NCBI GenBank assembly: GCA_947500835.1 | Contig: CANMTQ010000010.1 | Location: 129,715-193,714 of the forward strand | Source: an uncultured Halomonas sp. | GTDB taxonomy: Bacteria; Pseudomonadota; Gammaproteobacteria; Pseudomonadales; Halomonadaceae | DNA: 64,000 nt | Reading direction: 5' to 3' | Part shown: in pieces, positions 1 through 64,000 of the stretch | Layout of the letters: each line of letters starts with the position of its first letter | Numbering within the stretch: the stretch's first letter is position 1 | The notes under the pieces: model-generated | The model's input: only the letters and a program-made list of their open reading frames with translations | What the model was told of the DNA's origin: nothing | Database searches by the model: none | Program-made: the position numbers and the translations under genes

Positions 1-73
1 GACGGGTTGAAGAAAGATCCAGCACACCATAACCCGTAATGCGCGAGCCAGGATCGATGCCGAGCACGATCAT
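1..73 (-). CDS. ruvC: Holliday junction resolvase RuvC, N-terminal fragment (runs off the window)
   Basis: Manual translation from ATG at 73 gives MIVLGIDPGSRITGYGVLD, the RuvC LGIDPG motif; lies directly downstream of yebC. Not in the ORF track. Confidence 0.9.
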   Translation of the reverse strand, partial: MIVLGIDPGSRITGYGVLDLSSTR

Positions 74-97
74 AAAAGAGCTCTCAATGCGGAATGG

Positions 98-847
98 TCA
101 TTCGAGTTTTTCAAGAATATCGTCATCGAAATCCGCGTTGGTATAGACATTTTGCACATCGTCCAGATCTTCAAGCATATCGATCAACTTGACGACTTTT
201 TTCGCGACGTCTATGTCGGCAATGGAGGAATAGGTTTCCGGATACTTGCCGACCTCTGCATTCTCCGGTTCAAGACCGGCTGCGATCAGCGCATCCCTGA
301 CCGCAGTGAAATCCTGTGGCGCGGCAATCACCTCGATGATGCCGTCTTCATGGGTAACAACGTCCTCGGCCCCTGCCTCCAGGGACACCTCCATGATGGT
401 TTCTTCATCGCACTCCGGGGGAAAGCTCATGCGGCCCTGGGTATTGAACAGGAACGCCACGGAACCGGAAGTGCCCAGATTGCCATCCTGCTTGTTGAAG
501 GCGTGGCGCACGTCCGAGGCGGTTCGGTTGCGATTATCCGTCAGACACTCGACCAGTATGGCGACGCCTGCAGGGCCGTAGCCTTCGTAGCTGAGCTCTT
601 CCATATTATCCGCATCGTTGTTGCCGACGCCCCGATCGATGGCACGCGCGATGGTGTCCTTGGTCATGTTGCTGGCAAGCGCCTTGTCCATGGCCGTGCG
701 CAGCCGCGGGTTGTCATCCGGCTCACCACCGCCCTGCTGGGCGGCCACGGTCAACTCACGGATCAACTTGGTGAAGATCTTGCCTTTCTTGGCGTCCTGA
801 GCGGCCTTGCGATGCTTGATGTTGGCCCATTTGCTGTGACCCGCCAT
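98..847 (-). CDS. yebC: YebC/PmpR family regulator
   Basis: [14 protein letters not shown] start, YEGYGP motif, DDVQNVY end. Start trimmed to ATG 847. Confidence 0.95.
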
Positions 848-880
848 TCGCGATCTCCTTGAAAATTGCACAGTGCTAAG

Positions 881-919
881 AAGAAAAACCGGCGTCACCC
901 ATTAAATGGTGCGCCGGTT
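881..919 (-). terminator. Intrinsic terminator-like hairpin after aspS
   Basis: AACCGGCG(T)CACC...GGTGCGCCGGTT stem followed by a T-rich tract on the minus strand. Confidence 0.55.
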
Positions 920-966
920 GTCGATGCAAATTGGCTATTTGAAACAGCCTGGCATCACATCAAACC

Positions 967-2751
967 TTACGACTCATTGTCAGACGCAGGTTTTTGCTTC
1001 TGACGCAGGCGGATATGCAGGTCCTTGAGCTGCTCCGGGGTCACTTCTCCCGGCGCATCGGTCATCAAGCAAGCAGCGCTCTGAGTCTTGGGGAAGGCGA
1101 TGACTTCGCGGATGGTACGCGCGCCGGTCATCAGCATTACCAGGCGATCGAGGCCAAACGCAAGCCCACCGTGAGGCGGTGCGCCATACTGCAACGCGTC
1201 CAGCAGGAAGCCGAATTTTTCCTCGGCTTCCTCTTCACCGATGCCGAGAACTTCGAACACCTTGCGCTGCATGGCCTGATCGTGAATACGGATCGAACCG
1301 CCACCGAGTTCCGTGCCGTTGAGTACCATGTCATAGGCCCGGGAAAGCGCCTTGGCGGGGTTAGCCTTGAGCTCGTCGCCGGAACAGGACGGGGCGGTGA
1401 ACGGATGGTGCAGCGCCGATAGACGGCCACTGTCGTCCGACTCGAACATGGGGAAATCCACCACCCATAGCGGCGCCCATTCCTGGGTGTAGAGATTCAG
1501 ATTCTCTCCCAGCTTGACCCGCAGCGCACCGATCGCCTCGTTGACGACGTTGATCTTGTCCGCACCGAAGAAGATGATGTCGCCATCCTGGGCGCCGACA
1601 CGATCGAGCAGGGATTCGACGATGCCCTCCATGAACTTGACAATGGGTGACTGCAGCCCTTCGAGCCCCTTGGCGCGCTCGTTGACCTTGATCCAGGCCA
1701 GCCCCTTGGCGCCATAGATACCGACGAACTTGGTGTATTCGTCGATCTCCTTGCGCGAAAGCGTGGCGCCGCCGGTGACCTTGAGCGCCGCCACCCGGCC
1801 ATCGTCGGCGTTGGCCGGCCCGGAGAAGACCTTGAAATCGACCCCTTTCATCAGGTCGTCCACATCGATCAGTTCCAACGGGATGCGCAGGTCCGGCTTG
1901 TCGGAACCGTAACGCCGCATGGCTTCCGCATAGGGCATACGCGGAAAATCCGGTAGTTCCACCTCGAGCACGTCAGAAAACAGCTGACGAATCATGCGCT
2001 CGGTGATCTGCATGATGTCGTTTTCGTCGACGAAAGATGCCTCGAGATCGATCTGGGTAAATTCCGGCTGGCGATCGGCGCGAAGATCCTCGTCCCGGAA
2101 GCACTTGGCGATCTGGTAGTAACGATCGAACCCGGACACCATCAGCAGCTGCTTGAACAGCTGAGGCGACTGGGGCAGCGCGAAAAAGTGCCCTTCGTGA
2201 GTACGACTGGGCACAAGATAGTCCCGCGCCCCTTCCGGTGTGGCCCGGGTCAGGATCGGTGTCTCGATATCCAGAAAGCCCTGGCTTTCAAGATAAGCCC
2301 GCACGTTGTGAGAGATCCGCGAGCGCAGGCGCAGCTTCTCGATCATGTCCGGGCGACGCAGATCGATGTAGCGGTGCTTCAGGCGCACCTCTTCACCCAC
2401 CTTGCCATGCTCATCGAGCTGGAACGGCGGCGTGGCGGCGGTATTGAGCACCTCGACCTGCTTGGCCAGCACTTCGATCATGCCGGTGGGCATGTTGGGA
2501 TTCTGCGTCCCCTCCGGGCGCGAGCGAACGCGCCCACGGATACGCAGGACGAACTCGTTGCGCGCGCGATCGGCATTAGCGAACGCATCCGGGGTGTCGG
2601 GATCGACCACGACCTGGGCGATACCATCGCGATCGCGCAGGTCGAGAAAGATCACGCCCCCATGGTCACGGCGGCGATGGACCCAACCGCAAAGTGTGAC
2701 CTCCTGATCGATCAGGGACTCGTTCAACTGGCCGCAATAGTGGCTGCGCAT
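967..2751 (-). CDS. aspS: Aspartate--tRNA ligase
   Basis: MRSHYCG start, [43 protein letters not shown] motifs. Confidence 0.98.
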
Positions 2752-2825
2752 GGAAAATCCTGTTCTGTTGCTTTAACGGGTGAAACGTCACCGCGCTCAG
2801 GCGGTAGCGCTAGATCGCCATTGGT

Positions 2826-3137
2826 TCAGGCGGGGTTCTTGCTATCCTGGGGCTTGGCTTTTTGAGACTTGCTATCCTGAGCGTTGCCATCGGCTTTCTT
2901 GGACTCGGGCGATTTCGTCGTATCGTTCTTGTCACCGGCCAGGTTTTTCTTGCCGCCGGATTTGAAATCGGTTTCGTACCAGCCACCGCCGGCAAGGCGA
3001 AAACCGGCAGCAGAGATCAAACGAGATAACGCCTGCTGTTCGCAATGAGGACACTGCGTCAACGGCGCTGCATTGATTTTCTGTAACTTTTCCAAACGCT
3101 GGCCACAGGCTTTGCACTGATATTCATAAATGGGCAT
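2826..3137 (-). CDS. FmdB family zinc-ribbon protein
   Basis: MPIYEYQCKAC...CPHC...GFRLAGGGWYETDF; usual position upstream of aspS. Confidence 0.9.
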   Translation of the reverse strand: MPIYEYQCKACGQRLEKLQKINAAPLTQCPHCEQQALSRLISAAGFRLAGGGWYETDFKSGGKKNLAGDKNDTTKSPESKKADGNAQDSKSQKAKPQDSKNPA

Positions 3138-3240
3138 GGTTCTTAACTCTCAGAGACAAAACGACCGCAACAACCACCGGCGGTATAGGAGAATATGCGG
3201 TCTGGCAGCATGCTTTCCAAGACGCCTTCGAAAGCCGCGT

Positions 3241-3246
3241 ATTATA
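3241..3246 (-). promoter_or_regulatory. Putative sigma70 -10 element for the fmdB-aspS operon
   Basis: Perfect TATAAT on the minus strand about 100 bp upstream of fmdB; no well-spaced -35 seen. Confidence 0.35.
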
Positions 3247-3301
3247 GCGTGCAGCGGCCCCCGACGGGCAAGACCCCCGGCCATATGTAAGGAGCAAAAC
3301 G

Positions 3302-4237
3302 ATGAAGGCAGTCATTCTGGATGCCGCCACCTTGGGTGATGGCATTGATCTGACTCCCCTGCGCGATGAGGTGGAGACTCTTGAGGTTCATGACCTCACG
3401 ACACCTGAGCAATGCCTGGAGCGGCTACAGGATGCGGACGTGGTCATCGTCAACAAAGTGATGCTGGCTGGCGATCTGCTGTCATCCCTGCCCCGGTTGA
3501 AGCTGATATGCCTGTTGGCCACCGGCACCAACAACATCGACATGCAGACCGCAAAGCGCCAGGGCATCGAGGTCAAGAACGTCACGGCCTACGGTACCGC
3601 CAGCGTCGCGCAACATACCTTGATGCTGATGCTGTGTCTTGCCAATCGACTGCCCTTGTATCAGCGCGATGTGATCGAGGGTCGCTGGAACCGGAGTCCT
3701 TTTTTCTGCTTGCTCGATCACCGCACCTTGGAGCTGGCTGGCAAGCGCCTGGCCATCGTGGGCAGCGGCGAATTGGGCCAGGCGGTATCCCGGTTGGCTC
3801 AGGCGTTCGGCATGGAGGTAATCTTCACCGCTCGCCCCGGCAACGAAACCCAAGATGAACGACCCGCACTGGCCGATATTGCGCCCAGCATCGATGTGCT
3901 CAGTCTTCATTGTCCGCTTACCGAGGATACCCGGCACCTTGTCGATGAGGCTTTACTGACCCGAATGAAGCCGAGTGCCTTGCTGATCAATTGCGCCCGA
4001 GGTGGCGTCATTGATGAAGCGGCAGCGCTTCAGGCCTTGAGAGATAGTCACATCGGTGGACTGGGCGTGGACGTACTGCCCGAGGAGCCTCCCCGAGACG
4101 GGCATCCATTGATCGATGCCTTGAACGGTGGCGATCTCAATCTCATCGTGACGCCACACAATGCCTGGATAACCCCGGAAGCCCGTGCCAATGTCATACG
4201 CTTGACCGCAGACAATCTTCGTTCATTCAAGATATGA
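3302..4237 (+). CDS. D-2-hydroxyacid dehydrogenase (glycerate dehydrogenase/HprA-like)
   Basis: LLATGTNNID, IVGSGELG, SLHCPLT, INCARGG, DVLPEEP, TPHNAW motifs. Confidence 0.9.
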   Translation: MKAVILDAATLGDGIDLTPLRDEVETLEVHDLTTPEQCLERLQDADVVIVNKVMLAGDLLSSLPRLKLICLLATGTNNIDMQTAKRQGIEVKNVTAYGTASVAQHTLMLMLCLANRLPLYQRDVIEGRWNRSPFFCLLDHRTLELAGKRLAIVGSGELGQAVSRLAQAFGMEVIFTARPGNETQDERPALADIAPSIDVLSLHCPLTEDTRHLVDEALLTRMKPSALLINCARGGVIDEAAALQALRDSHIGGLGVDVLPEEPPRDGHPLIDALNGGDLNLIVTPHNAWITPEARANVIRLTADNLRSFKI

Positions 4238-4285
4238 CGCTAACTCACGAACCTCTTACTTATCTGATTGCCTGACGAGAAGCTT

Positions 4286-5206
4286 ATGCTTTACAACTAT
4301 GGCTCCATCAACATCGATCATGTCTATCGGGTGCCCCATCTGGTGCGCCCCGGCGAGACCCTGTCCAGCCGCAGCTACCGGCAAGTGCTTGGCGGCAAGG
4401 GAGCCAATCAGTCGCTTGCGATCGCCCGAGCCGGCGGTCATGTGATGCATTGGGGGCTGCTCGGCCAAGGCGATCATTGGGTGCTCGAGACACTCTCCAG
4501 CGCCGGGGTCGATACCAGCCGGGTTGAATTGACCCTGGAGCCCAGCGGCCATGCGCTGATCCAGGTGGACGATCAGGGTGAGAACGCTATCATCCTTCAC
4601 CCTGGCGCCAATCACGCCTTCACCGATGCGCAGCAGGATGCCTTGCTGGCAATCCCTACCGCCTGCGATTGGCTGCTCCTGCAAAACGAATGCAACGCAC
4701 TCGATAGGCTCATTACCCTGGCGGCAGAACGCGACTTGCTGGTAGCCTTCAATCCCGCGCCCATGGCAGCGAACGTGCTCCAATTACCCCTTGATCGTTG
4801 TCAGCTGCTGTTTCTCAATCGCGGCGAAGCCGCCGATCTGATCGGCGAGCAGGCTCAGGCATCGAGTGAGTGTTTGCTCGATGGCCTCAGGCGACGCTTG
4901 CCCGAGGTGGAGATAGTTCTGACACTGGGTCGCGAGGGCGTGTGCTATCAACATGGCGATACTCGTTTGCAACTCGAGGCGCATCGGGTAGAGGCACGCG
5001 ACACCACCGCTGCCGGAGACACCTTCATCGGTTATTTCATGGCGGCACGTCAGCGCAATGCCGAGGTGGAAGACGCATTGCGCTTGGCAAGCACCGCAGC
5101 AGCATTGTGCGTGCAAAGAGAAGGCGCCGCGCCCAGTATTCCGGTCGTCAGCGAAGTCGAGGATGCGACTCGCGATTGGCCGACGCTCAAGCAACACACG
5201 ATTTGA
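4286..5206 (+). CDS. rbsK: Ribokinase (PfkB family)
   Basis: GSINID, GGKGANQ, DTTAAGDTF PfkB signatures; start trimmed to ATG 4286. Confidence 0.85.
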   Translation: MLYNYGSINIDHVYRVPHLVRPGETLSSRSYRQVLGGKGANQSLAIARAGGHVMHWGLLGQGDHWVLETLSSAGVDTSRVELTLEPSGHALIQVDDQGENAIILHPGANHAFTDAQQDALLAIPTACDWLLLQNECNALDRLITLAAERDLLVAFNPAPMAANVLQLPLDRCQLLFLNRGEAADLIGEQAQASSECLLDGLRRRLPEVEIVLTLGREGVCYQHGDTRLQLEAHRVEARDTTAAGDTFIGYFMAARQRNAEVEDALRLASTAAALCVQREGAAPSIPVVSEVEDATRDWPTLKQHTI

Positions 5207-5267
5207 ACACGCATCCTGAACAACGATTAGCCATTCATACACGACGTAACAGCACAAGGAAGACTTC

Positions 5268-6209
5268 ATGACCACACCCATCATTTTCGACACCGATCCT
5301 GGCGTCGATGATGCCCAAGCGATTGCCATCGCCCTGGCCCATCCGGATATCGAGCTGCTGGGATTGACTACGACCTACGGCAATGTGGATATCGACACGG
5401 CGACTGCCAATGCCCTGCTGCTGTCGGAGCTTGCCGGGCAGCAAATTCCTGTTGCTCAGGGCGCCGCTGCGCCACTGGTCAAGACCAAGCATCCCGCGCC
5501 GGCGCATATTCATGGCGCCAACGGATTGGGTGACATCGAGCTTCCCGCGGTTCAGGGCAAGGCCATGTCGTCGAGCGCTGCGGAGTTCATCGTCGAACAG
5601 GTCAATGCTCGCCCGGGCGAAATCACTCTAGTGGCGGTAGGCCCGCTGGGCAATCTGGCAGCGGCACTGCAACTCGATCCGGCGATAACCGGCAAGGTGA
5701 AGCAGGTCGTGGTCATGGGCGGATCGATCAAGGAAGGCGGCAATGTCACGCCGGTGGCCGAAGCCAACATGTTCAACGATCCGCATGCTGCGTCTCGCGT
5801 GCTGACGGCGGGCTGGCCGCTGACCCTGGTAGGCCTGGACGCAACCCAGCGCTGCGTGCTGAGTCCGGCGGATATGGAAAAGATTGCCGCCGGCCAGGGA
5901 CGCCTGGGTGAAGTGCTGCAAGGCAGCTACGGCTTCTACAGCGATTTCTATCGCGAATTCCTGGGTATCGATGGCTGCTGCCCTCACGACAGCTGTGCCC
6001 TCGCCTGGCTGATGCGTCCGGAGCTGTTCACTACCGCTCGCGGGCATCTCACCGTCGAGACCGATGGCTTTGCCGAAGGCCAGACCATCTTTGCGCCGGA
6101 AGGCCGCCCCTTCCTGGGTGAGCGCTGGTCACAAACTCCGGTGGTCGAGGTTTGTCTTACTGCTCAAGGCGACAAGGTAGTCGAGTGGATCGTCGAGACA
6201 TTGAGCTGA
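5268..6209 (+). CDS. Nucleoside hydrolase (IU-NH family)
   Basis: DTDPGVDDA, GNV, HGANGLG, AEANMFNDP, CPHD motifs; adjacent to ribokinase. Confidence 0.93.
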   Translation: MTTPIIFDTDPGVDDAQAIAIALAHPDIELLGLTTTYGNVDIDTATANALLLSELAGQQIPVAQGAAAPLVKTKHPAPAHIHGANGLGDIELPAVQGKAMSSSAAEFIVEQVNARPGEITLVAVGPLGNLAAALQLDPAITGKVKQVVVMGGSIKEGGNVTPVAEANMFNDPHAASRVLTAGWPLTLVGLDATQRCVLSPADMEKIAAGQGRLGEVLQGSYGFYSDFYREFLGIDGCCPHDSCALAWLMRPELFTTARGHLTVETDGFAEGQTIFAPEGRPFLGERWSQTPVVEVCLTAQGDKVVEWIVETLS

Positions 6210-6228
6210 TTGACTTTTCGGAGAATTT

Positions 6229-6501
6229 TTAACCAGTCGTGAAGTTCGAATACTCACCCCAGTCAATATCGTCGACTTGGACCTGGGTCACCTGCGCGGC
6301 GGGTGGCCCTTGCCATAGCCATTCAATCATCTGATCAACCTTCTTTCCTTCACCGCAAATCGTTACCTCGACATTGCCGTTGGCTAGATTGCTGGCATGC
6401 CCGGTAAGACTCAGTTCTTCTGCGCGTTTTTTCACGGCGTAGCGAAAGCCTACACCCTGAACCCGACCGCTGACGATGGCGTTGGCGCAATGCTTGTTCA
6501 T
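6229..6501 (-). CDS. Acylphosphatase
   Basis: VSGRVQGVGFR signature, NLANGNVE, GPPAAQV; start trimmed to ATG 6501. Confidence 0.92.
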   Translation of the reverse strand: MNKHCANAIVSGRVQGVGFRYAVKKRAEELSLTGHASNLANGNVEVTICGEGKKVDQMIEWLWQGPPAAQVTQVQVDDIDWGEYSNFTTG

Positions 6502-6645
6502 GCTGCTTCCTCCCTTTGCTGACACGAACGTCAGTTTTAGCATCATTGCGGACGCTATCCAAAACCGAGAAATCCTGCCTGGTTTGTCTTAGTCTGTTAG
6601 CAAGAAGCCTTGAGCTTTCAATCCTCTCAAGCGGAGTAAACAACA

Positions 6646-7695
6646 ATGACTCTCTTCGCCCATCCGGATTTCGATCATCATGAGCAGATTGTCTATGGCC
6701 ATGACCGGGCCAGCGGTCTGCAGGCGATCATTGCTCTCCACAATACCTATCGTGGCCCGGCGCTAGGCGGGCTGCGCATTCACCCCTACCCAACAGAGGA
6801 GCGGGCTCTTGCGGACGTGCTACGCCTTGCCCGTAGCATGACCTACAAATCCGCCCTGGCCGATCTACCCCTGGGCGGCGGCAAGGCAGTCATCATTGCC
6901 GATCCCAGACGGCACAAGTCTCCCCCGCTGCTCGAAGCGATGGGCCGATTGATCGAAACCCTGGGCGGGCGTTACATCACCGCGGAAGATTCCGGAAGTA
7001 ACGAGCAGGATATGAAAACAATCGCCGGTGTCACCAAGCACGTCTCGGGGCTACGACGCCAAAACGATAACTCGGGTGATCCATCACCGTTTACCGCCTG
7101 GGGTGTTTTCAATGCGTTGCGCTGTGCGGTGCGCCATGGCCTGGAGCGTGATGATCTAAGGGGACTACGTGTCGCGATCCAGGGTGTCGGCAATGTAGGG
7201 GCTCATCTTGCCCGCCATCTAAATGCTGCGGGCGTAAAGCTCGTGCTTGCGGATGTGGATACACAAGCCGTAAAGCACCTGGCCAATGAGCTACATGCCG
7301 ACATAATGTCTCCGCTCGATATCTTTGATGCGGAGGTCGATATTTTTGCTCCCTGTGCCATGGGCGCCGTACTGGATAAGCGGGTTTGCGAGCGGTTGAA
7401 GGCGAGCATTGTAGTCGGTGCCGCGAATAACCAGCTGGCGACGCCGGAAATGGCGGATCGGCTGCACCAGCGGGGTATTCTTTATACGCCGGATTACGTC
7501 GCCAACGCTGGCGGGCTCATTGAAGTGGCCTGGCAGCGCCGGGAGGATTATCGTCACGACTCGGTCATGGCCCATATTGCGGGTATCGAGCGTACGCTTG
7601 ATGAAATATTCGATCGTGCTGGCCGTGAGCAGTGCAGCCCCGCGCCAATTGCCGATCGTCTAGCCGAGGAGCGATTTTCTCCAGGCATTGCCTGA
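6646..7695 (+). CDS. Leu/Phe/Val dehydrogenase
   Basis: GPALGG, MTYKSA, GGGKAVI, TAEDSG, QGVGNVG, GAANNQL, PDYVANAGG motifs. Confidence 0.92.
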   Translation: MTLFAHPDFDHHEQIVYGHDRASGLQAIIALHNTYRGPALGGLRIHPYPTEERALADVLRLARSMTYKSALADLPLGGGKAVIIADPRRHKSPPLLEAMGRLIETLGGRYITAEDSGSNEQDMKTIAGVTKHVSGLRRQNDNSGDPSPFTAWGVFNALRCAVRHGLERDDLRGLRVAIQGVGNVGAHLARHLNAAGVKLVLADVDTQAVKHLANELHADIMSPLDIFDAEVDIFAPCAMGAVLDKRVCERLKASIVVGAANNQLATPEMADRLHQRGILYTPDYVANAGGLIEVAWQRREDYRHDSVMAHIAGIERTLDEIFDRAGREQCSPAPIADRLAEERFSPGIA

Positions 7696-7701
7696 TCCTT
7701 T

Positions 7702-8643
7702 TTATTCTTTTGTTTGCGGCTTGCTCTTTTGGGCGTGATCCCGGGGCAGTACTTCCCGCTTGACCCGCACCGCCATGTTGCGGGGCCTGATGATCTTGCC
7801 CTTCTCTTCTAGATGGGCACGGGTCAGCGCCGCACCGAACAGCAAGATCAAGGAAGAGTAGTAGACCCAGAGCAGGATCAATACCACGGAGCCTGCGGCT
7901 CCGTAGGTCGAGGCAGTCGCCGTATAGGCCAGATAAGCGGCAATACCAAAACGACCGATAGAGAACAGTACCGCTGTAATGATCGCGCCCAGCATTACAT
8001 CGCGCCAACTTAACACGACATCAGGCAGTACCTTGAAAATGGACGCAAAAAACAGGATGACCGCCAGCAACGAAAGAAGCTGCTCGGCTCCTCCCAGCAG
8101 CCCTTTTACCCAAGGCAGCCAGCCGCTGGCAAATTGAAATACGGCCTGAACCGCTACCCCGGTAACCAATGAAACCAGCAATACGAAGCCGATGGCCAGC
8201 ACCACGGCAAGAGACAGTAGACGACTTTTGAGAAACAGAAGAAGGCCATTGCGATCCGGCCGCGGAATCACACCCCAGATGGTATTGAGTGAAAACTGCA
8301 TCTGGGCAAAGACTGTCGTGGCCCCTACCAGCAAGGCAACAAAGCCTAGCAGTGTCGGGATGATACCAGAGGTTTCGATACGCGATTGAGCGACGGCGTT
8401 CTCAACAGCTTTGGCCGCGCCTGGTCCCATCATCTCGGAGAATTCGGCAACAATCTGCCCTTGGGCTGCGTTTTCACCTAGTACAAACCCAATGACCGTG
8501 ACGGCGATGATGATGGTAGGCGCCAGGGAAAATAGGGTATAGAAAGCCAATGACCCTGCATAACTGAAGGCGTTATGGTCCAGCCAGAGCTGAACTGCGT
8601 TACGTATGATGCGAAACCAGCTGGCGATCTCTTTTTTTATCAC
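7702..8643 (-). CDS. YihY/BrkB family inner membrane protein
   Basis: LAFYTLFSLAP, YGAAGSVVLILLWVYYS, multiple TM segments. Confidence 0.9.
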   Translation of the reverse strand: MIKKEIASWFRIIRNAVQLWLDHNAFSYAGSLAFYTLFSLAPTIIIAVTVIGFVLGENAAQGQIVAEFSEMMGPGAAKAVENAVAQSRIETSGIIPTLLGFVALLVGATTVFAQMQFSLNTIWGVIPRPDRNGLLLFLKSRLLSLAVVLAIGFVLLVSLVTGVAVQAVFQFASGWLPWVKGLLGGAEQLLSLLAVILFFASIFKVLPDVVLSWRDVMLGAIITAVLFSIGRFGIAAYLAYTATASTYGAAGSVVLILLWVYYSSLILLFGAALTRAHLEEKGKIIRPRNMAVRVKREVLPRDHAQKSKPQTKE

Positions 8644-8692
8644 AACTACTTTTCCTTGGCCTTTTCCCTAAACGAACTCATGCTCCTGCTGT

Positions 8693-9922
8693 TCAGTATA
8701 TAGGTAGCCCCGCTCGTTGGCGCAAGGCTGTCCATAATACTATCCACCAGAATGCGTACATGATCACCCCGCTATCGAAGACGAGAAAGGTCTGAGTCAA
8801 GCCAAATCCCAGGTAGGCTACTGTTAGCCCTGTTCCCGCAATGGCAAAGGCGCGTAGCTGTGGATCCTTACTCCGTAAATATCGTCCAAACAGACACAGC
8901 GGTAGCAGATACAGCGCAAATAACGACACCAGACCCAGCAGACCATGCTTGAGCCAGGCATCTAGCACATCGTTATGGACATGATCGAAGTTCTCCAGAT
9001 AGGGATGAATTGTGCCTTCTTCGATCAGGGCATCCCGCGCCTGTAGATAACCCGACGTGCCCCATCCCGCTAACTGCCGCTCAGGAACCAGGATGCTTGC
9101 GCTGCGCCACATTTCCAAACGTGCGCCTATCGAGTTGGTTGGATCGCCCTCTTGCGCGAATTCCTGATAACTGCTGAATATGCGCTGCACACGCTCCTGT
9201 ACCCCGAGCTGGGGGGTGGCATAAACCACCATTGGAGCAATTAGAAAGAAGGCGGTAAAGCCCGCTAGCCATCGTCTTGAGAAATGTCGCCCGTATCCTA
9301 GATACAAAATGACGAGCATGAGGGGAAAGCTCAGCCATCCTCCTCGGCTGCCGGAAAGAAAAGAGCCCAGAACGCCGCAAAGTGCTCCCAGCAGTAATAA
9401 AGCACATCCTGCCTTTTTACCGGGGCCTGCATGCCCCCCCAGCACCCACCCCAGGCCAGCCAGACAGAAAAAACCCAGTAACAGACTCAAATTGCCAAAT
9501 TGGATGGCGTCGACTATCCCGAATCCATCGGCACGTGATCTACCGCTGATTAGTGTCTGCCAACTTGCCCAAGCGCCGGTGAGGATGCTTCCTATCGCCG
9601 CTCCTACCCAGATAAAGGCGGCCTTGGGTGAAAAAGCCAGCAATAGCAGCAAGCCGGGAATGGCGAGAAGCAAATAGCCTATCCCCGTCATTTCTGCAAA
9701 CGACAGTCCGCTTCGCCAAACGTCAGATAAACGTATTAGCCCATACAGCAGTAATACACCAACGATTGCCCACTCTCGAGAACCAAGTGATAAACGAGAG
9801 CGAAGTAATAGCAGCGTGATACTGCCTAGCACTAGCAAAGTGGGTGCGATGAAATAGCCGTAAGGTAAGATCAATGCAACGGCACCTAGCAAAAATACTG
9901 CCAAACTCGTATAGCGACTCAT
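8693..9922 (-). CDS. O-antigen ligase (Wzy_C/WaaL-like) family protein
   Basis: Polytopic membrane protein with LSGSRGGW, SIGARLEMW and HVHND...GLLG motifs. Confidence 0.85.
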   Translation of the reverse strand: MSRYTSLAVFLLGAVALILPYGYFIAPTLLVLGSITLLLLRSRLSLGSREWAIVGVLLLYGLIRLSDVWRSGLSFAEMTGIGYLLLAIPGLLLLLAFSPKAAFIWVGAAIGSILTGAWASWQTLISGRSRADGFGIVDAIQFGNLSLLLGFFCLAGLGWVLGGHAGPGKKAGCALLLLGALCGVLGSFLSGSRGGWLSFPLMLVILYLGYGRHFSRRWLAGFTAFFLIAPMVVYATPQLGVQERVQRIFSSYQEFAQEGDPTNSIGARLEMWRSASILVPERQLAGWGTSGYLQARDALIEEGTIHPYLENFDHVHNDVLDAWLKHGLLGLVSLFALYLLPLCLFGRYLRSKDPQLRAFAIAGTGLTVAYLGFGLTQTFLVFDSGVIMYAFWWIVLWTALRQRAGLPIY

Positions 9923-10044
9923 GTATTTCCTCTTGCTCACTGCCTTGTGACAGACTTCACACCCCACCATAATGACTCGCCAGACTGACCGCCAAGAACG
10001 ACCCGCTAGATTAACAGCAATGGCGCTTGCGCCGGACCCAACTA

Positions 10045-11115
10045 ATGCTCAATTATGATTTCGACTGCCTGGTCTTCATCGGCCGCTTTCAACCTCCTCA
10101 TCTGGGGCATCTGGCTGTAATGCACGAAGCGCTGAAACGTGCGCGCCAGGTCATCGTGTTGAGTGGCTCTGCCTGGCAGGCACGCTCATTACGAAACCCC
10201 TGGCGTTTCGAAGAGCGCAGGGACATGCTACGCAGCTGCTTCGATGATCAAGAGAACAAGCGCCTCGAGATTGCACCGCTGCTTGATGCCCTCTACAACG
10301 ACGATGTCTGGGTCCGGGATGTTCAGCGCAAAGTGCGCGATATTGCCCAGCCTTCTCAAGGTAAATTACCGCGCATCGGTTTGATCGGCGCCAGTCGCGG
10401 GCAATCGAGCTATTACTTGAGTCTTTTTCCCCAATGGGAATCCGTTAGCGTGCCACTGGTGGAAGGCATTTCCGCCAGTCGAATCCGCGAGCGCCTGTTT
10501 CGCTCCAATGCCTCGGCGTCGGATTATCTTTCGACCGGTGGCGCGCACGACTTACCCCCAGGCGTACATCGTGCCCTGAACGCCTTTCAGAACACTGCGT
10601 TCTATCGTCAGCTGCTCGAAGAGCAGCATTTGCTTGAACAGTATCGCAGCGCCTGGGACCAGGCCCCTTATCCACCTATTTTCGTCACTGTGAATGCAGT
10701 GGTCGTTCAATCAGGCCATGTTCTGCTGGTCAAACGCACGGCGGCCCCAGGAAAAGGGCTTTTTGCGCTGCCCGGTGGTTTCATCGGCCCTCATGAACGT
10801 CTGCTCGATGCCTGTCTGCGAGAATTGCGAGAGCGTGTGCGCCTCAAGGTACCGGAGCCGGTTCTCAAAGGATCCTTGCGTGGCCAGAAGTTGTTCGACG
10901 AACCTCACCGCAGCTGGCGTGGCCGTACCTTGGCAGAAGCATTCTATTTTGCGCTACGTCCCGACCAACAGTTACCGCGTCTGAAACCAGTCAAGGGAGG
11001 CGACAGTGCGCGCTGGGTCGCCCTGGCAGATCTTGAGCCAGATACCTTGTTTGAAGACCACTTTTTCATTATTCAGAACTTCTTGGGTTTACCCGCCAGT
11101 GGACTGAGTCCATGA
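10045..11115 (+). CDS. Bifunctional NMN adenylyltransferase/Nudix hydrolase (NadM-Nudix type)
   Basis: IGRFQPPHLGH, RNPW, SSYYL, YPPIFVTVNAVV, ALPGGF, LFEDH. Nudix box is degenerate (see findings). Confidence 0.88.
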   Translation: MLNYDFDCLVFIGRFQPPHLGHLAVMHEALKRARQVIVLSGSAWQARSLRNPWRFEERRDMLRSCFDDQENKRLEIAPLLDALYNDDVWVRDVQRKVRDIAQPSQGKLPRIGLIGASRGQSSYYLSLFPQWESVSVPLVEGISASRIRERLFRSNASASDYLSTGGAHDLPPGVHRALNAFQNTAFYRQLLEEQHLLEQYRSAWDQAPYPPIFVTVNAVVVQSGHVLLVKRTAAPGKGLFALPGGFIGPHERLLDACLRELRERVRLKVPEPVLKGSLRGQKLFDEPHRSWRGRTLAEAFYFALRPDQQLPRLKPVKGGDSARWVALADLEPDTLFEDHFFIIQNFLGLPASGLSP

Positions 11116-11171
11116 CGAACAATGACCAAGCTTCCCTTTCCCGGCTTGCGGTACTCGGTTCAGTCTTCGGC

Positions 11172-12089
11172 TCAGGCCTGGAGCAAGTCTCGCGGCAGGG
11201 TCATCATCTGCTTCCATAACTTCTCGGCGCCGGGCTTATGCACTAGCGAGCAGCGATAAAGGCGCACTTCCAGCGGGATATCCCACTCCTCGCCACCGGC
11301 TCGTACAAAACGGCCTGAGTCGAGTTCCGTACGAATGCAGAAATCCGGAATCCAGGCCATGCCGACACCTTGTAGTGCCATTCCCTTGAGCCCTTCTGCC
11401 ATGGCAGTTTCATATATGGTTTTCAAGCGCAGGCGTAATGGATTGTTTTTTAGCAGTATGCGGACACTGCGCCCGAGAAAAGCGCCCTGTGTGTAGGCAA
11501 GGTAGGGAATGGACTCGTTACCATTCATGGGAAAGAGCGGCTGGCCCTGAGCGTCGGGCAGACAGACCGGAATCATCTTGGCATTACCGATGGAAAAGGA
11601 TGGGAATATTTCTCCATCGAGTTGCATGGTGGCGTAGGGATCGTGGTAGCCCAGCATGAGATCGCAGTTGCCTTCTCTGAGAACATGAATGGCATCGCCA
11701 ACGTTCATTGCAACCAAACGCGTGGGCAACTCCCCCACCCCCTTCTGTAGACGAGAAATCCAGCGAGGATAGAAATCCAATGCCAGGGAATGAGCTGCCA
11801 CTACGTCCAGGGCTTCATTGGCGATCGAAAGGCCGCGTAAATGCCCTAGACTTTCATTGAGTTGCTCGACCAGATTGCGGGCGGTGACAACGAACAACTG
11901 ACCTTCAGGTGTCAGTCCGATGGGTGTCGTGGAGCGATCTACTAAAACAATGCCAACTGCTTGTTCAAGAGCACGTATGCGTCTGCTGAAAGCCGGCTGA
12001 GTAACATGGCGTTGGCGTGCAGAAGCAGAAAAGCTGCGCGTATTAGCCAACGCGACAAAGTCTTCCAGCCATTTGGTCTCGAGGTTCAC
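11172..12089 (-). CDS. LysR family regulator (HypT/YjiE-like)
   Basis: KWLEDF...SFS...TQPAFSRRIRALE HTH; ETAMAEGLK. Confidence 0.9.
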   Translation of the reverse strand: MNLETKWLEDFVALANTRSFSASARQRHVTQPAFSRRIRALEQAVGIVLVDRSTTPIGLTPEGQLFVVTARNLVEQLNESLGHLRGLSIANEALDVVAAHSLALDFYPRWISRLQKGVGELPTRLVAMNVGDAIHVLREGNCDLMLGYHDPYATMQLDGEIFPSFSIGNAKMIPVCLPDAQGQPLFPMNGNESIPYLAYTQGAFLGRSVRILLKNNPLRLRLKTIYETAMAEGLKGMALQGVGMAWIPDFCIRTELDSGRFVRAGGEEWDIPLEVRLYRCSLVHKPGAEKLWKQMMTLPRDLLQA

Positions 12090-12195
12090 CGTTACTCCCT
12101 AGCGATAATTTTCAGCACCACCGGAGCTAATAATCTTGCCGGCGAAATCAATAGTTTACTTGAAGGTCAGGTGGCGCACCACGCGTGCTATCAAT

Positions 12196-13614
12196 TCACT
12201 GAACGGGCGAGAATAGATAAGCGGCGCGGGAGATCAGTTTGCGCCATAAAGGGCGTTGCTGGATTTCATTCAGCGTTACTTGGCGGCAGTTGATAAAATC
12301 ATGTTCAAGCATTTTTCTTATTTCACTAGCAAAATGACGGTCGGGAATGAAAGCTGTAATCTCGAAATTCAAACGGAAAGAACGATTATCAAGGTTCACG
12401 GTTCCAACCGCGGCGCTATGTTCGTCTATGAGCATTACCTTTTGATGCAGGAAACCTGGTTGATAACGGTATATTTTCACCCCTATCTGAAGCATATCCG
12501 GCAGGAATGAAAAGGCGGAAAGAAATACGAGGAGATGGTCGGGGCGTTCAGGGATCATTACCCGCACATCGACACCACGCAAGGCCGCTAGACGCAGGGC
12601 ATCCTGTACCCCTCTATCCGGTACGAAGTAAGGACTGGTCACCCAGAATCGATACTGCGCGTTGTGGATGGCATTTTGCACTAGAAGACTCGCCGTTTCC
12701 TGATTGTCCGCTGGGCCGGAGGGAACGATCACTACATCGTGACACTCTTCGCAAATCACCCGGGGCTGCCAATCAAGCGCAATGACACTACCTGTAGCCC
12801 AATGCCAGTCTTCCCAGAATGCTTCCTGCAATCCCAGCACGCTGGGCCCCGAGAGCTTGATATGTGTATCCCGCCAAGGTCCGTGACGGGGATCCTCACC
12901 GAGATACTCTACCCCGACGTTGAATCCACCGGTCCAGCCAAATTTGCCATCGACGACCAGGACCTTGCGATGATTACGAAAATTGAGCTGGAAACGGTGC
13001 CGAATACCCCGGGACGAATTGAAGGCGCTGACTTCTGCACCGGCTTTGCGCAGATCGTTTAGATACCCTTCTCCCAATCGTCGAGATCCTATCTCGTCAT
13101 ACAAAAAATAGACCCGCACGCCCTGCTCGATCTTTCGTTCCAGTCGTCGCTTGAGCTCCAGCCCCAAACGGTCCTGACGAATTATGAAGAACTGGATCAG
13201 AATGTAGGTTTGAGCCGCATCAATTCCTGCGAACAGGCTCTCGAACGTATCCTTGCCATCGATTAAAAGCTCTACCCGATTACTGCTGGTCAGTGGCATC
13301 TGCGCAAGATGCTCTATTGCGCGCACATTACCTTCCCGGGCGTTTACCAGATAGGGCTCGATCAGCGGACGGTAACGCACCAATACCCGTCGCAAGGCGC
13401 TATCGTGTTCACCTCGTGCCGAGACATAGCCGTAAAACCTAGGACGACCGAATACCCAGTAAGCGGGTACTGCTGCATAGGGGAAAGTCAATAGTGTAAC
13501 GATCCAGGCAACCGCCCCTTGGGAGGTACGACTCGACATCAGCGCCAGCAGCGCGGACAGCGCTCCTAGAAGATGGACCAGGAAAATACCAAGAGCGAGT
13601 AGCCAGGCGGTCAT
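12196..13614 (-). CDS. cls: Cardiolipin synthase
   Basis: Two HKD motifs (NHRKVLVVD, LHQKVMLID) and N-terminal TM helices; start trimmed to 13614. Confidence 0.93.
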   Translation of the reverse strand: MTAWLLALGIFLVHLLGALSALLALMSSRTSQGAVAWIVTLLTFPYAAVPAYWVFGRPRFYGYVSARGEHDSALRRVLVRYRPLIEPYLVNAREGNVRAIEHLAQMPLTSSNRVELLIDGKDTFESLFAGIDAAQTYILIQFFIIRQDRLGLELKRRLERKIEQGVRVYFLYDEIGSRRLGEGYLNDLRKAGAEVSAFNSSRGIRHRFQLNFRNHRKVLVVDGKFGWTGGFNVGVEYLGEDPRHGPWRDTHIKLSGPSVLGLQEAFWEDWHWATGSVIALDWQPRVICEECHDVVIVPSGPADNQETASLLVQNAIHNAQYRFWVTSPYFVPDRGVQDALRLAALRGVDVRVMIPERPDHLLVFLSAFSFLPDMLQIGVKIYRYQPGFLHQKVMLIDEHSAAVGTVNLDNRSFRLNFEITAFIPDRHFASEIRKMLEHDFINCRQVTLNEIQQRPLWRKLISRAAYLFSPVQ

Positions 13615-13700
13615 TACCTCTCCCTGTTGCGATGTCAAAATACGGCCGCGGACCAGGTCCTGACAATTTCAGGCCCTGGCAATATAGGAGTGTCATCCTA

Positions 13701-15206
13701 TCAGGCGTGGGTGGCGATGATCTCTTTCCATTTCGCCGGTCCGATCCGGTGTACGGACTCCCCTTGAGTATCGACTGCTACGGTGACTGGCATATCCTCG
13801 ACTTCGAACTCATAGATAGCTTCCATACCCAAATCTTCAAAGCCGACGACTCTTGCTTTCTTGATTGCCTGGGCAACCAGATAGGCCGCGCCCCCCACGG
13901 CCATCAGATAGACCGCCTTGTTGTCGCGAATCGCCTCGATGGCCGCTGGCCCCCGTTCAGCCTTGCCTACCATACCCAGCAACCCGGTCTGCTCGAGCAT
14001 GGTACGAGTAAACTTGTCCATTCGCGTGGCCGTTGTCGGTCCGGCTGGACCGACGACCTCGTTCCCTACCGGATCTACAGGACCAACGTAATAAATGAAA
14101 CGCCCTCGCATATCCACCGGCAGGGACTCGCCCTTAGCCAGCATATCGACCATGCGTTTATGGGCAGCGTCTCGTCCGGTCAACAACTTGCCGGAAAGCA
14201 GCACGGTATCGCCAGGCTGCCAGCTCTGTACGTCTTCAGCAGTTACCTCATCGAGATTGACTCTTCGTACGTTGTCGTTCACTTCCCAGGCGATTTCCGG
14301 CCAATCCTCGATTTTCGGTACCGGCAATTGAGCAGTGCCATTTCCGTCGAGAGTGAAGTGTATGTGCCGGGTAGCAGCGCAGTTGGGAATGATTGCCACC
14401 GGTTTGTTGGCGGCATGGGTCGGGTAGTCCTTGACCTTGATATCCAGCACGGTGGTCAGTCCACCCAACCCCTGTGCCCCGATACCGCTCTTGTTGACCT
14501 TATCGAATAGTTCAAGGCGCAACTCCTCGGCGCGATTGGCTGCACCACGAGCCTGCAATTCCTGAATGTCGATTGGATCGAGCAGCGATTCCTTGGCAAG
14601 GGTCATGGCCTTTTCCGCAGTGCCGCCGATCCCGATGCCCAGCATGCCCGGCGGGCACCAGCCTGCTCCCATTTTTGGCAGCTGTTCGAGCACCCAGTCG
14701 ACGACATTATCCGAGGGATTGAGCATCGCAAACTTGGATTTGGCTTCGCTACCGCCGCCCTTGGCCGCCACATGAATTTCGACGGTATCCCCGGGCACCA
14801 GCTTGTGATGAATGATCGCGGGCGTGTTGTCGCCCGTGTTTTGCCTTTTGCCATCCGGGTCATCGAGAATTGAAGCGCGCAGTACGTTATCCGGATGTTG
14901 ATAGGCGCGGCGTACGCCCTCATTGATCATATCGTCCAGGCTCATGTCGCCTTCCCAGCGCACCTTCATGCCGATATGGGCGAATACCGTAACGATGCCG
15001 GTATCCTGGCAAATGGGTCGGTGCCCGGTGGCGCACATGCGTGAATTTATCAGGATCTGGGCAATGGCATCCCGAGCTGCCGGGTTTTCCTCGCGCTCAT
15101 ATGCCTGATGCATGGCATCAATGAAATCTTTGGGGTGATAGTAGGAAATATACTGCAAGGCATCGGCGACGCTTTGAATCACGTCGTCTTGATGAATCAC
15201 GGTCAT
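13701..15206 (-). CDS. Class I fumarate hydratase
   Basis: RPICQDTG, KGGGSE, AGWCPP, GRDAAHKR, GPTTATRMD; start trimmed to 15206. Confidence 0.95.
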   Translation of the reverse strand: MTVIHQDDVIQSVADALQYISYYHPKDFIDAMHQAYEREENPAARDAIAQILINSRMCATGHRPICQDTGIVTVFAHIGMKVRWEGDMSLDDMINEGVRRAYQHPDNVLRASILDDPDGKRQNTGDNTPAIIHHKLVPGDTVEIHVAAKGGGSEAKSKFAMLNPSDNVVDWVLEQLPKMGAGWCPPGMLGIGIGGTAEKAMTLAKESLLDPIDIQELQARGAANRAEELRLELFDKVNKSGIGAQGLGGLTTVLDIKVKDYPTHAANKPVAIIPNCAATRHIHFTLDGNGTAQLPVPKIEDWPEIAWEVNDNVRRVNLDEVTAEDVQSWQPGDTVLLSGKLLTGRDAAHKRMVDMLAKGESLPVDMRGRFIYYVGPVDPVGNEVVGPAGPTTATRMDKFTRTMLEQTGLLGMVGKAERGPAAIEAIRDNKAVYLMAVGGAAYLVAQAIKKARVVGFEDLGMEAIYEFEVEDMPVTVAVDTQGESVHRIGPAKWKEIIATHA

Positions 15207-15333
15207 AGGGTGGGAACTCCTGGCATAAGGCACGGTTCAGTGAATGAAATTGTACCCTATTCAAATTGTTCAACACATTTTCTTGAATTAACAGAAATTA
15301 AAATTAAAAGATAACGGTATAAACGGGTGGGAT

Positions 15334-16053
15334 TTATCCCCCCAGATAGGCGCGTCGAACATCATCGTTGGCCAACAACGCCTGGCCGCTGTCAGCCAAA
15401 ACGACACGCCCATGTTCCAGCACATAGCCTCGATCGGCGATCGACAGTGCCTTGTGGGCGTTCTGCTCGACCAGGAAGATCGTGGTGCCATCATCGCGCA
15501 GCTTGGCGATGATCTCGAAGATCTGCGCGATGATGATCGGCGCCAGCCCCAGGGAAGGCTCATCGAGCAGCAGCAAGCGTGGCCGACTCATCAAGGCCCG
15601 GGCGATGGCCAGCATCTGCTGCTCGCCCCCGGACATGGTGCCGCCCCGCTGGTTGAAACGCTCTTTCAAACGCGGAAAGAGCGTCAGCACATGTTCGATG
15701 CTCTCGGCAATCTCGCGCTTGTTGCGATAGTAACCGCCCATGGCCAGATTCTCCTCCACCGTCATTCCGGTGAAGATACGCCGCCCTTCCGGAACGACGG
15801 ACAGTCCCGAGCGCATGATGCGGGAGGTAGGCCAGCCTTGTATCTCTTCGCCTTCAAAGCGAATCCTGCCGGAGGTGGGCACCGGATCGCCGCAGATCGA
15901 CATCAATAGCGTAGTCTTGCCTGCCCCATTGGAGCCTACCAGGGTGACGATTTCACCCTGGTTCACTTCCAGGGAGACTGCATCCAGCGCCTGTATGGGG
16001 CCGTAATGTGTCGTGAGATTATCGATTTCGAGCATTGACGTCGTCATGGTCAT
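15334..16053 (-). CDS. livF: Branched-chain amino acid ABC transporter ATP-binding protein
   Basis: [38 protein letters not shown]. Confidence 0.93.
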   Translation of the reverse strand: MTMTTSMLEIDNLTTHYGPIQALDAVSLEVNQGEIVTLVGSNGAGKTTLLMSICGDPVPTSGRIRFEGEEIQGWPTSRIMRSGLSVVPEGRRIFTGMTVEENLAMGGYYRNKREIAESIEHVLTLFPRLKERFNQRGGTMSGGEQQMLAIARALMSRPRLLLLDEPSLGLAPIIIAQIFEIIAKLRDDGTTIFLVEQNAHKALSIADRGYVLEHGRVVLADSGQALLANDDVRRAYLGG

Positions 16054-16820
16054 TCTTCACCCAAGTAAGCCTTGATCACTTCAGGATTACGCTGAATCTG
16101 TTCCGGCGTTCCATCGGCTAGCGGCTTGCCCTGGTTGACGACATAAATACGATCGGAAATATCCATCACCAGACTCATGTCGTGCTCGATCAGTAACACC
16201 GTAATGCCCTCTTCCTGCTTGAGTCGGACGATCATTTGATTCAGATCCCGAGTTTCGTTCGGGTTGAGTCCTGCTGCCGGCTCATCGAGCATCAAGAGCC
16301 GTGGCTGAGTCACCATGCAACGAGCAATTTCAAGACGCCGCTGCTGCCCATAGGCCAGATTACCGGCTTCGCGATTGGCAAAATCGATCAACCCTACCCG
16401 CTCCAGCCAGTGGGCGGCGCGCTCCATCACCTCCTGCTCGCGACGGCGATAGCCTTTCGTGAGCAACAAGCCCTTGAGCAGATTACGCTCCGCCTGCATG
16501 TGCTGGGCGACCAGGAGGTTCTCGATGACGGTCATTTCCTTGAACAGTCGCACATTCTGAAAGGTGCGTACCATGCCAGCCCGGGCGATCTTGAAGCCGG
16601 GCAGACGCTGCATGGGACGCCCCTTGAAAAGCACCTCGCCACTCGTTGGCCGATAAAAACCACTGATACAGTTGAAGACCGTGGTCTTGCCGGCACCGTT
16701 GGGACCGATCAGCGAGACCACCTCTCCGAGGCGTACCTCCATGCTGACCTGGTCCACCGCCAACAAACCACCGAAACGCATTGAGAGACCACGCACACTG
16801 AGCAATTCGGATTCAGCCAC
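16050..16820 (-). CDS. livG: Branched-chain amino acid ABC transporter ATP-binding protein
   Basis: [38 protein letters not shown] end; GTG start. Confidence 0.93.
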
Positions 16821-18066
16821 GTTTCAACTCCATCTGCGGGCGTTTGAGCGGCAGCAATCCTTGTGGTCGCCATACCATCATCATCACCATGATCAGGCCG
16901 AACAGCAGCATGCGGTATTCGTTGAACTCCCGAGCGATTTCCGGCAGCAAGGTCATGGCGATCGCCGCAAGAATCACTCCCAGCTGAGAACCCATGCCAC
17001 CCAGGACAACGATCGCCAGCACGATGGCGGATTCGATGAAGGTGAAAGACTCAGGACTGATGAACCCTTGCCGAGCCGCGAAGAAGGCACCGGCAAACCC
17101 TGCGAAGCTGGCGCCGATGGTGAATGCCGAAAGCTTGATACCGGTAGGGTTGAGCCCCAGGGAGCGACAGGCAATATCGTCCTCCCGCAGTGCTTCCCAG
17201 GCGCGGCCGATGGGCATGCGCATCAGACGATAGATGACATAGACGGTTGCCAGGGAAAGCAGCAAGGCCAGGATGTACAGATACATCACCTTGTAGCTCG
17301 GATCGTAGGGAATACCGAAGAATTCGTGGAAAGGGATGTTGCCTTCATCGGCGCGGCGAGAAAACTCCAGGTTGAACAGGGTCGGCTTGGGGATTCGCGA
17401 GATGCCGTTGGGCCCGCCGGTGAGTTCCGTCCAGTTGTTGAGCAGGATACGGATGATCTCGCCGAAGCCAAGGGTCACGATGGCCAGATAGTCGCCTCGT
17501 AGCCTGAGCACCGGAAACCCCAGCAGGTAGCCGAACAGCGCCGTCACGATGCCGGCGAGCGGCAGCGCCTCCCAGAAAGAGAACCCGAAGTAATTGTTGA
17601 GCAAGGCGTAGGTGTAGGCGCCTACCGCATAAAAGCCGACATATCCCAGATCGAGCAGCCCTGCCAGCCCCACCACCACGTTGAGTCCCAGCCCCAGCAT
17701 TACGTAGATCAGCGTGAGCGTGGCTAGATCTATTGCGCTACGTTCTGCCAGGAAAGGAAACAGCAATAGCGCGCCGATCACCAATGCAATCATCAAGCGC
17801 CGCTGAGCGTGATTCCTGAGTAGCGGTGGCAATGAGAAACGTGATCCGCCCCAGGTCCGACGTCTCAATGCTTCGATCCTGGGACGAAAGAGCTGATGAA
17901 AGAACACGATGACAACCGCCACACCCAGCCACAGCCAGGTCATGGGCCCTTCCACTGCCACGATGGTATTGACGCCCTGGGAGCGCAGTTCGACCCCCAG
18001 TACCGAGGCGCCAAGTAAAAACGTCAGCCCTGCGGAGAAGCCGGCATGCAACAATTGACTCGCCAT
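16813..18066 (-). CDS. livM: Branched-chain amino acid ABC transporter permease
   Basis: [38 protein letters not shown]; ATG 18066 overlaps the livH stop. Confidence 0.93.
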
Positions 18067-18986
18067 CAGATCTTCTCCACTTCCGGCTTGCCAAGAATAC
18101 CCCAAGGGCGAAATAACAAGATCAGAATCAGCAGGCCGAAGGCCACTACGTCCTTGTACTCGCTGGACAGATATCCCCCGGTGAGGGCTTCGGCGATGCC
18201 AAGAATCAGACCGCCCAGCATGGCGCCGGGAATGCTGCCGATCCCGCCAAGCACTGCAGCGGTGAACGCCTTGAGCCCGGCAAGAAAGCCGATGTAAGGG
18301 TTGACCACGCCGTAGTACATCCCCAGCAGCAGCCCTGCCACAGCGGCCAAGGCTGCACCGATGACGAAAGTCATGGAGATCACAAGATCGGTGTTGATCC
18401 CAAGAAGATTGGCCATGCCGCGATCCTGGGAACAGGCACGACAGGCACGACCAAGGCGCGAGCGGGAAATGAACAGTGCCAGTGCGCCCATGCTGAGCAA
18501 CGTGACAACGAAGATGATGACCTGCATGTAGGAGAGGTTGACGACAAATCCTTCGCCACCGAATTCCCAGCCCCCGGGCAGCAGATTGGGAATCGCCTTG
18601 TCCCGGGAGCCTTGGGCCAGACGCATGTAGTTCTGCAGAAAGATCGACATGCCAATGGCGGAGATCAACGCAATCAACCGTTTTGAACCGCGTACCGGTC
18701 GGTAAGCGACCCGCTCCACCGCAAAGCCATGGGCACTGGCAACGATCATGGACACCAACAGGGCTGCCACGATCAGAAACAGCGTGTTGTCGATGCCCAT
18801 CATCGCCAGCCCCGTGATGACAATAAAGGCGATATAGGTGCCGATCATATAGATTTCGCCGTGGGCGAAATTGATCATGCCAATGATGCCGTAGACCATG
18901 GTGTAACCGATGGCGATCAATGCATAGGTGCTGCCGATCGTCAGGCCATTGATGGTCTGCTGCAGGAAGTAGAGGAGTTCATCCAT
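18066..18986 (-). CDS. livH: Branched-chain amino acid ABC transporter permease
   Basis: [36 protein letters not shown]. Confidence 0.95.
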
Positions 18987-19000
18987 GGAGATTACCTGCG

Positions 19001-19036
19001 AAAAATCGCCCGGTCAGTTTGTGACCGGCCGGGCGA
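19001..19036 (-). terminator. Stem-loop between livJ and livH (partial terminator or mRNA stabiliser)
   Basis: TCGCCCGG/CCGGGCGA and CCGGTCA/TGACCGG alternative stems, followed by T5 on the minus strand. Confidence 0.45.
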
Positions 19037-19092
19037 GAATCGTTGTCATTGTCGTTATCTAATAAACTGAATCAACAGAACGCTGCCGCGTA

Positions 19093-20205
19093 TCATTTGG
19101 CTTCTGTCTTGGTACCGTCGGCGTGCCAGTTGTAGACGACGAAGTTGAATTCCTCGAGATCTCCTTTCTCGTCGTATTTCACCTCGCCAATTGGCGTATC
19201 GAAGGTGTTTTCATGCAGGTAGTCGGCGACCTCATAAGGATCTGTCGATTCGGTTTCTTTCATTCCCTCGGCCATCAGATAGACGGCGGTATAGGCGGGC
19301 ATGACAAAGGGACCGGAAGGATCCTGGTTCTTGGACTCGAAGGCCTTGACCAGATCCGCGTTGTCCGGATCGGTTTCGAAGGCCTGAGGCAGCGTGACCA
19401 GCAGCCCTTCCGAGGCCTCACCGGCAATCTTGGAAATGTCCGGGTTACCGACACCTTCCGGCCCCATGAACTGAGCGTCAAAGCCTAGCTCTCGGGATTG
19501 GCGCAGCAAGAGTCCCAGTTCCGGGTGATAGCCCCCGTAATAGACAAAATCGACGTTTTCACGCTTGAGCTTGGAAATAAGCGACGAGAAATCCTTGTCG
19601 CCGGCGGTAATACCCTCGAACAGGACGACATTGACACCGGCCTCCTCGACGGTATCGCGCACGCCGGAGGCGATGCCCTCGCCGTACTGCTGCTTGTCGT
19701 GGATGATCGCCATATTCTCGGGCTTGGCCTGTTCGGCGACGTATTGGCCGGCAACCGGCCCTTGCATGCTGTCGAGGCCGATGGTGCGGAAGACGGTCTC
19801 GTAACCGGCTTCGGTAATTGCCGGGCTAGTGGAAGCAGCCGTTATCAGTAGAATGCCTTCTTCGGCATAAATATCCGAGGCGGGTTGGGTGGCGCTGGAA
19901 CAAAGATGGCCCACCACGAACTGCACGCCGTCATTGACGATCTGGTTGGCCACCGCCACTGCCTGCTTGGGATCGCAGGCGTCATCGTATTTCACACCCT
20001 TGAGCTGTTCGCCGTTGACGCCACCTTGTTCATTGATGCGTTCAATGGCCATTTCGGCACCGGTGAACTGCATGTCTCCGTACTGTGCCAGGGGTCCTGT
20101 CACTGGCCCTGCCAACCCAATGGTAATGTCTGCCTGAGCAGTCAGGCTGGACATTCCTGCACCCACGGCCAGCACGAGGAACGACTTGCGTATCGTGTTT
20201 TTCAT
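19093..20205 (-). CDS. livJ: Branched-chain amino acid ABC transporter substrate-binding protein (LivJ/LivK)
   Basis: Signal peptide, DDACDPKQAVAVAN, GHLCSS, HDKQQYGEG, GGYHPE. Confidence 0.9.
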   Translation of the reverse strand: MKNTIRKSFLVLAVGAGMSSLTAQADITIGLAGPVTGPLAQYGDMQFTGAEMAIERINEQGGVNGEQLKGVKYDDACDPKQAVAVANQIVNDGVQFVVGHLCSSATQPASDIYAEEGILLITAASTSPAITEAGYETVFRTIGLDSMQGPVAGQYVAEQAKPENMAIIHDKQQYGEGIASGVRDTVEEAGVNVVLFEGITAGDKDFSSLISKLKRENVDFVYYGGYHPELGLLLRQSRELGFDAQFMGPEGVGNPDISKIAGEASEGLLVTLPQAFETDPDNADLVKAFESKNQDPSGPFVMPAYTAVYLMAEGMKETESTDPYEVADYLHENTFDTPIGEVKYDEKGDLEEFNFVVYNWHADGTKTEAK

Positions 20206-20431
20206 ATTTTTCCCATCTCGTTGTTATCTTTAGGAAAAACCGCCGCATTCAAGCGACTGTTCGATAGTATTATTGCCAGCTTCATTGAAGAGTGTAAAGC
20301 GTCTTTAGTTCAATATGGACTCGTTTAATACTGTATTCATCGGTAGATACAATTTTATTGGATTTCAATTGTTTATATCTTCTACTTCTTCAATGGTTTT
20401 ATTTCTACAATAAGATAACGGTATAAAACGT

Positions 20432-21259
20432 TTATTCTCCTTTGCCTTGGCATCTAGGACAATAATAAAGCCGACGGGAAGCTACATTGGTGCGCTCGAT
20501 GAGAGTCGTACAGGCATGACACGGTAATCCGTCGCGTTGAAATACTGCAAAACGCCACTGCTGGCGCTTTTCTCCTTGCCGGCGCGCTGCCTTTGACCAG
20601 TCATCGCGGTTGGTAGTCCCTTTCTGACAATAGGCACACTCGATCACTTCCAGCATCGTTCGCGCCAGATGCTTTCGTTGAGCTGTCGTCAGATCCATGG
20701 GGCGCTGTCGATAAGAAAGCCGGGCAAAGAACAGAATCTCGGAACGAAGATAATTGCCAATACCAGCGAACAGTGCCTGGTCCAGCAATAAGCCCCCTAG
20801 TGCTCGTCGCTTGAAGCGTGTCATTTCCAGGCGCTCGATAACCGCTTCGATGCTGACGTCATGGGTCAACAGATCCGGCCCCAGACGGGCCAGAAAAGGA
20901 TGTTCTTCCAGCCGATCAGCCTGCCATAGAGAGATATCCGAGGCGCTGTACAGACTCGCCGAGCGGCCTTGGGCCGTGAGACGAGCCCGTAACGAGCGTT
21001 TGGTATCCGGCTCGCGCTCCTCGTCGTGATATTTCCATACGCCGTACAGCTGGTTATGCGAATAAAGTACGCGATCATCGTCGAAACGGATCAATAGCGC
21101 CTTGCCCCAGCTATCGACCGTCGTCACTTCCCGACCACTTAGCGACGCTGCCTGACTGGCAAGCTCGGGAAAGGCAAACCACACCCCATCAAGGCGTCTA
21201 CCACCGATCTGCTCCTGCAGCGCATCTGCGGTACGACGGATCTCCGGGCCTTCCGGCAT
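20432..21259 (-). CDS. nei: Endonuclease VIII (Fpg/Nei family)
   Basis: MPEGPE start, GKAL, YSHNQLYG, GIGNYLRSEIL, C-terminal CxxC...CPRCQ zinc finger. Confidence 0.93.
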   Translation of the reverse strand: MPEGPEIRRTADALQEQIGGRRLDGVWFAFPELASQAASLSGREVTTVDSWGKALLIRFDDDRVLYSHNQLYGVWKYHDEEREPDTKRSLRARLTAQGRSASLYSASDISLWQADRLEEHPFLARLGPDLLTHDVSIEAVIERLEMTRFKRRALGGLLLDQALFAGIGNYLRSEILFFARLSYRQRPMDLTTAQRKHLARTMLEVIECAYCQKGTTNRDDWSKAARRQGEKRQQWRFAVFQRDGLPCHACTTLIERTNVASRRLYYCPRCQGKGE

Positions 21260-21262
21260 CGT

Positions 21263-23290
21263 TCAGGCCATTCCCAAGAGCAATTGCTGCTCCTTTAATT
21301 TGTGCAGCTGATCCCTGAGCTGAGCCGCCGTCTCGAATTCGAGATTCTGCGCTGCTTCGTGCATACCGTCCTCGAGCCGGGATATCTCCTTGACGAGTTC
21401 ATGGGGCGCCAAGGTACTTGGATCGTAAATGGCAGCTTTTTCCGCCACCTGACGTTCGCTCTTGCGACGGTTGCCCTTCTTGCCCGGCGTCTGAGCGCCT
21501 TCCATGATATCCGCCACGGATTTGGTCACGGTTCGCGGGGTGATGCCATGCTCTTCGTTATGGGTGATCTGCTTGGCTCGACGCCGTTCGGTCTCATCAA
21601 TAGCGCGGCGCATGGAATCCGTGACCCGATCACCATAGAGAATTGCCTTGCCCTTGGCGTTACGAGCGGCGCGACCGATGGTCTGGATCAACGAGCGCTC
21701 TGCACGAAGGAAGCCCTCCTTGTCCGCATCGAGAATCGCCACCAGGGAAACTTCGGGAATATCCAACCCCTCACGCAGCAGGTTGATGCCCACCAATACG
21801 TCGAATTTGCCCAGACGCAGATCGCGGATGATCTCGACCCGCTCCACGGTGTCGATATCCGAATGCAGATAGCGTACCCGGACATCGTGTTCGTCCAGAT
21901 ATTCGGTCAAATCTTCCGCCATTCGCTTGGTCAGGGTGGTGACAAGCACCCTTTCGCCCACGTCGGTCCGCAGTCGAATCTCGGAAAGCAGGTCGTCGAC
22001 CTGGGTCGATGCCGGACGTACTTCGACTTCCGGATCAAGTAGTCCGGTGGGACGCACTACCTGCTCTACCACCTGCCCCTGATGCTCGGCTTCGTACTTG
22101 CCTGGCGTCGCGGAGACGAACACCGTCTGAGGGCAGACACGCTCCCACTCCTCAAAGGTCATGGGGCGGTTATCCAGCGCTGAGGGCAGCCGGAAGCCGT
22201 ATTCGACCAGGGTCTCCTTGCGCGACCGATCACCTTTGTACATGCCGCCTACCTGGGGCACGCTGACGTGGGACTCATCGATGAACAGCAGCGCATCCGC
22301 GGGCAGATAGTCAAAGAACGTGGGCGGCGGCTCGCCGGGGTTGCGACCGGACAGATAGCGAGAGTAGTTCTCGATACCGTTGCAATAGCCGAGTTCCAGC
22401 ATCATCTCGATGTCATAGAGGGTACGCTGCTCAAGACGCTGTGCTTCCACCAGCTTATCGTGCTTGCGCATCCAATCCAGCCGGCCCGCAAGCTCTTCCT
22501 TGATCGAGTCAATGGCCCCGAGAATCGTATCCCGGGGCGTCACATAGTGGCTCTTGGGATAGATGGTCATACGCGGTACCTTGCCACGTACTTCACCGGT
22601 CAAGGGATCGAACAGGCTGATGCTATCGACCTCATCGCCAAACAGCTCGACCCGCACTGCCTCCTCCTCGGAGTCTGCAGGAAACACATCAATGACATCG
22701 CCGCGAACCCGATAGGTACCACGTCGGAAATCCATGTCGTTGCGGGTGTACTGCAACTCCGCCAGACGCCGCAAGAAGGCGCGCTGGTCGATGAGTTCTC
22801 CGCGATTGAAGTGCAGACGCATCTTCAGGTATTGATCCGGATCACCCAGACCATAGATTGCCGATACCGAGGCCACGATCAGCGCGTCCTTGCGCTCCAG
22901 CAGCGCCTTGGTGGCAGATAGGCGCATCTGCTCGATGTGGTCGTTGATCGAGGCGTCTTTCTCGATGAAGGTGTCCGAAGACGGCACATAGGCCTCGGGC
23001 TGATAATAGTCGTAATAAGAGACGAAGTACTCTACCGCATTGTCCGGTAGAAACGCCTTGAACTCGCCGTACAGCTGCGCCGCAAGGGTCTTGTTGGGAG
23101 CCATGACGATGGTCGGGCGCTGTAGCCTCTCGACCACGTTGGCCATGGTGAAGGTTTTACCCGAACCGGTCACGCCCAGCAGGGTCTGGTGGGCCAGGCC
23201 CGCTTCAAGCCCCTTGACCAGGCTATCGATAGCAGCCGGCTGATCGCCAGCCGGCTGATAATTGGATTGAATGCGAAAGGATTTGCTCAT
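21263..23290 (-). CDS. uvrB: Excinuclease ABC subunit B
   Basis: [39 protein letters not shown]-terminal UVR domain. Confidence 0.98.
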
Positions 23291-23359
23291 GCGCTTGAGA
23301 TGGTTCCAAAGAGGGTAAAGTTCAAGCGTCGGCGATGTATTAAACCTGGACGCGGGAAG

Positions 23360-23630
23360 CTAGGGTCTGTTGACGTTTCATCGCGAACCGCGTTGCTGCA
23401 TCAAAAAGTGCCAGTCAAGGCGCGGAACGCAGGGAAGGGTTATTCCCTTTTCAAGTTTCGCAACGCAGGATGGTGCTTTTTGATGCGCAACCCGACGGGC
23501 TGGGTCAGTTTTTATCCGCTGCGGCGTTAGTCGTCGTTCATTTGGAATAACCAAATCTCTCTCCTCCTGCCTTGCCCCGAATAAAAACTGGCGCCAGCGC
23601 GGCCGTGAATGAAACGTCAACAGACCCTAG
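23360..23630. mobile_element. MITE-like non-autonomous element (~263 bp) with 18-bp terminal inverted repeats and CTAG flanks
   Basis: CTAG-GGTCTGTTGACGTTTCAT (23360-23381) is the exact reverse complement of ATGAAACGTCAACAGACC-CTAG (23609-23630). Internal nested inverted repeats; no transposase. Confidence 0.8.
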
Positions 23631-24031
23631 GAATCCATCGCGGTGGTTATCTGTACCTCGGAAGTCGTTAACAGCCGATGGATCGGACAACGATCGGAAA
23701 TCTCCAGTAGCCGAGCCAGCTGTTCCGTATCCTCGATGCCCTCAAATGTCATTTCGATATCGACACGATAAATTCCATGACGCTCTTGGCTGTCGTCCCG
23801 GGTGACGATCACCCCCACCTTTTCCAACGGCCATTCCTTGCGTCTGGCATACATGCGCGCAGTGATCGCCTTACAAGCGCCCAGCGCCAGATCGAGGTAG
23901 TCATGGGGATCAGGCGCGCTTTCCTCGCCGCCCACGATCTTGGGTGCATCGACGACTAGATCCTCGAAGGACTCGATCTCGGCGCGGTGGCGCAACCCGT
24001 GACGATCCATGCTGGTGATGACGATAGTCAA
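23627..24031 (-). CDS. OsmC/YhfA family protein
   Basis: GG...APDPHDYL...ALGAC...RMYA...RCPIHRLL two-cysteine pattern. Confidence 0.88.
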   Translation of the reverse strand: MTIVITSMDRHGLRHRAEIESFEDLVVDAPKIVGGEESAPDPHDYLDLALGACKAITARMYARRKEWPLEKVGVIVTRDDSQERHGIYRVDIEMTFEGIEDTEQLARLLEISDRCPIHRLLTTSEVQITTAMDS

Positions 24032-24056
24032 GACATTCTCCTTGATGGCCTGGTAT

Positions 24057-24278
24057 TCAGTATGCCTTGATGCCGAGCTTTTCCACAGCGGCGATCAAGG
24101 TCTCACGGCGCACGTTGCCTTCCACGTCGGCGCCGTGCCGCCCAACCTCTGCACTCTCGACACCGTCCAGGGTCATTAGTGCGGTAGTAACGCGGTTGAG
24201 CTTTTCGACACTTTCGATTTCTTCAAAACTCAGCGAAATATGTCCCACGAAAGCTTTCCTGTCAGATGTTGGCACCAT
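24057..24278 (-). CDS. Small hypothetical protein with HMA-like fold, no CxxC
   Basis: 73 aa; ...VTTALMTLDGVESAEV...LIAAVEKLGIKA resembles the HMA periodicity; co-oriented with osmC. Confidence 0.55.
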   Translation of the reverse strand: MVPTSDRKAFVGHISLSFEEIESVEKLNRVTTALMTLDGVESAEVGRHGADVEGNVRRETLIAAVEKLGIKAY

Positions 24279-24556
24279 TAGTTTGCAGCATAGAGTCCCG
24301 ATCGTCGAAGAGTAGCGCCAGCAGCAGGTAAGGGACCATTAGGTAATGCGCATTTCAGACATGTGCAATATAAAGATTCGCGAAAGTTTTTCCTCTTATT
24401 TCAGTGATTTGATACCTCCTTCCTACTGTTATTAATAGCACCTACGCTAACGAAAAATGCCTAGGCGCCTCGTTAAGCGTAAATCTCCACCAGAGAGGAC
24501 GGCCCTTTCGGTGACAAATTTGTGCGGTATCGATAATTAAAGGGAACAAGGACATC

Positions 24557-25069
24557 ATGAGAAATACGATCAAACTTCATAGCACTGCCATCGCAGTTGC
24601 ATTTACGCTTGCCGGTGTGCTTGGTGTGAGCGCGATGGCAAGTGCCGAAGTCGATAAAGACAACCTGAATCCGTGGCAACATTGCGGTATCGGCGCGGCT
24701 ATTTTCGACAAAAACGAAACCGCTGCAGCGCTTTCCAACGTCATATGGGATTCCGGCACCACGGCCGTAACCTCAGCCACTCTTTCTCCTGACACTTGCG
24801 AAAGCGAGCAAGTTCAGGTCGCTCAGTTCATTGATGAAACCTACGATGTGCTCGCAATGGAAACCGCCGTAGGTGAAGGCGAGCATCTGCAGACAGCTTT
24901 GACGCTTGCGGGTTGTGCAGCAAGCACTCAGGAAGATGTCATCGGCACCTTGCGTACCGACCTTGGCAAGATCAGCGCCGATACACGCTATGGCGACATG
25001 TCCCACAGCGACAAGGCCTACGAGTTTTACCGCAGTCTGACTACTGCTTCCGGCTGTTCCGTGGGTTAA
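24557..25069 (+). CDS. DUF3015-family exported protein
   Basis: Signal peptide, CGIG motif, TSATLS..C, QFI...LAME.A.GEGEHL pattern; upstream of a DUF4105 gene. Confidence 0.75.
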   Translation: MRNTIKLHSTAIAVAFTLAGVLGVSAMASAEVDKDNLNPWQHCGIGAAIFDKNETAAALSNVIWDSGTTAVTSATLSPDTCESEQVQVAQFIDETYDVLAMETAVGEGEHLQTALTLAGCAASTQEDVIGTLRTDLGKISADTRYGDMSHSDKAYEFYRSLTTASGCSVG

Positions 25070-25094
25070 CCCCAAGCGGCCCGAATGACGGAAA

Positions 25095-25119
25095 AGACCG
25101 GAGCACTTTGCTCCGGTCT
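25095..25119. terminator. Perfect 10-bp hairpin between the DUF3015 and DUF4105 genes
   Basis: AGACCGGAGC-ACTTT-GCTCCGGTCT. Confidence 0.5.
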
Positions 25120-25167
25120 GCCGATACTCCTCTACAACATATCCAACAATTCCGATGAGGCTTCTCC

Positions 25168-27057
25168 ATGCGGCGAATTCGATTGCTCGCGGCTGTCTGT
25201 CTTTGCGCGTTAGGCGTGGACAGCATGGCGGATGAGATATCGCTGGCTGAAGATGAGCAGTGGCGTTCGCTCTTGCATTTCGATCGAGGCGGCTTCTTCG
25301 AAGCGCCACGCAGTGCGGTCATCGACTCGGATTTTTTCCTGGCTCCTAATGGTGCTACCGATCCAGCAGCAGAACTCGAAGCAACTCTGAACGCTTTTCG
25401 TGAAAATCCCGAGAACGTGGCACCTGGAGCGCATGCGCTGTGCCGCTTTCCCGCGCGAGCTTTGTGGATCACTCGAATGACTGGAGAACAGTGGCCCCAG
25501 GGTGCAGCCTGCCCTGATTTAGCAGCATGGCAAGAACGATATAACGATGCCTCGGTAGGGCTCATCTTCGCATCAGGGTACCTGGGCAACCCAGCCTCGT
25601 TTTTCGGACACCTGATGATTCAATTGAAGCCGCCTGCAGCAGAGTCGAAGGAGTGGGTCGACGCGACTCAGCTGCTCGATACCAGCCTCAATTTTGGTGC
25701 GGACGTGCCCGCAACGGACGGCCTGGCCAAGTACATGGCCAAGGGCCTGCTGGGGGGCTATGAAGCAAAATTTTCCAATGCGCCCTTCTATCGCAATACG
25801 ACGATCTATTCCGAAAAGGAGATGCGTGATCTCTGGCACTACGAGCTAGCGTTACCGGACTGGGAACGTCAGCTTCTGATCCTCCATCTATATGAAATTC
25901 TTGGTCAGGATTACGACTATCTTTTCTTGACACAGAACTGTGCGTCACGAATCGCCCGAACTCTGGAAGTCGTGGTTGATACCGACCTGACCGCCGGTAG
26001 CGTCGCCTGGGTTACGCCGGAAAGCGTGATCCGCAATATCGGTACCATCAATAGCAATAGCTCCGGCAATAGCCCAGGCCAACCATTGCTCGCGTCGGTC
26101 ACTCACGTACCCTCGCGCCGCCTGATCACCGAGCAGCGCTATCGCGCACTAAGCAGTGCAGAGAAAACCGCGGCTCGCAGAATACTGCCAAGAACGGATC
26201 ACCTTGACCTGACCAGACCAGAGTACCTCGCGTTGCCACCCAAGCGCCGCGCAGCTGTGATCGAAACTTTGCAGAGTCATGTAGCTCTCTTGCGCGACAC
26301 CCAGCCGCAAGCGGCCTACCCGGATATCACGCGCCGGCTTCAACTGGAACGCCTTGCGCTTCCTCGCGGCCAGCAGTCCGAGAATGCGCAGACGAGCACG
26401 CCGATTCATGAAGCAACGCCTTCCAGCGCCATAAGAGCACAGGGTATCTACAATAACGTTCTAGGCAGCGGTTTGCGTTTGACGATACGGCCACTGCATT
26501 ATGATTTGATGGATAGCGAAGCGACACGCATGCCCAACGCCGCTTTGGAAATCGGCACGACCAAGATCGATCTTGGATATGGAAATCCCAAGCTACGAGA
26601 ATTCACACTATTCTCGATCACCAATCTTTATACGCAGCATGTTCCTCTCCCGGCATCACCTACCCTGGCCTGGCATGCATCTGCGGGTATAGCTCGCTCA
26701 GCACTCGACTGTGATGATTGCCTCGATGGCAACGCCAAACTGCTTGCGGGCAAGTCCTCGCAGTTCGGCAGTCATATCCCTTTTGCCTTGATAGGCGGTC
26801 AACTCAGAACGCAGCGTCACAATGACGGCGCCCTGGCGCCAATGGCTCAAGCAGGTTTGCTATCACATTGGACCAAGCGTCAGCGCACGCTACTGACCCT
26901 CGAACATGCCGACGCTCTCCAGGGAAAATCTTCTCGATCGACGCAGTGGAATATTCAATACCGCCTAGCCTTGAACAATTACCTGGATTTCCGGGTTGAG
27001 GCACGAGGCGATGACGATGCAAGAGAACTGGCAGCGGGTACGTCGTTCTATTTTTGA
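25168..27057 (+). CDS. DUF4105 (Lnb N-terminal-like) domain protein with probable C-terminal beta-barrel
   Basis: Signal peptide, W..LLH, FF.AP.G..DP.AEL.AT, CRFPAR, PASFFGH, QNCA motifs; C-terminal ...SFYF. Confidence 0.8.
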   Translation: MRRIRLLAAVCLCALGVDSMADEISLAEDEQWRSLLHFDRGGFFEAPRSAVIDSDFFLAPNGATDPAAELEATLNAFRENPENVAPGAHALCRFPARALWITRMTGEQWPQGAACPDLAAWQERYNDASVGLIFASGYLGNPASFFGHLMIQLKPPAAESKEWVDATQLLDTSLNFGADVPATDGLAKYMAKGLLGGYEAKFSNAPFYRNTTIYSEKEMRDLWHYELALPDWERQLLILHLYEILGQDYDYLFLTQNCASRIARTLEVVVDTDLTAGSVAWVTPESVIRNIGTINSNSSGNSPGQPLLASVTHVPSRRLITEQRYRALSSAEKTAARRILPRTDHLDLTRPEYLALPPKRRAAVIETLQSHVALLRDTQPQAAYPDITRRLQLERLALPRGQQSENAQTSTPIHEATPSSAIRAQGIYNNVLGSGLRLTIRPLHYDLMDSEATRMPNAALEIGTTKIDLGYGNPKLREFTLFSITNLYTQHVPLPASPTLAWHASAGIARSALDCDDCLDGNAKLLAGKSSQFGSHIPFALIGGQLRTQRHNDGALAPMAQAGLLSHWTKRQRTLLTLEHADALQGKSSRSTQWNIQYRLALNNYLDFRVEARGDDDARELAAGTSFYF

Positions 27058-27163
27058 TCAGAGTGTTCATAATGCTGCCTAAAGGCGTTCAAGCCCCACC
27101 GCCTTGCAATCCCTACTGGTAAACCCAATAGTCATGAACAAACCTCGCGCGCATGGAGCCTTC

Positions 27164-28210
27164 ATGACTAATTGGACTGTACACCTTCAAGCGGCCGGCG
27201 CACGTTGTCATGACGAGCGCCAGATCGATTTCGGCGATCCGAAACAGGCCCACCAGCCGAGTGACACTACCCTGCTCTCTCCTTTGATCCATCTTTCCAT
27301 TCTGGAAATCGAAGGAGTGGATACAAAACGCTTTCTTCAAGGGCAGACCAGCGCCCAGCTTGAATTGGCGAATGGCGATTTCGCGCCTTTGACTGCGTTC
27401 TGTTCGGTCAAGGGGCGTATGCTGGCCAATGCGCAATTGCTGCGCATTGCCGAAGATCGTTATTGGCTGTTGCTGGATCGCGACCTGATCGAACCGCTCA
27501 CCAAGCACCTGAGCAAGTTCGCAGTCTTCTACAAGGCCGAGATTCGTCCACGAGACGACCTGGCCCTGATCGGCCTTCTGGGCCGCGATGCCCCAGCATT
27601 GCTGGAAGCGCGTCTGGACATGGTGCCGCCTGCTATCTGGCATCAGGCAATGCAGGGTGAACGCATTCTGCTGCAGCATCCCGGCCCACGCTCTCGATTC
27701 ATTGTGTGTGTGCCTTCAGCAGAGGCTAATACGATCTGGGATACGTTGGCTCGCTCGGCAACGCCGGTGGGTAACGCGGTATGGCAGTTGCACGACATCA
27801 AGGCGGGGCTTGCCTGGCTGACCGCGGCGCAGCAGGACACCTACCTCCCGCAGATGATCAACTGGGAAGCGCTTGGCGGCATCAGCTTCAAGAAGGGCTG
27901 CTATACAGGACAGGAAGTCGTGGCCCGCGCGCATTTTCGCGGACAGGTCAAGAAGCGTCTGATACGGGCACAGCTTGATGGAAACCTAGTTCCCGAGCCA
28001 GGCGCTCCGGTATGCGATGCCGAGGGCAAGCGTCATGGTGAGGTTTTCATCGCCGCCCTGGATGCCTACGATCAGGCTGAAATACTCGCGGTGGTAAAGA
28101 CTCGCGATGATGAATTGCCTCTCGAGGTCCTGGGGCAGCGCTTGAAACGCCTCAAGCTGCCCTATGCCATCGAGCGTCTCGACCCGGAGGAACTCGCTGC
28201 GCAGGGCTAA
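27164..28210 (+). CDS. ygfZ: Folate-binding Fe-S/tRNA-modification protein YgfZ
   Basis: FLQGQ, KGRM, PQMIN, ISFKKGCYTGQEVVAR signature; start trimmed to 27164. Confidence 0.92.
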   Translation: MTNWTVHLQAAGARCHDERQIDFGDPKQAHQPSDTTLLSPLIHLSILEIEGVDTKRFLQGQTSAQLELANGDFAPLTAFCSVKGRMLANAQLLRIAEDRYWLLLDRDLIEPLTKHLSKFAVFYKAEIRPRDDLALIGLLGRDAPALLEARLDMVPPAIWHQAMQGERILLQHPGPRSRFIVCVPSAEANTIWDTLARSATPVGNAVWQLHDIKAGLAWLTAAQQDTYLPQMINWEALGGISFKKGCYTGQEVVARAHFRGQVKKRLIRAQLDGNLVPEPGAPVCDAEGKRHGEVFIAALDAYDQAEILAVVKTRDDELPLEVLGQRLKRLKLPYAIERLDPEELAAQG

Positions 28211-28229
28211 ATCACCACAGGTTCCAGCG

Positions 28230-28997
28230 TTAGCCAACGTCGAGGCCAAACAATCGCTGCACGTTGTTCGTGCTATGCAAGGCGATCTGTTCGAAGGGTT
28301 CGCCCCGTAAACCGGCAATATGCTCGCATACCCGAGCCACTCTTGCGGGTTCGTTACGCTGCCCTTGAAATCCCGCCAAAGGCATGTCCGGGCTGTCGGT
28401 TTCCAGCACGTAGCCATCATTCGGTAAAGAAACGACCGCGCGCTGCAAGCGCTTGGCCCGCTCATGGGTCGTTGCTCCGCCTAAACCAAGCACAAACCCC
28501 AGGTCGAGAAACTTACCAGCCTGTTCCGGGCTGCCGGCGAAGGCATGAATCATCCCGCCCCGGGACAAATTCAGCTGACGCAAGCGCTTGGCAACCTTGT
28601 CGTTGGCCTGCACGCAGTGAACCACGACCGGCAGATCGCGCTGCTTTGCGATTCGCAGCTGTGCATCGAAGAGCTGCCACTGAGCATCGAGGGTTTCTTC
28701 GAAGCGCGCATCGATACCGCACTCTCCCAGCGCCACAGCTTCAGGATGCTCATCGAGCATTTTCTCCAATACGTCGAGATCCTCATCCCTATGCTCTTCC
28801 ATGAAGTAAGGATGAAGGCCCAGGTTCAGACTGACGTTCTCCCGCCGGGAAAGTTCGATCACCGCCGGCCAACGCGCTCGAGTCGTGCCGGGCACTACAA
28901 AATGCTCAACTCCTGCCTCATGGGCATGCTCGAACACGGCCTCTCTATCATCGTCGAAATCGTCAAAATCCAGATGGCAATGGGCGTCGATCAGCAT
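28230..28997 (-). CDS. TatD family hydrolase
   Basis: DAHCHLD, GLHP, GECGID, HAFAG, LETDSPD. Confidence 0.93.
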   Translation of the reverse strand: MLIDAHCHLDFDDFDDDREAVFEHAHEAGVEHFVVPGTTRARWPAVIELSRRENVSLNLGLHPYFMEEHRDEDLDVLEKMLDEHPEAVALGECGIDARFEETLDAQWQLFDAQLRIAKQRDLPVVVHCVQANDKVAKRLRQLNLSRGGMIHAFAGSPEQAGKFLDLGFVLGLGGATTHERAKRLQRAVVSLPNDGYVLETDSPDMPLAGFQGQRNEPARVARVCEHIAGLRGEPFEQIALHSTNNVQRLFGLDVG

Positions 28998-29020
28998 CCT
29001 TCTCCATAGGCTCCATTCAG

Positions 29021-29503
29021 CTAGCGGGTTTGCATTTCGTCATCAAGCTGGGATGTACAGGCAGGACAGCGCGTAGCCTGCAGGGGAATCTTGCTGATGC
29101 AGTAAGGGCAGCTCTTGACCGTCGGTGCGGAGGTTTCCGGCGGGTAGGCCAGATTCTTCAGACGGTTGATGTTGCGTACCAGAATGAACACCGCCATGGC
29201 GACGATCAGAAAAGACAGCAAGGCATTGAAGAAAAGACCGTAATTGAGGGTCGCCGCGCCAGCGGCCTGAGCCTGTTCCAGGGTGTAGTAAGGCCCTTCC
29301 CCACTGCCTTGACGCAGCACAATGAACTGGTTGCTGAAATTGATGTCGCCGGTGATCAGCCCAATCACCGGCGTGAAGATATCCTTGACCAGGCTATTGA
29401 CGATGGAGGTGAAGGCAGCGCCAATGATGATACCCACTGCCATATCGACGACATTACCCTTGACCGCGAATTCGCGAAATTCCTTGAGAAATTTCGATGC
29501 CAT
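29021..29503 (-). CDS. mscL: Large-conductance mechanosensitive channel MscL with C-terminal CxxC-CxxC extension
   Basis: EFREFAVKGNVVDMAVGIIIGAAF, LNYGLF..A...FLIVA; tail CPYC...CPAC. Confidence 0.92.
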   Translation of the reverse strand: MASKFLKEFREFAVKGNVVDMAVGIIIGAAFTSIVNSLVKDIFTPVIGLITGDINFSNQFIVLRQGSGEGPYYTLEQAQAAGAATLNYGLFFNALLSFLIVAMAVFILVRNINRLKNLAYPPETSAPTVKSCPYCISKIPLQATRCPACTSQLDDEMQTR

Positions 29504-29541
29504 GATCACTGGATCCTCGTTTGAAGGTTCAGGATTTGTTT

Positions 29542-31131
29542 TCAGTGTTCCCGGGTGGCATTGAAGCGCACCTCCGGCCAGCGCTCCTGGGTCATCTGCA
29601 GATTGACGCGAGTCGGTGCGATATAGGTCAAATACCCCCCACCATCCAGCGCGAGATTGGTGCTGGCCTTGCGCTTGAACTCATCGAGTTTCTTGGCGTC
29701 ATCGCAGTACACCCAGCGCGCCGTCTGAACATTGACCGCCTCATAGATGCAATCGACCTTGTACTCTTCCTTGAGCCGATGAGCGACCACGTCGAACTGC
29801 AGCGTGCCGACAGCGCCGACGATCAGGTCGTTGTTGTCCAAGGGCATGAACACCTGGGTCGCGCCCTCCTCGGAAAGCTGCTGCAGGCCTTTTTGCAGCG
29901 CCTTCATTTTCAGCGGATCGCGCAGGCGTACCCGCTTGAACAGTTCTGGCGCGAAGTGTGGAATGCCGGTAAAGCGCATCTCCTCACCCGTGGTGAAAGT
30001 ATCACCGATCTGGATGGTGCCATGGTTGTGCAACCCGATGATGTCGCCGGGCCAGGCCTCCTCGACCTGAGCGCGATCTGACGCCATGAAGGTCAGGGCG
30101 TCGGCAATCTTGACATCCTTGCCGATACGCACATGACGCATCTTCATGTTCTTTTCGTACTTGCCGGAACAGACTCGCAGAAAGGCCACCCTATCCCGAT
30201 GCTTGGGGTCCATGTTGGCCTGGATCTTGAATACGAAACCGGAAAAGCGTTCATCATCGGCGCTGACGGTTCGCGTATCCGTATCCCGTGCCTGGGGCGC
30301 CGGCGCATATTCGACGAAACCATCGAGCATCTCGCGCACGCCAAAGTTGCCCATGGCGGTGCCGAAATACACCGGCGTCAGTTCGCCGCGGCGATAAGCC
30401 TCTAGATCGAACTCATGAGAAGCGCCGCGCACCAGCTCCACTTCCATGCGCAGCTCCTCGGCCTGCTCGACGCCCAGGATTTCATCGACCTGAGGGTTAT
30501 CGAGGCCTTCGATGCGTACATCTTCAGGGATACGGCTGCCCTGGCCCTGCTTGTAGAGATGAATCACATCGTTATAGAGATGATAAATCCCGCGGAAATG
30601 GCGCCCCATGCCGATGGGCCAGGTCATGGGCGCACACTGGATGTTGAGCACCGTCTCGACTTCATCCATGACCTCGACCGGATCGCGGATATCGCGATCC
30701 ATCTTGTTGATGAAGGTCAGAATCGGCGTAGTGCGAAGCCGGCAGACTTCCATCAGCTTGATAGTGCGCTCCTCGACACCCTTGGCGCCGTCGATCACCA
30801 TCAGCGCCGAGTCCACGGCGGTCAAGGTGCGGTAGGTATCCTCGGAGAAATCCTCGTGTCCCGGCGTATCAAGAAGATTGACGATGCGCCCGCCGTAGGG
30901 AAACTGCATGACCGAGGTGGTCACGGAGATTCCCCGCTCCTGCTCCATTTTCATCCAGTCCGAGGTGGCATGGCGCTCGTTACGCTTACCCTTGACGGAA
31001 CCGGCGAGCTGAATGGCGTTGCCGAACAACAACAGTTTCTCGGTGATGGTGGTCTTGCCGGCGTCCGGATGGGAAATAATGGCAAAAGTGCGGCGAAGAT
31101 CCGCTTGTTGGGCTATCTGGCTATCTGGCAT
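29542..31131 (-). CDS. prfC: Peptide chain release factor 3
   Basis: [42 protein letters not shown]. Confidence 0.98.
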
Positions 31132-31325
31132 TGAGCGGTATCGCTAATTTGTACTCAGTCTCGAACACGCAAAAAAGCGTTCAAAACCGAAGGAGGTGTG
31201 TTCTGGCGAGAGATTGTAATCATTGCGGCCAGATGAGTGTAGCGCCCAGGGCTATTATCGTTGACTATCGTGGCGACTGACGCGAACGCTTCCCGTCGTT
31301 ATCATGACCTAGATACCGAGACCTC

Positions 31326-31334
31326 TGCTATAAA
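31326..31334 (+). promoter_or_regulatory. Putative extended -10 (TGCTATAAA), RpoS-like, upstream of the small ORF
   Basis: TG-C-TATAAA about 50 bp upstream of ATG 31383. Confidence 0.3.
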
Positions 31335-31382
31335 ACATGCCAAGCTGTTTCTGTGTGTCCCGACATTGGCCAGGAGATACCC

Positions 31383-31550
31383 ATGAACGATCGTTACACG
31401 GTGGTAAAGGAGTTTGACAAGAACGATGAGGTCGTTGGCTGGAAGGTGATCGATACCGAACAGGACAATCACGTCATGGCAACCCACTCCACGGAAGACA
31501 GTGCCAAGCGCGAGGCTCACGAGCTGGAACGCAAGCACGCCTCTCCCTGA
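31383..31550 (+). CDS. Small hypothetical protein (55 aa, loosely DUF2188-like)
   Basis: AGGAG RBS; MNDRYTVVKEFDKNDEVVGWKVIDT...THSTEDSAKREAHEL, a beta-beta-alpha-like pattern. Confidence 0.65.
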   Translation: MNDRYTVVKEFDKNDEVVGWKVIDTEQDNHVMATHSTEDSAKREAHELERKHASP

Positions 31551-31574
31551 ATCCATTATCGATCCAATACATCC

Positions 31575-32729
31575 ATGCTGACACCTTATGATTTTGGCGC
31601 CGTGGGCGACGGACGCGCCGACGATACCCAAGCCGTCAATGAGTTTCTCGCCTATGCCGCCGACCACATCGTGCTGGAAGCCAAGTTTGTAGGCACATTC
31701 CGTGTAACCGATACGATCAAGTTTCGTCCCAGCGACCCCGAACAGAAGGCATTTGCCACCAGCGACATGCGCATAAGAGCCACGTTGATCGTGGATCGCT
31801 CTCTGCGCAATCCTGGCCCCGGCGTCGAGATTGCAGGTGTTCGAGGCTGCGTGTTCGGAGGCAAGTTGACGATAAAGGGCGTCACTGGCCGTCAATGGCC
31901 GGAAGGACGCAACATGACCCACGGCGTCGTCTATGGGGACAACGTGCGACACACCCTGTTCGACTCGCTGTATATTTCCGGCGCCTTGCTATGGGGCGTG
32001 CAGAAAGTCGGCAAGGGCGAAGACGCGGTAGAGGACATCGGCTCCAATAGCCGCGTTCATCACCGCATGCTGCACTGCCATGATTGCGGCTTGTCCGACC
32101 GAAACAAGGCATCCGCCGCCTGGTCCGGACGTTATGTCGGGCATACCGACAACGATGACAAGCATGGCCGTGAGCGCTCCACCATCACCCTGGCCAACCC
32201 CGCGCCACCCCACCTGGAGGACAAGGGACGTAGCGTCATTCTCATTCGAGGCAATCTCTACGGCGTGGCCCGGGTAGTGGACAGAACGCATCTTGAAGTG
32301 TTCCCCCGTATCGCCCAGGGCGTGACTGTCGATGATGAAGTGACTTTCGCTATCGGCGGAGGGGTGTATCAGGACAGCGTGGATTTCAGCCTATGGGCCT
32401 ACGACATCGTCGATGTCGCCTGGTGTGGCATAGGCTGGTACGACGCCAACTCCTACGGCAACGCGGTTCAATTGATGCATGTAAAGGAAGCGACTGTGGC
32501 CGGTCTCATTGGCCGATTCCCTGACGGCTGGACCCATGGCGGCTTCATCGGTCAGCTTTACATAGAAAAAGGCAGCGTTATTCGCGGCCTTCCGACCTGG
32601 GGAGACTCATCCTTTACATTCGGTAATCGCCAAGTCGCCCATGAGAAGGATTTCTATCGTATTCGCGCCAATAAAGGGGAAGAGTATCGTCGCGCACCCT
32701 TCCCGAATGCGCCGCCTATAGACGAATAG
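31575..32729 (+). CDS. Pectin-lyase-fold/tailspike-like hypothetical protein
   Basis: N-terminal TPYDFGAVGDGRADDTQA (Pectate_lyase_3-type motif), Gly/Val/Ile-rich beta repeats; no signal peptide. Confidence 0.7.
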   Translation: MLTPYDFGAVGDGRADDTQAVNEFLAYAADHIVLEAKFVGTFRVTDTIKFRPSDPEQKAFATSDMRIRATLIVDRSLRNPGPGVEIAGVRGCVFGGKLTIKGVTGRQWPEGRNMTHGVVYGDNVRHTLFDSLYISGALLWGVQKVGKGEDAVEDIGSNSRVHHRMLHCHDCGLSDRNKASAAWSGRYVGHTDNDDKHGRERSTITLANPAPPHLEDKGRSVILIRGNLYGVARVVDRTHLEVFPRIAQGVTVDDEVTFAIGGGVYQDSVDFSLWAYDIVDVAWCGIGWYDANSYGNAVQLMHVKEATVAGLIGRFPDGWTHGGFIGQLYIEKGSVIRGLPTWGDSSFTFGNRQVAHEKDFYRIRANKGEEYRRAPFPNAPPIDE

Positions 32730-32808
32730 GGGCTGCCATTGATTGCAGTTTAGAGGCGATGGGAAGCGGATCGGTTATCATGACGCCATCTATTTTCATG
32801 GAGTCGCC

Positions 32809-34086
32809 ATGCAGCCTCCTCTCCCTTTGCCGCTTTCGACACCCAATCGCAACCTGGTGCGGCTTACGCTGATTCGCGGCATCAGCTGGACGGGCTTTCT
32901 TGGAGCGATCGTTTTCGGTGTCGAGGTGCTGGGTTTCGAACTGCGCACCGTGCCGGTCATCAGCGTCATCGTTGCCATGGGGCTGATCAACATCGTCACC
33001 TGGTGGCGCCTGAGTCGTCCTCGCGCCGTTACCAACACCGAATATCTGCTCCAGCTGCTCGTCGAGATCGCCGGGCTCGCCATGCTGTTCTACTTTACCG
33101 GCGGGGCCACAAATCCCGTCATCAGCTACTATCTGATTCCGGTGACCATTGCCGCCGCCACGCTACCCTGGCTGTATGCCTGGATCGTCGCCAGTGCCGC
33201 CATGGCCTGCTATACCTTCCTGATGCTTTTCTACGATCGCGTGCCGGAAATGAACCACGGGCTGATGAATCCGGACATTAGCCTGCACGTATTGGGCATG
33301 TGGCTGAACTTCGGGCTCTCCGCCGGGCTAGTGACATTCTTCATCTACAAGATGGCACTGGCGCTGCGTCGCCGCGACATGGCCCTGGCTCGCACTCGGG
33401 AAGCAGTGCTGCGCAACGAACAAGTACTCGCCGTGGCAACCCAGGCGGCGGGTACTGCCCACGAACTTGGCACCCCGCTCTCTACCATGGCGGTGCTGCT
33501 CAACGAGATGCGCCACGATGCCAAGGGCAACTCGACGCTGGAAGAGGATATCGATCTGTTACGTCAACAGGTGGACACCTGTAAATCCCGTCTTCAGCAT
33601 CTGGTGGAGAACGCGGATCGTCGACGCTTGGCAGAGCCGGAAGTTCGGCCTGCAGAAGAGTGGTTATATCACCTGATTCAGCGCTGGCTGGTGCTGCGCC
33701 CAGACGTAACGCATCGCATCGAGTCACTAGGCAAGCGCGGCTCACCGGCGCTGTCCGTGGATGTCACTCTGGAGCAGGCATTGATGAACCTGCTCAACAA
33801 CGCAGCGGACGCCAACCCCAACGACATCTTGATCAGTCTCGATTGGAGTGATGAAGAAGTGATCATCGACATTCGCGATCACGGCCCTGGTGTCGCCATG
33901 TCGATCGCCGATCAACTCGGCGATACCTTCGTTTCGACCAAAAGCAAGGGCATGGGGATTGGACTCTTCCTCACCCATGCCACCATCAATCGCTTCGGCG
34001 GTGGCGTGAGCCTGTACAATCATGAAGAAGGCGGCACCCTGACCGAAGTCAAACTGCCTCGCGCCCTCGCGGGTCAGACTGTTTAG
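32809..34086 (+). CDS. regB: RegB/PrrB-type redox sensor histidine kinase
   Basis: Six TM segments with GGATNP, H-box AAGTAHELGTPLSTM, NLLNNAADA, D.GPG, GMGIGLFL. Confidence 0.88.
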   Translation: MQPPLPLPLSTPNRNLVRLTLIRGISWTGFLGAIVFGVEVLGFELRTVPVISVIVAMGLINIVTWWRLSRPRAVTNTEYLLQLLVEIAGLAMLFYFTGGATNPVISYYLIPVTIAAATLPWLYAWIVASAAMACYTFLMLFYDRVPEMNHGLMNPDISLHVLGMWLNFGLSAGLVTFFIYKMALALRRRDMALARTREAVLRNEQVLAVATQAAGTAHELGTPLSTMAVLLNEMRHDAKGNSTLEEDIDLLRQQVDTCKSRLQHLVENADRRRLAEPEVRPAEEWLYHLIQRWLVLRPDVTHRIESLGKRGSPALSVDVTLEQALMNLLNNAADANPNDILISLDWSDEEVIIDIRDHGPGVAMSIADQLGDTFVSTKSKGMGIGLFLTHATINRFGGGVSLYNHEEGGTLTEVKLPRALAGQTV

Positions 34087-34115
34087 ATAGAAAATCACAA
34101 GAGGTTCATCAAACA

Positions 34116-34658
34116 ATGACCAACGACACTCCGGAACGCCTGCTGATCATCGATGATGACGAAATGTTCTGTTACGTCATGCAGCGCGCACTCAGTCGGC
34201 GTGGTTTTGATGTGACCGTTGCCAGCGATGCCGACCAGGCACTTTCCTCGGCGCGCCGTTCCCCACCACAGCTGGCAACCCTGGATCTCAAGCTCGAACA
34301 TACTTCCGGTCTCAAACTGTTACCTGAGCTTCTGGCCATCGCACCAGACTGTCGTGTCGTGGTACTCACCGGCTATTCGAGCATTGCCACCGCTGTCGAG
34401 GCCATCAAACTTGGCGCGATGAACTATCTGTGCAAGCCTGCGGATGCAGATGAAATTCTTGTCGCTTTTGGTCGCGACGAAGGAGATCCGGATATTCACA
34501 TTGCGGACAACCCGCCCTCGATCAATCGCGTGACCTGGGAACACATCCAAAAAGTACTACAGGAATACGACGGCAATATATCTGCCACCGCTCGTGCCCT
34601 GGGCATGCATCGCCGAACCCTGCAGCGCAAGCTGCAAAAACGCCCTGTGAGACGCTAA
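34116..34658 (+). CDS. regA: RegA/PrrA-type response regulator
   Basis: LTGYSSIATAVEAIKLGA, WEHIQKVL, NISATARALGMHRRTLQRKLQK. Confidence 0.92.
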   Translation: MTNDTPERLLIIDDDEMFCYVMQRALSRRGFDVTVASDADQALSSARRSPPQLATLDLKLEHTSGLKLLPELLAIAPDCRVVVLTGYSSIATAVEAIKLGAMNYLCKPADADEILVAFGRDEGDPDIHIADNPPSINRVTWEHIQKVLQEYDGNISATARALGMHRRTLQRKLQKRPVRR

Positions 34659-34739
34659 CGCCCTTGGCGCCAGTGGGATTTTGAATGATCACGAATGCTA
34701 GAATGACACATTATTTTTGCATTGTAGGCAGGAGGCCTT

Positions 34740-35561
34740 ATGCAACTTAGCAAGCGACTTGCCATTACCGTGGATATTGCCGAACAGGCAGGACGCATGA
34801 TCAGCAAGGCCCGTCAGGAACAAAATTTCGAGCAGCGTTACAAACAGGACGATGAGCTGGTCACCGATGCGGATGTGGCCGTCGATCAGTTCATTGCCGA
34901 GCAGCTGGAAGCGCATTTTCCCGGCGAGGCCAGACTTACTGAAGAACTCTCGCCGGAACGGGGCATCCTTGAGCAAGGTGGCGATCTTTGGGTAATCGAT
35001 CCTATCGACGGCACGGTGAATTTTGCTCGAGGACTGCCCCACGTAGCGGTGTCCATTGCATGGTCTCACAAGGGCAAGATACAGCTCGGCGTCGTTCACG
35101 CCCCCTTTCTCGATGAAACCTTTACCGCCCTGCGGGGCAAGGGCGCTCATCTAAATGACAAGGAGATCAAAGCCAGCGCCGCCAAACGCCTGGAGCACAG
35201 TCTGATCGCGACTGGATTCCCCTATCGAAGAGAAGGACGTGCGCCTTTGATAAGACGCTTTGGAGCGGTCATGGATGCCTGCCAGGATCTGCGGCGCTGT
35301 GGCTCCGCTGCACTGGATTTATGCAATGTGGCCTGTGGCCGTCTGGACGGCTATTACGAAAGCGTGTCCCCTTGGGATTTTGCGGCGGGCTTTCTGATTG
35401 CGCAGGAGGCGGGTGCAGGTACCGGGCACCTCTACCCCTGCCCGGACAACATTCCCGAAGAACTCTATGGCGAGCACATACTGGCAACGGCACCTGATAT
35501 CTACAAAGCGCTCAATAAACTGCTTATTCAGGCCGACGAAAACCGCGTACCCGTTTCTTGA
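34740..35561 (+). CDS. Inositol monophosphatase family protein (SuhB-like)
   Basis: VTDAD, WVIDPIDGTVNF, GSAALDLC.VA.GR.DGY, WDFAAG. Confidence 0.92.
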   Translation: MQLSKRLAITVDIAEQAGRMISKARQEQNFEQRYKQDDELVTDADVAVDQFIAEQLEAHFPGEARLTEELSPERGILEQGGDLWVIDPIDGTVNFARGLPHVAVSIAWSHKGKIQLGVVHAPFLDETFTALRGKGAHLNDKEIKASAAKRLEHSLIATGFPYRREGRAPLIRRFGAVMDACQDLRRCGSAALDLCNVACGRLDGYYESVSPWDFAAGFLIAQEAGAGTGHLYPCPDNIPEELYGEHILATAPDIYKALNKLLIQADENRVPVS

Positions 35562-35711
35562 GTGTTCGATTGCCCATGCTTGAACAGATTCGGGCCGATA
35601 GCAGCGTGCAATAATGCATGTAGCGACACTCTATTAGCGTTATTTTCTAGAATGAGAAATAATGACGCCCACTCTTTACCAGTTATTTTCAATTTCCTAA
35701 CGGGAGTTTCT

Positions 35712-35987
35712 ATGCTTATCGTGATTTTTGGTCGTCCTGGCTGCCCTTTCTGCGTTCGTGCAAAGGAGCTGGCAGACAACCTTGCCAATCAACGGAATGA
35801 TTTCAGCTATCGTTATATCGATATCCATGAAGAAGGCATCACCAAGGCGGACATGGAAAAAACTATTGGCAAGCCGGTGGATACGGTACCGCAAATCTTT
35901 GTCGATCAAACACATATCGGTGGCTACACCGAGTTCGATCAGTACGTTCGCGACAATGAACTGCTTTCTACTGCCACTACGAACTAA
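35712..35987 (+). CDS. grxA: Glutaredoxin 1 (GrxA family)
   Basis: IFGRPGCPFC, TVPQIFVD..HIGG; start at ATG 35712 with GGAG RBS. Confidence 0.92.
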   Translation: MLIVIFGRPGCPFCVRAKELADNLANQRNDFSYRYIDIHEEGITKADMEKTIGKPVDTVPQIFVDQTHIGGYTEFDQYVRDNELLSTATTN

Positions 35988-36004
35988 ATCATGATGCGCT
36001 TCAT

Positions 36005-36040
36005 GACGACGCCGATCCTTTGATCGGCGTCGTCGTTTAC
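36005..36040 (+). terminator. Terminator hairpin after grxA
   Basis: Perfect 13-bp stem GACGACGCCGATC-CTTT-GATCGGCGTCGTC followed by GTTTAC. Confidence 0.6.
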
Positions 36041-36179
36041 GTTCATATAACAAAATCACTCATAATTTTTCTTTCGTGTATCCGTGACGTTGAATCGTTG
36101 TCGCGTCAAGCGCCTATACTCTTTCACTAGGCCAAGTTAAAGACTCACTGAAGGGTCGCGCACAGGGAAGACGCCAGAC

Positions 36180-36947
36180 ATGCAACGCGAAGAATTCTTA
36201 CAGCAGTTATGGCTGGATTATATCCATATGCATCCGGAGCTGGGTGGCAAGTACTCTTGGGCCCAGAGCAAGGATGCCGAATACTTGGCCATACTTACGC
36301 TCAATATTGGCCCTTTTTGCGCCGATACGTTGCAACGATCGCTGACACGTTTTGGCTATCGTTCTACTGGTCGCTTTGCGATCGTCGATCGCGGCTTACT
36401 CGTCACCCTTCTTGCCCCACCTGACGATGGCGCCTGGCTGTTGCTAGGGGAGTTCCAGACCGGTTCTTTGATGCAACAGCCGCGTCGCCAATTACAGACC
36501 CTCGTCGATCAGGCCCAGCCTCGGGATCTTCGTGGTCAGAATCTTCTTTGTCGCGGACGTCCGTGGCCAATGCCGGATTGGACGACCTATGAAAATTTAA
36601 AATCAGAGCATCCATTAGCCGCGTGGCTCGCGATAATGGGCCCAAGATTGCATCATGTAGGGTTTGACTGCGAGCGTCTTGGCAGCGATTTGATTTCCCT
36701 TGACTACAGCATGCAGCAGGCGGGATTGCTCGGAAGCATCGACCCGCTACAAAATATTTTTCCCATATCACCGTTACTGCAATACCGATTCTACCCTGCC
36801 TGCGCTCAGCGCCTGCCATTTGCCCAAGGCGATGAGCATCGCGTCACCACCGGCGGCATTGCCCTGGTTCAGAAAAGCCTCGCAGGTACCCAGGAACGCG
36901 CGGCGGAGCTATTGCTACCTCATCACACTCGCTGTGAAATCGCCTGA
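36180..36947 (+). CDS. Divergent DUF1338 (HglS-like) family protein
   Basis: LW.DY, FGY...G, GRPW, Y..L..E...AAW pattern of DUF1338; several metal-ligand positions appear altered. Confidence 0.6.
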   Translation: MQREEFLQQLWLDYIHMHPELGGKYSWAQSKDAEYLAILTLNIGPFCADTLQRSLTRFGYRSTGRFAIVDRGLLVTLLAPPDDGAWLLLGEFQTGSLMQQPRRQLQTLVDQAQPRDLRGQNLLCRGRPWPMPDWTTYENLKSEHPLAAWLAIMGPRLHHVGFDCERLGSDLISLDYSMQQAGLLGSIDPLQNIFPISPLLQYRFYPACAQRLPFAQGDEHRVTTGGIALVQKSLAGTQERAAELLLPHHTRCEIA

Positions 36948-37008
36948 GATAATGCCCGACGTTGAGCCATTCGCGGTAGTCATTGCACGTAGAACCACGC
37001 AACCCGGG

Positions 37009-37043
37009 TTATACACAAAAGCTGTGGACAAGACTGTGCAAGA
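37009..37043. promoter_or_regulatory. Cluster of three DnaA boxes (DARS-like geometry)
   Basis: TTATACACA (consensus, forward) - 5 bp - TGTGGACAA (reverse, 1 mismatch) - 3 bp - TGTGCAAGA (reverse, 1 mismatch), in an intergenic region. Confidence 0.65.
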
Positions 37044-37286
37044 GCGTTGCATAGGGGAGTGTAATGACGGTTATTGCCTGCCTAGGTGCCGACGGTCATT
37101 TTTTCACCACTCCTCCTTGCATGATGCATGCCCTATCGAACGTCTAAACAACGACTTACAGTTGTCGTGATAGGCTATTGCTAGATCACCTTGAAAGGAC
37201 TCTCTGCGCGCAGAATACTAGCTTCAAGAAGCTGGCATGGCGTGCAGTTCAAGACAACGACCAGGTCAAGAAAAGGAGGGAGCGAT

Positions 37287-39236
37287 ATGTCGCAACCACT
37301 CTGGCAGCCTTCTCGAGCACAAATCGAAGCGACTCAGATGCATGCCTTGATGCAGCGCATCAATGATAAGTACGGCGCTTCCCTCAAGGACTACAGCGAT
37401 TTGCATGCCTGGAGCATCGACAATCTGGAAGCCTTCTGGACGCTGGTGTGGGAGGATGGCGACGTGGTGGCCCAGCGCCGCGGCGAAAGCGTACTGGCGC
37501 GCCCGGACGCCATGCCGGGAGCACGCTGGTTTCCCGAAGCGCGTCTGAATTTTGCGGCCAACTTGCTCAAGCGCAAGGATGATCATCCGGCTCTGATTGC
37601 CTGCGATGAACGCGGGCGTCGTCGGACATTGAGCTACGCCGAACTCTACGTCCAGGTCGCCAAACTGGCCCATGCCCTGAAAGCTAGTGGCGTCACCGAA
37701 GGCGACCGGGTTGCCGGGTTCGTACCCAACAGCGAACACGCCATCATCGGTATGCTGGCGGCGGCCAGTATTGGTGCAGTCTGGTCATCCTGCTCACCGG
37801 ATTTCGGCTTCAGCGGCGTGCTCGATCGCTTTGGCCAGATTCAACCCAAGGTACTTCTCGCAACGGACGGCTATACCTGGAACGGCAAGCCCATCGATAC
37901 GCGGGAGCGCATCGGCCAGATCAGCGACGCCATCGAGTCCCTTGTGCAAGTCGTGGTCTTCCCGTTTCTCGAAGATGCACCTGACATCAGCGCCATCGAC
38001 AAGGCAGTGGCCTGGCAGGAATACCTCGACAACGACGCCATCGAGATCGAGTTCGAACAGGAACCCTTCGATCATCCGCTTTACATCGTCTACTCCTCAG
38101 GTACGACCGGGGCTCCCAAATGCATCATTCACTCCGCGGGCGGCACCTTGTTGCAACATCTCAAGGAGCATCGCCTGCATACGGATTTGCGTCAGGATGA
38201 TGTGCTGTTCTACTACACGACCTGCGGCTGGATGATGTGGAACTGGCTCGTCTCTGGCCTTGCCTGCGGCGCGACTCTGGTATTGTTCGATGGCTCGCCT
38301 TTTTCTCCGAATCCGGACGTGCTCTGGAAACTCACCGAGCAGGAAGGCATCACGGTGTTTGGCACTAGCGCCAAGTATATTGCCGCCTGTGAAAAGCACG
38401 GACTCAAGCCAGGCAAACAGCATGATCTGACATCACTGCGCGCGGTACTATCCACCGGCTCGGCCCTTGCACACGAGTCCTTCGACTATGTCTATCGGGA
38501 CATCAAGGAGGATTTACTGCTGGCCTCGATCTCCGGTGGCACCGACATCGTCTCCTGCTTTGCCTTGGGCTGCCCGATTCGCCCTGTGTATCGTGGTCAA
38601 CTACAGTGTCGTGGCTTGGGCATGGCGGTGGATGTGCTCGATGACGATGGCACCCCGCTGCGTGAAGAAAAAGGCGAGCTGGTATGCACGCGCCCCTTTC
38701 CTTCGATGCCTATCGGATTCTGGAACGATCCTGAAGGCGAGCGCTACATGGAGGCCTATTTTGACGACTTCCCCGGCATCTGGGCCCACGGAGACTATGC
38801 AGAGATCACTGCCGAAGACGGTCTGATCATTCATGGCCGCTCCGACGCGGTGCTCAATCCTGGCGGCATTCGTATCGGCACTGCGGAAATCTATCGTCAG
38901 GTAGAGAAGGTCGAAGGCGTACTGGAATCGCTGTGTATCGGCCAGGAATGGTACGACGACGTGCGGGTAGTACTGTTCGTCATTCTGCGTGAAGGGATGA
39001 CCCTGGATGACGAGTTGCGCGACGAGATCAAGCGCACCGTTCGCGCCAATACCAGCCCTCGTCACGTGCCGGCGAAGATCATCCAGGTCGAGGACATTCC
39101 CCGCACCCTATCCGGCAAGATCGTCGAACTTGCGGTTCGCAACGTGGTACATGGCCAACCGGTAAAGAACCAAGATGCCCTGGCCAATCCCGAAGCATTA
39201 AAGTTTTACCAGGATCTACCCGATCTACAGAAGTAA
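37287..39236 (+). CDS. Acetoacetate--CoA ligase
   Basis: LWQPS, WFPEARLNFA.NLL, YSSGTTGAPKCI, TTCGWMMWNW, SGGTDI, GRSDAVLNPGG.RIGT. Confidence 0.95.
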   Translation: MSQPLWQPSRAQIEATQMHALMQRINDKYGASLKDYSDLHAWSIDNLEAFWTLVWEDGDVVAQRRGESVLARPDAMPGARWFPEARLNFAANLLKRKDDHPALIACDERGRRRTLSYAELYVQVAKLAHALKASGVTEGDRVAGFVPNSEHAIIGMLAAASIGAVWSSCSPDFGFSGVLDRFGQIQPKVLLATDGYTWNGKPIDTRERIGQISDAIESLVQVVVFPFLEDAPDISAIDKAVAWQEYLDNDAIEIEFEQEPFDHPLYIVYSSGTTGAPKCIIHSAGGTLLQHLKEHRLHTDLRQDDVLFYYTTCGWMMWNWLVSGLACGATLVLFDGSPFSPNPDVLWKLTEQEGITVFGTSAKYIAACEKHGLKPGKQHDLTSLRAVLSTGSALAHESFDYVYRDIKEDLLLASISGGTDIVSCFALGCPIRPVYRGQLQCRGLGMAVDVLDDDGTPLREEKGELVCTRPFPSMPIGFWNDPEGERYMEAYFDDFPGIWAHGDYAEITAEDGLIIHGRSDAVLNPGGIRIGTAEIYRQVEKVEGVLESLCIGQEWYDDVRVVLFVILREGMTLDDELRDEIKRTVRANTSPRHVPAKIIQVEDIPRTLSGKIVELAVRNVVHGQPVKNQDALANPEALKFYQDLPDLQK

Positions 39237-39242
39237 GCGTCT

Positions 39243-39272
39243 GTCCAGGATGGTCGACAGGCCATCCTGGAC
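39243..39272. terminator. 11-bp hairpin after the acetoacetate-CoA ligase gene
   Basis: GTCCAGGATGG...CCATCCTGGAC; no strong U-tract. Confidence 0.4.
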
Positions 39273-39328
39273 TGGGCAGCGCCGGCCCCATCCAGTAGCA
39301 TATCCCCAAGTTATTGAAGGAGAATGGA

Positions 39329-40201
39329 ATGTCGACCCTGAAAGGGATCGTCAGCATGCTGCTGCTGGTACTTAGCACCCTGTTCTGGGCAGTTCCGTTG
39401 TACGCCTTGGCACTACTCAAACTGATCACCCCTACCCGGCGGCTGCGTACGCGAATGCTTGTAGGGTTAAATCATATTGCGCAGGCCTGGATTGGCACCA
39501 ATCTGTGGTGGATGAGACGCTGGCTCAATCCGCGCCTGGAGGTGCATTTGCCCGAGGGCCTGTCACCTGAACAATGGTGGCTGGTCATCATCAATCATCG
39601 CAGCTGGACCGACATATTCATGCTGCAGCTGGCCTTGCATCGGCGCATTCCCATGCCGCGTTTCTTCATGAAGCGCGAGCTCATCTGGGTACCGGTGATT
39701 GGGCTTGCCTGGTGGGCGCTGGAGTTTCCTTTCATGCGGCGCTATAAACGCGATCGTCTGGAGCGCAACCCGCGCCTTGCCAAGCGCGATCAAGAGGCGA
39801 CTCAACGGTTATGTGAACGTGCGCAAGAGATGCCCATGGCGATCTACAACTTCGTAGAGGGAACCCGCTTCACTGCGGCAAAACACGAAGCCCAGGCAAG
39901 TCCTTATGTCAACCTGCTTAGACCTCGCGCCGGCGGAACCGCCCAGGTGGTGAGTCTGCTGGGAAAGCGCTTGAGTGGCGTTCTCGATGTAACGTTGGCT
40001 TATACCCGGGAACGCCCCAATTTCTGGGATTTTTTATGTGGTCGCGAGACCCCGGTCGTACTCCATGCGCGCCGAATTGAATTGCCGAACTGGATGCACG
40101 ATGGGGATTACCATCGGGATCCGCAGTATAAGGAACGCTTCCAGACATGGCTCAATGCCTTGTGGCAGGAAAAAGACCACACCCTTGCTTCGTTGCGCTG
40201 A
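39329..40201 (+). CDS. YihG-like acyltransferase (PlsC superfamily)
   Basis: NHRSWTDI, FFMKRELIWVP..G.AWWAL.FPFM.R, F.EGTRFT, LDVT. Confidence 0.9.
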   Translation: MSTLKGIVSMLLLVLSTLFWAVPLYALALLKLITPTRRLRTRMLVGLNHIAQAWIGTNLWWMRRWLNPRLEVHLPEGLSPEQWWLVIINHRSWTDIFMLQLALHRRIPMPRFFMKRELIWVPVIGLAWWALEFPFMRRYKRDRLERNPRLAKRDQEATQRLCERAQEMPMAIYNFVEGTRFTAAKHEAQASPYVNLLRPRAGGTAQVVSLLGKRLSGVLDVTLAYTRERPNFWDFLCGRETPVVLHARRIELPNWMHDGDYHRDPQYKERFQTWLNALWQEKDHTLASLR

Positions 40202-41088
40202 TACTACTGGCGCTTTTCATGCTGAGTGGCTGCGCTTCGTCCCCCTCGACGACCTCGCGCGGTCCGCTTGCGGGTAATTGGGTCACTATTCAGCGTGGCG
40301 ATACGTTAGGCGCCATCGCCCGTCGCGCCGACGTACCTTTGGTGCGGTTGCAGCGCTTCAATCCTGGCGTCAATGCTCGTCAGCTTGCCATCGGTCAACG
40401 CATCCTGGTTCCCAGCAAGAATGAACGCGCTCCCTCCGGTGGCCCTTATCGTTATCAGGTAAGACCCGGTGATACCTATTCGAACATCGCCCGCTATTTT
40501 GGCACCACTGCCGGACGCATTCAGGCAGCCAACCGCTCCGCAAATCCTTCCCAACTGCGAATCGGCCAGATGGTGCAGGTACCCTTGAAGGGCGATAGTC
40601 GCACCAGAAGCACTGCTGGCGTTTCAAGACCGGCCTCTCGTCCCGCAACCAGACCAGCGCCGCGTGCGGTAGCCAAGCCGGTATCGCGCCCCACCCCGAA
40701 ACCATTGCCAAGGGGTTCCAAGGGCTGGCCCTGGCCTCTCAACGATTATCGTATCGTGCGTCAATTTGGTGCCGACAAGCACGGCACCCTGCAGCCCATG
40801 TTGCTGAGCAGCAGTGCTGGCAGCGAGGCTCGCTCGGTCGCGGACGGTCAAGTGCGTTTCGCCAGCAGCATGCGGCAACTAGGTAGGGTGGTGATCGTTC
40901 ACCACCCGGATAACCTACAAACGGTGTACGCCCTTTGCGATATTCTCAAGGTCAACGATGGGGATCAGGTAAAAGCCGGCACGCCGGTATGCACTGTCGG
41001 TTATAGCGGAGCGACACAGCGCTACGACCTGCTGTTCGATGTGCGCCATGGCGGCAAGCCCATCGATCCACGCAAGGTGCTGCGCTGA
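40147..41088 (+). CDS. Lipoprotein with two LysM domains and a degenerate M23 domain (NlpD/YgeR-like)
   Basis: Lipobox LSGC; QRGDTL..IA and RPGDTY..IA LysM repeats; WPWP; M23 His ligands absent. True start may be GTG 40162. Confidence 0.85.
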   Translation: MAQCLVAGKRPHPCFVALILLALFMLSGCASSPSTTSRGPLAGNWVTIQRGDTLGAIARRADVPLVRLQRFNPGVNARQLAIGQRILVPSKNERAPSGGPYRYQVRPGDTYSNIARYFGTTAGRIQAANRSANPSQLRIGQMVQVPLKGDSRTRSTAGVSRPASRPATRPAPRAVAKPVSRPTPKPLPRGSKGWPWPLNDYRIVRQFGADKHGTLQPMLLSSSAGSEARSVADGQVRFASSMRQLGRVVIVHHPDNLQTVYALCDILKVNDGDQVKAGTPVCTVGYSGATQRYDLLFDVRHGGKPIDPRKVLR

Positions 41089-41135
41089 CACCGAGGCTGA
41101 CTGCATTCCAATTCCGTCGACTCTTACAAGCGCAT

Positions 41136-41160
41136 AAAAAAACCGCCTCTCGGAGGCGGT
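41136..41160 (-). terminator. Intrinsic terminator after gcvT
   Basis: ACCGCCTC/GAGGCGGT stem followed by a T-run on the minus strand. Confidence 0.75.
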
Positions 41161-41208
41161 ATATGTCAGGCAAATATAACGGTATAATTATCCATCAATC
41201 TTCATCTA

Positions 41209-42321
41209 TCAATCACGGCGATAGCCTGGTTTGATAAACGGCGTCTTGCTGATTGTCATGGGCAAGCGCCTACCTCGAACCTCGGCGTAAATTACGCTGT
41301 CCATTTCCGCATCATCGACATTCACATAGGCCAGCGCCACGGGCTTACCCACACTCGGACCAAAGCCTCCCGACGTGACCACGCCAATATGACGATCGTC
41401 GCTACTGTAGAGTTCGGCCCCTTCGCGCACTGGTGCGCGCCCTTCGCCTAAAAGACCAACCCGTTTACGCCGATGATCTCGCGCTTCGACCTGATGGAGG
41501 ATGATATCCGCACCCAGAAAGCCTGCCTCGCGCTCACCGCCACGACGCCGTGGTTTGCCAATGGCCCAGATCAGTCCTGCCTCGACCGGTGTCGTGGATT
41601 CATCGATATCGTGCCCATATAGACACAGCCCGGCTTCCAGGCGCAGCGAATCGCGAGCGCCAAGACCAATCGCCTCGACCTCGGACTCCTGCAGAAGCCG
41701 ACGTGCAATGGCCTCGGTCCGATCAGCCGGGATCGAGATCTCGAAACCGTCTTCGCCGGTATAACCGCTGCGGCTGATCCAGACTTCTGCGCCCTCCATG
41801 GTGAAGGCGCCCTGGTGCATGAAAGTCAGTTCACAAGCCTCCGGACACAACCGCGCCATGACCTCTGACGCCTTGGGACCTTGTAGCGCCAGCAAGCCAC
41901 GATCGAGTTCTTCGACGTCGTAATCGGCGCCAAGCCCCATGCGAAGATGGGGAATGTCACGCGCCTTGCAGGCGGCATTGACTACCAGGAAGAGATGATC
42001 GCCGGTATTGGCCACCATCAGATCGTCGATGATACCGCCCTCGTCATTGGTGAGCAGCGCATAGCGCTGCATGCCAACCGGCACGCCGACGATATCGGCA
42101 CACACCAGGGTTTCGAGCGCCTCAGCGGGTTTGGGTCCGCTGATCATGACCTGCCCCATATGGGAGACATCGAACAGGCCACAGGCAGCACGAGTATGCT
42201 CATGCTCTTTCTTGACCCCCATGGGGTACTGCACCGGCATGCTGTACCCGGCAAACTCGACCATCTTGCCACCCAGTTCGACGTGCAGGCCGTGTAACGG
42301 CGTCTTTTTGAGTTCGTCCAT
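41209..42321 (-). CDS. gcvT: Glycine cleavage system aminomethyltransferase T
   Basis: TPLH, FAGYSMPVQY, GLFDVSHMGQ, SRSGYTGEDGFE, GLGARDSLRLEAG. Confidence 0.97.
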   Translation of the reverse strand: MDELKKTPLHGLHVELGGKMVEFAGYSMPVQYPMGVKKEHEHTRAACGLFDVSHMGQVMISGPKPAEALETLVCADIVGVPVGMQRYALLTNDEGGIIDDLMVANTGDHLFLVVNAACKARDIPHLRMGLGADYDVEELDRGLLALQGPKASEVMARLCPEACELTFMHQGAFTMEGAEVWISRSGYTGEDGFEISIPADRTEAIARRLLQESEVEAIGLGARDSLRLEAGLCLYGHDIDESTTPVEAGLIWAIGKPRRRGGEREAGFLGADIILHQVEARDHRRKRVGLLGEGRAPVREGAELYSSDDRHIGVVTSGGFGPSVGKPVALAYVNVDDAEMDSVIYAEVRGRRLPMTISKTPFIKPGYRRD

Positions 42322-42369
42322 TGAATCCCTCCACCAGTAGGAGTTGTCGAAGGCGCCTCTCGGCGCTTG

Positions 42370-43749
42370 TTAGCGTTTCAGATCCTCACCCGGCAATATC
42401 GACTCACCGGCAAAATGGCGTTTGGTCAGATCGAAGACCACCGGCGACAGCAAGGCCAGCGCAATCAGGTTGGGAATGGCCATCAAGGCATTGAACACAC
42501 TGGCCATCAGCCAGACGAAATTGAGCGGCGCGATCGCCCCCAGCATGATCGCCAGAATATAGACAATCCGATAGATCTTGATCGACCCCACGCCAAACAG
42601 GAACTCGAAGCACTTTTCGCCGTAGAATGCCCAGCCCAGGATGGTAGTGAACGCGAACACCGCCAGAGCAAAGGAGACGATATACTGCCCCACCCCAGGC
42701 AATGACTCATTGAACGCCATGGTGGTCAACGCCGCACCGGTTTCCCCTCCGGTCCAGTGGGTCGAGGTGAGGATCGCAAGAGCGGTAATCGAACACACGA
42801 TGATTGTATCGATAAAGGTGCCCAGCATCGCGACCAGACCCTGGCGCACAGGGTTTTTCGTCTGGGCCGCGGCATGGGCAATGGGCGCACTGCCAAGGCC
42901 CGCCTCATTGGAGAACACGCCCCGCGCGATGCCGAACTGAATGGCCTTGGCTACCGCTGCACCGGCGAAACCGCCTGCTGCGGATATGGGCGTAAATGCG
43001 TGGGTGAAGATCATGCCAAAGGCAGCGCCGATCTGCTCGGCGTTGATGATCAGCACGACAATGCCCGCGCAAATATACGCAACCGCCATGATGGGCACCA
43101 ACTTGCCTGCGACCTTGGCGATGCGTCGGATACCTCCGAGAATCACGGCGCCAGCCAGCACCATGATCACAATCCCGGTGACCCAATGGGGCAATCCGAG
43201 AGACTGATTGAGACCATCGGCGACGGAGTTTGATTGCACGGTATTGCCAATGCCGAAAGAGGCAATGGCGCCGAAAAAGGCAAAGGCAACTCCCATCCAG
43301 GCCCACTTCTTACCCAGGCCATTACGGATGTAATACATCGGACCGCCAACGTGATCGCCGTCCTTGTTGACCTCACGATAACGTACCGCCAACACCGCCT
43401 CGGAAAACTTGGTGGCCATGCCAACCAGCGCGGTAATCCACATCCAGAACACGGCCCCGGGTCCACCCAGGAAGATGGCGGTGGCCACCCCGGCGATATT
43501 ACCCGTTCCGATGGTCGCCGACAGGGATGTCATCAGGGCATTGAAAGGCGATACCTCGCCCTCGCCCTCATCACCTTTTTCCGTCACCCGCCCTTTCCAC
43601 AGCAGGCTGAAGCCAGTACCCAGCTTGCGAATCGGTATCAGTTTCAAACCAAGCTGCAGATAAAGTCCGACCCCCAACAGCAGGACCAACATCAATGGTC
43701 CCCACACCACGTTTTCGATCGCCGTAAAAATTCCTGTCAAGGTTTCCAT
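42370..43749 (-). CDS. Alanine/glycine:cation symporter (AGCS)
   Basis: ATIGTGNIAGVA, GGPGAVFWMW, GGPMYY, RGVFSNEAGLGSAP, MAIPNLIAL. Confidence 0.95.
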   Translation of the reverse strand: METLTGIFTAIENVVWGPLMLVLLLGVGLYLQLGLKLIPIRKLGTGFSLLWKGRVTEKGDEGEGEVSPFNALMTSLSATIGTGNIAGVATAIFLGGPGAVFWMWITALVGMATKFSEAVLAVRYREVNKDGDHVGGPMYYIRNGLGKKWAWMGVAFAFFGAIASFGIGNTVQSNSVADGLNQSLGLPHWVTGIVIMVLAGAVILGGIRRIAKVAGKLVPIMAVAYICAGIVVLIINAEQIGAAFGMIFTHAFTPISAAGGFAGAAVAKAIQFGIARGVFSNEAGLGSAPIAHAAAQTKNPVRQGLVAMLGTFIDTIIVCSITALAILTSTHWTGGETGAALTTMAFNESLPGVGQYIVSFALAVFAFTTILGWAFYGEKCFEFLFGVGSIKIYRIVYILAIMLGAIAPLNFVWLMASVFNALMAIPNLIALALLSPVVFDLTKRHFAGESILPGEDLKR

Positions 43750-44139
43750 ATGAGTTTTCTCCAGGCGTTTTCTTGTTATGCACCATTGTTACCGAAGAGC
43801 TACCGGCTAGCGGCAAGACAGCAACGACAATGCTCGAACCCGCATACCTTAGCGGATACCCTGGGCACTCCACCAGCACCGTCAACCTGGATTGTGTTTC
43901 CTATTGGAAACATGCGCTCGTGATATCATTGCCAACCCAAAATCAGCCGGGCAAATCACGGTCAGAACACGTCAACTGGACGTTCGGCAAGAACTTGACC
44001 ACTCTATAGGCGACGGTCATCGCCAGTAGCGTAGAAAGAGACAGGAAAACACGCTTTGAAACGCCTGAGGACTCGTCAATATGACACAATGACGTTACGA
44101 TTCCCTGAAACAGAAAACCTTTTCTTATAGGAAAAAATC

Positions 44140-44535
44140 ATGAGCTCCATTCCCGGGAACCTGCACTACACAGAAAGCCACGAATGGGTCAAGGACAACG
44201 GTGACGGCACCGTCACCATCGGCATCACCGACCACGCGCAACAAGCCTTGGGTGATGTCGTCTTTGTCGAATTGCCAGAGGTTGGCCGTTCACTCGATAA
44301 CGGTGATGAATTCGGCGTCATCGAATCGGTAAAGGCCGCATCGGATCTATATGCACCTTTGGCCGGCGATGTAGTCGAAGTCAATGAAAGTCTTGAAGAG
44401 GCGCCGGAAACCATCAATGAAGCGCCTTACGAAGGCGGCTGGATCCTCAAGCTGAAGCTTGCCGAGGGCAGTACGCTGGACGATTTGCTCGATACCGATG
44501 CCTACACTCGGCACGTCGAGGCAGAAGAAGATTGA
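44140..44535 (+). CDS. gcvH: Glycine cleavage system H protein
   Basis: SHEWV, GITDHAQ..LGDVVFVE, ESVKAASD lipoyl-Lys motif. Confidence 0.97.
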   Translation: MSSIPGNLHYTESHEWVKDNGDGTVTIGITDHAQQALGDVVFVELPEVGRSLDNGDEFGVIESVKAASDLYAPLAGDVVEVNESLEEAPETINEAPYEGGWILKLKLAEGSTLDDLLDTDAYTRHVEAEED

Positions 44536-44642
44536 TCCAATAGTGAACGGGGCAGCCTCTGCCCCGTCATGTTACCGAGCGCTATTACGCTTTTAACGTC
44601 TGAACAACGGACCTGACCGTCCCTTCTACCTATAGGTGCCCC

Positions 44643-47537
44643 ATGGCCAAGGATCAGCGCCGGCTGGCGGAACTTGCCAGCCACGATGCTTTCGTTCATC
44701 GCCACAATGGACCGGACAGCGACGATGTCGCTCACATGGTCGAAACACTCGATGCCGATACCATCGAGGCTTTGATCGACAAGACTGTGCCGGCGGGCAT
44801 TCGCCTGAACCGTGAACTCAATCTGGATACGCCCAAGGGCGAAGCCGAATCTCTGGATTACCTCAAGCGTCTGGCGCGTCAGAACAAGGTGTTCAAGACC
44901 TATATCGGACAAGGCTATTACAGCACGTACACCCCTGCCGTGATCGCGCGCAATGTGCTCGAGAACCCGGGCTGGTACACCGCCTACACGCCCTATCAGC
45001 CGGAGATTTCCCAAGGTCGTCTCGAAGGACTGCTCAACTTTCAGCAGATGGTCATGGACCTGACCGGCATGGATCTGGCCAACGCCTCGCTTCTCGACGA
45101 AGCGACCGCTGCCGCAGAAGCCATGGCCCTATGTCGGCGCGCCAACAAGAAGGTCAAGACGAACAGCTTCTTCGTGGCGGACGATGTGCTGCCGCAAACC
45201 GTGGACGTGCTGCGCACCCGGGCGGATTACTTTGGCTTCGAACTCATCATTGACAGCCCCGAGAAAGCAGCGGAACACGAGACTTTCGGCGCCCTGTTCC
45301 AATATCCCGGCCAGACCGGCCGAGTGCAGGATCTTGCGGCCCTGATCGAGGCGGCTCACGGGCAAGGTGCGATGGCCTGCGTGGCAGCTGATCTGATGAG
45401 CCTTGCGTTGCTCAAGGAGCCCGGTGCTCTAGGAGCCGACATCGTGCTGGGCAACTCCCAGCGCTTTGGTGTCCCGATGGGATACGGCGGCCCTCATGCC
45501 GCATTTTTTGCCACGTTGGACAAACACAAGCGCTCCATTCCCGGCCGCATCATCGGCGTCTCGAAGGACAGTCGGGGGCAAATCGCACTGCGCATGGCCA
45601 TGCAGACCCGGGAGCAGCATATTCGCCGAGAGAAGGCGACCTCCAACATCTGTACCGCCCAGGCCTTGCTTGCCAACATGGCCGGCTTCTATGCGGTCTA
45701 TCATGGCGCAGAAGGCATTCGCACCATCGCCACCCGCATTCATCGCCTGACGACCATCCTTGCGGAGGGTCTCAAGCGCAAGGGTCTGGAACTGGCCAAT
45801 GACAGCTGGTTCGATACGTTGACCCTGGTCGGCGCGGATGCGGGCAAGATCTACGGACGTGCGCTCTCTCACGAGATCAATCTGCGCATGTACAAGGACG
45901 GGCGCATCGGCATCAGCCTGGACGAAACCACTACGGCTGCCGATGTTGCCAAGCTCTTCGACGTGCTGCTGGATGAAGAGCACGACCTGTCGATCAGCAG
46001 CCTTGACGACGAGATCGTGGCGGCAGGCATCACAGGCATCCCGGCCAACTATGCCCGGGAAAGCGATTTCCTGACTCACCCGACATTCAAACGCTATCGT
46101 AGCGAAACCGAGATGATGCGCTATCTCAAGCGCCTGGAAAATCGTGACCTGTCCTTGGCCCATGCCATGATTCCGCTGGGCTCCTGCACCATGAAGCTCA
46201 ATGCCACCAGCGAGATGGTTCCCATCACCTGGCCCGAGTTCGCTAATATCCACCCCTTTGTACCTGCAGAACAGGCGGTGGGCTACAAGCAGATGATCGA
46301 TGAGCTATCGGCGTTTTTAGAAGAAATCACCGGCTACGATCATATCTCTATGCAGCCCAATTCCGGGGCCCAGGGCGAGTACGCCGGCATGCTGGCCATT
46401 CGCCGCTATCAGGCAGCCCAGGGCGAGTCGCATCGCAACATCTGCCTGATCCCGAGCTCTGCTCACGGCACCAACCCGGCCTCCGCCGCCATGGCCCAGA
46501 TGAAGGTGGTAGTGGTGGAATGCGACAAGGATGGCAACATCGATCTGGAAGACCTTCGCAGCAAGGCCGAACAGTACAGCGATACGCTCTCCGCCACCAT
46601 GATCACCTACCCTTCGACCCATGGCGTGTTCGAAGAGGACGTGCAGGAAGTGTGCGACATCGTGCACAAGCACGGTGGCCAGGTCTATATCGACGGCGCC
46701 AACATGAACGCCCAGGTAGGTCTATGCCGACCTGGCGATTTCGGCGGCGACGTATCGCATCTGAATTTGCACAAGACCTTCTGCATCCCGCATGGCGGTG
46801 GCGGTCCCGGAATGGGGCCGATCGGCGTCAAGGCGCATCTGGCACCCTTCGTTTCCAACCATGTGGTAACACCGATTGCCGGGGTTCGCGAAGAGTGTGG
46901 CGCCGTGGCATCCGCAGCCTACGGCAGCGCCTCGATCCTGCCCATCTCCTGGGCCTACATCAAGATGATGGGGGCGCGCGGCCTGCGGGAAGCCACGGAG
47001 CTTGCCATCATCAATGCCAACTACATCGCCCGGCGCCTGGAGGAACACTTCCCGGTGCTGTATCAAGGCGTCAATGGCACCGTGGCCCATGAGTGCATCA
47101 TCGATATTCGCCCGCTCAAGCAGGCATCAGGGATCAGCGAAGAGGATATCGCAAAGCGTCTGATGGATTATGGCTTTCATGCGCCGACCATGTCTTTTCC
47201 GGTGCCAGGCACGCTGATGATCGAACCGACGGAATCCGAATCCCGCTATGAGATCGATCGCTTCTGCGATGCCATGATCGCCATTCGCAAGGAGATCAAG
47301 CGCGTGGAGAAAGGTGATTGGCCGGCGGATGACAATCCCCTGGTGAACGCACCGCACACCATGGCGGATCTGATGGACGACGAGTGGGAACGCCCTTACT
47401 CACGCAAGGTCGGCGCCTTCCCTTCCGAGCATGTCCGGGCTGCCAAATACTGGCCTGCGGTCAATCGTGTCGACAACGTACATGGCGACCGGCAATTGAT
47501 CTGTTCTTGCCCAAGCATCGACAACTATCGCGACTGA
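44643..47537 (+). CDS. gcvP: Glycine dehydrogenase (decarboxylating), P protein
   Basis: [48 protein letters not shown]. Confidence 0.98.
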
Positions 47538-47559
47538 CCTGCAACAGGTTTGTACCATT

Positions 47560-47588
47560 ACCCCCTGGGCTTCAACCCAGGGGTTTTC
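47560..47588 (+). terminator. Intrinsic terminator after gcvP
   Basis: CCCCTGGG-CTTCAA-CCCAGGGG followed by TTTT. Confidence 0.7.
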
Positions 47589-47631
47589 GTTCGTCGAGCT
47601 TATCGCTACCCAGCCTTTAGCTATCGAGGCT

Positions 47632-48549
47632 TCAGCTATCGAAGCTGGGTTCTTCGGAAATCGCGTAAAGGGTATTACGACGCTGCTGGCGAAAATCATC
47701 GAGTAGCTGGATATAACGTTTGGGGAGCTCGGTATCCGCCAGCGCAACCACCTGCAAGGTTTCATACACTGGATTCGTCAATATCAGCTCCTTGACCTGG
47801 CGCTGCCAGGGAGAGGTTTCAAGCACCAGCCGAGACACCACGGTAAAGCCCAGCCCTCGGGCTACCGCATCCAGCACCATGCTGACTTCATTGGTAAAGC
47901 CCTGCTTCGACATACGACTCATGGAGCGAAATTCGTCAGCGAAATTGGCACGCAGTAACTGGGTCGCATGATTGCCGGCGCCGGAATAATCGATGAAACC
48001 AAGCGCCGCCAATTCACTTAAAGTCGATCCCGTGAAATCCGCCGGCGCAATCAGACATAAAGGCTCTTGATACCAGGGTATGTAGGCCAACCCTGGGTGA
48101 TTGATCACTTCCGTTGTAATGCCTATATCGTAACGCCCCTCCACCACGCCCTGCAGAATATCGCGATTGAAGGCAAAGTCGTAACTGATCGTCAAACCGG
48201 GATGGGCTTGCTGATAACCCAATAAAAAAGGATAGAACATCAAGCCCACGCTCCCGGGCGAGGCAATCCGACAATCGCCGGAATCCAGGGACTCGTCATC
48301 CAATGAATGACGAAAATACTTATGCTCGGTAAACAGCTTCAGCGCGTAATCGTAGGTACGCCGACCGGATTCCGTAAGCGTGAAACGGCGGCCATGGCGA
48401 TTAAGCAGTGGCTTGTCGAGATACTCCTCCAGCTTGCGAACGTGCTGACTGACGCCCGGCTGTGTCATTTCCAGTCGCTTGGCCGTCAGCGTGAAGCTGC
48501 CGGTTTCCACCAGAGTAATGAAGGTCCGAAAGTATTGAGTATTGAACAT
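47632..48549 (-). CDS. LysR family regulator
   Basis: FRTFITLVETGSFT..A..L.MTQPGVSQHVRKLE HTH. Confidence 0.92.
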   Translation of the reverse strand: MFNTQYFRTFITLVETGSFTLTAKRLEMTQPGVSQHVRKLEEYLDKPLLNRHGRRFTLTESGRRTYDYALKLFTEHKYFRHSLDDESLDSGDCRIASPGSVGLMFYPFLLGYQQAHPGLTISYDFAFNRDILQGVVEGRYDIGITTEVINHPGLAYIPWYQEPLCLIAPADFTGSTLSELAALGFIDYSGAGNHATQLLRANFADEFRSMSRMSKQGFTNEVSMVLDAVARGLGFTVVSRLVLETSPWQRQVKELILTNPVYETLQVVALADTELPKRYIQLLDDFRQQRRNTLYAISEEPSFDS

Positions 48550-48657
48550 GAAAATCAGTCAATTCCTTGTGGCACAGCGCTGCGAGGCACTTCGGAGCAT
48601 GATAGCATCCCTGCAAGACAACCTTCATTCAACAGTCATTCAAGAGCCGGGAGCATC

Positions 48658-48948
48658 ATGTCAGACCCATTCGTCGACCGGGCCAAAGCACTTCATCGGA
48701 CGCTGCTTGCCATGGAAGGTAACGCCGCAGAAGACGATCTTTTCGCCCTTGGCTACATGATTCCACAGATTGAGCTTGTGTTAGAGCTGGCGGATTATGA
48801 TGCGAGTACCGTCGCGGCGGAGGACTTCGATGCCACCTACTGGCAATGGCTGGAATCGACATTCATGGAAGATAGCATGAGCGAAGACGATCGAATTCGC
48901 ATTGCACAATTATGGGAGCAAGCTAGCGCCACAAGCGACGCTTCCTGA
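48658..48948 (+). CDS. YfcL-like small acidic protein
   Basis: ATG 48658 with GGAG RBS; DDLFALGY motif. The ORF-track N-terminal extension is a shadow of the LysR gene. Confidence 0.65.
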   Translation: MSDPFVDRAKALHRTLLAMEGNAAEDDLFALGYMIPQIELVLELADYDASTVAAEDFDATYWQWLESTFMEDSMSEDDRIRIAQLWEQASATSDAS

Positions 48949-48968
48949 CCCACCTCCTGGACACCAAA

Positions 48969-50333
48969 ATGACCGAGAAGCTTTCCGCCACGACGACTCC
49001 CGAGGGCAGTCTAGAGGTTCTTTCCCAGCACGAAGTGAATCGACTTCGCGACACTTCTGCCAACGGCTTGCACGACATATTGCGCCGATGCGCGCTGGCC
49101 GTGCTCAACTGCGGCAACCCCACGGACGATGGTCTCGCCGTGATGCAGACTTATCATGACTTCGATATCGAAGTGCTGCAGCAAGACCGCGGCATTCGTC
49201 TACAGTTGAGCAACGCGCCTGCGGAGGCCTTTGTCGATGGCCGCATGATTCGCGGCATTCGCGAGCATCTTTCCTCCGTGCTACGGGATATCGTCTACGT
49301 TCATAACGAGATACAGCACCATCCCCGCTTCGATCTAGTCTCCAGTGAAAGCATCACCAATGCGGTATTTCATATCCTGCGCAACGCCGGCACGCTGGAC
49401 CCCTCCCGGGAGCCGAGCTTGGTGGTGTGCTGGGGCGGGCATTCGATCTCCCGGGAAGAGTACGACTATTCCAAGGGCGTCGGCTATCAGCTCGGGCTGA
49501 GGGATCTCGATATCTGCACCGGCTGCGGACCCGGCGCCATGAAGGGCCCCATGAAAGGCGCAAATGTGGCTCACGCCAAGCAGCGTCGCAAGCGAGGACG
49601 CTATCTGGGAATTTCCGAACCCGGCATCATTGCCGCGGAGTCGCCTAACCCAATCGTCAACGAACTGGTCGTGATGCCGGATATCGAAAAGCGCCTGGAG
49701 GCGTTCATACGGGTCGGTCACGGCATCATCGTCTTCCCCGGCGGCGTGGGCACCGCCGAAGAGATCCTTTATCTACTAGGCATTCTGTTGCATCCGAGCA
49801 ATGCCAAGATTCCGTTTCCGATCATCTTTACCGGGCCACGAAGCGCTGCTGACTATTTCCAGCGTATCGATGAGTTTCTGGCTTATACCCTGGGTGACGA
49901 GGCGCGCAGTCGTTATCGCATCATCATCGACGACCCTATTGCCGTGGCACGCGCCATGCGAGAGTGCATCGAGGAAGTCACCGATTTCCGACGCACGCAC
50001 GACGATGCGTTCTACTACAACTGGCGACTCAACATCGAGGCGGACTTTCAGTATCCCTTCGAAGCCACCCATGAAGCCATGGCAGGGCTGGCGTTGCATC
50101 GCGAGCAACCCGTGCACGAACTGGCTGCCAATCTACGCCGTGCGTTTTCCGGCATCGTCAGTGGTAACGTCAAGGAGCCGGGCATTCGCTCCATTGAGGC
50201 TCACGGTCCATTCAAACTGCATGCAGAGCCTGAACTCATGACGCGGCTGGATGATCTGCTGACCTCTTTTGTCGCCCAGGCGCGCATGAAACTCCCCGGC
50301 AGTCACTACGTGCCCTGCTACACGCTTGAATGA
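48969..50333 (+). CDS. ppnN: Nucleotide 5'-monophosphate nucleosidase PpnN (YgdH)
   Basis: LSQHEV, VVCWGGHSI, CTGCGPGAMKGPMKGA, PDIEKRLEAF, PGGVGTAEE, NLRRAFSGIV.GNVK. Confidence 0.95.
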   Translation: MTEKLSATTTPEGSLEVLSQHEVNRLRDTSANGLHDILRRCALAVLNCGNPTDDGLAVMQTYHDFDIEVLQQDRGIRLQLSNAPAEAFVDGRMIRGIREHLSSVLRDIVYVHNEIQHHPRFDLVSSESITNAVFHILRNAGTLDPSREPSLVVCWGGHSISREEYDYSKGVGYQLGLRDLDICTGCGPGAMKGPMKGANVAHAKQRRKRGRYLGISEPGIIAAESPNPIVNELVVMPDIEKRLEAFIRVGHGIIVFPGGVGTAEEILYLLGILLHPSNAKIPFPIIFTGPRSAADYFQRIDEFLAYTLGDEARSRYRIIIDDPIAVARAMRECIEEVTDFRRTHDDAFYYNWRLNIEADFQYPFEATHEAMAGLALHREQPVHELAANLRRAFSGIVSGNVKEPGIRSIEAHGPFKLHAEPELMTRLDDLLTSFVAQARMKLPGSHYVPCYTLE

Positions 50334-50363
50334 CGTGTTCAAACACCAACGCTTGGGCCTGCT

Positions 50364-50735
50364 TCAATGCCACGCATTGCGTTGCTGCAGGCCCATGCCG
50401 AGCGCATGTATCAATAAACCCAGGGTAACACCGTGGGACAACAACAAGAGTTCATTCAAGCCGCTGGTGAACACTTGCCATAGCGCCACAAGCAGCAAGC
50501 CGAGCAATACCATCAACGCCAGACGCGCCAACAGCCTGGGTACTCGACGTCGTGCTTCTACGGTCAGCATGCGCCAAGCGAAGACAGCCACGACCGCGAT
50601 GGCGGCAAACGCGATCAGGATCAAGGTCAGCCGCCCCTGGTTGCCGTACGCTAGATAGCGAGGCAGCGTCGCCAGGATGGCCAGAAGCACGCCTACCATT
50701 ACACTGAGTCGCTCCGGGGTCATTGTGGTCGTCAT
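50364..50735 (-). CDS. Hypothetical membrane protein
   Basis: 123 aa with four hydrophobic segments; fills the gap between flavodoxin and ppnN. Confidence 0.6.
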   Translation of the reverse strand: MTTTMTPERLSVMVGVLLAILATLPRYLAYGNQGRLTLILIAFAAIAVVAVFAWRMLTVEARRRVPRLLARLALMVLLGLLLVALWQVFTSGLNELLLLSHGVTLGLLIHALGMGLQQRNAWH

Positions 50736-50769
50736 GACGAGACTGCTCCTGGGATGACACTTGAGAAAC

Positions 50770-51231
50770 TCACTTGTTCAACCCTTGCTCCTCGATCCAC
50801 GCCTCGACCCAGGGCACTGCCTCATCGTCTGCCATGAACGTCTCCATGGCGTCTACCTCTAGACGCTCGCCCAGCCGCTCGGCCCCATACTCGCTCAACA
50901 GCGCATCAAGCGCTCGTCCCGCACCGCAGAAAGTCTCGCCATAGGAGCTATCACCGAGAGCGATTAACCCATAGCGCAAATGTGCAAGAGATGGACCTTT
51001 GTCAGCAATGCCACTGGCCAAGCTGGCGAAATTACCGGGGTAATCGCCACTGCCCGTGGTCGAGACACAAAACAGCGCCAGCTCCGCTGGCGGCTCGATC
51101 AAATCTTCCAGGGTTGGCTGTTCATGAATAATCACCGTATAACCGCAGTCTTCGAACAATGGCTTGACCTGCTCAGCTACGTCCAAAGCCCCCCCGTACA
51201 TGGTGGCGACATAAATATTGAGAGTAGACAT
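50770..51231 (-). CDS. Flavodoxin (MioC/YqcA-like)
   Basis: ATMYGGA FMN loop, STTGSGDYP.N, LGDSSY..FCGAG. Confidence 0.9.
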   Translation of the reverse strand: MSTLNIYVATMYGGALDVAEQVKPLFEDCGYTVIIHEQPTLEDLIEPPAELALFCVSTTGSGDYPGNFASLASGIADKGPSLAHLRYGLIALGDSSYGETFCGAGRALDALLSEYGAERLGERLEVDAMETFMADDEAVPWVEAWIEEQGLNK

Positions 51232-51383
51232 TAAATTCATTTGCTTGAGAGATTTACTGGAATACTAGCATGCCTGGACGATCTCACTCACGTGCCCGCA
51301 GGCAATGAAGGCATTGGAAATGGTTTATCAGCACGGTGACGGCTGGACAGCTATAATAGTGGCCCAATCCTGCGGAGGGTATC

Positions 51384-51593
51384 ATGGAGAGAACATTCGA
51401 AGCCTGGATCACGCCGCTCATGATTGGCGGATTGATACTGTTCATGTGCTTCATCATCTGGGAGCTGGCGCGGGAGTCTAAGGCGGGCAAGTTCGGCACG
51501 ATCATGCTGTTCGTCGTGCTAGGAGCTGGAATGCTGGGATTCGTGCTCAAGGCGGTAATCACTGAATTGCTGGAGAAAGGCGGAGCGTTATAA
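51384..51593 (+). CDS. DUF2788 family small membrane protein
   Basis: FMCFIIWELARESKAGKFGT..LF.VLG; GGAGGG RBS. Confidence 0.85.
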   Translation: MERTFEAWITPLMIGGLILFMCFIIWELARESKAGKFGTIMLFVVLGAGMLGFVLKAVITELLEKGGAL

Positions 51594-51636
51594 ACCTAGC
51601 TCCCCCCTCACCCACTTGCATGCCCTGGCACACTAC

Positions 51637-51668
51637 GAAACCGGCCCTTTGAAGGCCGGTTTCTTTTG
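51637..51668 (+). terminator. Terminator between the convergent DUF2788 and ihfA genes
   Basis: GAAACCGGCC-CTTTGAA-GGCCGGTTTC followed by TTTT. Confidence 0.7.
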
Positions 51669-51707
51669 TCGTTTGCCTGGTATTTTTTCCTGCGGTTCAA
51701 GTGTGGC

Positions 51708-52028
51708 TCAAGCATCCGTATCCATGAGCGCAGGCTGACCCGCATAATCCTCGACTCGGGCCTTGAGCTTCTGACCTGGCCGAAACGTCACGACGCGGCG
51801 CGCCGAAATAGGGATCTCTTCGCCGGTTTTCGGGTTTCGCCCAGGACGCTGACCTTTATCGCGTAAATCGAAATTGCCGAAACCGGATAGCTTGACCTGT
51901 TCGTTTTCGCGCAGGCAGCCACGTATTTCCTCGAAGAAAGCTTCTACCATCGTCTTGGCTTCACGCTTCGAGAATCCCAGCTCACCATGCAGATGTTCTG
52001 CCAGTTCCGCCTTGGTCAACGCCCCCAT
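51708..52028 (-). CDS. ihfA: Integration host factor alpha
   Basis: [40 protein letters not shown]; follows pheT. Confidence 0.97.
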
Positions 52029-52064
52029 AACCACTCCCCCTCTACAGGATCCTATCCCAGTCAC

Positions 52065-54467
52065 TCAGCCACGGAGTTCCGCGTCGAAGCGTTGACTGGA
52101 CTCAGTAACGATTGTATCGACTAACTGATTGATTTCCTCATCATTGAGCGTGCGCGAAGGATGCTGCCAGGTCAAGCCCAGTGCAATACTCTTGTTGCCT
52201 TCCGCGATTCCTGCCCCTCGATAGACATCGAACAGGTGCAGATCCGTCAGCCATTCGCCTGCGCATTCACGTAGCGTATCAAGCAAGGCTTGAACCGGAA
52301 TATCATCACTTATGATTAATGCCAGATCGCGACGAACCTCCGGGTAGCGAGACAATACGCTGAAAGCAGGCAAGCGCCCCTGGGTCAGCGCATCAAGGCG
52401 CATCTCGAAAAGAAACACGTCAGGTTTGATGCCAAGCTCAGAGCGCAGCGCTGGATGCAGAGCGCCGAGCCAGCCCACCGCTTCTCCTTGATGGACCAAG
52501 CGAGCCGTCTGGCCTGGATGCAACGCAGGATGCTCCGATGGCTCGAAACGCCAGGACTCCTCGTTACCGCCCAGCTTCAGCAGACTCTCGACGTCGCCCT
52601 TGAGATCAAAGAAATCCACGCCGTCACGACGGGCCGCCCACCCTTCCGGATCTCGGGACCCACAGATCAAGCCACTCAGCATTGGAATCTGCTCGACGCT
52701 GTCCAATTCACCCCGAAAGACAAGCCCGGTTTCGAATAGCCGAATGCGGGACTGCTGCCGGTTCAGGTTATAGGTCAACGCTTTTACGAGCCCTGGAAAC
52801 AGGCTTGCCCGCATGACCGCCATATCGCTGGATATCGGATTGGCCAGACGGGGTGCGGTCATGTCCGGTGCCAATAGCGCCTGCAGCTCCGGTGCCACGA
52901 AGCTATAGGTGATGGCTTCCTGGTAACCACGCGCCACCAGCTGGCGACGCAAGCGTGTCAGGGGCTGACGGCGTTCATCATCGGCAACGAGCCCAAGCCG
53001 CGCCGCTGGCCGGCGTACAGGCAAGCGATTGTAGCCATGAATACGCGCCAACTCTTCGATCAGATCCTCTTCGATCGCTATATCAAAGCGCCAGCTGGGT
53101 ATCTTGACCAGCCAGGCACCGGTTTCATCGGCTACGTCAACCACATCACGACTGACCTGCATGCCGAGCCGTTCGAGGATATCGACGATCTCCGTATCGG
53201 GAAGCCTGATGTTCAGACACTGCTCGATGCGTGACCCGCGCAGGCGGACCTGACGCTCACCGGGTAGATGCTCCGCGCTGAAGGTTTCTTTGATTGGCCC
53301 TGGCTCGCCTCCGGCGATCTCGACCAGCAGTGCCGTGGCTCGTTCCGCCGCCTGGCGGGGTAATTCAAAATCGACACCGCGCTCGAAACGGTGCGACGCG
53401 TCCGTATGCAGGCCATAAGAGCGGGCTTGGCCGGCAATCGCCAGAGGAGTGAAGAAAGCGGATTCGAGAAACACATCCCGGGTTTCAGGGCTGACACCTG
53501 AATGCTCACCTCCCATTACGCCGGCAATCGCCAGTACCTTGTCACAATCCGCAATGACCAACGTGCCTTCCCGCAGTGCAATGTCCTGGCCGTCGAGAAG
53601 TACCAGACGCTCCCCTTTTTTAGCGGGGCGAACTTCGATCGCTTCCTGCAGATTTGCCAGATCGAAGGCATGCAGGGGCTGCCCCAGCTCGAGCATTACG
53701 TAGTTAGTGATATCGACCACCGCATCGATGGAGCGCAGGCCGGAACGTCGCAGCCGTTCGACCATCCATAGCGGCGTAGGCGCTGTCACATCGATATTCT
53801 TGATCACCCGCCCCACATAGCGCGGGCACTGCTCCGGCGCACTGAGCCGGACAGGGAACTCATCGTCATGACTAGGCGCCTGAGGCGCAAGATCAGGGTT
53901 GTTCAGGGTCAGACGGTTGAGCACACCAACCTCTCGAGCCATTCCTTTAAGACTCAGGCAATCACCGCGGTTAGGAGTCAGATCGACTTCGATGGTGCTG
54001 TCGTCCAGGGTCATCCAGTCACGCAGACTCCGGCCAACCGGTGCGCTCAAGGGCAGCTCGAGAATTCCTGGCGACGTCTCTTCCTCGAGACCCAACTCCG
54101 AGGCGGAGCAGATCATGCCCCTGGATTCGACGCCCCGCAGCTTAGCCTCCTTGATCTTGAAATCGCCGGGCAGCACGGCACCTACCTGGGCGAAAGGCAC
54201 CTTCTGACCTACTGCCACGTTGGGCGCGCCGCATACCACCTGTATCGGGTTGCCGGACCCGTCATCCACCTGGCACACGTTGAGCTTGTCTGCGTCCGGG
54301 TGCGGCTCCTTGGCAACGACTTCCGCCACCAGGACACCCTCGAATTTGGCGGCAACCGCTTCCAGGGCCTCCACTTCGAGACCCGCCATGGTGATCTGAT
54401 CGGCAAGTGCCTGGGTCGAGAGTTCAGGCGAGACCCATTCGCGCAGCCACTGTTCGGAAAATTTCAT
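52065..54467 (-). CDS. pheT: Phenylalanine--tRNA ligase beta subunit
   Basis: MKFSEQWLREWV start (54467), HPDADKL, CGAPN, LTPNRGDCLS, SHRFERGVD. Confidence 0.97.
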   Translation of the reverse strand: MKFSEQWLREWVSPELSTQALADQITMAGLEVEALEAVAAKFEGVLVAEVVAKEPHPDADKLNVCQVDDGSGNPIQVVCGAPNVAVGQKVPFAQVGAVLPGDFKIKEAKLRGVESRGMICSASELGLEEETSPGILELPLSAPVGRSLRDWMTLDDSTIEVDLTPNRGDCLSLKGMAREVGVLNRLTLNNPDLAPQAPSHDDEFPVRLSAPEQCPRYVGRVIKNIDVTAPTPLWMVERLRRSGLRSIDAVVDITNYVMLELGQPLHAFDLANLQEAIEVRPAKKGERLVLLDGQDIALREGTLVIADCDKVLAIAGVMGGEHSGVSPETRDVFLESAFFTPLAIAGQARSYGLHTDASHRFERGVDFELPRQAAERATALLVEIAGGEPGPIKETFSAEHLPGERQVRLRGSRIEQCLNIRLPDTEIVDILERLGMQVSRDVVDVADETGAWLVKIPSWRFDIAIEEDLIEELARIHGYNRLPVRRPAARLGLVADDERRQPLTRLRRQLVARGYQEAITYSFVAPELQALLAPDMTAPRLANPISSDMAVMRASLFPGLVKALTYNLNRQQSRIRLFETGLVFRGELDSVEQIPMLSGLICGSRDPEGWAARRDGVDFFDLKGDVESLLKLGGNEESWRFEPSEHPALHPGQTARLVHQGEAVGWLGALHPALRSELGIKPDVFLFEMRLDALTQGRLPAFSVLSRYPEVRRDLALIISDDIPVQALLDTLRECAGEWLTDLHLFDVYRGAGIAEGNKSIALGLTWQHPSRTLNDEEINQLVDTIVTESSQRFDAELRG

Positions 54468-54492
54468 CGTGCGTCTCCGCCTCCATTGAGAA

Positions 54493-55515
<1,023 letters not shown>

Positions 55516-55563
55516 CTACTCCAATAATGTCCGTGTCTCAGAATGCGTCAGCTAAACGCAACC

Positions 55564-55600
55564 CAAAAAAACAGGGGAAGAGCGACTGCTCTTCCCCTGC
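55564..55600 (-). terminator. Strong intrinsic terminator/attenuator between rplT and pheS
   Basis: CAGGGGAAGAGC-AGTC-GCTCTTCCCCTG followed by T7 on the minus strand. Confidence 0.85.
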
Positions 55601-55649
55601 GAGATTCACAACGAGCCGATTATCTGAAGTAACCGACTTCATCGTTCAC

Positions 55650-56003
55650 TTAGCTAGCAGCCTTGGCCTTTTCGACGATAGCAGCAAAGGTCGCCTTTTC
55701 ATGGACAGCAAGATCGGCCAGTACTTTGCGATCGATCTCGATACCTGATTTCTTGAGACCAGCGATGAATCGGCTGTAGGACAAGCCGTTCTGACGTGCG
55801 GCAGCATTGATACGTGCAATCCATAGCGCGCGGAACTGACGCTTGCGCTGACGACGGTCGCGATAGGCATACTGTCCTGCCTTGATGACCGCCTGCTTGG
55901 CAACACGAAATACACGAGACCGGGCACCGTAGTAACCCTTGGCCTGCTTCAAGATCTTCTTGTGACGACGACGGGCGACAACGCCACGTTTGACACGACT
56001 CAT
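55650..56003 (-). CDS. rplT: 50S ribosomal protein L20
   Basis: [16 protein letters not shown]...[24 protein letters not shown]. Confidence 0.99.
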
Positions 56004-56040
56004 AGTTTTCTCCTGACGTTAAGAAATTCGACCGCGGGCG

Positions 56041-56235
56041 TTACAGATTGGGCAGCATGCGCTGAATCAGCGCTTTATCGGCATCATGAACCAGCTTGGT
56101 GCCGCGCAACTGACGCTTACGCTTGGTAGACTTCTTGGTCAGGATATGACTACGAAAAGACTGCTTGTGCTTGAAGCCATTAGCAGTCTTCTTGAAGCGC
56201 TTGGCAGCGCCTCTGTTACTCTTGATCTTCGGCAT
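56041..56235 (-). CDS. rpmI: 50S ribosomal protein L35
   Basis: [17 protein letters not shown]...HILTKK. Confidence 0.98.
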
Positions 56236-56324
56236 GAGGGAACACTCCACTCGGGTTCTTTAGAAAATCCGTGGCCAATGGTCGGGGTATCATTACCACG
56301 CCCATTCGTTGACTTGCCTGCGGA

Positions 56325-56864
56325 TCACTTCTTCTTGGGGGCAATGATCATGACCATCTGGCGCCCTTCCATCTTCGGAAAGGACTCGACTGTTCCCAGA
56401 TCTTCAAGATCCGACGCAATCCGCTCCATCAGCTTGCGGCCGATATCCTGGTGCGCCATTTCACGACCGCGAAAACGCAGTGTGACCTTGCCCTTGTCGC
56501 CACCTTCGAGGAAACGCGTCAGGTTCTTGAGTTTTACCTGATAGTCGCCCTCGTCAGTGCCAGGCCGGAATTTTACTTCCTTGACCTGAATCTGCTTGGT
56601 TTTCTTTTTCTGAGCGCCTTTCTGCTTTTTTTGCTCGAAAAGAAACTTACCGTAATCCATGATCTTGCAGACGATGGGGTCGGCATTGGAAATCTGCACG
56701 AGATCCAAACCTGCTGCCTCGGCTCTTTCCAACGCTTCACTGGTCGGTACGACACCGATTTGCTCACCGTCGCTTTCGATAAGACGAACTTCGTCTTCCA
56801 GGATTCGGTCATTCATTGGGGGGCGTTTGTCTTGAGGACGCCCACGCTGTGTATTCCTCTTGAT
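56325..56864 (-). CDS. infC: Translation initiation factor IF-3 (probable non-AUG start, ATC)
   Basis: [24 protein letters not shown]; GGAG RBS 8 nt before in-frame ATC at 56864. Confidence 0.95.
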
Positions 56865-56883
56865 CGTTAAATCTCCGTTCCGG

Positions 56884-58794
56884 TTAACGTTGTGATCGGC
56901 CCCGCTCGGTTTCAAGACGAGCAACGAGCTCATCCACTTGCATGGTGCCCAGATCTTCACCGCTACGAGTACGCACAGCCACTGAGTCGGACTCTATTTC
57001 CTTGTCCCCTACTACAAGCAGGTACGGGACCTTCTGCAACGTATGTTCACGGATTTTAAAGCCGATCTTCTCGTTCCTCAAGTCCGCCTTGACGCGAAGC
57101 CCGATTTTCTGCAATCGCTGTTCGAGTTCGACGGCATAATCACGCTGGGCATCGGTAATGGTCAGCACGACAGCCTGTTGTGGTGCGAGCCATAATGGCA
57201 ATGCCCCAGCATAGTGCTCGATCAGAATTCCCAGGAAGCGCTCGAAAGAGCCCAGGATTGCACGATGCAGCATGACGGGAGTCTTGCGGGCACCGTCTTC
57301 ATCGACATATTGCGCCCCAAGGCGTTCAGGCAGATTGAAATCGAGCTGCAGAGTACCACATTGCCAGACGCGGTTGAGACAATCGCGAAGAGAAAATTCG
57401 ATCTTGGGACCGTAAAAGGCGCCCTCGCCAGGTAGTAATTCCCATTCGAGTCCAGAGGCGTCCAGCGCCTGAGCCAGCCCCTTCTCGGCTCGCTCCCAGT
57501 TTTCCGGCTCGCCGACATAGGATTCCGGACGAGTGGAGAGCTTGAGCTCCACATCCTCGAACCCCAGTTCGCGATAGACCTGCAGCGTCAAGGCAATGAA
57601 GGCTTCGGCTTCGGATTGAATCTGAGCCTCGGTACAGAAGATGTGAGCATCATCTTGGGTAAACGCTCGCACCCGCATCAAACCATGCAACGACCCGGAT
57701 GGCTCGTTGCGATGACAGCTACCGAACTCCGCCAGACGCAGAGGCAGATCACGATAGCTTTTGAGCCCTTGATTGAAGACCTGCACATGGCCTGGGCAAT
57801 TCATGGGCTTTACGGCAAAATCCCGCTTCTCCGATTCCGTGACAAACATCAGCTCGGAGTAGTGCCCCCAGTGACCGGACTTTTTCCACAGCGATAGATC
57901 GAGCACCTGGGGCGTCTTGATTTCCTGATAGCCATGCTCTTGCTGCACACGACGCATGTACTGCTCAAGGGCCTGATAAATGGTCCATCCGTTAGGATGC
58001 CAAAACACCATGCCTGGCGCTTCTTCCTGAAGGTGAAACAGATCCATACGCTTGGCCAGCTTGCGATGGTCTCGTTTCTCAGCCTCTTCGAGACGCTTCA
58101 GATACGCCTTGAGCTGCTTGCTGTCCGGCCAGGCGGTTCCATAGATGCGCGTAAGCATGGGGTTTTCCGCGTCGCCACGCCAGTAGGCGCCCGCCATCTT
58201 GGTCAGCTTGAATGCTTTCAGATGCCGCGTGTTCGGCACATGAGGCCCGCGGCACATGTCGATATATTCTTCATGGTGATACAGGCGAATGGTCTCGCCT
58301 TCCGGAATGCCTCGCACAATCTCCTGCTTGTAGGGCTCGTCGCGGTGCAAAAAGGTCAGCATTGCCTTGTCGCGATCGACGTACTCCCGGACCACGTCAT
58401 AGTTGCTATCGATCAGTTGCTTCATGCGCTGCTCGATGGCAGCAAGATCATCCGGCGTTATCGAACGCTCGAAATCGATGTCGTAATAAAAACCGTCTTC
58501 GATCACCGGCCCAATCGCCATCTTGGCATCCGGATAGAGCTGCTTGACCGCATGACCAATCAAGTGGGCGCAGGAGTGGCGAATGATTTCGAGGCCCTCG
58601 GCGTCTCGCGCCGTCAAGATAGCGACTTGGGCATCGCGATCGATGATGTCCGCGGCATCCGCGGCAACGCCATCGATCTTGCCGCCTAGGCAGGCCTTCG
58701 CCAGGCCGGGACCGATGGATTCGGCAAGCTGCATGATGCTAAGGGGTGTATCGAAAGTTCTCTGGCTGCCATCCGGCAGTGTCACGATTGGCAT
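56884..58794 (-). CDS. thrS: Threonine--tRNA ligase
   Basis: [52 protein letters not shown]. Confidence 0.98.
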
Positions 58795-58818
58795 GAAAAA
58801 ACGTCCTTGAGCGCAGTG

Positions 58819-58839
58819 GTGATCCATACCAGGGACCAC
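58819..58839 (-). promoter_or_regulatory. thrS leader hairpin mimicking the tRNA-Thr(GGU) anticodon arm (putative translational operator)
   Basis: GUGGUCC-CUGGUAU-GGAUCAC: 7-bp stem with one G-U pair and a 7-nt loop with GGU at the anticodon positions, -45 to -25 from the ATG. Confidence 0.65.
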
Positions 58840-58957
58840 GTATCGCAGGAGAATGATGAAACATCGCTAGCAGGCAATGAAATACGAAGGGCGAAACATT
58901 AGCAGTTGGTGGCAGTCTCAGTCCATACCTGACCACTCAAGACAGCCAATCAATACA

Positions 58958-58986
58958 GAAAAAGGGGCGCCTTTGGGCGCCCCTTT
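58958..58986 (-). terminator. Intrinsic terminator after the OmpA-family gene
   Basis: AAAGGGGCGCC-TTTG-GGCGCCCCTTT with an extended T-run on the minus strand. Confidence 0.8.
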
Positions 58987-59025
58987 CATTAGTCATCTAT
59001 AAGTCAGATAACGTTTTCCTGTAGC

Positions 59026-59922
59026 TTACTGCTGCCACTCGCCCAATTCGACGCGGCGGTTCTCGGCGCGACCTTGCTGGGTTTCGTTACTGGCAACCGG
59101 CTGCTCTTCGCCATAGCCGATCGCCTGCATGCGGCTTTCGGAAATGCCCTGAGACGCCAGGTAAGATTTCACGGAATCCGCACGGCGCTGGGACAGTTCC
59201 TTGTTGTAAGCATCTGGGCCAACAGAGTCGGTGTGACCTTCGACACGTACGCGAACATTTTCATTTCCGCGCAGCTTGTCGGCAACACCATTCAGGATCT
59301 GTTCGGCGTTAGACGTCAGTTGAGCGGAGTCGAATTCGAAGTTGACATCACGCAGAACCACGTCGGCTTCACAGCCAAGGGCGTTGACCTGAGCACCAGC
59401 TGGAGTGTTCGGGCACTGGTCCATGTAGTCCGGCACGCCGTCACCATCGGAGTCCAGCGGGCAACCGGAAGCATCGACTTCAACACCGGCCGGTGTTCCC
59501 GGGCACTCGTCCTGATAATCCGGAACGCCATCACCATCGGTATCGAGCGGGCAACCATTGGCATCTACCGCCACGCCTGCAGGCGTGTTGGGGCACTGGT
59601 CACGATCATCCGGGACGCCGTCGCCGTCACTATCGCCAGTAGCGCTCGAGTAATCGGCACACAGCAAGGCGCCAGCAGTTGCGCCTGCAACCCCGCCCAA
59701 AGCCAGGCCATCATCTTCATCGGATTCGCTACTGGTGGCGTAGCCGATGCCACCACCGATCAAGCCACCTGCCAAGCCGCAGACGAACGGGCTCTGATAC
59801 CACGCTTTTTGATCACTACTGCTCATCGAGGACTGTGAGGATTGTCCGCCAGAGCTGGCGCAACCTGACAGTCCAACGACCAAAGCAGAACCTAACAGCA
59901 AGCCAGTTGTTGATTTCTTCAT
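59026..59922 (-). CDS. OmpA-family lipoprotein with glycine zipper and TSP3-like Ca-binding repeats
   Basis: Lipobox LSGC, GGLIGGGIG zipper, DxDGDGVPD repeats, NFEFDS, EGHTDS, LSQRRA, NRRVE. Confidence 0.93.
   Translation of the reverse strand: MKKSTTGLLLGSALVVGLSGCASSGGQSSQSSMSSSDQKAWYQSPFVCGLAGGLIGGGIGYATSSESDEDDGLALGGVAGATAGALLCADYSSATGDSDGDGVPDDRDQCPNTPAGVAVDANGCPLDTDGDGVPDYQDECPGTPAGVEVDASGCPLDSDGDGVPDYMDQCPNTPAGAQVNALGCEADVVLRDVNFEFDSAQLTSNAEQILNGVADKLRGNENVRVRVEGHTDSVGPDAYNKELSQRRADSVKSYLASQGISESRMQAIGYGEEQPVASNETQQGRAENRRVELGEWQQ
59371..59637 (-). repeat. Three ~87-bp (29-aa) intragenic repeats DxDGDGVPD..D.CP.TPAG..V...GC
   Basis: Visible in both the protein and the DNA. Confidence 0.85.
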
Positions 59923-60297
59923 GTAACACTCCTTCATTCACATAACGCTAGGCGTAACGACACGTTACTCAGTGGGTCTATCCTGGAGCCCAATAGGAGG
60001 CAGAGCGGCTACCACTCAAACTTTCCCACGGAAAAAGAAAGCACATTTATGCCTTTCGAGCCAGTGCTTTCCGAATATTTTCGCAATGTTTATCAACGAT
60101 ACGCATTTAATTTTATCGCGAGCATCAAACCAACCTGTAACCATTGTACTGCTCAAATCACATCTTGCATTAGCAATTTGTAAGGCTGCAGAATTCTAAG
60201 CAATTATGCAACATTACGATCAACAAACCCACTTTTAATATAGTAGATTCTTGATATTGCCAAGCATAATTTCGTCATTTGTAACGTCTGTCAATAT

Positions 60298-60765
60298 CTA
60301 TCGCTCGCTTGTTACCCATTGCTGTTTGAAATCGAGCACAGCCGACGCCGCTTCATGAATATCATCATGTAGTGCTTGTTCTACTGCAATGCGCTCCCGA
60401 TCCTCCTTGAAGCGCTCTCGCGGGGTCAAGGCGCTACGCGCAGAATGGGTGTGCAAGTGAGCGGTACGTTGATACACCTTGGCAAAGGGTGTGAACGACG
60501 CTCGCTCCAACAGGGCTGGGTCAATGATCTCCAGCAAAACCTTGCAGCGAAGACTGCCTTCGACCAGATCTACCTGATCCGCTAGCATTGCTTGAGCAAT
60601 CATCTCGAGACTTTCCAGACAATTGTCGTTGGCCCGGCGAATTTCATCTTCACGAAACGCTTGACGCCGTTTGACTTCGCGCAAAAGTTTCAGCGCGTAA
60701 CCGGCCAGTGCAACGATTACGATCACTGCGATACCCAACAATCCCCAGGCCAGGACTTCGCTCAT
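60298..60765 (-). CDS. DUF2489 domain protein
   Basis: N-terminal TM helix, ESLEMIA.AM..DQVDLVEG.LR...LL; start trimmed to ATG 60765. Confidence 0.75.
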   Translation of the reverse strand: MSEVLAWGLLGIAVIVIVALAGYALKLLREVKRRQAFREDEIRRANDNCLESLEMIAQAMLADQVDLVEGSLRCKVLLEIIDPALLERASFTPFAKVYQRTAHLHTHSARSALTPRERFKEDRERIAVEQALHDDIHEAASAVLDFKQQWVTSER

Positions 60766-60905
60766 GCCAACTCCAGCAATAAATTTCGATGAGGTAGTAT
60801 ACGGGTCCCAAAGGATCGCCCCAACTGCTTCATCATCGATGCTCAGATGAACTAGTGTGTAGTAGAGTCGCCCTGCTTTGTTACATGCAAGTTTCGAGGT
60901 TAGCC

Positions 60906-62366
60906 ATGTCCGAATCGACACAGACGTCCGACGAATCAAACACACATCCTTCAATGGCCTCCCGTATCGGTCTTTGGTTGGGTCCTCTCTGGGTTTTGAT
61001 AACCCTGGTCTTCCCGGCGCCATCGGGAATGCCGGATGCCGCCTGGGCCTGTGCGGGGCTCGCATTACTGATGGCCACCTGGTGGGCCACGGAGGCCATT
61101 CCCATACCGGCTACCGCTCTACTGCCATTGGTACTGGTGCCTGCACTTGGCATTGGTGAGCTGGACGCGGCGGCGCCCAGCTATGCTAACCCCATCATAT
61201 TCCTGTTCCTGGGCGGCTTCTTGCTTGGGATTGGCATGCAGCGCTGGAATCTGCACCGGCGGATCGCCTTGAAGGTCCTGCAAATCGTTGGATCAGAGCC
61301 GCGGCGCCAGATCGGTGGATTCATGATCGCCACCGGCTTTCTCAGTATGTGGGTCTCCAATACCGCCACCGCCATCATGATGCTGCCAATCGGCATGTCC
61401 GTGGTCAGCCTGCTCGAAGACAGCGACCCGAAAGAACTCAATCGCTATGCGACCGCGCTGCTTCTGGCGATCGCCTATTCCGCCAGCATAGGCGGCATCG
61501 CGACGCTGATCGGCACGCCCCCCAATGCCCTATTGGCAGGCTATCTGGCGGATGATCGGGGCATCGACATTGGTTTTGCACAGTGGATGGTGGTTGGCGT
61601 ACCGGTGAGCATCGTGATGATGGCGGCGGCCTGGTGGTGGCTGACCCGAGGTGGCTTTTCTCTGGGCGACAATCAGAACAGCGCCACCATGATACGCGGC
61701 GAATTGGATAAACTGGGACGCATGTCTTCCGCTGAACTGCGAGTCGGCACCGTCTTCCTACTTGCTGCCCTCTCCTGGATATTCCGGCCTCTGCTCAATG
61801 ACCTGGGCATTGCCTGGCTGTCGGACACCAACATCGCCATCGCTGCGGGGCTTCTGATGTTCCTACTGCCCAGCGGCAGCAGTGCCGGGGTGCGGTTGCT
61901 CAACTGGGATGAAGCCAAGGAGTTGCCTTGGGGCGTACTGCTGCTGTTTGGCGGCGGTTTGGCCTTGGCAAGCGTCGTCAAGAGTTCGGGGTTGGCGGAA
62001 TGGATTGCCAATCAACTGTCGCTGTTCGAAGCGCTACCCTTGATTGTGCTGATCGGGATAATTGTTCTGATCATCATCTTTCTCACCGAACTGACGTCAA
62101 ACACGGCAACCGCCGCCGCCTTTTTGCCCTTGCTCGGCGCACTGGCGCTGTCCATGGACGTATCGCCACTGTTGATCACCGTGCCCGCGGCCATTGCTGC
62201 AAGCTGTGCCTTCATGATGCCGGTAGCAACACCCCCTAACGCGATCGTCTTCGCGACCGGCCACATGAAGATTCAATCCATGATTCGGGCCGGTTTCATG
62301 CTCAATCTCGTTGGTTCCGTGGTAGTCACTGGGCTTGCCTATCTACTGGTCAGTACCTTCTGGTAA
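60906..62366 (+). CDS. SLC13/DASS family sodium:dicarboxylate (or sulfate) symporter
   Basis: WWATEAIP, SMWVSNTAT, IGTPPN, TELTSNTAT, FMMPVATPPNA. Confidence 0.95.
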   Translation: MSESTQTSDESNTHPSMASRIGLWLGPLWVLITLVFPAPSGMPDAAWACAGLALLMATWWATEAIPIPATALLPLVLVPALGIGELDAAAPSYANPIIFLFLGGFLLGIGMQRWNLHRRIALKVLQIVGSEPRRQIGGFMIATGFLSMWVSNTATAIMMLPIGMSVVSLLEDSDPKELNRYATALLLAIAYSASIGGIATLIGTPPNALLAGYLADDRGIDIGFAQWMVVGVPVSIVMMAAAWWWLTRGGFSLGDNQNSATMIRGELDKLGRMSSAELRVGTVFLLAALSWIFRPLLNDLGIAWLSDTNIAIAAGLLMFLLPSGSSAGVRLLNWDEAKELPWGVLLLFGGGLALASVVKSSGLAEWIANQLSLFEALPLIVLIGIIVLIIIFLTELTSNTATAAAFLPLLGALALSMDVSPLLITVPAAIAASCAFMMPVATPPNAIVFATGHMKIQSMIRAGFMLNLVGSVVVTGLAYLLVSTFW

Positions 62367-62416
62367 CCGATGTCGCTGCGTATCATGGCGCAATTTGCGT
62401 TGTCGACATCGTGAAA

Positions 62417-63478
62417 TCAATGAAATGCGCCGCCGAAACTCGACGTCTCGGCGGCATTTTCATTTATCGACAATGAATGGGCATTGGGCAGACTCGCCGC
62501 ACGCCACACGGTAATGGTCATGACAAGCGCCAGCAGCACTGCTCCCGCGGTATGGGCCAGAGCCAAGTCAAGGGGTAGCCATAGCAGCACATTGGCAATC
62601 CCCAAACCAAGCTGCAGCGCATAGATTCCCAGCAATAGCGTGAGATAAGGACGCAGAACGCGCTGATACCAATAACGCAACACCAATAACAACAAGACAA
62701 ACCCGAGAGCGACGGCTCCCAGACGATGGGCCACTTGAATCGCGGTGCGCGCCTCTGCATGCAATTGTCCGTAAAGATAATTAGGACCAATGGTCTGAGC
62801 CAGATTGAAGCCTTCCTGCCAATCCATCGGCGGCCACCACTGCCCATTACAGGTCGGGATACCGTGACAGGCAATGCCCGCATAATTACTCGATGTCCAA
62901 CCGCCCAGCGCTATCTGTAAAACCAGCAATCCAATGGCGATCAGCCACAATGCACCTGGTCGCGACAGCCTGTACCCGCCATCGACACGCGCATCGATTC
63001 TTTGCAAGTTCAGATACAACCACAGGAATAGCAGCGTGACACTCAAGCCCCCCAGAAGGTGCAGGACCACCACTTGTGGCCACAGCTTAAGCGTGACCGT
63101 GAGCGCCCCAAATGCGCCTTGTAGCATGATGACAAGCAATAAAGCGGCGCTGATGCGCAAGGGGTAGCCAGTCGTCTTCCGCGCGCGCCAAGCAATAAAC
63201 GACAAACCAAGCACCAGCAATCCAAGCACAGCTGCCATATAGCGGTGAACCATTTCTGCCCAGGCCTTGCCCGCGTCAAGGGGTACATGAGGCGAATGTG
63301 CCAGTGCCGTTGCGTCATCGGGCACCACCAGCTTGCCATAACACCCCGGCCAATCAGGGCAACCGAGTCCAGCATCAACGAGGCGCGTCCAGGCTCCGAG
63401 AAGCATCACGACAAGGGCCAGCACTACACCGAAAAGGCTTAACCAACGCGCCAGGCGAACGTCTTTTGTTGTTTTCAT
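62417..63478 (-). CDS. Heme A synthase (COX15/CtaA family)
   Basis: LGAWTRL.DAGLGCPDWPGC, EMVHR, HLLGG, IQVAHR, AHTAGA. Alternative upstream GTG start at 63514. Confidence 0.93.
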   Translation of the reverse strand: MKTTKDVRLARWLSLFGVVLALVVMLLGAWTRLVDAGLGCPDWPGCYGKLVVPDDATALAHSPHVPLDAGKAWAEMVHRYMAAVLGLLVLGLSFIAWRARKTTGYPLRISAALLLVIMLQGAFGALTVTLKLWPQVVVLHLLGGLSVTLLFLWLYLNLQRIDARVDGGYRLSRPGALWLIAIGLLVLQIALGGWTSSNYAGIACHGIPTCNGQWWPPMDWQEGFNLAQTIGPNYLYGQLHAEARTAIQVAHRLGAVALGFVLLLLVLRYWYQRVLRPYLTLLLGIYALQLGLGIANVLLWLPLDLALAHTAGAVLLALVMTITVWRAASLPNAHSLSINENAAETSSFGGAFH

Positions 63479-63494
63479 GGGCCGGGACTCTTCG

Positions 63495-64000
63495 TCAAAC
63501 AACGCTTCTGACACTCACACCCTGACTTGCCGAGAAGCGCTCGATCTCGGGGTTCATGCGCAGTAGCCGGCGTATGTCCTTGAGAATTTCCTTGGGATCA
63601 TCCTGCTGGTCATAGCGCACGATGACTCGCCCCTCGAAATCGATCAGCCACACCGACTCGCCATCGCTCCAGGCGGGCTGCCTGCGCCACTGCGCCACCT
63701 GCTCGCCGGGCAAGGGATCCGCCTGGCCACCCAGACGCAGCCGGGATACCCGCGGGGCCTCACGCCCCAGGGCGCGATGCAATCGCCACAGATGATCCGC
63801 AACCTCCGCGCACCTATCCTTACAGTCATAGGCCAATATCCAATCATCCTGATCGTCTTCATCAACGCCCGAGGAAGTCTTCTCTAAAGGCCACTGCGCC
63901 AGCGCAGGTAATTCCGGCATCAGCTGGCCATGGGCAACGCGTTCATCAGGGATGCCCACACGCCATTCCACCATCGCCCAGGCGGTAATCACAGGGCCCG
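63495..64000 (-). CDS. Cox-operon hypothetical protein, probably 5'-truncated by the window edge
   Basis: W....D....C.....HLWRLHRALGRE..R and W.ID.EG.V..RY pattern; lies directly upstream of COX15. Confidence 0.65.
   Translation of the reverse strand, partial: GPVITAWAMVEWRVGIPDERVAHGQLMPELPALAQWPLEKTSSGVDEDDQDDWILAYDCKDRCAEVADHLWRLHRALGREAPRVSRLRLGGQADPLPGEQVAQWRRQPAWSDGESVWLIDFEGRVIVRYDQQDDPKEILKDIRRLLRMNPEIERFSASQGVSVRSVV

What the first reader, a model, noticed from the sequence alone, without database searches (positions are those of the whole stretch)
37009..37043. DARS-like DnaA-box triplet in the intergenic region before the acetoacetate-CoA ligase gene
Seen in sequence: TTATACACA-AAAGC-TGTGGACAA-GAC-TGTGCAAGA. 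This is one consensus DnaA box (TTWTNCACA) forward, then two reverse boxes with one mismatch each, spaced 5 bp and 3 bp. Established knowledge: the E. coli DnaA-reactivating sequences DARS1/2 have a three-box core with box I opposite boxes II and III. From memory (needs verification), the DARS1 core upstream of E. coli uvrB reads TTATCCACT-5bp-TGTGGATAA-3bp-TGTGTATTA, which has the same orientations and spacers. Inference: this is a candidate ADP-DnaA reactivation site in a non-enteric lineage. It is not oriC, because no dnaA/gidA/mnmG or DUE is nearby, and the flanking genes have no obvious reason for DnaA control.
Basis: partly seen in the sequence, partly recalled or inferred. Interest (0 to 1): 0.72.

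Follow-up and report, generated by a model that had tools for sequence, protein, structure and literature searches.

The report
DARS-type DnaA box triplet, Halomonadaceae
This 35-bp non-coding site has the same three-box layout as the E. coli DARS sequences that recharge the replication initiator DnaA, it is conserved across the Halomonadaceae whatever genes flank it, and it is probably a replication-timing control site in a lineage where none has been described.

Summary
Window 37009-37043 reads TTATACACA-AAAGC-TGTGGACAA-GAC-TGTGCAAGA.

The layout is not chance. A 35-bp pattern for it, with up to 3 mismatches, finds only DARS1 and DARS2 in E. coli K-12. It finds five intergenic sites (up to 4 mismatches) in this 4.0-Mb Halomonadaceae genome, against none in random models.

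This copy follows a DUF1338 gene in 72 of 80 named Halomonadaceae species. The downstream neighbour varies: acetoacetate-CoA ligase, an acyltransferase, or a convergent CoA-transferase. Conservation forms a sharp island exactly on the three boxes.

The triplet is half of a composite element. A 15-mer fitting the Fis consensus lies 50-51 bp after box III at every such site in this genome, in the family, and in most sites sampled from 20 other families. In this copy it is GGTCATTTTTTCACC (37094-37108), with one mismatch.

Fis, IHF and Hda are encoded. The main caveat is DnaA residue 208. It is Gln in E. coli, where DARS activity needs it, but Ala here and in most Gammaproteobacteria.

Verdict: a real, conserved DARS-type DnaA site and a new member of a known kind. 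The recharging function is inferred, not shown.

The parts
36180..36947 (+). Upstream neighbour: a 255-aa DUF1338/VOC-family gene (2-oxoadipate dioxygenase/decarboxylase-like by source names). It is the constant left neighbour of this element across the Halomonadaceae.
   Evidence: ORF. No Pfam or NCBIfam hit. Homologue names. Synteny.
37009..37017 (+). DnaA box I, TTATACACA: consensus, opposite in orientation to boxes II and III.
   Evidence: Mean information 1.60 bit per position over 72 distinct sequences (71 named species plus the window).
37018..37022 (.). 5-bp spacer AAAGC between boxes I and II, the same length as in DARS1 and DARS2.
   Evidence: The length is invariant in all 72 loci that carry the triplet.
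37023..37031 (-). DnaA box II, TGTGGACAA on the + strand (TTGTCCACA on the - strand): 1 mismatch. It is TGTGGATAA in most of the family.
   Evidence: Mean information 1.87 bit.
37032..37034 (.). 3-bp spacer GAC between boxes II and III.
37035..37043 (-). DnaA box III, TGTGCAAGA: 1 mismatch. Only TGTGCA is conserved across the family.
37094..37108 (.). Fis-consensus-like 15-mer GGTCATTTTTTCACC, starting 50 bp after box III. It has one mismatch (position 12, R to C) to GNNYANNNNNTRNNC.
   Evidence: The same offset holds a perfect match at 4 of the 5 own sites, 15/16 class A loci, 19/20 class C/D loci and 13/20 sites from other families. Upstream control windows of the same size hold 0 perfect matches in those four sets.
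37152..37168 (.). Inverted repeat ACGAC-N7-GTCGT inside a block conserved only in relatives that carry acsA. It is probably an operator of acsA and not part of the DnaA element.
   Evidence: Read; function is inferred.
37191..37219 (+). Promoter-like site TTGAAA-17-AATACT for acsA, about 150 bp downstream of the triplet.
   Evidence: a consensus match only.
37287..39236 (+). Downstream neighbour: acetoacetate-CoA ligase gene. It is not a constant neighbour of the element.
   Evidence: NF002937, 989.8 bits.

Best explanation
The site is a chromosomal DnaA-assembly element of the DARS type. Shown: three DnaA boxes are laid out exactly as in the E. coli DARS core. Box I faces box II across 5 bp, and box III follows box II in tandem after 3 bp. 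A Fis-consensus-like 15-mer follows 50 bp further on. The element is one of five paralogous copies in this genome and is kept at this locus across the Halomonadaceae. Inferred by analogy with E. coli DARS1/DARS2: ADP-DnaA, produced here by Hda, binds box II. It recruits further protomers to box I (head-to-head) and box III (head-to-tail). The head-to-head pair loosens its nucleotide pocket and releases ADP. Apo-DnaA then leaves and rebinds ATP, raising initiation potential before the next round of replication. Fis bound 50 bp away may stimulate this, as it does at DARS2. Because this copy lacks an IHF site and has weakened box II and Fis motifs, it would be a weaker, DARS1-like auxiliary copy beside the fuller copies such as the gltA-tRNA-gltX site.
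For: Geometry is identical to DARS1 and DARS2 as read from MG1655. Positive control: the pattern at up to 3 mismatches hits only DARS1 and DARS2 in the whole K-12 chromosome, and the reversed pattern hits nothing. Five sites occur in the own genome against 0 expected, and all are intergenic. Head-to-head pairs are enriched only at 5-bp spacing: 3 pairs at up to 1 mismatch, against 0-1 at each other spacing from 0 to 15. Three of the 6 double boxes with 3-bp spacing carry box I at exactly 5 bp. 72 of 80 named Halomonadaceae loci carry the triplet downstream of DUF1338, on the same strand and with invariant spacer lengths. Information content is 1.4-1.9 bit per position on the boxes against 0.16 in the left flank. 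Neighbours differ: acsA, an acyltransferase, a convergent CoA-transferase, a divergent MFS gene, or lactonase/mnmC in another genus. The paralogous class A copy lies between convergent 3' ends, gltA and tRNA-Glu, so no promoter role fits there. A Fis-like motif sits at +50/51 at all copies. An IHF consensus is present at class A (16/16) and at sites from other families (19/20). The genome encodes Fis, IhfA, IhfB and Hda. DnaA is 70% identical to E. coli DnaA, with L290, R285, F239 and K243 kept. The geometry is present in 81/81 family genomes, in 92/97 genera of the order, and in 94/121 sampled genomes of the class, each of a different family. The reversed-pattern control gave 0 in all three scans.
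Against: No functional data exist. DnaA has Ala at the position of E. coli Gln208. The Q208A mutant is impaired in DARS1- and DARS2-dependent ADP release and is insensitive to DARS2 oversupply (PMC6868365). However, Ala is the common state: all 27 DnaAs of the order in which the motif could be read, and 22/26 such families of the class. In this copy box II is off consensus, the Fis-like motif has a C at position 12, and no IHF consensus is nearby. The element is missing in 8 of 80 species and in some genomes of the same genus, so it is dispensable. Its distance from dnaA is not conserved between genera: about 98% of a replichore in two genera and 65-72% in another. There is no synteny with uvrB or mutH.
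Confidence: 0.55

Rival explanations
1. It is a conserved DnaA-binding site with a different effect on DnaA. It could be a titration sink, or a datA-like site that promotes hydrolysis of DnaA-bound ATP, rather than nucleotide exchange.
For: All the evidence for DnaA binding and conservation applies equally. DnaA lacks Gln208, the residue E. coli needs for DARS-dependent ADP release. Tandem 'double boxes' with 2-3 bp spacing are the general high-affinity DnaA unit in E. coli, including at datA (PMC11317965). IHF sites accompany the paralogous copies, as at datA.
Against: The opposed box I at 5 bp is the feature that separates DARS from the other DnaA sites of E. coli, and it is strictly conserved here. 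In E. coli the full pattern matches neither datA nor any regulon site. Ala208 is the majority state of the class, so it says little about this lineage in particular.
Confidence: 0.2
2. It is a DnaA operator that couples transcription of a neighbouring gene (acsA, the DUF1338 gene, or an unannotated small RNA) to the replication cycle.
For: DnaA regulates transcription from double boxes in E. coli, and DARS1 itself overlaps the uvrB control region. In this window the site lies upstream of acsA, and in strain M20 between divergent MFS and acsA genes.
Against: The site is about 150 bp upstream of the only promoter-like match. In most species it sits 4-17 bp after the DUF1338 stop codon; in Billgrantia lactosivorans, the one such locus whose next gene was identified, that gene is a convergent CoA-transferase. 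The downstream gene changes between clades while the element stays. The paralogous class A copy lies between convergent genes. No Rfam family matches. No conserved RNA structure was found.
Confidence: 0.12
3. This particular copy is a decaying, no longer functional paralogue of the fuller DARS-type modules elsewhere in the genome.
For: Box II is TGTGGACAA, TGTGGGCAA or TGTGAACAA in the window's clade, against TGTGGATAA elsewhere. The Fis-like motif is off consensus and there is no IHF site. The element has been lost in 8/80 species.
Against: The boxes are a sharp island of conservation over 72 distinct sequences (71 named species plus the window) spanning many genera. The variant TTGTCCACA is itself the usual box I of class A copies in the family. 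Spacer lengths never vary.
Confidence: 0.08
4. It is a chance similarity, or a binding site for a protein other than DnaA.
For: CACA-N5-TGTG is a simple palindrome that another dimeric regulator could in principle read.
Against: 0 matches are expected per genome, and 0 were seen with the reversed pattern in every genome searched. The conserved positions follow the DnaA box consensus, and in box I the N position varies far more than its neighbours (0.6 bit against 2.0).
Confidence: 0.03

Closest known systems
E. coli DARS1 (bioD-uvrB spacer)
   Same: Three boxes with identical orientation and 9-5-9-3-9 spacing. It is a short core without an IHF site. Box III is weak.
   Different: There is no synteny with uvrB. 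Box II is perfect in DARS1 and off by one base here. This site has a Fis-consensus-like 15-mer exactly 50 bp after box III, which DARS1 lacks at that place. Host DnaA has Ala, not Gln, at position 208.
E. coli DARS2 (rppH-mutH spacer)
   Same: The core geometry is the same. DARS2 needs Fis and IHF sites beside the core. The paralogous copies here and in other families carry Fis-like and IHF-like consensus sites at fixed offsets.
   Different: In DARS2 the matches to the IHF consensus in its IHF-binding region start at +93 and +109 after the core by the same scan, and its essential Fis sites lie further out. Here the Fis-like site comes first (+50) and the IHF-like site second (+70 or +85). This copy has no IHF consensus site. 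There is no synteny with mutH.
E. coli datA
   Same: It is a non-coding DnaA box cluster outside oriC that modulates DnaA, and it contains a tandem double box.
   Different: datA has no opposed box at 5 bp, it depends on IHF, and it is not matched by the pattern in E. coli. It acts in the opposite direction, promoting ATP hydrolysis.
'Double DnaA box' regulon sites of E. coli (Stringer et al. 2024, PMC11317965)
   Same: Boxes II and III form such a double box with 3-bp spacing.
   Different: Those sites lack the opposed box I. Here box I at 5 bp is as conserved as box II.
DARS-like sequences predicted in other bacteria (Fujimitsu et al. 2009, as cited in PMC6868365 and PMC6090056)
   Same: They are candidates defined by the same box spacing.
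   Different: The example quoted in the held papers (V. cholerae) keeps the uvrB/mutH positions. No held paper mentions Halomonadaceae or Pseudomonadales. The 2009 paper itself could not be read.

Membership tests
DARS (DnaA-reactivating sequence) core | Three DnaA boxes, with box I in the opposite orientation to boxes II and III | tested here: met
   mismatches are 0, 1 and 1.
DARS (DnaA-reactivating sequence) core | Spacers of 5 bp (I-II) and 3 bp (II-III) | tested here: met
   Spacer lengths are invariant in all 72 loci that carry the triplet. In E. coli K-12 the pattern finds only DARS1 and DARS2.
DARS (DnaA-reactivating sequence) core | Non-coding chromosomal locus distinct from oriC | tested here: met
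   The site is intergenic. dnaA and the origin-like box cluster are on contig C6.
DARS (DnaA-reactivating sequence) core | The DNA stimulates ADP release from ADP-DnaA and regeneration of ATP-DnaA | not testable with these tools
   This needs purified DnaA and a filter-retention assay.
DARS (DnaA-reactivating sequence) core | DnaA Gln208 at the head-to-head interface (required in E. coli; PMC6868365) | tested here: not met
   The residue is Ala here (HSERFVADMV), in all 27 DnaAs of the order in which the motif could be read, and in 22/26 such families of the class.
DARS (DnaA-reactivating sequence) core | DnaA Leu290 (needed for DARS1 and DARS2), and the Arg285, Phe239 and Lys243 residues discussed with it | tested here: met
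   All four are invariant in the alignment with E. coli DnaA.
DARS (DnaA-reactivating sequence) core | The host makes ADP-DnaA through Hda (RIDA), so a reactivation step is needed | tested here: met
   Hda matches TIGR03420 at 279.6 bits against a cut-off of 194.8.
DARS2-type regulated element | A Fis-binding site beside the core | tested here: inconclusive
   GGTCATTTTTTCACC at +50 has 1 mismatch to GNNYANNNNNTRNNC. The paralogues have perfect matches at the same offset. The Fis gene is present. Binding was not tested.
DARS2-type regulated element | An IHF-binding site beside the core | tested here: not met
   Class B loci show no consistent IHF consensus (11/71 within 250 bp; 5/70 at +66 to +150). 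It is met in class A (16/16) and in other families (19/20).
DARS1/DARS2 orthologues by position | Location next to uvrB or mutH | tested here: not met
   The neighbours are regBA, a cysQ-like gene, grx, DUF1338 and acsA.
oriC | Many DnaA boxes with an AT-rich unwinding element, one per chromosome, usually near dnaA or mnmG | tested here: not met
   There are only 3 boxes plus one weak box in 800 bp. Five similar sites exist in the genome. An 8-box cluster lies next to dnaA.
datA | Tandem boxes plus an essential IHF site and a distal box, with no opposed box at 5 bp | tested here: not met
   An opposed box is present at 5 bp and there is no IHF consensus.

The most novel reading that the evidence does not exclude
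The triplet is one copy of an ancient, rigidly spaced DnaA-Fis(-IHF) module: the core, a Fis-type site 50-51 bp after box III, and an IHF-type site about 20-35 bp further on. The module is present in most Gammaproteobacteria, and Halomonadaceae keep 2-5 paralogous copies per genome. These modules recharge DnaA even though DnaA carries Ala instead of Gln208. That would mean the head-to-head interface defined in E. coli is a lineage-specific detail and that DARS-type control is a general feature of the class.
Probability: 0.4. Interest if true: 0.78.

Novelty: new member of a known kind. Interest (0 to 1): 0.6.

Why it matters
DARS-mediated reactivation of DnaA has been shown only in E. coli. 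In the papers held here it is described as conserved only among E. coli-related bacteria.

This site lies in a different order, with no positional homology to DARS1 or DARS2. It is conserved by sequence, spacing and locus, and it is tied to a Fis-like site at a fixed distance. It therefore gives a concrete, testable case for whether nucleotide-exchange control of initiation is general in Gammaproteobacteria.

It also sets up a sharp mechanistic question, because the host DnaA naturally carries the Q208A state that cripples DARS function in E. coli.

Halomonadaceae include genetically tractable industrial strains such as Halomonas bluephagenesis and Chromohalobacter salexigens. Copy-number and growth-rate engineering through these elements would be practical there.

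Tried and rejected
- **Terminator reading of the T-run at 37100-37104.** The hairpin is weak (-13.6 kcal/mol, z -1.35). RNAalifold over 9 relatives predicts no pairs. The scan tool did not call it. The T-run is better explained as the centre of the Fis-like 15-mer shared by all copies.
- **Small-RNA reading.** Rfam gives only a sub-threshold miRNA match.
- **Sigma-54 promoter reading of TGTGCA-N-TTGCA (37035-37051).** By eye the -24 element would be TG, not GG. The motif is absent in several clades. Rejected by inference only.
- **A fourth DnaA box after box III (CTGCAYA).** It is a poor match in either orientation. Left unexplained.
- **An IHF site near this copy.** None is consistent across loci.
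- **A conserved distance from the origin.** The distance varies between genera. The own genome is a draft, so it could not be measured.
- **Fujimitsu et al. 2009 (PMC2685538).** The paper is not held. The list of species for which DARS candidates were predicted is known only second-hand.
- **E. coli queries for Fis, IHF, DiaA, SeqA and Dam.** The Fis, IHF and Hda hits were confirmed with NCBIfam. The DiaA-like protein scores below the DiaA cut-off and above the phosphoheptose isomerase cut-off. The absence of SeqA and Dam rests on that tblastn search alone.

Full report
**Observation.** The bases are as reported: TTATACACA (37009-37017), AAAGC, TGTGGACAA (37023-31), GAC, TGTGCAAGA (37035-43).
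- This is one consensus DnaA box followed by two opposed boxes with one mismatch each. It lies in the 339-bp gap between a 255-aa ORF (36180-36947) and the acetoacetate-CoA ligase gene (37287-39236).
- A single consensus box is not unusual: 5 in the window against 2.7 expected.
- The 35-bp arrangement is unusual: 1 match at up to 3 mismatches against 0 in 100 shuffles.

**Comparison with E. coli.**
- DARS1, read from the MG1655 bioD-uvrB spacer, is TTATCCACT-ATTCC-TGTGGATAA-CCA-TGTGTATTA.
- DARS2, from the rppH-mutH spacer, is TTATTCACC-TTTTC-TGTGGATAG-AGT-TGTGAAGAA.
- As a positive control I scanned the whole K-12 chromosome with TTWTNCACA-N5-TGTGNAWAA-N3-TGTGNAWAA at up to 3 mismatches. It returned exactly two places, DARS1 and DARS2, and the reversed pattern returned none.
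- In the one organism where function is known, the pattern is therefore both sensitive and specific.

**The host genome.** The window is contig C10:129715-193714 of a 4.0-Mb, 58% GC draft.
- Five sites match at up to 4 mismatches, against none in 12 order-3 Markov genomes. All five are intergenic.
- Head-to-head box pairs are enriched only at 5-bp spacing.
- Of six tandem double boxes with 3-bp spacing, three carry an opposed box exactly 5 bp away.
- dnaA is on contig C6 with an 8-box cluster just upstream, the likely origin. A second 10-box cluster lies on C2. None of the five triplets is there.

**Conservation.** Homologues of the 255-aa protein are named DUF1338/VOC family in Halomonas, Modicisalibacter, Billgrantia and relatives. 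The organism is therefore a member of the Halomonadaceae, closest to Halomonas sp. PR-M31.
- In 80 named species, 72 carry the triplet (up to 5 mismatches; 62 at up to 3) downstream of this gene, on the same strand and with invariant spacer lengths.
- In 56 of them it starts within about 220 bp of the stop codon, mostly 4-17 bp.
- In 15 it lies about 1.5 kb away. In strain M20, the locus examined, an MFS transporter gene on the opposite strand fills that gap.
- The downstream neighbour varies. It is acsA in the Modicisalibacter/Litchfieldella group, an acyltransferase in Franzmannia and some Halomonas species, and a convergent CoA-transferase in Billgrantia lactosivorans. In another genus the flanks are a lactonase gene and mnmC.
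- Over 72 distinct sequences, information content per position is: left flank 0.16 bit, box I 1.60, 5-bp spacer 1.06, box II 1.87, 3-bp spacer 1.38, box III 1.40, and sequence beyond +12 0.30.

**A composite element.** I aligned the five own sites, 16 loci of the gltA-tRNA-gltX copy ('class A'), 20 loci of two further classes, and 20 sites from 20 other families of the order.
- A second conserved block appeared: a 15-mer such as GATCAATTTTTAACC that fits the Fis consensus GNNYANNNNNTRNNC quoted by Kasho et al. 2014.
- It starts 50-51 bp after box III.
- Perfect matches in that window: 4/5 own sites, 15/16 class A, 19/20 classes C/D, and 13/20 other families. The same-sized upstream control window holds 0 in each of those sets.
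- This copy has GGTCATTTTTTCACC (37094-37108), with one mismatch. Its class keeps that variant.
- An IHF consensus follows at +70 in class A (16/16) and at about +85 in other families (19/20), but not in this class.
- The genome encodes Fis, both IHF subunits and Hda.
- Class A lies between convergent 3' ends, which argues against a promoter role for the module.

**Taxonomic range.** The pattern is present in 81/81 family genomes (25/25 genera) and in 134/151 genomes of the order (92/97 genera) at up to 3 mismatches. It is present in 94/121 sampled genomes of the class, each of a different family, at up to 2 mismatches. The reversed control gave zero in every genome.

**Evidence against strict equivalence.** DnaA is 70% identical to E. 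coli DnaA and keeps L290, R285, F239 and K243. Position 208 is Ala, not Gln.
- In E. coli, Q208A impairs DARS1- and DARS2-dependent ADP release and abolishes the toxicity of DARS2 oversupply (PMC6868365).
- Ala is, however, the usual state: all 27 DnaAs of the order in which the motif could be read (30 loci fetched), and 22/26 such families of the class, with Gln in only 2.
- Either the interface differs outside the E. coli lineage, or these modules do something else with DnaA.
- The element is also lost in 8/80 species, and its distance from dnaA varies between genera.

**Interpretation.**
- Best reading (0.55): a DARS-type element that assembles ADP-DnaA and promotes nucleotide exchange. This copy would be a weaker, DARS1-like auxiliary beside fuller copies.
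- Titration or datA-like site (0.20).
- Transcriptional operator (0.12).
- Decaying copy (0.08).
- Chance or another protein (0.03).

**Literature.** The held papers describe DARS function only in E. coli. They describe conservation among E. coli-related bacteria, with DARS-like sequences in V. cholerae at the uvrB and mutH positions. Nothing was found on Halomonadaceae or Pseudomonadales.

**Earlier notes of this scan.** They report the same core/Fis(+86)/IHF(+120) module in other lineages. Their offsets, counted from the first base of the core, equal my +51 and +85. I had derived mine before reading them. They are not independent evidence.

**Not possible.** The 2009 paper is not held.

Noticed in passing
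G000 contig C2:386276-386724 (outside the window): A second strong DnaA box cluster lies far from dnaA: 10 boxes at up to 1 mismatch in 450 bp, 48% GC. It could be a datA-like locus or the true origin. The flanking genes were not examined.
   Followed up: no
G000 contig C6:254575-254951 (outside the window): Eight DnaA boxes (five perfect) lie in a 46% GC stretch immediately upstream of dnaA. This is the likely oriC/dnaA promoter region.
   Followed up: partly
G000 C4:217254-217288, C13:50827-50861, C5:124112-124146, C9:25385-25419 (outside the window): Four further DARS-geometry triplets lie in intergenic DNA: gltA/tRNA-Glu-tRNA-Ala-gltX, tpm/miaB, a cystine-binding protein gene/unknown gene, and downstream of ackA. 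Each has a perfect Fis-consensus 15-mer 50-51 bp after box III.
   Followed up: partly
window 37152-37168: The inverted repeat ACGAC-N7-GTCGT lies in a block (about 37130-37215) conserved only in relatives that have acsA downstream. It is probably the operator of an acsA regulator.
   Followed up: no
L049 3284-4663 (Halomonas sp. M20); offsets of about 1.5 kb also in L050-L058, L060, L064, L074, L076, L094: In strain M20 an MFS transporter gene on the opposite strand lies between the DUF1338 gene and the triplet. In all 15 such loci the triplet has stayed on the downstream (acsA) side, about 1.5 kb from the stop codon.
   Followed up: partly
L127 3507-4532 (Billgrantia lactosivorans) versus window 37287-39236: The gene after the element is an acetoacetate-CoA ligase in this clade and a convergent CoA-transferase in Billgrantia lactosivorans. 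Both enzyme types could activate acetoacetate, so different routes may occupy the same locus.
   Followed up: no
window 51741-52022 (- strand): The integration host factor alpha subunit gene (ihfA; TIGR00987, 159 bits) lies in the same window.
   Followed up: partly
DnaA, G000 C6:253049-254518 (= L006 973-2442, - strand): The position matching E. coli DnaA Gln208 is Ala in all 27 DnaAs of the order where the motif could be read, and in 22 of 26 such families of the class (Gln 2, Ser 1, Val 1). The residue reported as essential for DARS function in E. coli is therefore a minority state.
   Followed up: yes
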